A stretch of DNA of 64,000 bases from Zancudomyces culisetae HAW-14-8 (lineage: Eukaryota; Fungi; Kickxellomycota): contig JBNJNM010000011.1 of the NCBI GenBank assembly GCA_052426225.1, positions 3,906,001-3,970,000 on the forward strand. Direction: 5' to 3'. Below the pieces are notes generated by a model. That model ran no database searches and had not been told where the DNA came from. It saw nothing but the letters and a program-made list of their open reading frames with translations. Position 1 is the stretch's first letter. Each line of letters starts with the position of its first letter. Made by a program: the position numbers and the translations under genes. This document shows positions 1 through 64,000 of the stretch, piece by piece.

Positions 1-787
1 AGCACGGCGAACCGACGACAACCAGTGCTTTGCATGTGGGCGTGAGGGACATTGGGCGCGAGACTGCCCAACACGGCGCAAGCGCAGCAGAAGTAGAAGT
101 AGAGGCAGAAGTCGATCGCCATACCGCCGTGGACACCGAGAAGGTAGTCGATATAGGGAAAGAAGTAGAGGTGCTAGTAGAAGTAGGAGCAGAAGTAGTA
201 GGAGTAGGAGTGGAAGTAGAAGTAGAAGTACTAGGAGTAGGAGTAGGAGTAGGAGTAGAACTCCAGATAGACGTCGGGCGAGAAGATACTTGAGATCAAA
301 TTCAAGGTCAGGGTCAAGATCTCCCTCGAGATCGCGTTCCAGATCATACTCCAGATCTAGGTCGCTATCGTCCAGGAGATACTCACGATCCCGATCACGA
401 ACAAGGTCAAGAACAAGGTCAGCGTCGCGAAGGTTGGGCTCAGTACCACGATCACGATTGCGTTCTTATTCGCGATCAAGATCACGCACACCAAACCGAA
501 GTGGGGGTGAAAGTAGAAGTAGGAGTAGAACTAGAAGCAGAAGCAGAACTAGAAGCAGAAGCAGAACTAGAAGCAGAACTAGAAGCAGAACTAGAAGTAG
601 GAGTAGGAGTAGGAGTAGGAGTAGAAGTAGAACTAGAAGCAGAACTAGAAGCAGAACTAGAAGCAGAACTAGAAGCAGAACTAGAAGTAGGAGTAGAAGT
701 AGGAGTAGGAGCAGAACTAGAAGCAGAACTAGAAGTAGGAGTAGGAGTAAAAGTCGAGCTAGATCAAGCGACAAACTAGACCAATAA
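1..787 (+). CDS. SR-family splicing factor, 3' part (CCHC zinc knuckle plus long RS domain; SRSF7/9G8/RSZ-like); 5'-truncated by the window edge
   Basis: The frame starting at nt 2 is open to TAA 785-787 and reads [23 protein letters not shown] (Cx2Cx4Hx4C) followed by more than 200 aa of RS/RT dipeptides. The expected N-terminal RRM would lie upstream of the window. Confidence 0.85.
513..750 (+). repeat. Coding tandem repeats (AGAACTAGAAGC and AGTAGG units) encoding RTRS/RS dipeptides
   Basis: 12-mer and 6-mer repeats are directly visible inside the RS domain. Confidence 0.85.
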
Positions 788-910
788 TAGGGGGTCTTTT
801 TTACTTTCTTTGAGAAAGTTTATTAATTTTTGAGTTTAATTTTAGTGATAAGTCAACAAGATGTGAATAATAATAATAAAGACAAAAAAAAAAAAGAAAA
901 AGGTGGGTTC

Positions 911-3900
911 TCAAGAATTTAGAAGATTTTTAAGAGCAGGTTCGTTTTTAGCAAAAAGGTCAATTTTCTGGGATCGCGCAAATTCAAGGAGTGCCTTCCT
1001 GGCGTTTGGAATCAGGAGACTATTGTCGCGGACATAGGTAAGAAGTGTGCTCCAGTAAGGAGTCTGCTTGTTGTGCGACTGATTTCCATTGCCACTGCCA
1101 TTAGTTTTGCCATTTATGGTCTCATTGATTGCATTGCCACCATTTTTAGTGGTTATATCAGAAATAGAGCTGGGAATAGAGGTAGAGGTAGAGGTAGAGG
1201 CATTGACAAGAGCGTTATAATTACCAATAATAAATAGTGACTGCTTAGCCCGAGTGATTGCCACGTTGATACGGCGCCGGTCATTTAGAAAGCCGAGCGA
1301 GCTTCCCGCACGTACACAACTGAACAGGATAATATCTTTCTCCTGTCCCTGAAACCCATCAATGGTATTGAAATCTATGGGGCCATCTGTAACGTCGTTT
1401 CCAAATGCATTCCGGAACTGATTTCTGAGCAGCCTGAGCTGTTGTTTGTATGGTGTAATAACACCAATTCGACCAAACAGTGACTCCCCAGGAAATAAAA
1501 GCGCCAAGCATCGGACTAGCAGCACAGCAAATTGTGCTTCGCGAAGATTGTACAGTGAGTGTGAGCTGCTGTTGTTTATCGTTGTACCAACCTTCTCAAA
1601 CCCATCAACATCGAAAAAGACAAGTGGAGCAAAAAACGGGGCCAGGCGATGCCACGATGCAGATCGGCTGACGCTGAGATTTTCGGCATCGAGGAGACGG
1701 CGGTCGTAGAAAAGCGAGGATGGTAAATAGCTGATGCTGGGATGCATGCGGTACTGGATACTCAGTAGCTGCACGTCGCAGTTGTTCAGCATCATGCGTA
1801 CAAATAAGCTCTGGTTGTAACCATACGATCCAGCGTCGAGCGATAGCACGGTTGGTGGCAGCTGATTCGGATCACCAACAAATACGCATTTGGTCGGGCC
1901 GTACCGTAGCGGAATGAGTGCGCTCATTTCAACAGCCTGGGATGCCTCATCGACAATGACGCATTGGAAGCGGTGTGCTGTAACAAAGACACCAAGTGAT
2001 TCGTGACCACTGCCACTGAGGGTAGCAAGTACAACCTGAGCACGTCCCAGAACCGCATTGCGTAGCCGCCGTTTGAGAGCCTCAAATGATTTTTTGGATG
2101 CTAAAATATTTGCGCGTGTGTGGCTTAGTTCGCCTGAAAGCTGTTTGCGATCCGCAATAGCCATTGCAATCTGCGAGGACTGCAGTTGACCTGTAGTACT
2201 TTCCTCCTTTCGCAACCGTGCAATTTCGTTGTTTGCCTGGGCTAACCGCTGCTCAATGGATGTCTGTTTCTGTGTCAACTCGAGGTACTGTGTGTATACC
2301 AAACTGAGCTGTGGGTCAATTTTGTTGGAGCTCCATCGCCGCGGGTCACCTTTATTGTCTGCCGCCTTGTTCAGAGCACTAGCCTTGCGATCTAGTGTAA
2401 AATTTCCCAACTCTTCTTCCAGCAACCGATCAAGACTAATATCACGCACTGCACTGTTCATTGACTCTAGCTGCCCAACTCGCACAATCCGAGGCACCTC
2501 AACTTTGCCCTGCGCATTTACAATTCCCATTTTCAACCGCTGGGCAATCTCATCTACAGCAGCATTGCTGGGTGCGCACACAAGAAGCCTGGTACTGCCA
2601 CCAGAATCGCTGTCAACTTTGGGCCCGCTTGCCAACAGTAGTGAAATGAGTGCCAAAATAGTCCGTGTTTTGCCAGTACCAGGCGGGCCTTGTACCAGTG
2701 TAAACCCATCGTTCTGCATGACTGTTTCTATGGCCACAGCCTGTGGTTCGTTGACAAGATACTGGTTCATGTGCTTGCGTACAGTCTGCATATTCACCGC
2801 TGCGTCTTTTGTCCGCAAATGTTGGCGTGGCATCAAGATAGGAGCAATGATGTTTTTCGGTAGATGTTGTATTGTAATTAATGCAGTATATTCACGATAC
2901 ATTGGTGTCAGTGAATGCAATCTCAAACACTTCCATTTGGAATTTGTATACAGACTCTGCAGCAAATCCATTCGCCTGCTTTCCAGAACTGTTCTTATCG
3001 TGACAGTTGCCTTGGTCTTTGCAAACACAATGTTGGTTACTTTACCATAAAATGAAACGTTAACACCCCTTAAGTTGGTCAACTCACTCTTTCCATCCAC
3101 ACACAACACCAAATCAGCCTCTGACCACTGTGCTGCATCTGCACTGTTTGTTTCTATCCAGATATCCTGGAATTTGTCAACACTGGCACGCGATTGTACG
3201 TACCCCTCTGCCGCTGTTGTTACGTCTGTCTCCTCCAGTGCTTTCTGGATCTGTGCAAAACATTCCAGTACCAGCAGCGGTTCGAATGCTTCCTGATAAG
3301 CACGAATCCCATTGAACTGCCGTGGAATTGCCGCAAGCCTGCTCCGGTTCCTATTGTGCACTTCTTGCCCTGTGCTTGCCAAGCTCCATTGTAGAATCTG
3401 TTCATCCAGTGCGCTTGTTGATGGATTCAACCTCTTTGCCAGTAACTCTTGATCTCGAATCGCCTGCTGCTCTGCCGTCAAAAATCCACGCCGCCCTATA
3501 CCATTCCCAGCTGATGTCCGCACTAGCTGATCATTACTTTCACTGCCTTTGTATTTTACGAATTCAATTTTCCGCTTTTTGCCAGCCGTGTTTATCCTCT
3601 GCCTAACTGCCTCGAGCTTCTGTTGCTCACTCTCTGCTGCCATTGATTTTAATAGTCCCTTCCAGTTTCCATTCGTTTTCTTGTCATCTCGTTCGTCTTT
3701 CTCGTCCTTTCTCTTCTTATGATCATTTTCGACGTCACTACCCTCACTGCTACCATCGCTACTGCTTTCACTACTACTTTCGCTGGTTACTTCCACTTTA
3801 AGTGGCTCTAGTTTCCTTTTCATTAGCTCTTCCGACCATTCATCTCGGCCGAAACTTTGCACCGTTTCTATTTCTCGCGCCTTTCTCTCGCGCTCGCGCT

Positions 3901-6900
3901 CAAGCTCCATTTCGCGCATTCGCATTCTCTCCTTCATCTTTTCTTTTTCGTATCGTTTTTCAAATCTATTTTCCACGTCCTTTTCTATATGAATCGCGCG
4001 AACCTTGCCATGATCATTTTCCTGAATCTTTTCATGCTCCACTATTTTTCGTTTAAGCAAACTGATTCCGCCTTGTATTTTGTTAAAAGTAGAGTTGATG
4101 TTGATACTCGCTGCTCCTGAACTCCCCAATCCTTTACCTTTGCTAGTAGTCATTTCAGCAGCATTTTTCTGCAGATCGATGCTATATTTGGCTTCTTTGA
4201 AGCTGTCATCGCTAATTTCAATAATGCTAGATGTGGGTTTTTCAAAATGAAGTGTAGTATCCTTATTCCTCTGTAATTCAATGTGACTCTTAATCTGTTT
4301 TACCAATACGTTATCCTGATATTTGGTCATATATATCACATTCCTTTCGATGTTCGTCAGATTAACTTGTAAATTTGTTTTTTGTGCCCTTGAAATCGTT
4401 GAACTATGCTTGGCTATGCTGTTATACAGTTCCAAAACCACTTGGAAATATTTTCCAATATGCGTTTGTATACCTTTGGTTATACTGGGTTCGCGAGTTC
4501 CCATTTCCAACACCTTATTCAACACTTTAACCAAAAACTCGATATCTATTTCCTGGTGTCTTGCTGCATTAAACGTATTAACTACAACTTGAATCAGCCT
4601 ACACATCTCAACCGACGAGTACTCGCTATATATGGTTTCATCCTCCCATGAATTCTGTCGGTATTTATTAGCATTGGCCAATTTGTTAACCCCAAACTCA
4701 ATAAAACGGCACAAAGTTTCTTTGAGCTGTGCAAGTACTTTAATAGATATCCTCGAAGTTTGAGCATCTAGTATTATCCTTAGCAATATGCTCAGTTTTA
4801 GCATTGTTCGCTTCATCTCTAGCCGCTTTTCAACCACCATTGTTACCCACTCTTCTACAATCCCACCAATTTCTCGCACATCATCTTCGCTCAGTCTGTC
4901 TACTATCTGACCCATCGCTGTTGCAGTCCTCGTGTCTGTTGTTGCAGTATTCGATGTTGATGCTGTTGTTGTTGAAATTGTTGCTATTGCTGTCATCATT
5001 CTCAACGCATCGATTCCAAAGTATATTTCCATTACTCGTCTACTCAATTCCTCATCCGCACCTACCAATATCCGCACCATCGAACCATTAACTTTGCTCG
5101 CCTCGGCTATAATAATAGCCTTACTTTCATACAAAGATTCTTGCATCGGTTTTAACACTTTGGATCTAAAGTTTTTAAACTCCACATTTCCACCTTCGAT
5201 CATACAAAGAAAAGAAACCACTTCCAGCATCCGAACCACTATCTTTTTATTAGTGGGCCGGTTGATCAAGTAGCTCCACACTTTTGTCATCATCCATATT
5301 TCCTTAAATTCACCTCCAGATACCTTGTCCACAATCACTTTCATTTCATCGGTCAGTATGGTTGTCACTAACCGCTCGGCCTCCCACCGCACCACATCGC
5401 ACCTACCCACCTCCAAATCACGTGTTGCAAGCTTGGCTATTTGAACCACATTTTCCTCGTACCTTTTGATTTGCTCATACTTCTTGTTTCCCTCCAATTT
5501 ACTATATATATACTCAACCACCTGGATATTTGCCAATGCAAATACTGCCCTGTCGCTTCCACGGTTACTGCTCTCCATCCATTGTCGGTATATCATTCTC
5601 ACTAGCTCCTCCATCACATCACCTACCTCCTTTTCCTCAATTCTGCTCTTCATTACACTTTCTGCAAATGCCACTGCCCATCCAATTACCTTTTTCAACC
5701 GCTTGCTACTCTGCACCAGTTCCTTATCACTACTACTTGTTGGTATCGCAAATATTCCTTGCACGTTGCTGCCTTCTGGTTGATTCTGAATACCTCCCCT
5801 TACCAGGTCCTGACTGCTCAGAATAGTAATCACCATATCTTTGGCATTTACATACAACGTTTTTGCCAACAGTTCCCATATATTCTGACCATCCATATTT
5901 CGTAAACACCACTCAAAATTCACCAGTAGCTCCTCCATCTCGCTTTGTCGCCGAATTATTCCCCTACATACCTCTACAAACAGTTCTGGCATTTCTTGAG
6001 CGATTCGTTTTTTTACATTATCACTACTTTTGTGAATTATTATTTTGATGCCCGCCCATATATCCTCCATATTGATTTCCATCTGACCTAAGACTCTACT
6101 ATCTCTACCTTCTTTTTCTGACAATCGTAGCATCACTTCCTTCAAAATATCCCGAAGCCCGCCATCGATTCCCTCGTAATACTCCCGTATGTCGTATTCA
6201 TTGGTGCTCATAACTATTGCTCGTCTGGCCCACTTCCTGCATATTTCACTATGCCCTACCGATATCGGTATCAGCCCAGAAAGTACTTTATCACCCATGC
6301 GTGGCGATTTTTTTGTTTTGAACATTTCTTCCAATTGTCTTATCACATTCCGATACACACGTTGGTTGGTGCTCAGTATACCTGGAGTATACATACTTTC
6401 GTACATTGTACATAATACTTGGCTCACACCTTCACCCCTGTTCTCGAGCGCCTTATTTATCCGATATACGTCCCATTGCTCAATCTTTTTAAAGAATAGC
6501 TTTACTGTTTCCTCCTGATATTTTTCATTGTACCTATTTATTCACACACCAGGTTGTTTTAATTTTAAACAACTTACACACCTCCATAGAACTTAATATG
6601 TCTTTGAAATATTATCAGCGATTCCAAAATAGGCGAGTAGATACATATTAATGCCTTACTTTTCACGTAATTCCCGCTTGCCAATTACATATTCTGTGAT
6701 ACAGCCACCGCATGTTTTTAAATTGTCCTCCATTTTTCGCTTAAACCTAAATACCTTTTCAGTTGCATCACCTTCGTTTAGCTCCAAACTAAACACGTAC
6801 ATCATTTCCTTGCTAATTTCCTTAACCTCGGGTTTGCACCACCAGCATCTCTCGTTCAGCAAAAAATCCATACCTACATTATAGAATCGAGACGCCAACT

Positions 6901-6955
6901 CCTCGTTGTCCTCCTCCATCATTTTCCTTGCCAATAGCTCCTTAATTTCGTCCAT
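911..6955 (-). CDS. SEN1: Sen1/senataxin UPF1-like SF1 RNA/DNA helicase, 2 exons (6955-6660, 6533-911), about 1972 aa
   Basis: Motifs [61 protein letters not shown] and RRINVAITRAK. Exon 1 has a Sen1-type N-terminal Cys pattern. The intron 6659-6534 (GTAAGG...TAG) keeps the frame. Confidence 0.92.
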
Positions 6956-8053
6956 TTTTCTCTTGGTTCTTGGCTTATTTTTATTCTGTCATTTATCTTG
7001 TTAATAATTCTATAGTTACAAGGCTGAAAGGACTAAGATAAAAAAGACAAAATCTCAAATCAATACAAGCCCACAAACAACAATTTATGCTTTGAAAGAG
7101 AAGAGAAGCAAAAAGAAGGCAAATATCCGTACAATTTGCACAATGTAATTGGCAAATTTGATTAAAAAAGGAATTACAGGGTAAATATTTACAGGCTTGA
7201 TTGTATATAACGTGTAGAAAGTATCCACTACTCACGCTCTACCTGTTGTATACCGAATTGTATTCACAGTAAAAGATACGTTTTCATACCAGGTCTCGTT
7301 TCTAAACTGGTGTACCTCTGAGTTTCATAGAAGAGTGCTAAAGAAAAATAAATCTGGCTGCACTTGAGATCAAGATTGATTGATTTTGCTTTGTCTAAGT
7401 ATAGCCACGTTTTATTCTTTATTTTTCTATGGTGTGGTAGCTATTAATCACTGAATGTTTGCAGTTATTTTAATATATTTGGATAAGAAATGTATGGGTA
7501 TATGATCAATAATACCTGCTAGTTCCTGAAAATTTTTTTTTGTTAAATGTAAATAAAATGGTCAAATCCAATTTGTAAGCAACACCAATAATTCAATGGG
7601 TTTGTATTAGTGTTTTTGCTTTAGAGCATTTAGCAAATATTCTTTCAATTGTTTATGTAATATCTTCACAATGTTAAATTTCAAGAATAAATGATTTGTG
7701 GTATTCTGTTGTTACATTTAGTTATAATTGGATGTGCAAATGTTGAAGACAGCTTAGTGTTCTTGGTTTGCTCATATACCTATTGGGTAGTTGTATTTAT
7801 ACCACTTCAAAACCATAGCAAGGGTAGATAGTAACATAGTACCAGCAGCAGCTTGAAACTCAAGAGGGTTGACCCAGCATTACTTTTTGAACCCCAATTC
7901 CGCATATTCATGATTCCGGTGCTCATCATCCATTTTAGCTGTATTCAGTGAGTTTTTGCCTGCGAGTTGATGTTTTATTATGGTTTATGACAGATCAATA
8001 ATGAAAACAAAATTGCAGGAGTTCTAGTACGAGAAATTGTATAAAATATAGGA

Positions 8054-9466
8054 TCAACTATTAATAACACAGGATATCTGAACGAGTAAATTTAATATAT
8101 GTAGCTCCTGATCGCCGCCATTTAATAGTGCAAACTCTGCATCGCCTAATAAAAGCGCAATTTTAGACTTGTTGAGGGAAGTAAACTGGGAATAGTTCTT
8201 GTTTCCACTGTTTAAAAGGGTTTGGTGAAGCTGCTCGACAATTTGTTTTGCAGAGTAGCCTTCCAAAATCACATGTGAAATGGCTTCTTTAATAGCCGAG
8301 ACAGATGTTCCTTGTGCCTTTTCTATTAACTCGTTTACCAATTCTTCAGGAACGATTCCACAAATATCATTTACCATCTCAGGACTAATGGCGGTTGATT
8401 GGTCTAGCTGCTGGGCACTTTGAAGCAGCATGATGGCCTTTCGCAAGTCACCATTGCTTGCTTCTACCAGTCTTTGAATGGCCTATTTTTCCAAAAAAAA
8501 AAAAAAGAAAAAAGATGTTATTTTTATTGATATTGACTGGTATGTGGTGAGTGTATGACGTACCTCATCAGTAATTTTGAGATCCTCTGCAGCTGCTACT
8601 TCCTGGATTTTTCCGTAACTCAGTGCGCTCTCTAAAGGTTTAAATCTGAACTTTGCGCATCTGCTGGTTAATGGCTCGATAATTCTGCTAACATAGTTGC
8701 AAACAAGACAAAAACGAGTGATTTTTGAGTATGTCTCCATTATTCTTCGTAGCGCATTTTGTGCATCTGCCGTCATTGAATCAGCTTCATCCAAAACAAT
8801 AATTTTATATGGCGGACAGGGATATCCTCTATTTTGTTCCATATAATTTACCACAAATAAAAGTTATACTCAGTTTGGGTTTTAGTGTATTTTTAAGAAC
8901 AACTTGATTCTATAAGATATGCCAAGCTTACGCGACAGGTTGTGAAACTGTAGTTTGAGCAAAGTTTTTAATTTTTTCTCGCACAACTGCTATTCCTCTT
9001 TCATCTGATGCATTTAGCTCCAAAACTCTGTTCTTGATCAGCTGAGGCCCAAATATTTCTCGTGCAAATGCCAGTATTGTTGATGTTTTTCCGGTTCCTG
9101 GAGGGCCATAAAATAACAAATGTGGAAGCTATTGTTTAAGACACAAATTCAAATACTTTTCATCCAGTAGGTGTAGAAAACATGGAAAATACCAACATGT
9201 TGGATTGCCTTACACTTTTACCTTCTATACTTTTTCTTAGCACACTGATAACCTCCTTTTGCGAAACGACATCGTCGATTTTCTTTGGTCGGCTATATGT
9301 TGTGATTTGGGTATTAGACGAATCCAAGAACATCAGAAATTTAGTAGATTAAACACAGGATTAGAATTTATTTGGCTTACTATTTTTCTACCCAGGGAAG
9401 AAAATGAGCGGGTTCTTCCCCGTCAACCTCCATTTTTTTGCTTCCGATTCTTAATTGGTTTAACAT
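8054..9466 (-). CDS. RFC2: Replication factor C small subunit (yeast Rfc2 / human RFC4 type), multi-exon
   Basis: Spliced motifs PWVEKY|[57 protein letters not shown] and GDLRKAI, joined by GT-AG introns. The start could be 9466 or the in-frame ATG at 9433. Confidence 0.9.
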
Positions 9467-10213
9467 TCGCTATCGTCTCTAAGGTTTTGCCGATATATGA
9501 TTGAAAGTTAGGTTTTTGTGGTGTTTGTTTATTTTTTTCGATGCAAAATACAAACATTGTTTTATTTGTTTATTTTTATAATGTTTGGCTCATCAAAAAT
9601 TCATAACCACACAAAATTTTCACCAATCTTGATTTTGATTGCCATTGATGTGCCAATGGTTCCATTAGATCGCTTCCATTTATACCATATAACAACAAGC
9701 GAGAAATGCTAAAAGATAGAAATGATAAATTCGCACAAGTCTCCTATGATACAGTCTACATCAGGTAGTGGTCTTGTTCGTCATACGTTGCATATATTTA
9801 TACGGATGATACTTTCTTGTACTTAAATACTCTTTGTTTGTTTTATAGATCAAGTTTCCGCACTTTTTAGCTTGTTACTAAGATGTTGCTGGTTTTTGAG
9901 GAAATAGGATGTACATTTTTATATACAACCGGTGCAAGCGCATAAAAAACCTATGGCTTAACATGGCTTGGCAGTGTAACTGGAATTGGTGATACAATGT
10001 CATGTCTGCTCAGAAATTATATATTTTAATCTAGTTCCATAAAAGACACTCCAACAAAGTATAGTTAAGAAAAAGATTATGAACGACCTTATAGGGTGTA
10101 ATTTGCTACATAATATAATAGAAAAACAAAAGTATGTAGCAAAAAAATATAATAAAAAAGAGTTGGGTTTGTGCAAACTATTGAACAAAATTATAGTGCC
10201 TGGAATTGGAGTG

Positions 10214-11164
10214 TTATTTTGTGGGTTTTGTAGGAGTAACTCCGTATACATAAGCGGCAGCAACAACTAAAGTTGCACCAAAGGTGAAAAACAGGGACAT
10301 CCTCATTCCGAATAAATATACAGACACAATAGAAGAAATTATTATTGACAAGCTTGTGGCAAACCCTTTTAGGATATTATCCGCATATTTTACAACTACT
10401 GCCACAAGCAGCCCGCCGAGCGCCTGATCCAAAATAGTCAAGATAGTCCAGATGTTGTATCCATAGAAAGGGCCGGTCGTTAGGATTTTAGACCCATCTA
10501 CATAAATCATACCAATCAAAGCCGGAATGATAGAAAACGTAGCTATTTGGACATTTCTCAACCATATTGAACCTTGCGAAGACTTCAAGACGAGTTCGAA
10601 GTATACACCTGCCAACCCAGATGTAAAGCTACCCAATAAACTTGCTAATAATCCTTGGAATCGAGCAGCTGGGCTGTGAATTACCACCGTACTCGCCTTT
10701 GTACTTGGAGTCTCTATTTGTACAACAGCAACACCTATCGCTAAACAGAGCAAACACATCCATCTCGTTGGATTAAGTACCGTTTTCAATATCAACACCG
10801 AACATATTGCTGTTGTTAGAATCTTCAGCTGGCTGGCTATCTGAAACGTCGTCGCATCCAATTTGGAGGCAGAGTAGTATTGCAGATTGTTTTGTAGTGT
10901 GTACAGTATTGCCGGAATCGCCATCTTCCATGAATCATTTTTAAAGATCTGTCCTAATTTGGCTTTCAATGGCACTTTTCCGTCAAAATCATGTTTGAGA
11001 TGTAAATATAATGATACTGCGATCTTTACTAATTCACTCATAACAACTGCAGTTGTGGAGTAGTATTTTTTATCGCTTGAGCTCTGCGAGTATACTAATA
11101 AAAGTGCCAGTGAGCTGTTTTGAACAACTAGCGTTACCAATGATAAACTTCTCGTTGAAACCAT
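10214..11164 (-). CDS. Golgi nucleotide-sugar (UDP-galactose/UDP-GlcNAc) transporter, SLC35A/Gms1 family
   Basis: 316-aa multi-TM ORF with family motifs PAILYTLQNNLQY, QLKILTTA, GLAGVYFELVLK, WLRNVQ and VVKYADNILKGFATSLSII. Confidence 0.9.
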   Translation of the reverse strand: MVSTRSLSLVTLVVQNSSLALLLVYSQSSSDKKYYSTTAVVMSELVKIAVSLYLHLKHDFDGKVPLKAKLGQIFKNDSWKMAIPAILYTLQNNLQYYSASKLDATTFQIASQLKILTTAICSVLILKTVLNPTRWMCLLCLAIGVAVVQIETPSTKASTVVIHSPAARFQGLLASLLGSFTSGLAGVYFELVLKSSQGSIWLRNVQIATFSIIPALIGMIYVDGSKILTTGPFYGYNIWTILTILDQALGGLLVAVVVKYADNILKGFATSLSIIISSIVSVYLFGMRMSLFFTFGATLVVAAAYVYGVTPTKPTK

Positions 11165-12279
11165 CTTTTTATAATATATTGTGTCTAGTGAGCTACTCCT
11201 TCCTTGTTTCCTTTTTTTTCGTTATTCTTTTACAGTGTAAACATTAATAAGAAAAAGCTTTTTTAAGGAATAGTTCAGATTTTAATAGATGCAGTTTACA
11301 AACTTTCTCCTTTAATCATCAGACATTTTTGCTTTCAAATTAAATTGTCAAGTATTTGGGTTTGTTAGATTGCGAGTTGAAACGCATAATTTTGAAGAAG
11401 CCAAAGATTTATTTCAACAACAAATGATGGGTAGACAGGTTTCTGGTGGTTGTGGTTGTGTGTGTAGTATGATAGAACCTTTTTAGTTTGAGCATTTTTT
11501 TATCTTCACACTTTTTCTACAAAATTGAGCTTTTTCATTTTTGAGCCACATCAGATTAACTTTGCTCATATGCTGATAACCAATAATATTATATTCTATT
11601 TGGCAGAACCAAGTACATTTATTTTTAACTGGAAAAAAACTAGATAGCTAGAAAACATAGTATAACAAGAGAAGCTCATCTGCATTTGATGATATATCAA
11701 GTAATAATGACAAACTCAGCTAAGTTGAACTGAGTTTGAGACTGATTAAAGATATATTTTGCAACATTTTTAAATAATATGCCAGGTTGAGGATACCATC
11801 AAACATGGATACTAGAAACAGGGTACAAAATATAGATATTTAAGCGACATTGCACTCCCCTGCAATAACTCTGGCTAAAAAAAACAAGAGTAAATGTTAC
11901 TTAACTTCATTTTTGTTTATATCGGTTTGTTATCGTTTTTTTATTTGGTTTATTAACAGGCACTTTGTCGGAATTCACGAGAATCCCAACTTTTTGCGTT
12001 ATGAATGTTTCAGCAACTAAAAGTACAAAACAGGAAGTGACCTAAAAAGTAGTCAGGAATAGTGAATATACCAGTAGAAACGCTATTACAAGTTTAACGC
12101 CTCCAAAAAAAACCATCAAACTCACTACAGGTTAATCAAATGTAACTAACACTCCAGAGAATTGTTTATAGAGCTGAAAGAAAAGGTTTGCAATAATCGC
12201 TTTAAACACAAAAAAAAGCTATATAGTAGCTAAAAAAATAAAGCCAAAAATATTAGGCCAAGATGAACAAAAAGATGCT

Positions 12280-13391
12280 CTAAAGTATAATACAGTTACA
12301 GGATCCAAGCTTTGAATCAGTGCGTTTCGGTTTTTGCAGTGGACCATCTATACTAGAGGGTGAATTCAGTCTAGTGTAATTAATAGGCGCAACGTTTCCA
12401 GATTCACATTGTAAACCGTTTGAATATGGAGTATTGTGGTTAGTCCAAGTGTTATCTTCAGGAAATTTTGCGCCATTGGGTTCGGAAATATAGTATGTGG
12501 GGATATAGTTGGGCACACGTGCTCTATAGAAAGTTCGATGTTCCTCATTATGAGATTCTGAGTAAAATGCAATAGTGTTTTTATATTGCTGAAAGGTGTC
12601 CGGATCAACACGAGTAATGGTGAGGGGATTCTCAAGGAGCGTTCTAGTATGTACAAATTCCTCAGGGCCTAAAATATTCAATTTCTTTGTAATATCTGCC
12701 TTCCTGGATGCTTTTTTCTTTCTCATTCCCCGTGCATTACCAGTTATGTGGCTGCTACCAACCTCAGGCAAATTCTCGTTCCATACACTTCCAGCGTCTC
12801 CGTCTGTATCCACCCCACCCAGCTTTGTCGAGGCCGAAGAGCTGGTATTCCTATTGTATTCCTGCCTGCTCGATCTTTCTACTAACAAAGTATTTATTCA
12901 TATGAATAGCGGTACAGCGTAATATACTGAAGGGAGTTTGTTTTTTTTTCTTCTTTTTTGCGAAATAACTAAAAATTTTCTAGTTAAGATCAGTTACCTT
13001 TAGAGGCAGCGATTTGGTTTAACGGACTTTTCTTGGATCTTGTTTGAGGAATTTTATCTCGCTTTTTGAATGGATCTTGTATATTTTCAAAATCATCTCT
13101 AGATGTAGCAGAATACACAGATTTGCTCTGGCTGATGGCAGCATGCCCTATATTTTTACATTTCGTCAATTATAAAATTTCCATATCACTTATATCATTT
13201 TATGAGGTTTTGCTGCTTACCTATGGTTTGTGACTTTTCGATTCCTCGTCTTTCTATATTCTGTACATTTTAAAACAGATTTAATACCCTATGCACAAAA
13301 AAAAACTCGAGTGTGGTAAACAGTTACTAACCTTGTAAGTAGCATGCCTATTCGCCCCTCTGTCTCTATTTTTTTCTATCTGTCTGTCCAT
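12280..13391 (-). CDS. Hypothetical hydrophilic protein ending in a CaaX box (..GSCNCIIL), probably 4 exons
   Basis: The last exon is the 202-aa ORF. Upstream exons (MDRQIEKNRD.. from ATG 13391) can be joined in phase through GTTAGT, GTAAGC and GTAACT donors. I recognise no domain. Confidence 0.55.
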
Positions 13392-14613
13392 TTCCGACTT
13401 GCAGGTCACATAGCAGAAAACGTATTCCAATATTATTACCTGTTTATCTACAGCAAAATGTATTAAATGGGACCAGGGATTTCTCGAGATAGAGATTTCT
13501 TTCTAATGCTCAGCAAGTTCAGCTTGCCTTGTGAATGCTAATGCTCAAAACGATTTGTTAATAATATTTCTTTTTTCCAAACCTTATCTTAAGAAAAAAA
13601 CTCTGCCTTTAAAGTTAGGTTGACCTTATTATAAACCATACTTTGCCAACGTGTGTTGAGAAATATATCATGCACCACATACCTTATGGTGGCGTTCTAA
13701 AATATAATTGTGTAGTATGCTGACATCCGCTCTCTCTCTTGTACGCCATTAATTGCAACACTTTTTTTTAGTGGATAAGGGGTAACTAACCAATCGTTTA
13801 GTAAAATTTATTCCAGGAGGTTATTTTTTTTACACTTTTTCAGGTCCATCGGATTTCAATTTATCCTGCCATTACCTAAGTGCGTAATCTCATAAGTATT
13901 GATTTACTCAACTTGGCAATCGGTTACATTTATTACATACTTTTCAGCAAAGTCTTCGCTGTTATTCGCCATCCATCCAGTAGATAAAGTGGTCATTAGT
14001 ATACTTCCAAATGATTTTCGAGTTTACTGCATTGTTTGGTCGTAAATGGTTTCCATTTATTTTTGCAGCCCAATAGCAACATTTCCAGCTATTATTGCGC
14101 TCGATTCTTTATTTAGTAAAATTGACACAATTTACAAGCTTTTCAGCTATAAACACTTTAAAAAAGCACACCAGTATATTGTGTTTGAAAAAGTATTTTT
14201 TTCTTGCCACATGTGTGCCAATACACCACCAACACTACCCTCTTCGATAGGCATTGTAGATACCGTCACAAGTCAGAGCCCAGGGTGGTACTTTTGTATA
14301 CTCAAAGAGATGAACCAAAACCTGCTCCGCTTTTTTTTTGAAAATGGCTATATCCAAATAGCCTTTTGAACTCCAGCTTGCCTTATTTCAGAAGCTGAAT
14401 TGGTATTTTTTTTATATTGCCTTTTTCTTTTTATGCGTCTTTACATGGCTGGCTATTAAGATTTTTGAAAAAAAGGAAATGTAGGGATTTTTTTATTATT
14501 GCAATTTCTAGCTTTTTCCCCCTCATGTTACAGATGCAAACAAGCATAGTCGTTTACAGAGTTGGTTAAAGAGTAAAACACACTATTGCAGGTTTTAAGC
14601 CAAACTCCGATGG

Positions 14614-14619
14614 TTGTGC

Positions 14620-14627
<8 letters not shown>
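14614..14627 (+). repeat. Target-site duplication, left copy (TTGTGCGGCTCTTT)
   Basis: Identical to 20638-20651. The last three Ts are ambiguous with the poly(A) tail. Confidence 0.9.
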
Positions 14628-14650
<23 letters not shown>

Positions 14651-14722
14651 CGGTAGAAAAAAAAATTTATTTAGAAAATAAACAGTTCCTATAAACAATT
14701 AAAAACAATCTATAATCTAAAC

Positions 14723-17700
14723 TCATCCTATCCCCCTTCGACTCTCTAGAGTCTCCGTACCCGATGGGCATTGGTTCAAGGGGAGTGGGACTACACTAAT
14801 GTCTTTCAACACTAGGTAGCGAGGTAAAAAGGTCTCGTTAAGAAACCGGGCTGTGGAAACCACTGCTCTAACGCAAGTGGCGTTTGGATCCCGAAGAATC
14901 CCAGGTAGTTTGAGCTTTAACTCCTCCCCCAGGAGTTTACCCACGATTTTCCTGCGAAGCTCAACACACTCGGAAATCGTGCTAGATAAAAAAGAACTAT
15001 AAAAATCTATAAATTCGGTAAGTAAATCATTCCTAATTTCGTCCCATCTGCTGCAATCTAATAGGTAATGTTCAACTGTTTCTTTTTCTTCTTTCTTACA
15101 GAACGGACATTTGGCTTTGTAATCTGGATCTATAAAACCCGAATTTGCTAATCTCGTGGCGGTCCAAAATTGGCCTATTCGAATTCGACCTACGAAAAGA
15201 ATGTGTTTCATGTACTGTGGAAAGGCCGCTTGTAAGTCGACCCAGTTCCTTTGTCGGCCTGCTCCAACTTCCTTTATCCACTTTGTAATATTCGACTTGT
15301 CTTTCAGTCTGTTGTTTATCTCGAGTGTCTCTTTGGTTTTTCTTATCTCTCCGGTTGGTACATTATCAATCTTGATCCTGTTGAATCTGTTAGACCACCT
15401 TGTGTACCCTGTGACCCAAGTGTCCTTCGAGTGTTTGAAGGGGTTCTGTATTAAATCTGCTATCCATGTTTTCATGCCACTCCATTTGTGGAATGCTCTG
15501 TCTCTAGCTCTGGTCGTTCTACTGTAAATATCTGTTATATTTAATTCTTCTCGCAATCTCCTCATACATGTCGATCTGCCCACTCCCATGGCTATTCTTA
15601 TCGCGTTGTCCACGGCTTGCTGTATCGGTTTTACCCTTGCTTCAGACATGCCGAACATTTCACCTCCATACCCAGCGACCGCAATGACTATCGACCTAAT
15701 TACCATCTTTTTCATCAACAGCGGTGTATTTCTGTCTTTGAGTAGATAGTAGTTGCTCATGGTTGCTCTTTGTACTTTTTCTTTCCTCTCCTGTATGTGT
15801 AGCTTGTTATTCCAATATTTATTGAATATAACACCCAAGTATTTATATTCATCTACTTCTGGTACTTTTGCACTTCCCAAAAAGTATTCTGGAATCGTAA
15901 TTTCAATATTATTGTTATTTTCGTCGCTTGTTCTATTCACTGCTTCAACTGTCATAATCGCACTCTTGCTAGCATTCACCTTCATGTCCCACTTCTGACA
16001 CCATTGCTGCATCATGTTAAGAGCTTCTTGCATCTGTTCTGGGGTGTCTGACAATAAAACTGTATCGTCTGCAAATAGTAGTCCCGGAATTTTTTCTTGA
16101 ATTCCTGGTACTTCTATTCCCTCCATTCCTTCAAATATATCGTTGATAAAAATATCAAAAAGCATTGGTGAGGCTGGGCATCCTTGGCGAACACCTCTTT
16201 CGAAGTTCATCGCCTCCGATAATCCATTTCCTACCCTTACTTTTATTTTTGCGTTATTATAGAGTTCTTTAATTACTGCCAGTAATTTACCATTAATTTT
16301 GTTCATTTTTAATTTTTTGAATAATAAATTGTGTTGCACTTTGTCGTAGGCTTTTTCAAAATCAATAAAACAAATTATGGTTTTTGTATTATTGATTTTT
16401 CGCCTTTTTATAATTTCGTATAGCGCTGTGGCTTGAGCTACGCATTCCTCCAGTGTCCTGAATCCCGCTTGCTCTTTTGCTAATAATATATGTCTATTAT
16501 CTATTAATCTTAATTTATTAGCGACTATTTTGGCTATAAGTTTGGTTATGGTTGGGATTAGCGAAATCCCCCTATAATTGTTTGGGTCTTTAGTGTTTCC
16601 TTTTTTGAAAATAGGAACGATTACGCTGGTATTGTTTTCACTGTTTAACTTTGGATTATTCCAGAATTTTTTAATTATGGTTAATAAAAGTACTGCAAGT
16701 TCCGATTCTGGATCTTCATCGCTCTGTATAAATTTCCAGATTTCGCTCGGAATGCCATCTTCACCCGCTGCTTTGTTTCTCGGAGTTTCTTTTAGCGCTT
16801 CTTTAACTTCTGTCCATGTTGGTTCTTCGTCGCATTCTCTGAAGTAGTCCACTTCCTCCTCTCTTTCTTCTGGGATTGTGTTTAATGCTGAGTTTTCATT
16901 CTTCGATAGCTTGTAGAAATGTTTTATCCATACTTTGAGTTTTTCTGCCTCCTCTGTTATCTCCCTTCCTGATTCATCCAGGACTCCTCCGTTATTAAAC
17001 ACAGATTTTTTATTTAGAGCTCTCATTTTTAACCATCTCCACATCGTCTTGGCATCATTGCCTTTGATGTGTTCACATAGTTTCACTAACTCCTTTTTAT
17101 TATGTAATTTTTGGTCACTTTTTATTAGCTTTGAAGTTTTAGATTTCATCTGGACGTAATCATTATAAAACAGCTCTTTCTCGTGTTCATCACAAGTTCT
17201 GAGCATTTTTTTGAACAATTTGCAACGAAGTTTGATCATCTTTCGCGTTTTTTTACTTAAAAAATGTTGATTTTTTTTGGCTTCGGAATTTTTTTCGGCC
17301 AATTTCTCATTATTTTTTGGGTTTGGATTATTTTTTCTTGTAATCTTATCCATCAATTTTTTAGTCTCATTAACGGTTTCACTGATTAGTTCGTCAGTTT
17401 CGTTAAGAGATGTCAAAATTGAAAATTTATTGTGAGTTCTGAACAGTTCTGATTTTTGGTCCAATAGTTTCCGGTTGACAATTTTTTTTTGCTGCTCTGG
17501 TTTAATTTCCTCAATGGTAAAGTTGGCTGTAATAGCCAGATGATCACTGAGGTCAATTTTTTTGTGTAGTTTTGTTGTCACGAATTGTCCTACTGTGGGG
17601 GTATAAAAGATGTGATCGATGGTGTTCTTCAGTCGCTTTTTTGTTATCCTAGTTCCGCTTCGTTTCCTTGTCGGGGCTCTCCTGACTATACACCTGAGTT

Positions 17701-18340
17701 TTTTCAACCATGGTGTGACGATGCTCGTCCTCATGTTGAAGTCTCCGCATAGTATTATTTTTATTTCTCTGTTTCTACCGTATTCTTTGTTTATAAAGTC
17801 TTCTACTTCCTTCTTCATCTGTGTCCTTTCTCTGGGCTTGTGTGGTGTGTGTACATTCACAACCATCACTTCCAGTCTTTTATGCTCCTTTTCTGTATAT
17901 CCATGTATTTTTGCGGCCATCCAGGTATTATTATTTTTATACTCCTCTATGTGCCAGCCAATATTTTTTTTTACCCCCACTAGAAGACCAGAACCCGTCT
18001 TTAGTGTCGGCCTTTTTGACTCTACACATGTGTAGCCATTTATGTTCATCCTCCCAGACTTCTCCTGCAGGTGGGTCTCCTGCAAGCATAGTATGGTTGG
18101 ATTTACTTTGGTTAAAAAATAATCTAATTCATATTTTTTATTTTTTATTGAGCATACGTTGTATGTCATTATTTTTAGGTTAATTTTTTCATTTTTTTTT
18201 TCAATTTTTTTTTGGTATAAATTTTTTGTTTTTTTGTTTTTTAAATTTTTCTCTCTTTCATTTTTATTTTCTTCAACTTTTAGTATACACTTTAATTTTT
18301 TTTCCAACTTCAATTTATTTAGGTCGGTAATGCGAATCAT
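14723..18340 (-). CDS. LINE ORF2: APE endonuclease, reverse transcriptase and C-terminal CCHC zinc finger
   Basis: APE motifs TYNV, LCLQET, CGDFN, IDHIF and SDH. RT motifs NYRGISL, FIDFEKAYD, GVRQGCPASP, LFADD and YKYLG. Zinc finger CPFC-x9-H-x4-C. No internal stops. The first ATG is at 18340; the ORF-track start at 18469 is TTG. Confidence 0.93.
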   Translation of the reverse strand: MIRITDLNKLKLEKKLKCILKVEENKNEREKNLKNKKTKNLYQKKIEKKNEKINLKIMTYNVCSIKNKKYELDYFLTKVNPTILCLQETHLQEKSGRMNINGYTCVESKRPTLKTGSGLLVGVKKNIGWHIEEYKNNNTWMAAKIHGYTEKEHKRLEVMVVNVHTPHKPRERTQMKKEVEDFINKEYGRNREIKIILCGDFNMRTSIVTPWLKKLRCIVRRAPTRKRSGTRITKKRLKNTIDHIFYTPTVGQFVTTKLHKKIDLSDHLAITANFTIEEIKPEQQKKIVNRKLLDQKSELFRTHNKFSILTSLNETDELISETVNETKKLMDKITRKNNPNPKNNEKLAEKNSEAKKNQHFLSKKTRKMIKLRCKLFKKMLRTCDEHEKELFYNDYVQMKSKTSKLIKSDQKLHNKKELVKLCEHIKGNDAKTMWRWLKMRALNKKSVFNNGGVLDESGREITEEAEKLKVWIKHFYKLSKNENSALNTIPEEREEEVDYFRECDEEPTWTEVKEALKETPRNKAAGEDGIPSEIWKFIQSDEDPESELAVLLLTIIKKFWNNPKLNSENNTSVIVPIFKKGNTKDPNNYRGISLIPTITKLIAKIVANKLRLIDNRHILLAKEQAGFRTLEECVAQATALYEIIKRRKINNTKTIICFIDFEKAYDKVQHNLLFKKLKMNKINGKLLAVIKELYNNAKIKVRVGNGLSEAMNFERGVRQGCPASPMLFDIFINDIFEGMEGIEVPGIQEKIPGLLFADDTVLLSDTPEQMQEALNMMQQWCQKWDMKVNASKSAIMTVEAVNRTSDENNNNIEITIPEYFLGSAKVPEVDEYKYLGVIFNKYWNNKLHIQERKEKVQRATMSNYYLLKDRNTPLLMKKMVIRSIVIAVAGYGGEMFGMSEARVKPIQQAVDNAIRIAMGVGRSTCMRRLREELNITDIYSRTTRARDRAFHKWSGMKTWIADLIQNPFKHSKDTWVTGYTRWSNRFNRIKIDNVPTGEIRKTKETLEINNRLKDKSNITKWIKEVGAGRQRNWVDLQAAFPQYMKHILFVGRIRIGQFWTATRLANSGFIDPDYKAKCPFCKKEEKETVEHYLLDCSRWDEIRNDLLTEFIDFYSSFLSSTISECVELRRKIVGKLLGEELKLKLPGILRDPNATCVRAVVSTARFLNETFLPRYLVLKDISVVPLPLNQCPSGTETLESRRGIG

Positions 18341-18584
18341 GGAGCCGTCGATTTTTTGGATTTCGAAGCGGTAAGATTTATTTTTCTGTTTGATTTTTTT
18401 AACGTGTAAATTTTTTTTTTCGATTTTTGTGATGAACGAAAAAAAATATTTTACAGTTTTCTGAGACAATTCTGGTATGTTGAGTACCAGTAGTTTATCA
18501 GTTATGATATTTGTTGTTATTTTTGTTTGTGTTGTTGTTGTTGTTATTGTTGTACTTATGTATTTCTGTTACTTGAATAGGATG

Positions 18585-20246
18585 TTAATCCATTACATTT
18601 ATCGGAGATGAAGGAGGGTCTTCCTCCATCTCCGCATCATGGATGCTGGGACCGATTTGATTGCTGTTGTCTTGATCCGGAGGTTTTCCGGTTCCGCTGT
18701 CTTCCGCCTCGCCGTGTGGTGCCTCTTGCTGGTTTTGCGTTTGATTCTGTTCCTGTGCTTGCTGTTGTTCTTGTACTTGCTCTTGTCCTTGTTGCTGCTC
18801 TTGTCCTTGTTGCTGCTCTTGTCCTTGTTGCTGCTCTTGTAGTTGTTGTTGTTCTTGCCCTTGTTCCTCTTGTTGTGGCTGTGCTTCCATTCGTGTCTCC
18901 CCTTCTGCTGTAAGTGATTCTCTTTCTATTCTTTCTTTTACTTCTTTTTCCTTCATCGCAAGCTTTTGTGCCAGCCTTATGACTGCATTGTCTTCCTTAT
19001 TTTTTTTTTGTTTATTGATCTTTTTGATCTGTTTTTGTTTACTGCTTTGTTTCAGTATTTTGAATTTTTGTTTTTTTGTTTTTTTTTTACTAATGTTGTT
19101 ATTAAAGATAACTTCGTTGATGATATTTTCCACCTCCATGTTTTCTGCTTTCTCCAGTTCTGCTTGTTTTCGTGCTTCCTCTTCATTTTGTACTCGTTCT
19201 TGTTTTTCCTCTTCCGAGTCGTAACCTTCGTCCATACGACTTTCGTAGTCGTCGTCAAAGCTTTCTTTATCGCTTGCCCTTTCCTTCTCATTTTCATTTT
19301 CATTATCAGCTTCGTTTTCCGCTTCCTTTTCGGCTTCTTTTTGCTGCTTTTCCCGTTCCTGGCGTTTTTCCTGTTCTTGTTGTCTTTTTTTTTCGTGTTG
19401 GTTTTCTAGTTCATTCTGCATTTCTAACTCCTTATTCATTTCCATTTCTTTTTGTCTCTCCTGTTCAATCTGGTTTTTACCTTCTGTTATCATTTGTTTT
19501 ATTTCTCTGTACCTGTCTGGTCTGTTTCTTTTTCTTTGTTTTGCCAGTTCAGGGCATTCACTCTTCCAGTGACCCTCAATCTTGCAGTATGTGCAAGAGG
19601 CTGGCGCCCCATCCCAGATCAGATTGATCTTTTCATCCTTTACCACTATTGTTGTAGGCAGTTTAGCTCCCTTGTGCATCCTTATTAGTACCTTTAGGCT
19701 GTTGACAACGAAGTGATCGTTGCCCGCCACCCTTAATGCCATAATGTCTGCAATCTCACCATAGTGCTTCATTACTTGGTATAGATTTGCGACGAATCCA
19801 TGGATCTCATCGTTCTTGAATGATGGTATGGTCACCACTTTCGTTACTTCTGTGTGTTGAAAGGTGTTCCACAGATCTAGCTCCTTTCCTGACACAGTTT
19901 TTTTGATCTTTCTAGCCGCTTCTGCGTCTTCCACTGTTTTGAACCAGACAAACAGAACTCCTCTTTCTCTGTCTTGGTCGAATGATACTTCAAAGTCTTT
20001 TAGGGTATCAGAGATCTCACCCATTGCTGCATCATAGTTTGCGTTGATGCTTCTGGTTCGGATGGCGAGTTTTCGCTCATCTCTGGTTCTGCAAACAATC
20101 ATATTCCCTACATCGGGTCTCTCATCGACCCAGTGGAGGATAGAGTATTGTTGGTAGAGCATCGCTCTACCTCCTCTTGCAGCTTGGTAGCTGCCCCTTT
20201 GCGCAGTTTGCGCATAGGACTTTTCTTTCGTCTGCGTTGATGCCAT
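18585..20246 (-). CDS. LINE ORF1 (gag-like nucleic-acid chaperone): RRM-like region, CCHC knuckle, charged coiled coil, Q-rich repeats
   Basis: 553-aa ORF upstream of ORF2 with the knuckle CTYCKIEGHWKSEC, an RNP-like GVLFVWF segment and (QQQGQE)n repeats. Confidence 0.85.
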   Translation of the reverse strand: MASTQTKEKSYAQTAQRGSYQAARGGRAMLYQQYSILHWVDERPDVGNMIVCRTRDERKLAIRTRSINANYDAAMGEISDTLKDFEVSFDQDRERGVLFVWFKTVEDAEAARKIKKTVSGKELDLWNTFQHTEVTKVVTIPSFKNDEIHGFVANLYQVMKHYGEIADIMALRVAGNDHFVVNSLKVLIRMHKGAKLPTTIVVKDEKINLIWDGAPASCTYCKIEGHWKSECPELAKQRKRNRPDRYREIKQMITEGKNQIEQERQKEMEMNKELEMQNELENQHEKKRQQEQEKRQEREKQQKEAEKEAENEADNENENEKERASDKESFDDDYESRMDEGYDSEEEKQERVQNEEEARKQAELEKAENMEVENIINEVIFNNNISKKKTKKQKFKILKQSSKQKQIKKINKQKKNKEDNAVIRLAQKLAMKEKEVKERIERESLTAEGETRMEAQPQQEEQGQEQQQLQEQQQGQEQQQGQEQQQGQEQVQEQQQAQEQNQTQNQQEAPHGEAEDSGTGKPPDQDNSNQIGPSIHDAEMEEDPPSSPINVMD

Positions 20247-20637
20247 ATCTTCGCAGACGTTTCTTAGGGTTTTTTTGGATTTAAGGTCAGTTAAATTTAG
20301 TAGATTTAGGTTTAGATTTATGTTCAGTTGGACTAAATGTGTCGAGATCAGTACTAATCTCGGTTTAGACGTGTTTTTTATGAGTTTTTTATGACCTTTT
20401 GGGTACTTTTTACTATGTTTTTTGGGTTTTTTATAACTTTTTTTGTTATCTTTTTGTTATCTTTTTATGTTTTTTCTTATGTTTTTTTATTGCTATATAT
20501 CTTTTTTTTTTCTTATGGTTTTTAATGTTTTTAGGCTTGTTTTAAAGGTAATAATTTATTTAAGATGTTGTGTGATTTTAGTCGCTGTCAATAGTCGATA
20601 TCGCTATATTTTTCAATTTTTTAAAAAATGAAGTACT

Positions 20638-20651
20638 TTGTGCGGCTCTTT
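20638..20651 (+). repeat. Target-site duplication, right copy (TTGTGCGGCTCTTT)
   Basis: Identical to 14614-14627 and abuts the 5' end of the element. Confidence 0.9.
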
Positions 20652-21069
20652 ATTTAGTGCTGAGCACATAGTAAGATGACATGATTTTGCTCTCACAAGG
20701 ATGCGAGTAAAAATGTTTTTGTAAAACTGGTGCTTGGTACACCTCACTTCTATTTAGTGAGCTTCGGATCTAGTGGTTCATTACCCAAAGTAGTCGCAAA
20801 GTGTCTGGTTTATTAAATATGTTGCGGTTATGCTTCTATCCTTCTGTCGGATAGGAACCCCAATCTCCTCAAAGAAATCTTCTTTTCACGGTATACAGTA
20901 ATATAATGACATATATTGTTTTTATGGAACAACATCAGATGCGAAGCAAAACACATCGTACGCAACAAGAACGCTTTAGTAGAAGTATAACAAATTTATT
21001 ATATATAAATTTAATCAACAGTTTAAAAAGAACAGATCTTGTGGAATGAAAACAGAAAAATCAAAAGAT

Positions 21070-21837
21070 TTATGCCTTGATGGCGTATTTACGGGCTGAA
21101 AAGTGGATGAGCTTCTTCTTTAATCTCAAGGTTTTCTTTGATTGTTCGCTCTTGGTCAATGCTCTGCGCATAGCACGGGTCTTCTTGAATCGCAGGTCAA
21201 GAGGAATTCTCTTTCCCTTAGCGGCTTCCAAGGCCTTCTTGCGGTCTTGCTGTGTGATGACTGTTAGTACACGAGCAATGTCTTTCTTCATTTCTCTCAA
21301 CTTCACACCGCTGGCTGATGCAGAGCCAGAGACTTGTTGAACTCTGAGGTTCATCAAGTCCTTTTTCAATGTCGAAACAGTCTGCAATAGTTCGGCTTTC
21401 GACTTTTCGCGGAGTTCTGCAACCTTAACTTTGGCCTACAATTTTATAATAAAACCATTCAGTATTCGCTCTAACAAGTAATAAAACTATTCTTTAAAGA
21501 TTCAAGACGAGAAGGACAATAAACTTGACGATAAATGAATATAGCGCAAACTGAGTTTTTGAAGGAGGCAACCTAGCATAAATATTTTGAAGACCATCCA
21601 TCTCATTCCTCAAAATACCCTCCAATATCATTATATCGAATCATGAAAATTGACCAAACCCATTTCGATAGCTGAACAAAGCGATCGAATCCTGATTTAT
21701 ATATCTTTGCGCAAGGTTGAATCCGTTCTTTAATGTATCTTTCTTTGCAAATAATATGTCCGGATATACAATAACAACCCCACTGCTACACATGCGCTTA
21801 AACCCCTCTACATTTCAATAGTTTCGACACTTACCAT
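21070..21837 (-). CDS. RPL35: 60S ribosomal protein uL29/L35; exon 1 is the ATG only (21837-21835), intron 21834-21436, exon 2 21435-21070
   Basis: M|AKVKVAELREKSKAELL...IARVLTVI...PLDLRFKKTRAMRRALT...RKYAIKA, with donor GTAAGT and acceptor TGTAG. Confidence 0.95.
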
Positions 21838-22167
21838 TTTTCTGATCTTTTACTAAACCGGTCGTGTAGTTATACAAGTTAAAAAAAGAGTCTAATGTAT
21901 ATTAAGTCGACTTTTTAGTTTTAGTACAATTTTTTTTCAGGGCAATAATAAATATCTATAGCAATGTTTGCAAATTTTTTTTTATTGGCTGATAAAAGTT
22001 TAGCAGCTAAAATCTAGTTGTGTGGCTATTTTTTTCTTTCACTTTTTTATTTTTTTTTTTGCTAATGTGAGCATTTTTGATCCTAAATCGTCTTTTTGTT
22101 ATTTACCTTTTTTTGGGAAAAAAAATTTTTCTTAAGCACAAAACAGTGAATTTATAGAAACGGGAAA

Positions 22168-22698
22168 ATGACAAATGCCACTAGAAGCTTTCCAAATATC
22201 CTAATAACAGGAACCCCTTGTACTGGGAAAACAACACTGTCTGAGCAACTGGCATCCGAAATAGAATATACACTTCTGAATGTAAATCAAATAGCGAAAG
22301 AACACAATTTTTACGATGGATTCGACGAAGAATTCGATAGCCACTTTATTTCCGAGGACAAACTTTTAGATTATATGGAGGATAAAGTAAGCGAAGGAAA
22401 ATGTATAGTTGATTATCACGGTTGCGATTTTTTCCCAGAACGGTGGTTTGATTTGGTGATAGTACTGAGTAGCAATACAGAAGTACTCTACGACAGATTG
22501 GTTGCTAGAGAGTATAGCGAACACAAGATTGCAGAAAATATGGAATGTGAAATAATGAAAGTTATATATACAGAGGCATTCGAAAGTTATAAACCTGAAA
22601 TTATACACGAGTTGGAAAGCAACAGTGTCCAGGACATGGAAAACAACATTGAGTTTATCAAAAACTGGATTTCAGAATTTATGCAAAAAGATTGTTGA
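22168..22698 (+). CDS. FAP7: Adenylate kinase 6 / Fap7 (18S rRNA maturation NTPase)
   Basis: PNILITGTPCTGKTT P-loop, DYHGCDFFPERWFDLV and ENMECEI in a 176-aa ORF. Confidence 0.92.
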   Translation: MTNATRSFPNILITGTPCTGKTTLSEQLASEIEYTLLNVNQIAKEHNFYDGFDEEFDSHFISEDKLLDYMEDKVSEGKCIVDYHGCDFFPERWFDLVIVLSSNTEVLYDRLVAREYSEHKIAENMECEIMKVIYTEAFESYKPEIIHELESNSVQDMENNIEFIKNWISEFMQKDC

Positions 22699-25072
22699 AT
22701 TGTACTCATTAGATATACCTTCATTACATACTACTGTTTTATTTTGTCTTGGTGATAGCAATATGGCAATTTTTTTTGTAGTTAATAGAATAGCCCTTTG
22801 TTCTGTTTTTACATTTTAAGACTTTCAAGTATTTTATTTTTGATGATGCTCTATGCTACGCTTGTGTAAATATACCATGTCTACAGCGTACCAGTAGAAA
22901 AATGAAATAGTACCTATTATTCTAGTTGGCAACCACGTTGTTCATTTTGAGCAAACCATGTTTCACATCGTCAGCTATGTTTAGTATTTTGCGTGATTGC
23001 AGTTTCAAAGTGCTGGATCGCTCAGATTTTCCCCTTATATTCAGTAATAGGGAATAGTGTCTTTTTCTTATTTGATGTCTAAAGCGTCTGGGATTAGTCA
23101 CGCCGATTATTATCGCCATTATTATCCAGCTTAACCTGGTTGTGAAGGTCATATTTGCAGTAGCTGACAAAGGTTTGATGGCCTGTTTAGCTTTTTTTTT
23201 TTTGCTATCTCACAATGTGCTTAGTTCCAGCTATTGAAAAAATGAAATCATTCAAAAAAGATCACGTTATTTTTTATTTTCACAAAATTCAATTTTCACG
23301 TTGATAAGCCAAATCGAGCTTAATGAGACAAGAACCAAATAGCGAATAGCGATTGAGGTGAGGGATGGAGTTTATTGTAAGCCAGTACCATAATATTTAC
23401 TGGTGTTGCAGAATGTCAATGCAAAAGCATATACCCAAAGGTTGGAGAAAGAAAATATAGGGTAAAGATTCCATACTTCCAGGTTTATAAGCAGCGTTGA
23501 TGAGTACGAGATGCTAGACCAAAACTATTCCAGGCGTTTAATTTTTGTTCACTCGCCTCCTTTTTATCACGTTTAAGCAGTCGTGGGTTACTCAAAGGAA
23601 ATACTCTCAAAAGCATCAGTAGTTAATGCTTATTTTACATTATTTTTAGTTTTGCTAATCTTATTTTTATTCATTTTTCTGTTTACCAGATAAGCATGTA
23701 CCTAAACATGCAGCCAGGTAGGGGGTCAGTATTATGTGACAATGAAAATCGATGCAATCTTTGCGATACTAAAGCAATCTGGACTTTTATTTCCGAAAGA
23801 AATTATTGGTGTATCATGATTTTACAAATAATTGTGACTATGACATAGCTATTATTAAACGGAAAAGTATGGTGTATTAAGTGAAAACTCAAACCTCGGA
23901 ATAGCTTGACGACCTTAGTTCTAGTTTAATGACTCAACCATTAACCCAGTTATTATGGCTAATAGATTGAATATAAAAAGCAGTGAGCCTTGTATAAACA
24001 GTTGAGGTTCCATGTATCTATAAGAGGCAAAACGGTTGTGTAGGAAAAAGTGGGTAGCAAATTGGGTTAGTAAATAATCATAGAACTTTTTTTTTCTAGG
24101 ATATTAGCTTTTAATGTTCAACTCCTTTTTTATTGCCATTAAATTGATGATCACGAGATTTTATTGTAAATAAAGTAATCATATTACACTTTTCTGGTCA
24201 TTTAAAAGCATCAGCATCGCTATCTTTTTAAAAATTTCTTATTTGGAGTTAATAAGCAAATAAAGCCAGCTCGCTTAGAGCACAAAATACCGCTGAAGCT
24301 ATTGCACTTGGTGTAGTTTTGATTTGGGTTAGGATTGATGTCCTTATGTATCTATTTGTAAGTAGCAATAGATAGCATTTTTTGTGGGATATTTTAAACA
24401 GAAATGATAAGGCTATGATATATTTCATGAAAGGAAGAAATAAATGGGCTCATAAATTCAAAATAAATTCGTATAAATTACTGGCTAATCAAAAAAAATG
24501 CAGGTGAAAAAAAAACATCGTGCTTTTCCTTACAAAACGCAATTTGTAAAAATTAGCAACTTTTTCACAGAAAATGGCTATTACATCCAAATACGAGGTA
24601 AGGGCAGTGCGATATTCAAATAAAATAGTCGCGTTTATATTTTTTTTTCCAGTATAAAAGGATTATTTCTTAAGTATGTGTTTTTTTTATATCCGTCTAT
24701 TATTTTTTCCCTTCCTGTCATTTTTTCTTAGTTCTCGTTTTGCTTTATTTCTAAGCTTTGAAAAAAGATAAGCCAAAAGGGATTTCAAAAAGCTAGCAAG
24801 ATATATTTAAAATCTAATGAATAAAGACAACGAATAAGGACAAAAAACAACGCAATATACATCAATAGTCTGCGTACTGACAACAGTAGTTAGTCCTAGC
24901 TAAAGAGAAAATCTTCAGGTATTAGCAGTAAAAACGTAACAGAACAATTGGATACATCACAATTTAAACGTGTGTGTATAAACAATATCAGTTATAAACT
25001 TGCTAGTTTACCATTTTGGATAGAGAAGGATTGCATTAAATACTATAGGAAGCAGAATAGCGAAAATAAAAA

Positions 25073-27130
25073 ATGCCGTCGAACCAAAGTAGTATTCAAC
25101 CCAACAGCTCGGGTAAGCAAGAAAAAGGAAAAAATAAGATAAAAGGGCTGCTATCAAGCGCAGTTACGAGAGTCAAATCGAAATTTAGAGGAAATAAGAA
25201 TAAAGATACTTACAAAACTAACAAACAAACCATATTTATTCAAAGGAATGAGTGCATTGAAGAATTAGAAAGTATTTATGGAGATAGGCCTAATGAGAAA
25301 AACCTTGCTTTCGGCAGAAATGCTCTCGATATTCAGTCGCAATCTAGTTTGGATCGAGAATTCGCAGACCTGACTGTACCAGAGAAAAACAATGGGTTCA
25401 AATTAGAGCTGGATGATCTCTACACCAAGTTTCCATCTCTAAAAGCAAAAGATCCAGATTCTATAAGAAGAGCTAAAATGCTTTTACACACACAATCACT
25501 GAACGAGAGCGCATTTCACCTGACCAAGCATGATATAAATAAAATCAACAGGCTCAACCGGAGGTTGTCAGTGAGTCTTAAAAGCGGATCTACCGATTAT
25601 GTAGAGAATCAAAGGAGGATCGAAGCAGCAAAATCTAGGCGGAGGGTGTCAGAAAGCCAAGGAGTTGCGGTCCCCGATAGAAGTGAAGTGTTGGAGAAGA
25701 TCCATACAGATTTTATCAATAGTCGCTTCAATAACATAGGTTTCGAAAGTATCAACTCAAAATCCCCAATAAAAAAAGCTGTGCCTGGGGAGAAGAGTAA
25801 ATATATGCTCGAAGGTAATGAAGAAGTAGCCAGTGAGTCGACTTGTGCACCTAATAAACCAGTGGTCATCGAAAAGGAGGTGGAGGATAAAATTGTGAGT
25901 AAGGACTCCATTACAGACCTTGCTAATACTGTAGAAACTGGAACCGACGAGAGCATGCCTGAAGTTGAAGTAAGAGAGAAAATTGATAATAAACGCAACG
26001 AATTAGAAAAGTCACGCATGAACACAATCCCCATCATCGAACGAAAGCCAATGAGCGAAAAAGATGGAGAGTTTAGTTACGAGGAACAAAAAGACGGGGA
26101 TGATATAGATGACAGCGTAGAGACACTCAAGAAAGAGCCGGATGGCCCTGGCGGTGGCGCCGAAGAGGAATTTATAATGGTATACAGCCACGAGAAGGTA
26201 GCAGAAGAAAACGATACGATCATGGAGGCAGACGAAGCCCACATAAGAAACGAAACGGGTGTAGATGAGGATAAGAGGGATAAACAGGAAGAACATGCTA
26301 TAAATGTTGAGAATGATATGGTAGAGCAGGAGAATGACGAAAAGGATGAGGTCCAAGTGGTCCAACAGGGATCAAGTGAATCAGGAAGCGAAGGTGATTT
26401 ATCAAATCTCATTAAAGAGATCAATACAAGGATAAGCGACTCAAGCAAAATCAAGGTCAGAGCTGCAAGTAGCAACATCATACGGTACGACTCACCAACT
26501 AAATCATCGAGCCCCAAGAAGAGGCCAGGTACATCAAGTAACAGAGTTAGTAGAGATAGTATGAAAGCACTCGCGAGCGCATTTTCCAACTATCGATCGG
26601 CTATGAACAGCCTGCGAGAACAAGAAAACACCAACATTTCCAGAATGGTATATACACCAATCATATTTCACCACAATCCCAGCTATAGGCCACCAGTGGA
26701 ACCTAAAAAGTCATCATACGAGGCCCTACAAGAGCATGATGATGTCGATAGTATGCTTCAAGTAGATTCCATTTTGGTATTGTCTGACCACATCTCGAAA
26801 CGCAGCAGACCTTTGGGTATCAATAATGAGCAGCAACTTCGTAAGCGGAGGTCATCGCCGGGCTTGAGCTCGATTGCACCCCTAAGGCGTGTTGAAAACG
26901 ACTCTACCGACCGTAGGATTCAACCACAAAGCACCGAATATTATATACTTCCTAAAGGTGGGAGCAAAAAAAGCCCACTTTCAAAACCCCAGCATGTGAA
27001 ACCCTTTGACACTCCTCCGCTTTCCCTTTTTGATAAAATGCTACACCGAAACCTAAATTCGCCGTACTCTGTATTTGGCAAAACATATTTTGGTTTAAGC
27101 TCCTCGAGTTATACGCGACCCACTCATTAA
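25073..27130 (+). CDS. Hypothetical 685-aa protein, largely disordered (acidic middle, Ser/Pro/basic C-terminus)
   Basis: Long uninterrupted ATG-initiated ORF with coding-like composition. No recognisable domain. Confidence 0.75.
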   Translation: MPSNQSSIQPNSSGKQEKGKNKIKGLLSSAVTRVKSKFRGNKNKDTYKTNKQTIFIQRNECIEELESIYGDRPNEKNLAFGRNALDIQSQSSLDREFADLTVPEKNNGFKLELDDLYTKFPSLKAKDPDSIRRAKMLLHTQSLNESAFHLTKHDINKINRLNRRLSVSLKSGSTDYVENQRRIEAAKSRRRVSESQGVAVPDRSEVLEKIHTDFINSRFNNIGFESINSKSPIKKAVPGEKSKYMLEGNEEVASESTCAPNKPVVIEKEVEDKIVSKDSITDLANTVETGTDESMPEVEVREKIDNKRNELEKSRMNTIPIIERKPMSEKDGEFSYEEQKDGDDIDDSVETLKKEPDGPGGGAEEEFIMVYSHEKVAEENDTIMEADEAHIRNETGVDEDKRDKQEEHAINVENDMVEQENDEKDEVQVVQQGSSESGSEGDLSNLIKEINTRISDSSKIKVRAASSNIIRYDSPTKSSSPKKRPGTSSNRVSRDSMKALASAFSNYRSAMNSLREQENTNISRMVYTPIIFHHNPSYRPPVEPKKSSYEALQEHDDVDSMLQVDSILVLSDHISKRSRPLGINNEQQLRKRRSSPGLSSIAPLRRVENDSTDRRIQPQSTEYYILPKGGSKKSPLSKPQHVKPFDTPPLSLFDKMLHRNLNSPYSVFGKTYFGLSSSSYTRPTH

Positions 27131-27524
27131 ATAGGCAAATGCCTTTGTTTTCTATGAGTCTATACTTTCACTGCTTTAGTTGTACTGCCTTATTCTTTTT
27201 TTTTTTTAGGTAATTTATATGTAATAAACCATATACTCACTTTTTCGCCACTTACTAAACCCTTTTTTTTCTCCATGACATTGTTAGTTACCTACAAATG
27301 TAAATAAAATACTCCAATTAAATGCGTAAAAAGCACAGGATCAATTAGTGGTAATCTGTTTGTTGAGGTTTGCTAGCATTATTTGTCTAAACTATTTGAG
27401 AGTAATTTTCATCACCTAAGCAGCTTTTGTTAATTGCATGAACAAATTCAAACACATAATATTTCAACTAGCTGTATATAAATAAAGAGCAGCAGAAAAA
27501 CGAAAAAGATTGAAAATTGCTGAA

Positions 27525-29161
27525 ATGCTTGAGCGACTAGAATCAAAAATACAGTTACAAAGCGAAAGGTATGAGGTGAAAAATGTTAATTTTCAACAAC
27601 AATATGCCGGCGTATATCGACAAAGACTACATTCATTATGGAATTCCGTATTAGAGACAGCAAAAGTCAAATGGATTAAAAGTAGGTTTTTGTGTTATTC
27701 TATGTTGGAAACACGATAAATAATTGACTGATAAATTTGTTTTTTGACAAATCTATATAGAGAGAGCAAGGTATCTTAACAGAGTAGTAGATGTTGGGCC
27801 TGCAGAGCATTTTGTGGTAATCGGAACGGTCATTCAAGAACTATCCCATAGACCCAATATATTGGACGAAATGAACAAAAATGCTTTTCAAGATAAACCA
27901 CAAGACAAAGAGGTAAATGAAAAACAAAGATATTGGGAAGAAGGTAACAAGGTGTATTTGGAGGATGAATCGGGCCGCATTTGTATATATGGAGACATAC
28001 TACTGAAAAGTCTTGTGGTAGCAGGTAAATACAGTTTTTGAAACAACCGGAGCTCATTTTCATTAAAGCATTTTCATAGATTACGTCTGCCAGTATATAT
28101 GAGTTTCGTTTAGAAAGAGTAGATAGGGAACTCTAATAATTTTATTTAATACGGATATACTAGGAATGGTAATTGGGGCATATGGGACGCTAAATAGCGA
28201 CGGAGAATTCAACGTTGAAGATGTTTGTTACCCTGAAATGGCACCACAGCCTCTACCAGCCACCAAATCGCTAAAACAAGATCCAATGGTTGTATATAAA
28301 AATGATGGGAGCGATAGTATTCCTGATGAGAACAGGTACTTGGCTATAATCTCGGGACTGGAGTTTGATAACAAAGATGCAACCACGGCTCCAATGCAAT
28401 TACTAGTGGATTTTTTAGGTGGGTTAATACCTGAAACGGAGTGCTTAGACGCCAGCATTTCACGACAAATAGTCGGGATGGTGGTAGCAGGAAACTCGAT
28501 AGTTAGCTGCGATACAGATTCTGCAGAATTTTTATACGGGCTTACATCGGCCCAGCTGATTACTAACGAACAAGTGTCTCAAGATAGTACGCGGATATTG
28601 AGAGCGAATTTTGGTAAGCTTGACGAGTATTTCAATCAGTTATCAAGTTTGCTACCATTGATTGTCATGCCTGGTGAAACTGATCCTGTAACCCGGCTAT
28701 TTCCGCAACAAAAATTCCCTACTACTTTATTCCAAAAATCCAGCACCAAGTCGACATTTTTACCAACAACGAATCCCATTAATATCACCATTGATGACGT
28801 TTTAATCATGGGAACAAGTGGTCAAAATATTGATGACTATTACAGGTGTGTTCCTGGAACGAGAAATGATGATACTGGGCTTAGAGCTGAAATAGCGTCA
28901 TCCACATTAAAGTCTAGAGTGCTATCTCCAACCTGCCCAGACACTTTGCCTACTTTTCCGAATAGCGAAATGGACCCTTTTACCATTTTACAAACTCCCC
29001 ATGTCTATTTTATTGGAAACCAACCTGAATTCAAATGTAGGACGTTTCAGTATCCAAACGGTATAAAGGTACTGATTATTCTGATCCCCAAGTTCAAATA
29101 CACCAACCAGGTTGTGCTACTCAACTTAAACACTCTTTCTTGTTCGCTCTTAAGCTTCTAA
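27525..29161 (+). CDS. POL31: DNA polymerase delta small subunit (POLD2/Pol31), 3 exons
   Basis: Motifs FQQQYAGVYRQRL, YLEDESGRI, VVAG|MVIGAYG, VVAGNS, MPGETDP, GTSGQNIDD, PTCPDTL and PHVYFIGNQP, split by two GT-AG introns. Confidence 0.9.
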
Positions 29162-29292
29162 TCTCCTTATTAAACTTTAGTTTATTCTTTGTTTGGAGGC
29201 GTACCTCCCTAAAAAGAAAAATAATATAAACACAAACACAAACGCAAACGCAAAAATATAAAGCTTGTCAGTCGAGCGAATAGCAACCAATA

Positions 29293-30993
29293 TTAGCGTA
29301 TCGCATTTGTTTTATATTTCAGCTTTTGTTTCCTTAAAATTTCAAAGATATCCCTGTTTCCAACATCATAAAAACCAGCTATTTTAACTATCTCCTCCTC
29401 AAATATCTCATTGTACTGGGATATCATTGCAAATATCAACGTTCCAATACTCACCAGACTATTTTTGTCACCGCCTTTGCCATCATGGCTTGTATCTAGG
29501 TGCGAAACTGACGTCAGCATTTCCAAATCCTGAGCTGGATCGTCACTAAAACTCAAATTAGGTGCCCAAACCCTGGTTAAGTTGCCACTTGTCATCTTGT
29601 TTTCATTGTTATGCTGGGCTATATTGTGAAGCAGGCCAAACAAGTATATCAACACCTGCAATTTTTGCTGGCTGATCATTGTTAATACCTCGCTTTTGAT
29701 AAACTCAACCTGGCTTTTCGCACCTTTTTGTTGCCCCTTCAACACTTCATAAACATTCTTGTCAAAGATAGCAATCTGCAACTCTTTGAAAAACATTTTC
29801 AACAACACTGCGATAACGTGGACGCCGCCTAGCTCCTCGCAATCCATTGACCCAATTTCACAGTCAAACTCTTCTTTAGCTTCTCTCAGCTTGCTTGAAG
29901 CTGGTGATCTTCTGAATATCCCCTCTGTTTTGATCCCGTTCTCGTTCAGATACAGTATCCATGTTATTATCGCTTCTGGCATCATATACACCTGAAAGCT
30001 GTTGTTGCTAACATCGCTTTTGTTATTTTTGGTATCTACCACAAGCAGCTCCTCGATACTGTGCCCAAAAAGCTTACCCTTGCTTGTCTTGGTAATTTGC
30101 ACTGGTACCTTTATATGTGCCACAGATCGGTCTACTTCATAAACCACTTGTGGAAGTTTCATGTATTTCATTGGCACCAGATATTTTAGATGTGTCAAAT
30201 TATACACCCATACAATCTTTTTAAAGAACTTGTAGCTATTTTATAATTTAATTTATTATATAACACAGTTTGATGCTTATACAGTATCTTGTTGATATTC
30301 AAGTAACCTACCTTATTACTGTTCCCAAGACATTCATAATCATTCGTATCCATAGCCCCGAGTGAACTATGTATAGATTCTTTATATTTTTCCTGAATCT
30401 ATTTTTTTGTTCAACGTTCCCTTTCTTTTTTTAAAAAGTCCGACATATAATTTACAAGATATAGTAGCCTCACAGCCTTTTTGTTGCAAAAATAATATTA
30501 TTAAATATTACTCTCTATCCAAGCCTTGATATGCACCCAATATCCAACCCCAACTAGGCTTATATGTAATTCCACTGGTAAAAAACACGATCGTATAGTC
30601 ATTTTCCACACATTCCTCGAGTTTTGCCTTAATCGCTCTATTTTATTATTATGACATTGATTTTAATTCGAGCTATATGCTTTCGATGCGTAGGAAGATT
30701 CGTCACTACGCTAGAAGTTACATTCTTTTGCGTTCATTTACCCTAATAGTTTGTTGTAATCTATTTTATTAGGATCCGGTAGGAATGCCCCGTATATCAC
30801 TACTATTGGCTTTGCTTCATTGTCGACACCTATTCCACATTCAGCTTTGCTAAGTAACCCATTTTACTTTTTCTGATTAAAACATAAAGCCTAGATATAT
30901 AATAAGAATAACGGCTGTATACTTCAGAGCAATTGAATTACCCGCAAACTCCAATAGCTTTGATGTTATCTCTTGGATTTGTATTTCGCTCAT
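29293..30993 (-). CDS. BCH/CRAL-TRIO plus RhoGAP protein (ARHGAP1/p50RhoGAP-like), multi-exon
   Basis: The last exon has the RhoGAP arginine finger EGIFRRS plus LLKMFFKEL and NKMTSGNL..WAPNL. Upstream exons encode BCH-like VENDYTIVFF, PSWGWI..AYQGLDR and KNIKNLYIVH. Likely ATG at 30993. Confidence 0.85.
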
Positions 30994-33057
30994 TTTTTGT
31001 AATTATATACTATTACAAATCGCTTAACCATTCCATTGCAATTAATTTTATATTCCTCTGTAAAACTAAAGCCACTAGCTCAATTTTCACCCAAACAACA
31101 ATGGTGTAGTGAATATGAAAATAGCACATTTCGTCCTTGCTACTCTTTGTTTTTTTGTTTCCAATAAATCCGAAGTCTGAATAGCGATTGGTCACAATAG
31201 TTTTGCTGTAACTGCTAGCGTTATTGTTGTCACATATCGCGCATATTTATTATATTTTGTTTTGGTGGCTATTTTTCAACTAACACACGCACACACACAC
31301 TGCCACAAGAAAACTTTTTGTGTCTGTGAAATATTTGTGTCTAAGTACTTAAACATGAAAAGTGGTAGGGAGGATTACTTTGTAAAAAGTATCCATTCAA
31401 TCAGGGATTTTTCTGACAGCATCAACATGTGTTTTTTTTGCTGATGGTGAAGGTATAAGCATACTATTTATTTTTAAGATAAATTCTTTGTACCAAGTAA
31501 AACTTTATTATGTGTTTAGTCCTATTGTAGAATCACTCAATTGTTTTATAAAGCAGTAAGTGTTTTTCTTTCTCCAAATACACACAAAAGGAACCAATCC
31601 CAATATCCAACTATTTCCCGATCAAGTCGAAATGCTCAATAACATACATATGAGTATAAATCCCTCAATTGAATTATTACTATTCAGCACCTACCAATAA
31701 CTAATATGCATGTATAATCTTTTCATCTGCACCACTTATAAATAAAGTTGGTGTGAATTGTTGTCGGTTATTTATTTATTTATTTATTTATCTATTTGAA
31801 AACTCAGACTTCTATGGAACCATCACTACTTATTGAGGTTTTTTCGATATCCACAATGCTACCAAGATTCCATCAGCTTATTAGAATCTTATGCAAGCGC
31901 TTAACCCAAGTACAGTTTACTTATCTAGAATACAAACAAAACGTGCGGTCTGCAAATCTGCAGAGTTTAGATAGCTGTTTTCTCATCATGAACTAAACAT
32001 CATCACAACCAAGTACAACCAAGTACAACCAAGTACAACCAAACAAAGACCTACTCAAGAAACTGTTAGACATGGACAACTTTCACCATTCAAGTATATA
32101 CACCTATCCATTCTAGTTTATTGGAACGTGTGTTCCCAAAGTTGGTAGTTTTTTTCTCGTGTTCTTTTGAGGCTCCAAAGACCTTATTCAAAAAAAGTTG
32201 AATGCCTAAGAAAAAAAAGTTTCATTTTGATAAGGTGGTTTTAAGCGTAAATACATTATTGAGGTAGTTTTTTTTGGATGATTTCACTTAGCCCTATTAT
32301 TTTGGCATTGTAAATGTTATTGACAGTACAAAGAACCTCCGAAACCAATATTGATGATTGGCTGAGTCATTTAACTCACCAGCAAATATATGTTCCCACC
32401 AATCTATAAAAAGTGTCAAACGTGCAAAACCAATACACTGGTTGTATAAAGCATATCTATTGTAAGAATTGTCTTGTGCTTTTCTTGTTTTTACTTGTAA
32501 ATATCGAAAAGGCGTGATGAATAACCACAACTTTGATTTACCACACATGCGTATCCTGCGATCTAACTTTGTATTGAACTTTCACCTTTTTTTTTTGAAT
32601 AGTACTATTGAACAACTCTTCAAAAAGATTCTGAATTTTGCCGCTTTTTAAATATGGTAATATACACAGTGTTCTGAACAACAACTGCTAGATAGTATGT
32701 GGGGGGGGGGGGGTGAAATATCATGAATTTCCTGCTTTGAACAAGCGTTGCTTTCACTCAAAAAAATTATAGTTCTTTGAATTACAGTGAGGAATAAATG
32801 GAAAAACGATGCTGTATTCGTCTCGATTGATATGAAGTGCAGCACTCATTTTAAGATAAAAGTTTGTTATGATCAGGGAGATGCACGCAGTTGCGCATTT
32901 GTATAAATATCTTCATTAAGTTTGAAGAAAATTGTGTTTAATACAAAGTTGACAACAATAGCTTAGGTTGTATATGGAATATTAAAATAATGAGAATTAT
33001 TGTTGATTAGGCTGAGAACTAATAGTAAAAAATAAATTGATAAAACAACTAAAAAAT

Positions 33058-36000
33058 ATGAATTGCCTAGTGCCATTGCTTCTTTCGATCCTTGCTCTAA
33101 GCTGCTGTGCAAGTTTCAAATCTAGCCCTACACACACTACAGAGGGAGCTTATTCTTATGCTGAGCAAAAAAAACAAGTTATAAGCGATATAAACAACGA
33201 GATCAGAGACTTGGGTAGAAAAATTTTGCAGGAAAACTTGACAGAAAAGCACACTGAAGGTAGATTGGTGGATCAAAAAAACCCCCGCAAATATGGTGAT
33301 AATGCAAAACAGTTTGTAAGTGCGGAACATTTTCCAAAAAGAAACCAGAAAAATATTTCAAGAATAGTTAGTAACGCTAACGTACTGTATAATCGTGATA
33401 ATGAAGCCACAAATCCAGAGATATGTGCTCAGATAACAACAAACTATTTATCTACTCAGATTGCTACCGATTATAGCGGTAATCTGCTTACATTTACTTT
33501 TGTGAAAACCACTACAGTTGATGATCCAAGCTGCAAGCCATCTTCTACTGATTCTACTACTGATTCTTCTACTGACTCCACTACTGATTCTTCTACTGAC
33601 TCCACTACCGATTCTTCTACTGATTCTTCTACTGACTCTTCTACCGATTCTTCTACTGACTCTTCTACTGACTCTTCTACTGATTCTTCTACTGATTCTA
33701 CTACTGAATCGTCTACTGACTCTTCTACCGATTCTTCTACTGATTCTACCACTGACTCCACTACTGATATGAAATTGTGTGCTCAAATAACAACGAACTA
33801 TTTATCTACTCAGGTTGCTACCGATTATAGCGGTAATCTACTTACATTTACTTTTGTGAAAACGACTACAGTTGATGATCCAAGCTGCAAGCCATCTTCT
33901 ACTGATTCTACTACTGATTCTTCTACTGACTCCACTACCGATTCTTCTACTGACTCCACTACCGATTCTTCTACTGATTCTTCTACTGACTCTTCTACTG
34001 ATTCTATCACTGATTCTTCTACCGATTCTTCTACCGATTCTTCTACTGATTCTACCACTGACTCCACTACTGATATGAAATTGTGTGCTCAAATAACAAC
34101 AAACTATTTATCTACTCAGGTTGCTACCGATTATAGCGGTAATCTACTTACATTTACTTTTGTAAAAACCACTACAGTTGATGATCCAAGCTGCAAGCCA
34201 TCTTCTACTGATTCTTCTACTGACTCTTCTACCGATTCTTCTACTGACTCTTCTACCGATTCTTCTACTGAATCGTCTACTGATTCTTCTACTGATTCTA
34301 CCACTGACTCCACTACTGATATGAAATTGTGTGCTCAAATAACAACGAACTATTTATCTACTCAGGTTGCTACCGATTATAGCGGTAATCTACTTACATT
34401 TACTTTTGTGAAAACCACTACAGTTGATGATCCAAGCTGCAAGCCATCTTCTACTGATTCTTCTACTGAATCGTCTACTGATTCTTCTACTGACTCTTCT
34501 ACCGATTCTTCTACTGAATCGTCTACTGATTCTTCTACTGACTCTTCTACCGATTCTTCTACTGAATCGTCTACTGATTCTTCTACTGACTCTTCTACCG
34601 ATTCTTCTACTGAATCGTCTACTGATTCTTCTACTGACTCTTCTACCGATTCTTCTACTGATTCTTCTACCGATTCTTCTACTGAATCGTCTACTGAATC
34701 GTCTACTGATTCTACCACTGACTCCACTACTGATATGAAATTGTGTGCTCAAATAACAACAAACTATTTATCTACTCAGGTTGCTACCGATTATAGCGGT
34801 AATCTACTTACATTTACTTTTGTGAAAACCACCACAGTTGATGATCCAAGCTGTGAGCCATCTTCTACTGACTCCACTACTGATTCTTCTACTGATTCTT
34901 CTACTGATTCTTCTACTGACTCTTCTACCGATTCTTCTACTGATTCTTCTACTGATTCTTCTACTGACTCTTCTACCGATTCTTCTACTGACTCTTTTAC
35001 TGACTCTTCTACTGATTCTTCTACTGACTCTTCTACTGACTCTTCTACTGACTCTTCTACTGACTCCACTACTGACTCCACTATCGATTCTACCACTGAT
35101 TCTTCTACCGATTCTTCTACTGATTCTTCTACTGACTTCACTACTGGTATGAAATTGTGTACTCAAATAACAACGAACTATTTATCTACTCAGGTTGCTA
35201 CCGATTATAGCGGTAATCTACTTACATTTACTTTTGTAAAAACCACTACAGTTGATGATCCAAGCTGCAAGCCATCTTCTACTGATTCTACTACTGATTC
35301 TTCTACTGACTCCACTACCGATTCTTCTACCGATTCTTCTACTGATTCTACCACTGACTCCACTACTGACTCTTCTACTGATTCTACTACTGACTCTTCT
35401 ACTGATTCTTCTACCGATTCTTCTACTGATTCTACCACTGACTCCACTACTGATATGAAATTGTGTGCTCAAATAACAACGAACTATTTATCTACTCAGG
35501 TTGCTACCGATTATAGCGGTAATCTACTTACATTTACTTTTGTGAAAACCACCACAGTTGATGATCCAAGCTGTGAGCCATCTTCTACTGACTCCACTAC
35601 TGATTCTTCTACTGATTCTTCTACTGATTCTTCTACTGACTCTTCTACCGATTCTTCTACTGACTCTTTTACTGACTCTTCTACTGACTCTTCTACCGAT
35701 TCTTCTACTGACTCTTTTACTGACTCTTCTACTGACTCTTCTACTGACTCTTCTACTGACTCTTCTACTGACTCTTCTACTGATTCTACTACTGAATCGC
35801 CTACTGATTCTTCTACTGATTCTACTACTGATTCTTCTACTGACTCCACTACCGATTCTTCTACTGACTCCACTACCGATTCTTCTACTGATTCTTCTAC
35901 TGACTCTTCTACCGATTCTTCTACTGACTCTTCTACTGACTCTTCTACTGATTCTTCTACTGATTCTACTACTGAATCGTCTACTGACTCTTCTACCGAT

Positions 36001-38010
36001 TCTTCTACCGATTCTACCACTGACTCCACTACTGATATGAAATTGTGTGCTCAAATAACAACGAACTATTTATCTACTCAGGTTGCTACCGATTATAGTG
36101 GTAATCTGCTTACATTTACTTTTGTAAAAACCACTACAGTTGATGATCCAAATTGTACTCCTGTTTTTACTAGGTCTCAAACTATTGCAACCTCATCCAC
36201 AAGTAACTCTGGAGATACAAAAATAACACAAATGGTATGTACTCCCGAAACAACTAAACATCTCACATCATTAACTACAATGGATCAGTTTGGTAGTTCT
36301 ATTACTCTAACTTTTATAAAAACTGAAACACTGATAAATCCAACCTGTATTATACCTACTACTTCATTTACTGATTCAACAACTCATTCAACACACGATT
36401 TGAAAACTGATTCAAGCAAAGAATCTTGCGTTTTGACAACTGCTACTCAAACAACTTCAGAACCAATGACCGCCAGTAATGGTCAAATTACCGGAACAAC
36501 TTTTTATACAAATATAGTCACACTTACAGGTGCATGTGGGACTGTATCAAAATCTGCAAGTTCTGGCAGTCCTACTTTTACGTGTACGGATCAGTTAATC
36601 CCAGTAATTGTGGTATCGTCAGATAATGATGGGGTATCTAGAACGGTTACAGAGTATATAACTAACACTGATATCACGGCTTGTTCATCTCCATCTCCAT
36701 CTCCATCTCCATCTCCATCTCCATCTCCATCTCCATCTCCATCTCCATCTCCATCTCCATCTCCATCTCCATCTCCATCTCCATCTCCATCTCCATCTCC
36801 ATCTCCATCTCCATCTCCATCTCCATCTCCATCTCCATCTCCATCTCCATCTCCATCTCCATCTCCATCTCCATCTCCATCTCCATCTCCATCTCCATCT
36901 TCATCTTCATCTTCATCTCTATCTTCATCTCTATCTTCATCTCCATCTCCATCTCCATCTTCATCTCCATCTCTATCTTCATCGTACTCTTTACCAAAAG
37001 CGCCCACTTATCCTATTTCAATAACCTTGATTACACCTACCCATCAAACAAGTTTATCTTCCACTAGGACAGGGTGTATTACCTCTATAGCCACCCTTAC
37101 AACAACAACTACAAAAACTACAATACTTTCTGATGAACAATTTTCAACAGTTGTTGTCGTACAAACTGCAACTACTACAAAAAAATATGGGTGTCCAGTA
37201 GTTTTGACAACGGTAGATCATACAGTAACAACCAGTTACACTGAAAACACTACAATAAGCCTCAACCAAACAACCCTGGTGGGTTCATCTACACATAGCC
37301 CGAACTCATTATATACTACCACAAAACAGCCACATATCACTACCATTATTATTAGTGATAATACCAATAGCTGTATAACAATTACTGTAGCTAATACAAC
37401 TAGTATTCTTACCATAAATCACCCGGAAAGTTTAACAAATAGTGCATCCGAGGGTGTTGTATATAGCACAGGCACCATTAGTCTTTCACAGTTTCCGTCA
37501 CAGCCTCAGTATAGTACAAATTTTAGTTATACTTTGCAGACGGTTTCAACAGAAAAAAACGTTGTAGATACTTATGCTTCATCAACTTATGAACCAAGTA
37601 AAAATACTTCAGGCCATTTTTCGATGCCTACAATATCCGTTTATACTATAACTATACAACAATCAGAACCCACTGTTTTGCCACAGACGCCTACGCTGAT
37701 AGAGACAAGAACCCTAGAAACCATATTATCCAAAACGGTATCTACCACATTTACAGCAATTGCTACAGTAACAGTCACGGACAAAAACATATGTTACAAC
37801 GAAGGCCATGGTGGCTGTACAGAACCAATCTCCTGTAACCCAGTAACAGCAACAGTGACTGAAACTCATATTTTGATTCAGAGCCACACTGTGACGGAGT
37901 ACCTGACGCAGCTGACTTCTGAGACTATCACAATAACAGAGACTTCAACTTATCCAGAAAATACAACCTATAAGAAAACACGGTGTTACAACCAATCATA
38001 CTGGTATTGA
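33058..38010 (+). CDS. Secreted Ser/Thr-rich modular repeat glycoprotein (mucin/adhesin-like), 1650 aa
   Basis: ATG at 33058 with signal peptide MNCLVPLLLSILALSCCA. Eight near-identical Cys-bracketed modules are separated by (STDS/TTDS)n spacers, followed by degenerate modules, (SP)35 and a Thr-rich C-terminus. Confidence 0.88.
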   Translation: MNCLVPLLLSILALSCCASFKSSPTHTTEGAYSYAEQKKQVISDINNEIRDLGRKILQENLTEKHTEGRLVDQKNPRKYGDNAKQFVSAEHFPKRNQKNISRIVSNANVLYNRDNEATNPEICAQITTNYLSTQIATDYSGNLLTFTFVKTTTVDDPSCKPSSTDSTTDSSTDSTTDSSTDSTTDSSTDSSTDSSTDSSTDSSTDSSTDSSTDSTTESSTDSSTDSSTDSTTDSTTDMKLCAQITTNYLSTQVATDYSGNLLTFTFVKTTTVDDPSCKPSSTDSTTDSSTDSTTDSSTDSTTDSSTDSSTDSSTDSITDSSTDSSTDSSTDSTTDSTTDMKLCAQITTNYLSTQVATDYSGNLLTFTFVKTTTVDDPSCKPSSTDSSTDSSTDSSTDSSTDSSTESSTDSSTDSTTDSTTDMKLCAQITTNYLSTQVATDYSGNLLTFTFVKTTTVDDPSCKPSSTDSSTESSTDSSTDSSTDSSTESSTDSSTDSSTDSSTESSTDSSTDSSTDSSTESSTDSSTDSSTDSSTDSSTDSSTESSTESSTDSTTDSTTDMKLCAQITTNYLSTQVATDYSGNLLTFTFVKTTTVDDPSCEPSSTDSTTDSSTDSSTDSSTDSSTDSSTDSSTDSSTDSSTDSSTDSFTDSSTDSSTDSSTDSSTDSSTDSTTDSTIDSTTDSSTDSSTDSSTDFTTGMKLCTQITTNYLSTQVATDYSGNLLTFTFVKTTTVDDPSCKPSSTDSTTDSSTDSTTDSSTDSSTDSTTDSTTDSSTDSTTDSSTDSSTDSSTDSTTDSTTDMKLCAQITTNYLSTQVATDYSGNLLTFTFVKTTTVDDPSCEPSSTDSTTDSSTDSSTDSSTDSSTDSSTDSFTDSSTDSSTDSSTDSFTDSSTDSSTDSSTDSSTDSSTDSTTESPTDSSTDSTTDSSTDSTTDSSTDSTTDSSTDSSTDSSTDSSTDSSTDSSTDSSTDSTTESSTDSSTDSSTDSTTDSTTDMKLCAQITTNYLSTQVATDYSGNLLTFTFVKTTTVDDPNCTPVFTRSQTIATSSTSNSGDTKITQMVCTPETTKHLTSLTTMDQFGSSITLTFIKTETLINPTCIIPTTSFTDSTTHSTHDLKTDSSKESCVLTTATQTTSEPMTASNGQITGTTFYTNIVTLTGACGTVSKSASSGSPTFTCTDQLIPVIVVSSDNDGVSRTVTEYITNTDITACSSPSPSPSPSPSPSPSPSPSPSPSPSPSPSPSPSPSPSPSPSPSPSPSPSPSPSPSPSPSPSPSPSPSPSPSSSSSSSLSSSLSSSPSPSPSSSPSLSSSYSLPKAPTYPISITLITPTHQTSLSSTRTGCITSIATLTTTTTKTTILSDEQFSTVVVVQTATTTKKYGCPVVLTTVDHTVTTSYTENTTISLNQTTLVGSSTHSPNSLYTTTKQPHITTIIISDNTNSCITITVANTTSILTINHPESLTNSASEGVVYSTGTISLSQFPSQPQYSTNFSYTLQTVSTEKNVVDTYASSTYEPSKNTSGHFSMPTISVYTITIQQSEPTVLPQTPTLIETRTLETILSKTVSTTFTAIATVTVTDKNICYNEGHGGCTEPISCNPVTATVTETHILIQSHTVTEYLTQLTSETITITETSTYPENTTYKKTRCYNQSYWY
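33420..36155 (+). repeat. Hierarchical coding repeat: 8 modules of about 125 bp interleaved with variable arrays of 12-bp TCTACTGAYTCT units
   Basis: Modules (C[AT]QITTNYLSTQ[VI]ATDYSGNLLTFTFVKTTTVDDP[SN]C) start near 33420, 33769, 34075, 34321, 34735, 35149, 35455 and 36037. Confidence 0.95.
36688..36897 (+). repeat. Perfect (TCTCCA)35 microsatellite encoding (Ser-Pro)35
   Basis: Directly visible hexamer array. Confidence 0.95.
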
Positions 38011-38290
38011 TTAGCCTTTTTATGCATTTCGCAATCGATATTTTGGTAATATTGCTACTCACTAGTTTATTTATTTTAGGCTGTTTTAAGCATTATTAGA
38101 TTTTGACTGAATCAAATCAGCGTCAAAATACAAATAAGTAATAAAATAAAATTTTTTCTCCTTTCATAACAAGACTAACAATAAGTAAAGCCGAACAAGA
38201 AACTCTAAAACCAGAAAAGCAATCGGGGCAGGGAGGTGGAGAAAGTGTAGCAAAATAAATAGAATAAAAACTTTACGTAGTTAGTATACA

Positions 38291-41200
38291 ATGAACGCAG
38301 AGCTAGTGGAAATAGCACGGATTTTCGAACAAACATATGATCCACAGGAGATAATCAGAAAAGCTGCTGAAGAAAAGGTTCGACACCTGGAAAGCACGAT
38401 AGGAAATAACAGCAATGGAAACGAACGGTTCTTGTCGAAATTGATATATCTATTGAAGGAGCTTGGTGCAGTGGGTTTCGGTGGTACTGGCCAGGAAGAG
38501 TATCAACAGAAGCAAGCTGCGGCACAGGTTCGCCTGGCAATCAGCATATATTTTAAAAATATTCTCAGAAGGCGGTGGAACGTGTTTAAAAACGATGCTG
38601 ATTATGATGAAGTCCAAGCGGGAAATTTACCTGGTGCTAACATGGATTTGGTAAATCCGAACCAGAATGGTATCTGTGAGGCTGAAAAAGCGTATATTAA
38701 GCAAGAGATATTCCATGTGATGCTGAACAATTACAACGATAAACCAGTGCTTGCTCAATTAGTCAGCTGTTTAGGGACAATAGTGCGCGAGGCAGAATTT
38801 CCACAAAGCTGGCCAGAATATCTGGTAACGTGTCGTCAGCTCTTGATAACTGGAAGTGGTGATATGAGTGTAGAAAGGTCCGAAAGTGCGATTAAAAACG
38901 AGCTGACAAACATGTACATAGGGCTACTGGGTGTATACCAAGTCTTACAAATGTACAGGTACAAAGACAAGCAGGATGAAATGGCAAAAAGGATTGTTGA
39001 CGAGATTTGTACCGAACTTATCCCAATAATTGGCGAAATCGTTCGGCAACAGCTAGATTGTTTGTATGTGCATGGTGGGGATGGGAGTGCGAGTGTAAGC
39101 GAGAATATAAATACAAACGCAAATTCCAGTTTGGAAATGCTGCAGAGTTTGGAGCCTAAAAGACAACAAGTAGTAAAAATGGCACTCAAGGTGTTTTACT
39201 CGAGTGTGTGTAACGAGTTGCCAACCATTCTCATGGAAACTAGAGACGAGCTGGTAAGATGGGGAAATCTATTGATACGCATTATACTGACCCACACAAA
39301 GAATAATGGTGGACTACAAGATAGGGATGCTGTAGAAAACTATGATTACAGCAGTAGCTATTATGAAAGGGGCGGAGAGATAGAAACGGAAAACAGATCA
39401 TTAAAATGGGCACAGCGTAGCATAAACAAAATATACAATAGGTATGGTAATCCTGGCGTATTAATGCAGGGATTAGGGGTTTCGAAAAGACATAAACGGA
39501 AATATTGGGAGTTTGCAAAGCTGTTTAGCCAAGAGTTTGCACCACGGATCCTGATGGTGTACTTAAAGGGGTTGGAGGCGCATTATGCAAGCACCAAGGG
39601 CTTTAAAGGGGTTGGAATGGATGGATGTTTAATGGCAGCAAGGAGCCGGTCGATCATATATCGATATATAAGAGACTGTGTAGAAGATAAACAAATGTGG
39701 AAGTTAATACAGGATGAGTTGGGGGTGATTATAGATCGGCTAATACTGAAGGAGTTAGAGCACTCGTATTATAAATACGAGCTTGGTGGTCAGGATGAGA
39801 ATGAAGACAAGCAGGCAGAGGTTGAAAGGGTTATAAATAGCATCCTTGATCCATCATACACATTCACAAACTCATCTTCGTCTTCAACGGTGTACTACGA
39901 ACACGAAGAAAGCCGAAACCCAACACTCGCTGCTATGGCCGTGTTGGAGACGATTTGTGTAGAGCGCCAGAAAAGTTCAATGGAATTTCTTGTGAATTAC
40001 GTGGTGGAACGGATTGCAACATCCTACCAGAATAGTCATGAAGGTAGTGCAGGTGAAAGATATGCAGCACTAGCAATATTGTCTACAATTTCTGATGGGA
40101 TAAAAGCAATGGTCAGAGGAAATGGAGATTGCAAGAGCAGAGGAGCTGAGGAAAAGAATAACAGCAAAGTGATCGAGGTTATTACCCACCAAATAGAACA
40201 TGTAGTAATTCCCGAAGTTTTTTCGGAGTTTAATCTCGATAATGGTGGCTACAATAGGAAGGAAATGCGCGGTGGTATGAATATATTGCGAATAAAGGCA
40301 CTAGAAATAGTAACACGATACTCGGGTCTTTTGGTCGAATATATGGCAAATCCGCAGGGCTTGGTACTACAGCTCTTGGAACAGATTACAGGTAACCGTC
40401 GCGAACGAATGGAGGTTCGAATACTCTCTGCGCTTGCAGTAAACGAACTGATTACAAAAATAGACAAAGCAAACAGGAAAGCTAGAAATGAGAGCGCTGA
40501 GGGAATCGAAACAATTGTGGTACACATTATTAGGTATTTGATGGAGATGCTAGAGGAGACAGTAAAACTTGTGAACGCAGGTAGCACAGATGCAAATGCA
40601 GAAGTAATTGTGAGTACGAATATGAATACGAATACGAATAATGTGGAGGTATTATTGATCGAGTTGATTCAAGAACTGGTAGAAACATACAGCGGGAGGA
40701 TTGGTAGAGAGTATATTTTGCAACTTGTGCAGGGTCTAGCGACTAAAGTCGATTTACTGGTAAACAGCTTATCTTTGCGTCTTAGTAAACTCGCCCAGCA
40801 ACAACACCGAAATTTGGGGGCAGCGGGAGGAGTTATTGATGGTAATGATGATGATAGCGATGGAGATGAAGACGAGGAGAAAAAAGAACAAGCCGTAGAA
40901 ATGATTAAAACAGTTTTTGGGACTATCCAGATACTCTTGGAACCGCTAGAAAATCACCCGGAACCGATACTCCTGGGAAATAGCGAGAACAACAAAAGTG
41001 GCAGTGTGGATGACAATAGTAAGAGGCCAAATGGAAATAATGGAGAGAGTGGGGTAGACTGCATCCAACATATCAAAGGGATAGTATACCCAGTGATTTC
41101 CAAGATTATTGAACTGGAAATATACGAATGTTATCAGATTGCGATTTCGGTGTTCGATAATTTGGTATTCATGACATCCTCGCCACTATCGGCAATAAAT

Positions 41201-42712
41201 GGTGTTGTTAGCGGAAATTATGAGAACAAGGCACAAGTAGAAGAGTTTGAAGTGCATTTGTTCCGGCTAGTTTTGAATAAAGTAGTAGGGTTGTTTGATC
41301 CAGGAAACGAAAATATTAGTTGGGAAACAGCGGATCAAATTATGGAAATTCTCTTTGAAAGTATGGTTTTAGTCAACACAAAGCTTTTGAATCTACATCA
41401 CAGAGTCAAAATTAGTGGCCAGTTAAACGTACAGGGGGATCAAACTCTTGGATATGGTGAAAACTTTGTAAGAGATTCGAATTCTGGTTTGGGTCTGGAT
41501 CTGGATTCTATAACCATGAGAATCAATATGGATCTGTACTATAATGAAGATGGGGCAGTGTTTCAATTCATGATAGGGATCATTGATTTGCTATTTTCAC
41601 AGGGCGGAAATGGAGGAGAATGGAGAAAAGTAATCAGTAACTATTTTGGTTCTAGTGGTATGGATGACGATGACAGTGAGGGTGAGGGTGATAACGAGAT
41701 GGTGGATACAATTTGTGAAATTGTGCAAAATATAATATTACTATATTCAATATCCACCAAACTGTTTAACATGGATAATGTGGGTATCGGAGGCGAGAAG
41801 TACGTAGACCGACAAGTGGTTGAAAAATATATTCGGTTGATATTACCACTGCTGTTCTCATCGGCTGCACACCCAAATACAGACACAATTACAAACATTT
41901 CTGGTACAAAGAACCGAAGCGCAGGTGTAAAAAACCAGAGTATGTTTTTAACGGTGCTGTCAATTCTTACGTTCAACACTTACCCATACCAAGTTGCAAA
42001 TGTAGGTTTGAATGTGCATCAATCAATGAGTTTTTTACTGGGACTAGCTTCACATTCAGGATACCAAGCAGTAATTGAAAGATCAATTCAAAAATACGCG
42101 GGAAGAAATAGAATGAGACGGATTATTGACTTGAAATTAACAATAGTGGCATTATTGGATTATATTCAACTTTGCCTTTCCACTGTAAATAGCGGTGGCG
42201 AATTGAAAATGGTAAAGATGGTAAAATATGTAATAGATTGCTTTGGTAGACTACCAAGAGCCATATTGCAGTATAACTCTTTGGTTCGTTCATCATCACA
42301 ACCAGGTGGAGGCAAAACTAATAATAACCGATACGGGGGGGATGCGGATGAAGAAATTGAGGATGTAGTGAATCTAATGGAAGTTCATCAGGAAGAAGGC
42401 GATCAAGACGACATGGATGACTATGATGAATTTGGTGTTGAATACGATGAGGAAGGAGGGGATGGGATGGATGAAGAGTACAGTGAAGTAGATGAAAACG
42501 ATATAGATGTTCAAGAAGAACAGCACGAACAGCAGATTGTGGATAGCAAGCATATATTGTTCGACTTTGATGTATACTCGTACTTTAAATCGTTTTATTA
42601 CAAGTGCTATTATCCAAAAATATCGTGTTTGAATAGAGAGGTATTGGAACAAATGGAAAGCATTTTAAATAGTGACCAAAGACAGCTTTTATTAGATTTA
42701 ATTAGCAACTAG
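38291..42712 (+). CDS. Importin-beta family karyopherin, importin-7/8 (Nmd5/Sxm1)-like, 1473 aa
   Basis: N-terminal IRKAAEE..L and VRLAISIYFKNILRRRW (IBN_N-like), FPQSWP, KWAQRSINKIYNRYGNP and acidic C-terminal loops. Confidence 0.8.
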   Translation: MNAELVEIARIFEQTYDPQEIIRKAAEEKVRHLESTIGNNSNGNERFLSKLIYLLKELGAVGFGGTGQEEYQQKQAAAQVRLAISIYFKNILRRRWNVFKNDADYDEVQAGNLPGANMDLVNPNQNGICEAEKAYIKQEIFHVMLNNYNDKPVLAQLVSCLGTIVREAEFPQSWPEYLVTCRQLLITGSGDMSVERSESAIKNELTNMYIGLLGVYQVLQMYRYKDKQDEMAKRIVDEICTELIPIIGEIVRQQLDCLYVHGGDGSASVSENINTNANSSLEMLQSLEPKRQQVVKMALKVFYSSVCNELPTILMETRDELVRWGNLLIRIILTHTKNNGGLQDRDAVENYDYSSSYYERGGEIETENRSLKWAQRSINKIYNRYGNPGVLMQGLGVSKRHKRKYWEFAKLFSQEFAPRILMVYLKGLEAHYASTKGFKGVGMDGCLMAARSRSIIYRYIRDCVEDKQMWKLIQDELGVIIDRLILKELEHSYYKYELGGQDENEDKQAEVERVINSILDPSYTFTNSSSSSTVYYEHEESRNPTLAAMAVLETICVERQKSSMEFLVNYVVERIATSYQNSHEGSAGERYAALAILSTISDGIKAMVRGNGDCKSRGAEEKNNSKVIEVITHQIEHVVIPEVFSEFNLDNGGYNRKEMRGGMNILRIKALEIVTRYSGLLVEYMANPQGLVLQLLEQITGNRRERMEVRILSALAVNELITKIDKANRKARNESAEGIETIVVHIIRYLMEMLEETVKLVNAGSTDANAEVIVSTNMNTNTNNVEVLLIELIQELVETYSGRIGREYILQLVQGLATKVDLLVNSLSLRLSKLAQQQHRNLGAAGGVIDGNDDDSDGDEDEEKKEQAVEMIKTVFGTIQILLEPLENHPEPILLGNSENNKSGSVDDNSKRPNGNNGESGVDCIQHIKGIVYPVISKIIELEIYECYQIAISVFDNLVFMTSSPLSAINGVVSGNYENKAQVEEFEVHLFRLVLNKVVGLFDPGNENISWETADQIMEILFESMVLVNTKLLNLHHRVKISGQLNVQGDQTLGYGENFVRDSNSGLGLDLDSITMRINMDLYYNEDGAVFQFMIGIIDLLFSQGGNGGEWRKVISNYFGSSGMDDDDSEGEGDNEMVDTICEIVQNIILLYSISTKLFNMDNVGIGGEKYVDRQVVEKYIRLILPLLFSSAAHPNTDTITNISGTKNRSAGVKNQSMFLTVLSILTFNTYPYQVANVGLNVHQSMSFLLGLASHSGYQAVIERSIQKYAGRNRMRRIIDLKLTIVALLDYIQLCLSTVNSGGELKMVKMVKYVIDCFGRLPRAILQYNSLVRSSSQPGGGKTNNNRYGGDADEEIEDVVNLMEVHQEEGDQDDMDDYDEFGVEYDEEGGDGMDEEYSEVDENDIDVQEEQHEQQIVDSKHILFDFDVYSYFKSFYYKCYYPKISCLNREVLEQMESILNSDQRQLLLDLISN

Positions 42713-42769
42713 CTATTTTTATTGAAACCAATTAATAAACAAAACACTAGCCCATACAAGAAAATAAAA

Positions 42770-45700
42770 CTAGGAAAGGTTTAAAGATAGAATTCTGGAC
42801 TCGGTGTTGCTAGGTATAGTGCTGCTATCAGAAAATGTATTGTGTTTGTAAACACCCAGTAATGACTTGCTCTTTTCATAAAGCTTTTGCTTGAGACTAA
42901 TCACAATAAACTGATTAATTGGGCTACCAACCGATGGCGGAACAGACGATGAGTTGGAGATGTACCGTGCAAGCATGTTGAGGTTATTGGTATCGAGCGC
43001 AGCATCTACCTCATCCAAGACATAGAACCGGCTCCCGTCGCCATCAATGGTTGTGGAGCTGGTAGCTGGTAACAGCTTTGTGCGGTATGACTGGATAGTA
43101 AACACAAGAGCCAGTGCAGCAATCGTTTTCTCACCACCACTGAGACTTTCAATATCGCGGAACCGTTTCAATGGCGGCATAACATGGTACTTGATACCGC
43201 CACAGTATGGTTCGACTCCAGCACCACTGGCTGTGGCTGAATTAGCACCAGAACCGCCGGTATTTGCGGATGCCGTCGGCGTCTCGAGTGTGAGGTACGC
43301 AGTGCCTCCCATGGGGAATAGATTGGGAACAATGGTCAGCTGCTTGTAGAAGGCATCGATGTGCTGGGCTAGGTAGTTGTACATGTCAAGGAATAGCTCA
43401 GTACGCTTACGCTTGATTTGGAGAAACGCAGACGATGCAGATTTGGCGTGGTTGCGAATCTTGGTGAATTCGTGATCAATGGCAGAGAGTTTGGTTGATA
43501 GCACCTTGGTTTTGGCCTCCAAGTGGCCCAGGTTGACACCTGTGGTGGCAGTGGCTTGAGCTACATTGACACTTCCGCCAGCACCAACAGAAGACTGCAA
43601 CATCTTTCGGTACTGGGCAATCTGAACCTCCAGCTGTTCGATCATCTCCCTCAACGTTGCTTCGGCATTATCGGATGCAAGCCTTCCCTTGGTTTTGGCC
43701 GATAAAACAACGCTGATCTGCTGGTGCTCTTGAGATTGGTTGTTAAGTACCATCCGTTTAAGACTATCAACGTCAACGTCCTTTAGACTCTTGACAACCC
43801 CCGCCTCTGCCCCCTTTTTACCTTTGCTGCTACCTTCAGAGGCCGAAAAAGACAGCTGGATTCCCTCCATTCCTTCATATTTGGCTTTAACCAACAACCT
43901 GTACTTCTCCAGTCGTAACCTTTCTAATTGCGCAGACTTGTTCCCTACCAGTCGTTTGCCGTCTCTTATACTTTCTGCCAATAAACCACTGATGTTCTGT
44001 GTGAGTTCGAGAATTTTTTGCTGTAGTTCAGCGTATGTTTGTCTGGCAGTTTTGTATTTGGCCTTGGAATCGTTTAACTGTACCAACAGGTTGTTTTGCA
44101 ATGTATTGGTTTCCAGCTCATCAGCCCTAGCTGTAAACTGCTCAATCTGGTCTTTTGTAGCCTGGATTTGAGCATTCAATACATTTAGTTGATCCGACAT
44201 CTGTGATTTGAGATCATCTTCAAACGACCTTTGCGTCTGCAGCTTGTCAATCTGCGATGATATGCGTGCAATGTTTGCGTGCTGCTGCTGCTGTAGCTTG
44301 GTGGCATTTATTACAGCATCCTCGTACGATTCAATGCTATCAAAGTTATATTTTTGGCAAAATGCAACAAACGGTTTGTTGACAACGCTCTTAAGCTCCT
44401 CAATCTTTAACTCGAGATCGATATTTTCTTGTTGTGAAGGCAGCGAAGATGCGAGGATATCATGCTTGTGTTGGAGTTGCTGCTTCTCGCTAAGAAGTGT
44501 TTGCAGCCTTCTTTTGCTGCCGCTCAGTATATCCCGAGCCATTTCAAGTCTTTGCAATGTATCATCTGTTGTAGAAGGCATTGTGCCCGGAGCGCTTGCT
44601 GATGGGGAAGACTGCTGAAGTAGGAGAAGCAGCTTGGCCTTGCGCTGGCTCGTTTGGTTTATTTGGGCTGCCAATTCTTCGCGGGTTTGGATCAATTTGT
44701 TGAGTCGTTTGGCATCCGAGGCCATATCGCTGGTACCATGTGCTTGTGAAGCAGAATATCCCCCACTAATGTTACCATTTCTTTCTATCACAGTTCCATC
44801 AAGAGTCACGACTTTTACTTTCGTATTTCTTCTCGAAGAGCGCTGGAATTGTTTAGCCTGCTGTATATTTTCACAAACCACCGTATTTGCGCAAACATAC
44901 TTCATCACTTGGTCGTAGACCATATCATAACGAATGACTTGTGTTGCTCTCTTGATTCTAATACCCTGTAGACCGAAATCCACATCGACATCCATATCCA
45001 TACCCATACCCACACCTCCATCGTCATCTATATCCATACTTGCTGTCGATGCCGATGCGTTGGACATGATGTCAAGTGGCAAAAACGTGGCCCTCCCAGC
45101 CCGTTGCTCTCGCAAATATCTGATACACTCAATAGCAGTTTGCTGTGTATCCACCACAATCGCGTCGCTGTTCCTACCCAACACCACACGGACCGCTTCA
45201 TCATATTTACTCTGTATAGGTGCACAAATATCCGCCACTCGGCCATGTACTACCAACCTGCCACCTGCGTTATTTGCACCATTGTTGTTTTGGTGGAACA
45301 GTCTTCTCAAACCCGCTATCATCTCGGCCCGTTTTGCCTCTTGTCTGTTATCTGCCATTTTTCGCTTGGTCTCCACAATTTGCTCCAAGACCTTTCCTAA
45401 CTTTTCACTTGCCTCCTGCTCCAAAACCTCAAGCCGCTCATGCTCACGCTCATTTTTTTTGCGCTGCAACTCAAGCTCTTTGTATTTCTGCTCAAGTTGC
45501 TGCACAGTTTGTATGTCACCATCAATCTGCTCGTTTTGTGAATCGACTTGCTGCTGTTTTTGCTGGATCTGTTGGGTTAGGTCTTGAATCTGCTGATTTA
45601 CCTGTTCACTCTGTTTTGCTAGCTTGGATACCTGTTTTTGCAAAGTTTGCAGCTCGAGGTTTTGCTTTGAGTATTTGGTTTCAATCTCCGCCTTTATTTG

Positions 45701-46912
45701 ATAATACTTGGTTCTCATTTCATCTCTTTCTTTTCCTGTCTTTCCCTCTCGCTCTTTCTCATTTTCTCTTTCTTGCTGCTCTCGCTCCTGCTCAGAGCGT
45801 TGTTTGACGCGCTCAAGCTCGCTTATCTCCTGTACAAGCTCTTGTAGGCCACTTTCTTTGCGCTGTAAATCCCGCTCGATTTCACGCTGCTTGTTTTCCT
45901 GATCTTTCAGCTTGCGTTTTGTTGCTATTACTGCTTCACGTAACCCAACTAAAACCGGTTGCTGCTCTTCAATCTGTCGCTCAACCATCCGAACTGTCTT
46001 ATCATCTTTAATCATTTGCTTGTAGGCTTTTGCGGATTCCCTTTTGTACCCGTTCAACTCCTGCTCTTTTTGCTCCATTTCACGTTCTTTGCTCTGAATT
46101 GCATTAGTATCATCATCAATCTCTTGTATTAAAGAAACCTCTTTTTGTTCACCCTGGTGAATTAGCAGCCGCATGTACTCGGTTTCCATTCGGCTAATCT
46201 CTTGTCGCTTGCTCTCGTATTCCTCTTGCTCTTTTTTCATCTCCATAAGCGACTTTAGCTCACTCGCAAGCGCCCTTCGCTTACTAAAAAGTAGATTACT
46301 CTGCTCAGCTGCCGCTTCCTCCTGTCTTCTTAGCTCTTCGTACTGTTCCCTATATTCGGCCGAGCCTGAGACGCGCTCTACCAGTCGTGTCAACTCCATT
46401 GGTGATTGTGATGCAATTGATTCTACATCCCCCTGAAACACCAGGAAGTTTCGTGCTTTTACCATCACGCCTTGCCGTTCCAGCTCAGCATTGTACTCTC
46501 CAAAGCTTACCACTCCGCCATCTATCCTGTACTCGCTCCCACCAGTTATCGTTACAATGCGTTGAAATTTCTTCTCTATAATTTCTACCTCTTCCGGTTG
46601 TCCTGTCTCTTCAGCTTGGTTTACCCTTTCTCCCACCCTTAGTTTTTTCGATTTTATAACCACGGATACCATTGCTCGCTTTATGGTCTCTCTCTTGCTT
46701 AAACCGGATCCTTTGTAGATCAGATCTTTTAATTGTGCTGATCGCAGCTGTGTTCCCTTTACCCCCAGCACAAAGCTTATTGCATCCATCAAGTTACTCT
46801 TTCCTGACCCATTAGGTCCCACGATCGAAGTAAATGAGCTAAATGGCCCTATTACCTGATGGCCTTTGTACGATTTAAAGTTTTCCAACTCGATTCTATC
46901 TATTATCCCCAT
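42770..46912 (-). CDS. SMC1: Cohesin subunit SMC1
   Basis: ENFKSYKG, Walker A GPNGSGKSNLMDAISFVLG, NFLVFQGDVESIA, hinge GRATFLPLD and GNISGG, PPLKRFRDIESLSGGEK, and Walker B/D-loop VLDEVDAALD. Confidence 0.95.
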   Translation of the reverse strand: MGIIDRIELENFKSYKGHQVIGPFSSFTSIVGPNGSGKSNLMDAISFVLGVKGTQLRSAQLKDLIYKGSGLSKRETIKRAMVSVVIKSKKLRVGERVNQAEETGQPEEVEIIEKKFQRIVTITGGSEYRIDGGVVSFGEYNAELERQGVMVKARNFLVFQGDVESIASQSPMELTRLVERVSGSAEYREQYEELRRQEEAAAEQSNLLFSKRRALASELKSLMEMKKEQEEYESKRQEISRMETEYMRLLIHQGEQKEVSLIQEIDDDTNAIQSKEREMEQKEQELNGYKRESAKAYKQMIKDDKTVRMVERQIEEQQPVLVGLREAVIATKRKLKDQENKQREIERDLQRKESGLQELVQEISELERVKQRSEQEREQQERENEKEREGKTGKERDEMRTKYYQIKAEIETKYSKQNLELQTLQKQVSKLAKQSEQVNQQIQDLTQQIQQKQQQVDSQNEQIDGDIQTVQQLEQKYKELELQRKKNEREHERLEVLEQEASEKLGKVLEQIVETKRKMADNRQEAKRAEMIAGLRRLFHQNNNGANNAGGRLVVHGRVADICAPIQSKYDEAVRVVLGRNSDAIVVDTQQTAIECIRYLREQRAGRATFLPLDIMSNASASTASMDIDDDGGVGMGMDMDVDVDFGLQGIRIKRATQVIRYDMVYDQVMKYVCANTVVCENIQQAKQFQRSSRRNTKVKVVTLDGTVIERNGNISGGYSASQAHGTSDMASDAKRLNKLIQTREELAAQINQTSQRKAKLLLLLQQSSPSASAPGTMPSTTDDTLQRLEMARDILSGSKRRLQTLLSEKQQLQHKHDILASSLPSQQENIDLELKIEELKSVVNKPFVAFCQKYNFDSIESYEDAVINATKLQQQQHANIARISSQIDKLQTQRSFEDDLKSQMSDQLNVLNAQIQATKDQIEQFTARADELETNTLQNNLLVQLNDSKAKYKTARQTYAELQQKILELTQNISGLLAESIRDGKRLVGNKSAQLERLRLEKYRLLVKAKYEGMEGIQLSFSASEGSSKGKKGAEAGVVKSLKDVDVDSLKRMVLNNQSQEHQQISVVLSAKTKGRLASDNAEATLREMIEQLEVQIAQYRKMLQSSVGAGGSVNVAQATATTGVNLGHLEAKTKVLSTKLSAIDHEFTKIRNHAKSASSAFLQIKRKRTELFLDMYNYLAQHIDAFYKQLTIVPNLFPMGGTAYLTLETPTASANTGGSGANSATASGAGVEPYCGGIKYHVMPPLKRFRDIESLSGGEKTIAALALVFTIQSYRTKLLPATSSTTIDGDGSRFYVLDEVDAALDTNNLNMLARYISNSSSVPPSVGSPINQFIVISLKQKLYEKSKSLLGVYKHNTFSDSSTIPSNTESRILSLNLS

Positions 46913-47843
46913 CTTATCCTGCTATTACTTGTAAACCGACTATTCATTCCCTTAAGTGTGGTTTACTGGTACTTTTTATTTCCTTTAGTGTACTTAAATT
47001 TGTCTTTGTGTGTTTACCTTTTTTTGATATTGATGAGTTTTATTTTATACTGAATCGTCTCTTTATTTACACACATCAACATTTAAATAAACAATCAATC
47101 ACGGCTTCCAATTTACTGAGAAATTGAGCGTTTTAATTTTTATTCGCCAGCAATATTTTGTTTAACTATTTGTTGTTTACCAAATCGGTTTCATTTTTTG
47201 CCATTGTTTATATTTGAAGGCACCTAATTGCTTCAGCTATTTTACTCGGATTTCGGCTTTTCTTTTTCCTTTTTCCTTCCTTTTCCTATTAAGCCCAGCC
47301 TATAAAATAGCACCTCCCTCCTTTCAGACTGGTTACAAAATCGGTTTTTATAATTGGCTCAAACAACAAATGGGTAATTATAAAATAACATATCCAAAAT
47401 ACGATCAACCTCACTGTCTTTTATTTCCTTTTATTCCCCCAGCTCACATTCTATTTCATGTCGCAGTACTTTTAAATAAGACCATTCCTGTTCACTCGTA
47501 AAACTGTTATAATTTTCTTCTCAAAGTATAAGCGTTGCACCACAATACCAACTAAGTTTGTTAACAATTTTGCGTTTCTCAAGAAATCATCTAGAAAAAG
47601 AATCTCCGCCATGTACAAGAGATGCAAAGCTTTTCAATTTTTTTTTCTCTGTTTCTTATTCACCAATTTTCTCCTTCCCCGAGCTTTCTTTTCGTTTAAG
47701 CTAATCAATCAAACACCACATGCAATAGAAACACTTTCCGCTTATTTTAACCAGTTAAAAGAACTTTACCTTTAACTCACTAATCCCTTTTTTTTCGATT
47801 TCGTTTTTATTCTGCTTTTTATTTCGTTTTTGTATAAAACAAG

Positions 47844-47937
47844 GTACGTTTTACAATAATCAATCATAAAGTACAAATATATATATTCTACTACAAAAAG
47901 CACATTAATAAAAAACTCCTGAAATCCACTAATACAG
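47844..47937 (+). other. Probable 5'UTR intron of the selenoprotein H gene
   Basis: AAG|GTACGT donor, CACTAAT branch-point-like motif and ACAG acceptor 11 nt before ATG 47949. Confidence 0.55.
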
Positions 47938-47948
47938 CATTCAAAGAA

Positions 47949-48768
47949 ATGGTGGTGACGCGAAGCCAAGGCAGGGATCAAACCCCTGTCGCTAGCAAAC
48001 CACAGCTTGATGGAACCGAAAAGGTAAAAAAGCCTGCTGGATCTGTCACAAAACCAAAAAAGTCAACAAAATCAGGGAAATCTCCAAAAAAGGCAAAAGA
48101 AGCAAAAGAACTCAAAAAAGAACCCGAACTGTTCAACGAACAGCCCAAAGATAACCAGACTAGTACCACCACACAACTCGGTGATCAATCTCAGAACGTA
48201 AATGTCTCACCACCGGCCCATACCGATCAGCAGCCGGATATGCCAACAAGTTCCACACTGCCTGAGAAAGACCCTACTAAAATGGAAACGGAATCTGAAT
48301 CTGATACCAAAACTGAGCTGGAGTCAAAGACACTGACACCTACCGTAAAGGCTACAGAGAAGATTGAAAAGGCTGGTGAAATTGAGCCAGAACAGCAAGA
48401 TAGCAAACTAACTCTTTCTATCGAACACTGCACCAGATGACGAGTCTTTTCGTCGAACGCCAAACGTGTCATCGCGGCTGTCGACAAGCTTTACCCAAAC
48501 AGATTTACATTTGTTGTTAACCAAAATAAGCCCCGAACAAACTACTTTAATATTACCATATCTTCTATATGCAAAGGTACAGTTATATTCTCAAAATATT
48601 CAAGTAATCGAGACAATGTACACTTTTATTATAAGATAACATAAAATAATACATTTAGAGTCAACCATATGGTACGGTAATAAGCTAGGCCCTCCAAGAA
48701 AGCTCAAGTTCCCTGAAATCTCCACCCTGGAGCCTCTTATTAGTGCATTTATTGATTCCTTGAACTAA
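47949..48768 (+). CDS. SELENOH: Selenoprotein H (Rdx/thioredoxin-like fold, CxxU); exons 47949-48576 and 48659-48768; in-frame TGA 48438-48440 read as Sec164; 245 aa
   Basis: Read-through gives LSIEHCTR-U-RVFSSNAKRVIAAVDKLYPNRFTFVVNQNKPRTNYFNITISSICK|ESTIWYGNKLGPPRKLKFPEISTLEPLISAFIDSLN*. This is colinear with vertebrate SelH as I recall it (VVIEHCTS-U-RVYGRNA...VNPTKPRRGSFEVT...LWTGIKKGPPRKLKFPE). The intron 48577-48658 (GTACAG...TAG) restores the frame. Confidence 0.93.
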
Positions 48769-48772
48769 ATAC

Positions 48773-48861
48773 ATATATAACCTGTTGAACAGATCCCCAA
48801 CTAACCATGCTTACTGCTAAAAAAAAGAAGAGAGTGGGAAGGGGTCTAAGGAATTATATGT
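48773..48861 (+). promoter_or_regulatory. Candidate non-canonical SECIS-like 3'UTR stem-loop of the SelH gene
   Basis: Folded by hand: ATATATAA/TTATATGT, CCT/AGG, AGATCCC(48791-97)/GGGGTCT(48841-47), CCAT/GTGG and an apical A8. TGAA at 48786-89 lies just below the main stem. Confidence 0.45.
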
Positions 48862-51800
48862 TCATGGTGATCGCTGTTCTAGTAGTCATATTTTAATTAT
48901 GAGGAAAATATATACCCTGTCGTTTGCTTTTGAATCATTTCATCATTAAGGATTTGGTACAAAGCAGATGCCATTGTTTTTCACTGTAAAAATCTTAAGC
49001 AGAGAAGGTAAACTATACTCCCATTATCACTTTTTTTATTTTAATATCGAATATACCAATTACTTGAATAACCTACACCATTGTACGCATTTACAAGGTG
49101 CGAATGATATTTAGCTAAAACTCTTGATTTGGGTATTCATAGATTTGCACCTGCAGTTTTAGGCTGTCTGTGTATACGTCTTTTCCTTCCGCTTAGCAGT
49201 GTATTTTCTGAAAACTTATACTCTATACGAGTCAGGAGAAATACGAATCTCCTTTAAATTATATGGTTATAGAATAGCATCATTAGCTGGATTTTTCTTT
49301 TTCTCTTTTTTTAAGGAATAAAAGATAAGTTAGCTCTTTTACGTATTTGATGGAGTAATGCCAGTTAAAGTCAGATAAACGATTCAATTGATATACTTTT
49401 CTTGTAGTGCATTATGAAAGTCGTTAGTCTACTATAATTTTTTTTTGTCAAGATTCAAATTAAATAGTATGGCTGCTATAGCCTTAGTTACACTTTCAAC
49501 ATGTGTAACAACCACATATGGAGCGGCAATTGTATAAATACTAAATTGAGTTGTACGCTGTATCTTTTATCTTTAATCTCCAGCTCAACTAAAGTCAAAA
49601 AAGGTATCACCAAAACGTACCAAAGCGTATATCTCACTAATTCAGCTATTAACTGTGTCATTTTTTGCGCCCGAAGTCATTGGCACGTTTTCATTTTTCT
49701 GCTGCCACCTTTTCCTGTTGTGCTTACCTTATTTCTAATGTATGTTCCAAGGATAAAAAAACCAATAGCTGTTGCCTTTCTTTCAACACACCTCCCCCCC
49801 TTCATTGCTGTCACGCTAAAAACACCTTACTATCTAAAAAAAGGCTCCAAATGAATATGCAAAACAACACTTTGTCCCCTTTTATAAATAACTAATATAA
49901 AACGCTGTATTTTACAGATAAGTTGCAGCACATAAAAAAGAAGCTGTACTAGAAAAGATATTGGGAAGAGGGTGAAATTAATAATAGTATGCCATGAAAA
50001 CTGTACCTACTTGATTCCTGACTCATATTCAACGCTGTTTACCCGCAATTGTCTATAGGCATCTTTGTCTTTTAGAAGAATGAGAGTGGTAAAAAATATC
50101 CAAAACCTGCCGATGATTTTGCTGCAGCCTCCCCCCCCCCCACAACAAATTTATGTGCTGGTTACCTGTTTACACGAGTTCACCGTGAACGTTTTCCTGT
50201 TTCATGGTATGGGACTGGGGCATAGAGAGTATTTTTACAAAATACTCGGCACGAAATGGGTATAAGAATACGAAAGAGAATCCTGTTTCTGATCATTTGA
50301 TACGACTTATGTTTCGGTGGATCCTGGCATGTATATCTCGTACTAATTAGTCAGTGGTTTCACTAAGTTAAAATTTAACTGTACCATACTTTATTAGTGC
50401 AGTACCCAGCTTTATTCAAACAGGATATATGTGGTTATTCAGCCATACTGTTTTTTTGACAAATATAATCCTGACTGTATTGTACCTCGCCTTTTTTATC
50501 TCTCTTCAACAAAGATGGCGAGAAACAGGTATTTTGATTTTGGGGTAAGCGACTGAAGTTTTGAAACAAAATTTACATATTTGTTTATTTGCTTAACTTT
50601 AGTAATACTGTTACAACTACTGCTTAGGTTACAGCTTGTTAATGACAATCACCAGGTGTATAATATCACCCTTTGCATCTACTCGTTACACTTCTCTCCT
50701 CTCCCCCACTATTTTTTGAAGATAATACCCTCTCCCTGCGTAACTCGTTTTTACATGGTTAGTTTTCGTATATTATAAAATAATGTGGCCAAGGTGTGAG
50801 CATTATGGGAGAGACCATAACTGGGAAGCAGTTAAATTTGATTTTTCAATAAAACAAGAGACTTGTTTTTTATACATAACCAGAAGAGTGCAGCACTTTT
50901 TCTGGTCAACTAAACTTGGAAAATTCTCAACCCGTGTGTAGATTGCTAATTTATTTTTTTGGCGGAGCCTACAGGATATTTATAGGCCCATTACTTGTTT
51001 AGCAACTCTCCCTGTTGAAAGCATAAAAAAATTTAATTTGAGGATGGGTGCATGGTGGGCAACATGCTTTTTTTTAGAATAGCGCCGAATCATCAAATTA
51101 GAAGGAGCAGTAAAACACTATTTTCTCGCCTAGTGTTCATCACACCCTGCAATATCTATTTACAATTTCTTTCTATCCCTTTAAACATAAGGTTACATTA
51201 GCAACTACCAACAAATTCTACGCAATCGAAGCCCATTAGCAACCATTCAAGTTAATACAGTGTACGCCATTAATAACAAAACTTCAAAAAGATTATAATC
51301 ACGATATGTATAATGGATATGACTGATCATTCGTATATAAGGGTAGCTTGTGGATATTCGAAGACATTACAGGCTAAATTCTTGCAGAATTATGGGCTTT
51401 AATAAAAAAATGCGTCCGAAATCTTAAGATAAAGTTTCTACATGAAACCAACCTCTGATAGATCATTAAAATTGATTACTGCTCGTCAATGCAGACAGAT
51501 TGAATTGTAACATGAAAACATTCCAGCAAGGAAACGGAATAAAACTGCACCTTAGGAAAACACATGCATGAGCTGCGGAGTTTTATAGTCAAGCACTTAG
51601 TGTAGAGCTCAGTTTATCAGCAATTTCTGGTTTTTCTAGAATACTGGAATTGAGTTGTACTTTGCTCTAGTTTATGTACACGTGTTATCAGTAGGCATTT
51701 TTTCATTTAATTTCCTTTTGAGGGAAGGAGATTGGTTAGGAAATAACTGGCAAAATGGATGGACGAAATCCATATAAGAGTTTTCCAGAAAATGGCGTAA

Positions 51801-52581
51801 AATATTATTTTTTTATATAAAAATGGCGAAATAAAACACTATTATGATTGGTTAATTAATTAATATAGGAGCTGTACTAACTAAATTAAAAGGCTTAAGG
51901 CTTAATAATTAATTTGGCTAGACCTATATACTAAATAAAATAACAATTTAATCTATTGTTTAACTGCTTATAAATACAATTGCCGCAACCTTAATTTATA
52001 CTTACATAGTAGCACCTCTAAACTCGTTTTTGATGTGCAGCAATCAACAAAGATTTACTCATCCAGGTACAATAAACCAAAAATGGAAAGTAAAAAAACT
52101 GTGAATGCGTACATTTCCAGTTTTTTGGTGTATTTCGACTCACTTGAGTGATAACAACACTATGATTACTAATTCAAAATCTTGATTTATAGAAATAAAA
52201 CAATAATATGTGATGCAGATAGCTGCGGTGAGCTATTGCAAAAAAAAAGAAAAAGAAAAAGGGTATAAAATACCAAGGCTGTCCAACTGCTAATAGCTAA
52301 GCCAACGAAGCAAGCATTTACACTTGAACAGTTTTCTTTTGTTCCGTGTGTCTTAATAAAATTAAAAAAGGAAAGAATCAAAACAAAGAGTAAAACCAAC
52401 ACTTTAGTGAACTCGCACTTTTCTATCTAAAGGTTGAGTGAGAGGTATAACTTGGAAAATTAAATAAGTTTTAGAGCATACGAGCTTTAAAATATCTAGC
52501 AGCAAAAGTAGAAAAAAGTAGAGTAATACTTGCTCAAAGAAAATCAGAATTTGTATCACTTGTCAAAAACGTGTACATAAC

Positions 52582-52824
52582 ATGGATAGGAAAATAAACT
52601 TGCATCAAAAAGACACTTTCACAAAATTCTTTTCGAGTGACTTTGTAATCAAAAAAATTAGAAAAGCACTAGACATACCTCCAAAATATACGCGGGGGAG
52701 TTGGAAGTACTGTGAAGAGTTTCCGTCGCCACCACCGCCGTACTGGATATCTGAGAACACTCCTCCATATTATATAGCAATAGAAATGGGTGTTGATGCA
52801 TCACCATTTTACGCCAATCCCTAG
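52582..52824 (+). CDS. Possible small protein (80 aa) with PPxY motifs
   Basis: ATG-initiated, more GC-rich than its flanks, and contains PSPPPPY and TPPYY. It is isolated in a gene-poor region. Confidence 0.35.
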   Translation: MDRKINLHQKDTFTKFFSSDFVIKKIRKALDIPPKYTRGSWKYCEEFPSPPPPYWISENTPPYYIAIEMGVDASPFYANP

Positions 52825-55800
52825 ACGCGAACCCTAACTTCTGGTAGTAGTAAAAGGCGTATTTGTAGGATATCACATAACCACTACAGTGGGTTGACGC
52901 CTACCCACTGTTCACTCTTTAAGCCTAAAAACAGGGGTTTTAAACACAAGTTCGATAAGGGAAACTATATATTAGCATGGAATTGGGTGCTCAAACATCT
53001 ATATAGCTTACATTTGATAATACCTTATTATTATTTTATACTAGCCAATTGTTTTGTATTATTTACACAGTATTTATTTGTGGTAGAAAGAAGTGTAGGC
53101 AAAGTGCATACATATCTACTAATAAATATCGGAAATTTAGTCGGGCTGAGTAGTCTGGTTGATAGTTTAAAACGATTTGCGTTACAATATTAGTGGGTAA
53201 TATCGACGGATATTGCGTATTGATTTTATTTTAGATATCAAGCAGTAGTATGTATGCGCATATATGTGTATGTGTGTTCACAGCCACAACATCCTTCTTG
53301 TTCCAGGTAAAATTTGGTCGAGTATTAAAGATGTAACACGATTTGATACCCTGCTGAAAAACATATTTCGTGCTTTGAAATAAGTAATATCGCAACTTGG
53401 GCCGTTTTCAACTGAAAATAAGCTGTACTGTAAAAATTCGAAGCTTACAGATAAAACACCATTCGAGCAATTTTATTCTTGTTGCTTTATACCTCTGATT
53501 TAAATAAACATGAACATGTCGCATTTTCAACAGAATAAAAGCCAAATTAGCATATATTATATGCCCAGGATCCTATTCTTCTTTGTAATTTTGGAATAAA
53601 CGTGGCAAAAAGGAGCTTTTATTTTTATTTTGGTTAATGTGTTACTGGAGAAGTATATGATTCTAAAGATATCCCTGTTGATGGACTGACTGGAGTCTAT
53701 GACTGGGATTGGCAGTAAAATACTACCGAAAGATAAATGATTTTTTTATTAGTACTTGTACTGGTTCATAGAACACTACACAATGTGATAAATGTTGCAA
53801 GCAGCTTTACTATGCTCAATGAGTAAAAAAGTGCAAAATACAAAAATTCCATGCTCATGGGAGATATTTTTTAAACCAGAGTTGGCAGGTGGTGTAGAGA
53901 GACGAAAAAATGCTATGAAAGGGGTAGATATATTCCACTATAACCAGATACTTTGATTACATTCAACTTGCTCTTTTAGATATACACATGAAGAGGTTTG
54001 ATTCAGATAAAAGACTCCTTGTTTCGTTCTATTTCACTATGAGCTTACTCGAAAAACGTTATATAGCTGAAATAGGATGCATAATTGTATTTTATTATAC
54101 CGTTAAGTGAGTATGGTATGAATAGGCATAAATAACTTGCTCACATTACGCTTGACACCGTGGTAGCTGCGTATATCGCATCTGCTATACCGACCTTATT
54201 TATTTCAAGCACTCCACCTTATGAAGCATTACAGTGTGCCTACCAAAAGTAAAATGCTGATAGTACCACTGTATGGTTTAGACCTCATTCACAATTACAG
54301 TTATTTGGATAGAGCTAATAAATAATACCTTATACGATTTATTTTTTTTGGGGGAGTAGCGTAAAAATAAAATTGTTAATTAGCCAACTATGGAGAAACG
54401 TAGCAATTAACCTACTCGTTCATTTCAACTATCCACTAGATACATAATGTACTATTATTAAGAAAAAGACGTTGTAAATATTTTGTTTTCAGCAGATAGA
54501 GCACAATATACCTGTTTTTGGTATCATTGAAATACCTGATATTAATATGTTTGTTGTTTGATTCTCTCAGCTACAGTACTTTGTCATAGTAATCAAAGTA
54601 CATAACAGCAATCAAAATAAATTGCACATAGATTGTGACAGTGTGATTTTCATGGGGCTAGAATGAATATAAACGCTAAAAGTCTAAGAATCGGTTTTCT
54701 TTCCCAAAAATATTTGCGAGTAAATCACTGTATAAATTAAAATGAAACTGCGAAAAAAAATTTATTAAGAAATGTGGGTAGTAATTTTTGTAAAAATGAC
54801 TCCCACACTTAATTACCTCTATTTCTCATATTAATGTGGCAGGTAAAACTGTGTTAAGAATTTGGTAAATTAAATTCACTAACTAATAGTTGATAAAAAG
54901 ACGCAAATAGCATTTGTGATTAATTAACCTCATTGGTAAAATGATAAAATTATTTGCGTAACCCAATAGGTTGCAGGTACTCGTAGCAATTAAACTTGAT
55001 GTCCATTGTCAGCATTGTTAAACTTTAAAGATGATGTTAACTGTGGTTAACGAAGGGAAATGTGTGCAGCACTCAAGCTGTAAATACACCCTATAGAATC
55101 TCTAAGATTACAAGTACAAAATATTGCTTCCCAAAAACTGCGTCTTCCCACTCGTATTTTTTATTAAGAGAAAAGTAACAGGAACCCGAAGAGCTTCATT
55201 AGAGTACAACACTAGAGCTTTTTTGACACTTGTAGTAAAAACCCGAGAGAAAACAATGGTAAATATGGTAACAAGTGCCACTATTCCTATCGGCTGTAAA
55301 CTCAGTTAAGACGATAGTTTAATGAATTGGCACTTTTCAGCGCCAGAGGTAAGGATACCAGGCAATTAAATATCTTTTACCACACCCGGTGCAGCTGTTG
55401 GAGAATATCCAGATTTGTGACTGATCTTTTCCCTACATTTACAAAAATAAGGTATAAAATACTCGGTATTAGTCAATATATGCGAAATAATAAAAAAATG
55501 AGGTGTCATGTAACCAGTCCGGGTGGTATGAATAAAATGCGTGTGTAAGAGAATTGGTGATACCCTGCTGCTATTTTATATCATTTCGGTGTCCGTCAAA
55601 CTAAAACCGAGTTTTTGCATTTGGTGTTACGCCTCTTGGCCCATTTTTTGAGAACCCCATTCAATGCAGTTTGAATTGTTCATGCTTGACAAAGGAGTGG
55701 AGTAGGTGGGGGGGGACTAAATGCTCTCGAAAAATTATTTGTGTTAGGAGAAAAAAAGTACTCGTTCTGTGCGGCTCACACTCTTCCTTTTTGCTGTTAT

Positions 55801-58800
55801 AAATTGTTTCAGTATATACAGGGATAGATTCCTTAAAAAAATGAGCAAACTGTTTCATGATTTATAAAAATGAAAAAAAAATGCAACCAGTCCGAGGTTG
55901 GTATTTTAATGTGCACAGAAAAGGGTAGGTATTTCTTTTGCAACCCTCAAAAATGCTCAAATTCAGGTACTTGTGAAAACCAGCGTTTAGCAGCTTTGCT
56001 TCATAGCCCGTGAAAAGCACTAATGAATGGCACTTGCTATATCTTTTTTCAATCGGATAGAAAGCGGAAAATGGAACCAATAAACAAAACCATCGAGTAA
56101 GCATTTTCTGAATCAAATCGATTGACAATTATAAACTAGGTGGTACAAATCTTACTACCAACTAATAAGAGTCGCACAACTGATCTAGAAGCATTTATAA
56201 TTTGCTGCATATCCGTAAAAAGAAAAATATACGCATTTCCCTTTAAGCATAATATTTTATGCAGATCTGCGAAAGCTGTGCGACATTCGCTGTTTGAATT
56301 TCCGATTTTTGTGGTTGAAAAAAGAGCCGCAAACCTGCTAGAAAGTTGGGTTAAAGTGTGCTTTCATTGGAGAAGATTGAGTTTAAGCCCGCTCTATTGA
56401 CGTTTAAAAGTAAGCACCATCTCCCCCCGTTTTTTCTTAATTACATTGATCTGACATGTGAATGACAACATGTTTTTATTTTGCTTTGAGGAAAGAGGTG
56501 CGAGGATTGTTAATGTGATTTAAAACGAAAAAGTTCATCAGAAGCGAGAAAAAGGGGGGGGGGGGAAGTAGCGTTAAAACAATGTAGTAACTTGGCAGGT
56601 AAAAACAAATCCAAAGTTGGGTGTTCTTTTTATTAAAAAATAAAGATAAAAAGAACGCTAGTTTTCTTTGGGTTTACTAGTGTTAGTTCTGTATTAAAAT
56701 ACAAATGGATAGATATCTTTCAAAGCTAAATATACAGAATAAAAGTCGGACCACTTTGACAAGGAGAAAAATAAAGTTCTTTTAATTTAGTATTGAATTA
56801 TCTTGGGAAAGATGGGGGAGGAATATCCTTTGGGATAGATTGCTTGGTAAAATTGTTGAGATAAAATAATGATAATAGCACATTTGAATAATACTTTGTC
56901 ATTAATAATTATACATGTGTTTTTTATCAAGACCTAAAAATAAACCTAACTTCTAGTCTTACGGAAAGTGAAAAAAATTAGAGGTTTTAAATTAGAATAG
57001 TGATGTGGTTTTCTCGCAAAGAATAAAAAAGGCTGACAAAGTTTGTAATTGTGCTGGTATGGGAATTTGACTGTGGTGGAATAAACCATATTATTGACTC
57101 TGTATGTTATTACTTGCATAATTCAAAGGTGATGATGTGTGTGCCTTTAAAAGATTGTATGTCCTACTGCTATTATTTTTAGCTTTAGAAAAATGACAAA
57201 TGAGGCGTAGTATATACGATTCAAATACTAGAAAAAACCTATTACGTTACTGAAAATGTTGGGCACATCTTGCTAATGGTTTGTAATGATGTTAATAAAT
57301 CCGTGTAAGAGTCACTACAACTGTAGTTTAGGATAGATCAGATAGTAGAGGAATAGATAATGTAGATGAGTTGAAGGTGTGTAGTAGCGGTTTTAATGAT
57401 GCTACTTGGCTTCAGATAGGCTGAAAAGGGTACAAAGTAAGCGATATCTAATATTAACGAATCAGAAATGCGTTTTTAACGCAGAAACCACAGAGCTAAA
57501 TCTAAATCGACGGTATCTTTATGGGCAAATGGTTCGGCAATGTGGAAAAAAAATTTACCTTAATAATTTATCCAAAAGGGGTAAAATTAAAAACCTGAAA
57601 TGAACCTGTAAAAGGTTTACGAATTTAGCTGCAATAAAGAGTTGAGTAGCAAGTTAAAAAGCGCATATATTTGGCCGTCTTTCTTTGTGATTTGTAGCGG
57701 TTTTTATCGCTAGCAAATTAATTGAGCAAACAAATGAAAACGCAGTGTACTAGCTACAAGAAGCTTCTAGATAAACCTGAGAATTATTGAGATTTCCATG
57801 CTTTATTCACATAAAAAAAAATCCGTTACACATAATGTTAATATAACTAAAAAAATGTTCTTATTATTGTTGAACGATTACAGCATTATGAGAACAAAGA
57901 AAAGGAGGAAGAAAGAAGGAAAAATGTTATAGGATATGTCTTTCTAGGTTTAAGAAGAGTTGATAAAGGATACGCTTGCTGAGCTAGTCCAAAGGTATAC
58001 ATGTTGATAAGTCCCTTTCCCATTTCCCTTAAAAGGATGTAATATTGCAAATGAGGTAACACCAAAAAATCGTGGAGGTGTAATTATGCCCAAGAAAACC
58101 ATTATTTTTTTTTCCGGTGATGTAGTGCTTCTGTCAGGTTCATTCTCAGATTCACCAATAGTCTTCGAATAAAAAATGCTTTAGTTTACGCTTAACCCCA
58201 AAAGACTGCGTGTTTACCAAGAAAAGTGCAAGCAATGGAATATACTGAATGCCTCAGCACTTGGGGGATTGTTTAGCTAGAATTTTTTTCTGCTTGCTTG
58301 TATATCATGTTATAGAGCCTCATTTTAAAAGTGCATAGTCTTTGTTTGCTTTAGGTTTGTAAACTCAATAGGTTTACAATATTTCCCGTTAATGAAAATA
58401 TTCAAACAAATCACGAGTAGAGGATGATAAAATGTAACGTGTGATATTGCGAATGCCTGAGCACATTGGAAATGAGACGACATTCGAGTCTTGTAAAAAG
58501 AGTGTGTTTTAATATAAAGAAGCTGAATAAAGAAGCAGACTGAGACCAGTATAAGTGCATTTAATTGAAGTGAATATATGGCTGATTTATTAGGTAAAAT
58601 ATCTAAATTCAGTATGGAATTGCAAAGGGATTCTGAAATTTTGTATCCACAAAAAAACTGAATAATGCAAAATTGCAATTTAATTTAAAGGCTCAAAAAC
58701 TGAGAAAATATCTACATTTTACTACATCGATTTGTAATCAAAAAAAAAGCAATCAATTAACCAATACCAGGTTTATCAATACGGAAATTTACCAAAACCT

Positions 58801-59982
58801 AATAGACAGGAAATATGTAAATATGGCAACACATTAATGATGTTATACTAATTGATTTGGTGTGCTGTAATATTATGCTAATTAGTGGTCATAAACCAAA
58901 TTGTTTCGGAGCAAAATCTCCATAAAATAAAGAAAAGTGAAAAATATGTTGTTTCAAATATTATGTAAAAAAGGATTATTGCAATTTTTAATACCACCTA
59001 TAAATCTCGTATTAACATTACTGTAATGGAAGTTACGCAAAAAGGAAAAAAACCACTAGAATTATGGTAATCAGGAATCAAAATCTTCATAGTTGCTAAT
59101 GGTGCAGTATGCTAATAAAAAAGATGGATACTACGCTATACACTAATCAGCAGTACTAGCGCAAATATTTGCACAAAATAAGGAGTACGAATGTAAACAA
59201 AACAAAAAAAAACAAGCGGAAAACAGAAAATATTAAATATAAAACAGAAATCACAAAACAGAAAACAGAAATTGTATGTATAGACAATAATATGGCTTAA
59301 TTAACAGCTCTTGGTATAAATACACCATTCTAGCCAAAATAAACATTCAGTATACCAATACTTAGGAAAACTAGTGCCAATTATTTTGTATTCAATTATT
59401 ATAGTATTAGCCTTACAGAGGATCTTTAGCTCTTTATTTGTGTAACATATAAAGTGGGATAGAAGAGACCACTAGCTAGTAATCTCGAGATCGCATGAAC
59501 CTCCCAGGCTTTAACGAACAGCATTGATTTGAAGGTTATAGAACATTATAGCAGCTTAACTTTTTGGTGGGATACATTGAATCAAGCATAAAAAAAATCA
59601 ATACGAAATACTAATAAACGAATAATAAGAAATATTAGAGGTGTATTAGAGCTCAACAAGTATACAAACTATTCTCTGGTATTTTAAAGAGGAGAAAAAG
59701 GTATACTACTCGACAATTAATTAGATACTAACGAATACCACTTGGTGTGTATGACCACAGTTTTCTTCAAGAAAACTACACGGCGTATCGTACTGGTTGA
59801 ATAACTTCAGCTTTATTTCGTACGCAATCAGTTTTTGTATAATAAACAACTAACCTTACAATTTTTATGGGAACCATACAGTGTGAATGAAGTTACATTT
59901 TTTCCTTTCCAAGAATAAAAAACCAAAGACTAGAACCAGAACAATAACGGCATTACATTAAACCTTTCGGTGGTATAGATAA

Positions 59983-62900
59983 ATGACGTTGGATTCATTT
60001 GATAAGCCGAATAGTGGCATACATGATCTAAACATGCACACCAAACATAACATTAATGTTTTGAATATAACCACGTCGATAAGACTTGAATCAAAGTCAA
60101 TATATTCTCTGATTGAAAGCGTGCCCCAGGAAGGCACTGAGCTGAAAAAATGGATGGAAGCACTAGAAAGTCAGATTCATGCATGTGTGACTGGGTTTAG
60201 GAACGAGAATGGATTTCTGGAAATATTATCAGAAAATAACAGTAGAATGGAGCTTATTATCAAAGGACTGATCCTGGGTATTTCAAAATTTAAATTCCTG
60301 GGGGAATTTTTAGATTTTGTGTGGAAGTCATTTAATATCAGAAAGACCATTATCGAGGTAGCTCAAGAGATCCAGTACTATGTTAAAAGTCTAGAAGTAG
60401 AATTTAGCGAATATAATGATTACCTGAATGTGAAGAAGCGTATAAATAACAATGGGAGGTATGAGGTCAAAAAGACATTCCTGGAAGTCGTAAGCCCTGT
60501 AAGTCTATCAAACATGTATGTGTTGGGTGGAGAGGGTTATGTTACGGAGCTTTATTATAACATTTTGGAGGCTGAGTCTTGGTACATTGGTAAGCACGTA
60601 AAAGTGTTTAAAGGTAGCATTGAAGACCTGCAGATAAAGTTGGGCATTCCGGGTTCAGAACCCAAACACTACCTACTACTATGTCATCGATGTGTGGCAA
60701 AGGGATTAGATGTAGTCGAAGCCATTATGAAAACTCTTGAGTTGCTATCAAAGTTGGTATTTATGCATGAATATACGAAAATTGAAATGGAGACACACAG
60801 TGATAATGTAATTCAAAGCTATACACAGCGATATAACTTGTTGTTAGGCAGTGTTGGCGTTTATTTAAATCATGTGTCGAAATTTTATCACGAAAACAAC
60901 AACCTTAATATTGAAACCAAAAATATGGACGAACGGGTACTATCTTATAGCCTTATTAAGCTTAAAGATGTTGAAAGAGTTGCAGGCGAAAGCTCTCTGT
61001 ATGAAATTGTAAAAAAAACAAAAGACCTTAAACATGATGTTTGCAGGGATTTTCTTCACCGGGATTTTGATGATCTAATAAAGCATAGTGAAAATGCATT
61101 TAATAACGAACACCCTGTGATAATAGAACTGAAAAAATTGAAGTGGGCTTATGATGTGTTGAGAACCAAGATCAAGTTGGTCAAGGAAAATGAAATAAGC
61201 AAAAGGACAAAATCGGATGACACATTAAGCGAAAAGGCGGAAAACCTAGATATGCAAGAAGTCTTTATAGAAAACCAGGATTTATCTGTCTCTGCCGACA
61301 CTAGCACATCCCGCCCAAAGCTGAAGCTGAAGAAAAGTATTGTCGATTTTTTTAGCAATAGTAAAACTAGAAAACAATCTATTGGTGGCAAAAAGGGTGA
61401 TATAAGCCATGTAAAAAGCATTTCTGAAGCAAGTACTAACACGCAAAACTCTGGCATAAAACAGTTTGATAATTGTACACACGACCAAGTACATGATTTT
61501 AAGAGTCATGATCATGTGCAGTTTTCCATGTCGCAACCACACATCGTTTCTGGTGAGAGCGAACAACAGCTAGATAGAGAAAAAACAATTAAAGTGTTGA
61601 CGTTCGGGAATGATTCGTGGGAGATGATATCAGATTCAATACATGGCAATCTCGAGGTTGGTAAAAACGGGTACACATCTAGTTTTGGAAGCTTTTTGCA
61701 AAATAAAGGCGGTAAAAAGTTGTCATCAGGCAGCAAAAAGATGGGAGGAAGTAGTATGCTTTTTGATAAGCTCACTGAAGCATTGGACTCGCATAACAAT
61801 AAGAATGATGCGAGATCGCATGAACCCAAAGGGATATTATTTGATAGTTTGGTCAGCATGAAAAATAGAAAACGACACGAGAGTAGTAGCAGCAATGTAA
61901 GTGATGTTAGTACCACTAGTGCTACAAGCAGCAACAGTTGCGGGAGTAGCAATAGAAGCAGCATAAGTAACAACAGTGTCGGGATCCACATCGAAAACCA
62001 TGACTCCTTTCAACAAAAAAGTAACCCTAACAATTACCATCAGATGCAACGGGATGAGAGATGTATCCAAATTGACAGGCTTTCGTCTGACTTTGAGCTG
62101 GTTTGTGAGACGAAATACCTTTCTGAAGATCTTGAAAAGCCCCCAAAACAGCAAAGCCTGTTGGGTAGATTAATCAAAAGTAGAACTGAGCCACCTACCA
62201 CCAGAAAAGAGGAAAGATCCCAAAAGGTTTTGGTGAGGAGCAGAGCGCAAAGGAAAAAATCTAACACAAACATGGATGCCAGTGTGCATTCATACTTTTC
62301 CGAGTTTGGTAAATCACATTATGGTAGTGGAGGATTGGGCGAGCTTGTTAGTAGAAGCAATTCTAATAGCAGCGGGCTTGGAAGCAGCAATTTTAATACA
62401 TTGATAAACGAATTAGATAGCAAAGTTAAAACCTGGTTTTCTTCAGCTACTGGCACAGTCAAACAAAAACCTACAAGCGCTGGACCGGAAAAGGATAACT
62501 ATGATATGTTTACTACTTTGGTTTCACAGGATTGCTATGAGAATCTCCTTCCCAAAACACCACTTTATAAAAGCAGAATGTCTACAGGCGAGGGTAAGCA
62601 AGCATTTCCAAAACTCGATGATATGGATATCACCGACTCCCTGCCGTCTCCACAGAGTCAACCTACTTCTAACTATGCTTCCACAGAGAAGAACGCGAAA
62701 CATGATTCAATCTCCAACGAATCGATGGTATTTTCTACAGGATTGAATGGTTCAATTGATCCATATGAAATGCGAAGAACTATTTTAAAGGATGGTGATT
62801 ACGTTGGACATGGAATGGACTCATTTTTAGGTGGTAACAAAAATTCAAACCGAAAAAATTCGTCCTATAGCATTAATTTCAACGTAAACAAAAACAGATT

Positions 62901-64000
62901 TGGAATGATTGCCGAGCAGCCTTTTAAGCTCAACAGTAACAATCTTCCTGCTTTTGAAAATATGCACTCTATAGTACACGAACGCAGACCATCAGCTCAT
63001 AAACTCCTCCATACAAGATCTGCATCCAATGACCAACAATCCCAAAAACAGTCATCCAAACCTGCTTTAGAGGTAAAGATAGGCGAGGGTGGCGCAGAAA
63101 GTTCAAACATGTATTCATCATTTGCTGACCTACCACAGAATAGTCCTCAGCGAACCTCGCCCAGAGGGAAAGATATTCCAGCTAAGCTTGGCTCAAAATC
63201 TGTGTGTGATCTCAAGTCTAGATGTAAAGTGGAGACAACTATGAATGCAGGGCTTTATCCCATTACCAGATCTATTTCAAATCAACTAGTCCGCGCCCAG
63301 ATATCAAACAACAAAGGAGGTGATAGTTTTGAGGTTTCCAATGAATACTGGTACCTTGAACCCGAATATACGCAAACAGAACTGGATATAATTGATGGCA
63401 AGCTTATGGGTGGGACAATAAGGGCACTGGTTGAGCATCTAACACCACATAACACCACTGCCGACTCAGAGTTTGTAAATGCATTTTTGCTGACATTCCG
63501 TAGCTTCTGTACACCTTTAGAATTGCTCAATCATCTAATCAGAAGATTTAATATGGAGCCACCGAATGAAATTTCTGGAGATGCCGATAAACTCCAAACA
63601 TGGAGACTCAAAAAGCAGACTCCAGCACGATTAAGAGTTTGCAACGTACTCAAATCCTGGCTAGAAAGCTACTTCTACCCTGCAAGAGACTTCTACATTA
63701 TCCAGGAGTTTGAAGCCTTTATCAATAACTTTCTTATAACCAACGGTCAAAAATCTTCAGGTGTGCGGATGTTGGAACTAATTAAGGAGATTTATGCTGA
63801 ATATAACATATCTGGAACCGTATCATTTACCAACCGTTCCAAGGCTATAGATCGGATGCTCCGTTCAAAATTTGCAAATATGGCAAGTCTCCCTCCTCCA
63901 CCCAGCCACCGTCTATCCAAACGTGTTACCTCTCTGCTTGTCAAAAACAAACCTGTAAACCTTCTTGAAATCGACCAGTTGGAGCTTGCTCGGCAGCTGA
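59983..64000 (+). CDS. Cdc25/Sos-type Ras guanine-nucleotide exchange factor, 3'-truncated by the window edge
   Basis: The frame from ATG 59983 appears open to the window end; it is absent from the ORF track, consistent with no stop. REM domain at about 63400-63690 (GGTIRALVEHL..FVNAFLLTFRSFCTPLELL..RLRVCNVLKSWLE). The CDC25 domain begins at the end (LLEIDQLELARQL). Confidence 0.88.
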   Translation, partial: MTLDSFDKPNSGIHDLNMHTKHNINVLNITTSIRLESKSIYSLIESVPQEGTELKKWMEALESQIHACVTGFRNENGFLEILSENNSRMELIIKGLILGISKFKFLGEFLDFVWKSFNIRKTIIEVAQEIQYYVKSLEVEFSEYNDYLNVKKRINNNGRYEVKKTFLEVVSPVSLSNMYVLGGEGYVTELYYNILEAESWYIGKHVKVFKGSIEDLQIKLGIPGSEPKHYLLLCHRCVAKGLDVVEAIMKTLELLSKLVFMHEYTKIEMETHSDNVIQSYTQRYNLLLGSVGVYLNHVSKFYHENNNLNIETKNMDERVLSYSLIKLKDVERVAGESSLYEIVKKTKDLKHDVCRDFLHRDFDDLIKHSENAFNNEHPVIIELKKLKWAYDVLRTKIKLVKENEISKRTKSDDTLSEKAENLDMQEVFIENQDLSVSADTSTSRPKLKLKKSIVDFFSNSKTRKQSIGGKKGDISHVKSISEASTNTQNSGIKQFDNCTHDQVHDFKSHDHVQFSMSQPHIVSGESEQQLDREKTIKVLTFGNDSWEMISDSIHGNLEVGKNGYTSSFGSFLQNKGGKKLSSGSKKMGGSSMLFDKLTEALDSHNNKNDARSHEPKGILFDSLVSMKNRKRHESSSSNVSDVSTTSATSSNSCGSSNRSSISNNSVGIHIENHDSFQQKSNPNNYHQMQRDERCIQIDRLSSDFELVCETKYLSEDLEKPPKQQSLLGRLIKSRTEPPTTRKEERSQKVLVRSRAQRKKSNTNMDASVHSYFSEFGKSHYGSGGLGELVSRSNSNSSGLGSSNFNTLINELDSKVKTWFSSATGTVKQKPTSAGPEKDNYDMFTTLVSQDCYENLLPKTPLYKSRMSTGEGKQAFPKLDDMDITDSLPSPQSQPTSNYASTEKNAKHDSISNESMVFSTGLNGSIDPYEMRRTILKDGDYVGHGMDSFLGGNKNSNRKNSSYSINFNVNKNRFGMIAEQPFKLNSNNLPAFENMHSIVHERRPSAHKLLHTRSASNDQQSQKQSSKPALEVKIGEGGAESSNMYSSFADLPQNSPQRTSPRGKDIPAKLGSKSVCDLKSRCKVETTMNAGLYPITRSISNQLVRAQISNNKGGDSFEVSNEYWYLEPEYTQTELDIIDGKLMGGTIRALVEHLTPHNTTADSEFVNAFLLTFRSFCTPLELLNHLIRRFNMEPPNEISGDADKLQTWRLKKQTPARLRVCNVLKSWLESYFYPARDFYIIQEFEAFINNFLITNGQKSSGVRMLELIKEIYAEYNISGTVSFTNRSKAIDRMLRSKFANMASLPPPPSHRLSKRVTSLLVKNKPVNLLEIDQLELARQL

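Follow-up and report, generated by a model that had tools for sequence, protein, structure and literature searches.

A two-exon SelenoH gene of Zancudomyces culisetae with an in-frame UGA probably read as selenocysteine and without a canonical SECIS

Z. culisetae is a fungus of the insect gut that belongs to the Harpellales. The window analyzed here is a 64,000-nucleotide stretch of the Z. culisetae HAW-14-8 genome (GCA_052426225.1, contig JBNJNM010000011.1, positions 3,906,001 to 3,970,000 of the forward strand). It carries a predicted SelenoH (SelH) gene with the following features, given in window coordinates.

47949 to 48576, + strand: SelH coding exon 1 (628 nt), comprising the N-terminal extension, the CxxU motif, and the first half of the predicted Rdx domain
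47949 to 48410, + strand: low-complexity N-terminal extension of ~150 aa
48429 to 48440, + strand: C161-T-R-U164 redox motif, the TGA at 48438 to 48440 being the putative selenocysteine (Sec) codon
48577 to 48658, + strand: predicted SelH intron of 82 nt, GT-AG, phase 1, matched in position in the genes of relatives
48659 to 48768, + strand: SelH coding exon 2, ending in a TAA stop; the conserved Trp...GPPRKLKFP motif lies at 48670 to 48713

The coding sequence starts at ATG 47949 and reads TGC-ACC-AGA-TGA at 48429 to 48440, directly after Glu-His. Past the TGA, 45 codons remain open up to the GT donor at 48577. The intron, which ends with AG at 48658, has a GC content of 22%, compared to ~40% in the exons on either side, and exon 2 encodes a W-x-G-x-K-x-GPPRKLKFP motif closed by the TAA at 48768. 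By simple arithmetic, the 628 plus 110 nt give 245 aa and a stop, with the TGA as codon 164 and located 136 nt from the exon junction; the conserved Trp lies four residues past the codon interrupted by the phase-1 intron. All three stop codons, TGA, TAA, and TAG, close other long open reading frames (ORFs) in the window, as previously noted for TGA; the genetic code is thus unchanged. A candidate intron of 94 nt with a GTACGT donor is found in the 5′ untranslated region (UTR) (window positions 47844 to 47937), its CAG acceptor being 11 nt 5′ of the ATG. An SMC1-like gene (42770 to 46912) is arranged head to head with SelH across a gap of 1,036 bp and is convergent with an importin-beta-family gene (38291 to 42712), neither of these two genes having introns.

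The 163-aa ORF that ends at the TGA gave a single database match, the Z. culisetae hypothetical protein OMH81657.1 (AX774_g4883), identical at 160 of 163 residues (98%) and ending at the same residue. It represents the same locus; its entry stops at the TGA, without the predicted redox domain and exon 2, whereas the SelH gene described here continues. The NCBI protein entry is wrong, cut at the Sec codon, precisely the truncation that the first-pass annotation had expected from automated annotation. In the assembly of a second strain, GCA_001969505.1, the TGA is again present, the intron sequence is identical, and exon 2 is intact and encodes the same protein sequence.

Homology searches were run exon by exon with window pieces of 35 to 45 aa. 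These were too short to yield a match in Pfam, TIGR02174, PDB, or two large protein searches, and exon 2 alone as a query did not retrieve any related locus; the Atlas clusters nearest to a window piece were Rdx (0.80 to 0.84), taken here as a lead only. A degenerate DNA pattern for the exon 2 motif, in contrast, recovered 40 metagenome loci, none of them human-looking by their short translations. In 13 of these relatives (about ten distinct), the frame was open back to a C-x-S-TGA motif with which C161-T-R-TGA aligns. The distance from TGA to Trp was 47 to 59 residues in the relatives, and 50 in seven of the 13 as well as in the SelH gene examined here. A profile built from the part of the 13 relatives lying 5′ of the search motif matched exon 1 with an E value of 3e-11, its Sec column falling on the TGA; the next best match in the window had an E value of 1.6. 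Since the profile excluded the search motif itself, the exon 1 match is not attributable to chance. Searched against the whole genome, a profile of the post-TGA parts of the relatives matched the SelH locus alone, in both exons, showing that the gene is single copy. Three of five post-TGA parts of the relatives matched Pfam Rdx above the cut-off. The C-terminal W-x-G-x-K-x-GPPRK-x-KFP motif (48670 to 48713), 50 residues past the Sec position, is invariant in the alignment (A2), and such a motif at ~50 residues from Sec is the SelH signature. Comparison of transcript-like and genomic contigs of the relatives revealed that they too have a phase-1 intron, which interrupts the codon lying four residues ahead of the Trp, as in the gene studied here, and this common position supports both the reality of the intron and the orthology of the genes. 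Together, these data bear out the initial identification of the locus as SelH, the two-exon model of 245 aa with its intron at 48577 to 48658, and the placement of the TGA at the Sec position of CxxU, where the relatives also carry C-x-x-TGA. SelH family identity by phylogeny has been reported (bioRxiv 10.1101/314781).

Like mammalian SELENOH and Drosophila BthD of the Rdx family (PMC13437758), the predicted protein combines CxxU, a probable Rdx-type domain, and a charged N-terminal extension; it is, however, 245 aa long, compared to 122 aa. The Lys-rich part of the extension spans aa 1 to 60 (28% K+R), the rest being acidic and then Pro/Ser/Thr rich. Charged N-terminal extensions of 46 to 146 aa are common among the relatives, and the 160-aa extension seen here is therefore not special. 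Unlike mammalian SELENOH, aa 1 to 160 contain neither an RKRK nuclear signal nor an AT-hook, a Lys-rich stretch being present instead, and a canonical SECIS is also missing. Judged by the two absent motifs, the predicted protein is not assigned to mammalian-type SELENOH.

The genome encodes much of the Sec machinery that the first-pass annotation had named; the one component not found was SBP2. A single tRNA-Sec gene scored above the Rfam cut-off (C12:2376020-2376107, 57.9 bits, anticodon TCA), SecS was above the NCBIfam cut-off (C14:532619-534278), and eEFSec was located at C6:499.5-502 kb, with human eEFSec as its best PDB match (E = 2e-18). SPS (C21:462-463.5 kb) has its own in-frame TGA within L-K-G-U-G-C-K, the U of which is the established Sec site of SPS2. 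This TGA region (L019:1937-2032; G000:C21, − strand) is likewise without a canonical SECIS. For PSTK, there is a weak candidate of 440 aa at C21:3237 kb, for which the eukaryotic PSTK model was the best match (E = 1.6e-8, far below the cut-off). Neither Pfam L7Ae nor a motif pattern detected SBP2 in the genome; the protein has been described as highly diverged and is listed for the Z. culisetae transcriptome (PMC12611240, supplementary file 2). Two sets of matches were rejected: the top selB-family matches (L013 and L014), which are mitochondrial EF-Tu and not eEFSec, and the KTI12-family matches considered for PSTK, which are KTI12, APS kinase, FAP7, and others. Several genes (mitochondrial EF-Tu, a ribosomal S12-like gene, and others) occur twice in near-identical form on contigs C6/C12 and C19/C21, probably representing uncollapsed haplotypes or duplicated assembly segments.

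A further two-exon gene at L084:2146-2752 (G000:C11:4824645-4825251, + strand), with a candidate intron at L084:2464-2587, encodes a protein with a single hydrophobic segment and a middle part rich in Gly/Ser, terminating in four Gly, TGA, Gly, and TAA. By its sequence it looks like SelK/SelS; its pieces gave no Pfam SelK/SelS match, and no canonical SECIS was found with it. The gene is absent from the published Selenoprofiles list for Z. culisetae (PMC12611240) and from the seven families of bioRxiv 10.1101/314781, and could be a third, unreported selenoprotein.

How the UGA would be marked for recoding was addressed by searching for a SECIS. Rfam detected none near SelH and none above the cut-off genome-wide. 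A strict SECIS scanner identified no canonical SECIS 3′ of SelH or SPS, although it was positive for 24 of the 32 related loci that had sufficient flanking sequence and gave a single match in 128 kb of window. Fourteen of these elements were used to build a covariance model, with which held-out relatives scored 24 to 37 bits and everything near SelH, SPS, and the third candidate gene scored ≤11 bits. A canonical SECIS is absent from SelH, a point that the first-pass annotation had not raised, and SelH is not classed as a canonical SECIS-dependent mRNA. Four of the related loci (L052, L058, L061, and L068) have a canonical SECIS ~100 nt 3′ of a pair of tandem TGA codons that close the frame past the C-terminal helix; both TGAs are probably mere stops. 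Two hairpins 3′ of SelH show partial SECIS features.

48771 to 48861, + strand: 3′ hairpin 1, with a U-UGA-A / GGA-A core-like geometry, a 7-bp G+C helix, AA ten bases past the UGA, and an oversized apical part
49096 to 49152, + strand: 3′ hairpin 2, with a 10-bp lower helix around AUGA-N9-AAAA-N21-GA and a poorly paired upper helix

The stability of hairpin 1 was not significant (z = −1.26), and the three differences between the strains there are all in loops. Hairpin 2 had a z of −2.74, picked as the best of many windows, and scored 6.5 bits with the SECIS model (E = 5). The relaxed scanners choosing both hairpins were tuned after these had been seen and gave 0.11 to 0.17 matches per kb elsewhere. 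Neither hairpin has a counterpart 3′ of SPS, and no motif is common to the sequences 3′ of SelH, of SPS, and of the third candidate gene. We regard hairpins 1 and 2 as weak, non-canonical SECIS candidates. They may have been described already: the final 2019 paper (Mariotti et al., Nat Microbiol) reportedly covers further RNA structures of these genes. Hairpins over or just past the UGA did not exceed shuffled sequences in stability (z = −0.26 and −0.46), so that there is no support for an SRE-like or bacterial-type SECIS. We consider it rather unlikely that UGA recoding in Z. culisetae dispenses with a canonical SECIS and has the hairpin at 48771 to 48861 or the one at 49096 to 49152 as its working, diverged recoding element; if true, the identity of the fungal SECIS would be directly testable in a culturable species.

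The absence of a canonical SECIS lends some weight to readings of the TGA other than Sec. The codon might be a recent nonsense mutation of a Cys codon (TGT/TGC) in a decaying gene, or the 163-aa fragment might be the sole product, and SelH is indeed missing from the published transcriptome list. The relatives, however, carry TGA and not Cys at this position, and the frame past the TGA, the splice sites, and the motif are all intact. The strains differ past the TGA at three coding sites, two of them synonymous and the third an Arg/Lys exchange, numbers too few for statistics or for measuring selection which nevertheless lean away from decay. The genome, moreover, retains dedicated Sec machinery as well as a second Sec-position TGA in SPS. 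Conjointly, these observations make a pseudogene very improbable. An artifact of sequencing or assembly, or contamination from another eukaryote, can be dismissed for practical purposes, the context of the TGA being identical in the independent assembly of another strain; the contig of that assembly is 98.9% identical to the window across 11 kb, SMC1 neighbor included, and the SelH locus lies on a 5.2-Mb contig.

The UGA might also be passed without selenium, by leaky readthrough with Cys, Trp, or Arg or by means of an intron that begins at a GT 5′ of the codon and removes it. Here too the missing SECIS could be invoked, and in-frame GT-AG pairs flanking the TGA formally exist. The original claim that no GT donor could splice out the TGA thus does not hold literally, in-frame GTs being present (e.g., at 48345 and 48376); its substance stands, in that every such intron deletes the conserved E-H-C motif. 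Leaky readthrough is difficult to reconcile with the ordinary use of TGA as a stop in other ORFs of the window and with the presence of tRNA-Sec, eEFSec, and SecS, for which we know of no other use. Passage of the UGA without selenium is accordingly given little credence, about as little as a pseudogene.

The reading we favor, with a probability of about 0.93 judged from sequence, is that of a two-exon SelenoH (Rdx-family) gene in which UGA would be read as Sec, giving a 245-aa selenoprotein. The relatives' TGA at the same place, the machinery in the genome, and the TGA stops elsewhere agree with the earlier view of a site-specific recoding and not a code change. Following the established eukaryotic pathway, PSTK would phosphorylate Ser-tRNA-Sec, SecS would turn the phosphorylated form into Sec-tRNA using selenophosphate supplied by SPS, and eEFSec would bring the Sec-tRNA to UGA164. 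Recoding would most likely be cued by a diverged 3′-UTR element that a likewise diverged SBP2 recognizes. The product would most likely be a thiol/selenol oxidoreductase operating by Cys161-Sec164 selenenylsulfide cycling. By analogy with SELENOH, it is most likely nuclear or nucleolar, with the basic N-terminal extension as targeting signal. Under selenium shortage, ribosomes terminating at the UGA would yield the 163-aa fragment without the redox domain, and with the UGA 136 nt 5′ of the exon junction, mRNA decay would be possible.

Z. culisetae has been named as a Sec-using species, SelenoH being present in all Sec-using fungi except Gonapodya (bioRxiv 10.1101/314781). Its use of Sec was restated in a later study in which SelH.1.selenocysteine is listed for strain ARSEF 9014, in the genome list and not in the transcriptome list produced with Selenoprofiles (PMC12611240, supplementary file 2). 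According to the discoverers, most fungal selenoprotein genes have no recognizable SECIS (bioRxiv 10.1101/314781). Species, family, Sec-position TGA, and lack of a recognizable SECIS are all as found here and, since the genome has a single SelH locus, the gene in the window is almost certainly the published Z. culisetae SelH gene. Gene, trait, and species are already published; the gene is real, not new, and the trait is rare and not unprecedented, as had been anticipated, with SelenoH already reported from Z. culisetae itself. Few fungi have selenoproteins (nine species reported), which makes the gene an uncommon catch. What it still offers is a way into the question, posed by the discoverers, of how Sec-using fungi mark UGA without a recognizable SECIS, which is relevant to the evolution of recoding and to selenoprotein production in yeast.
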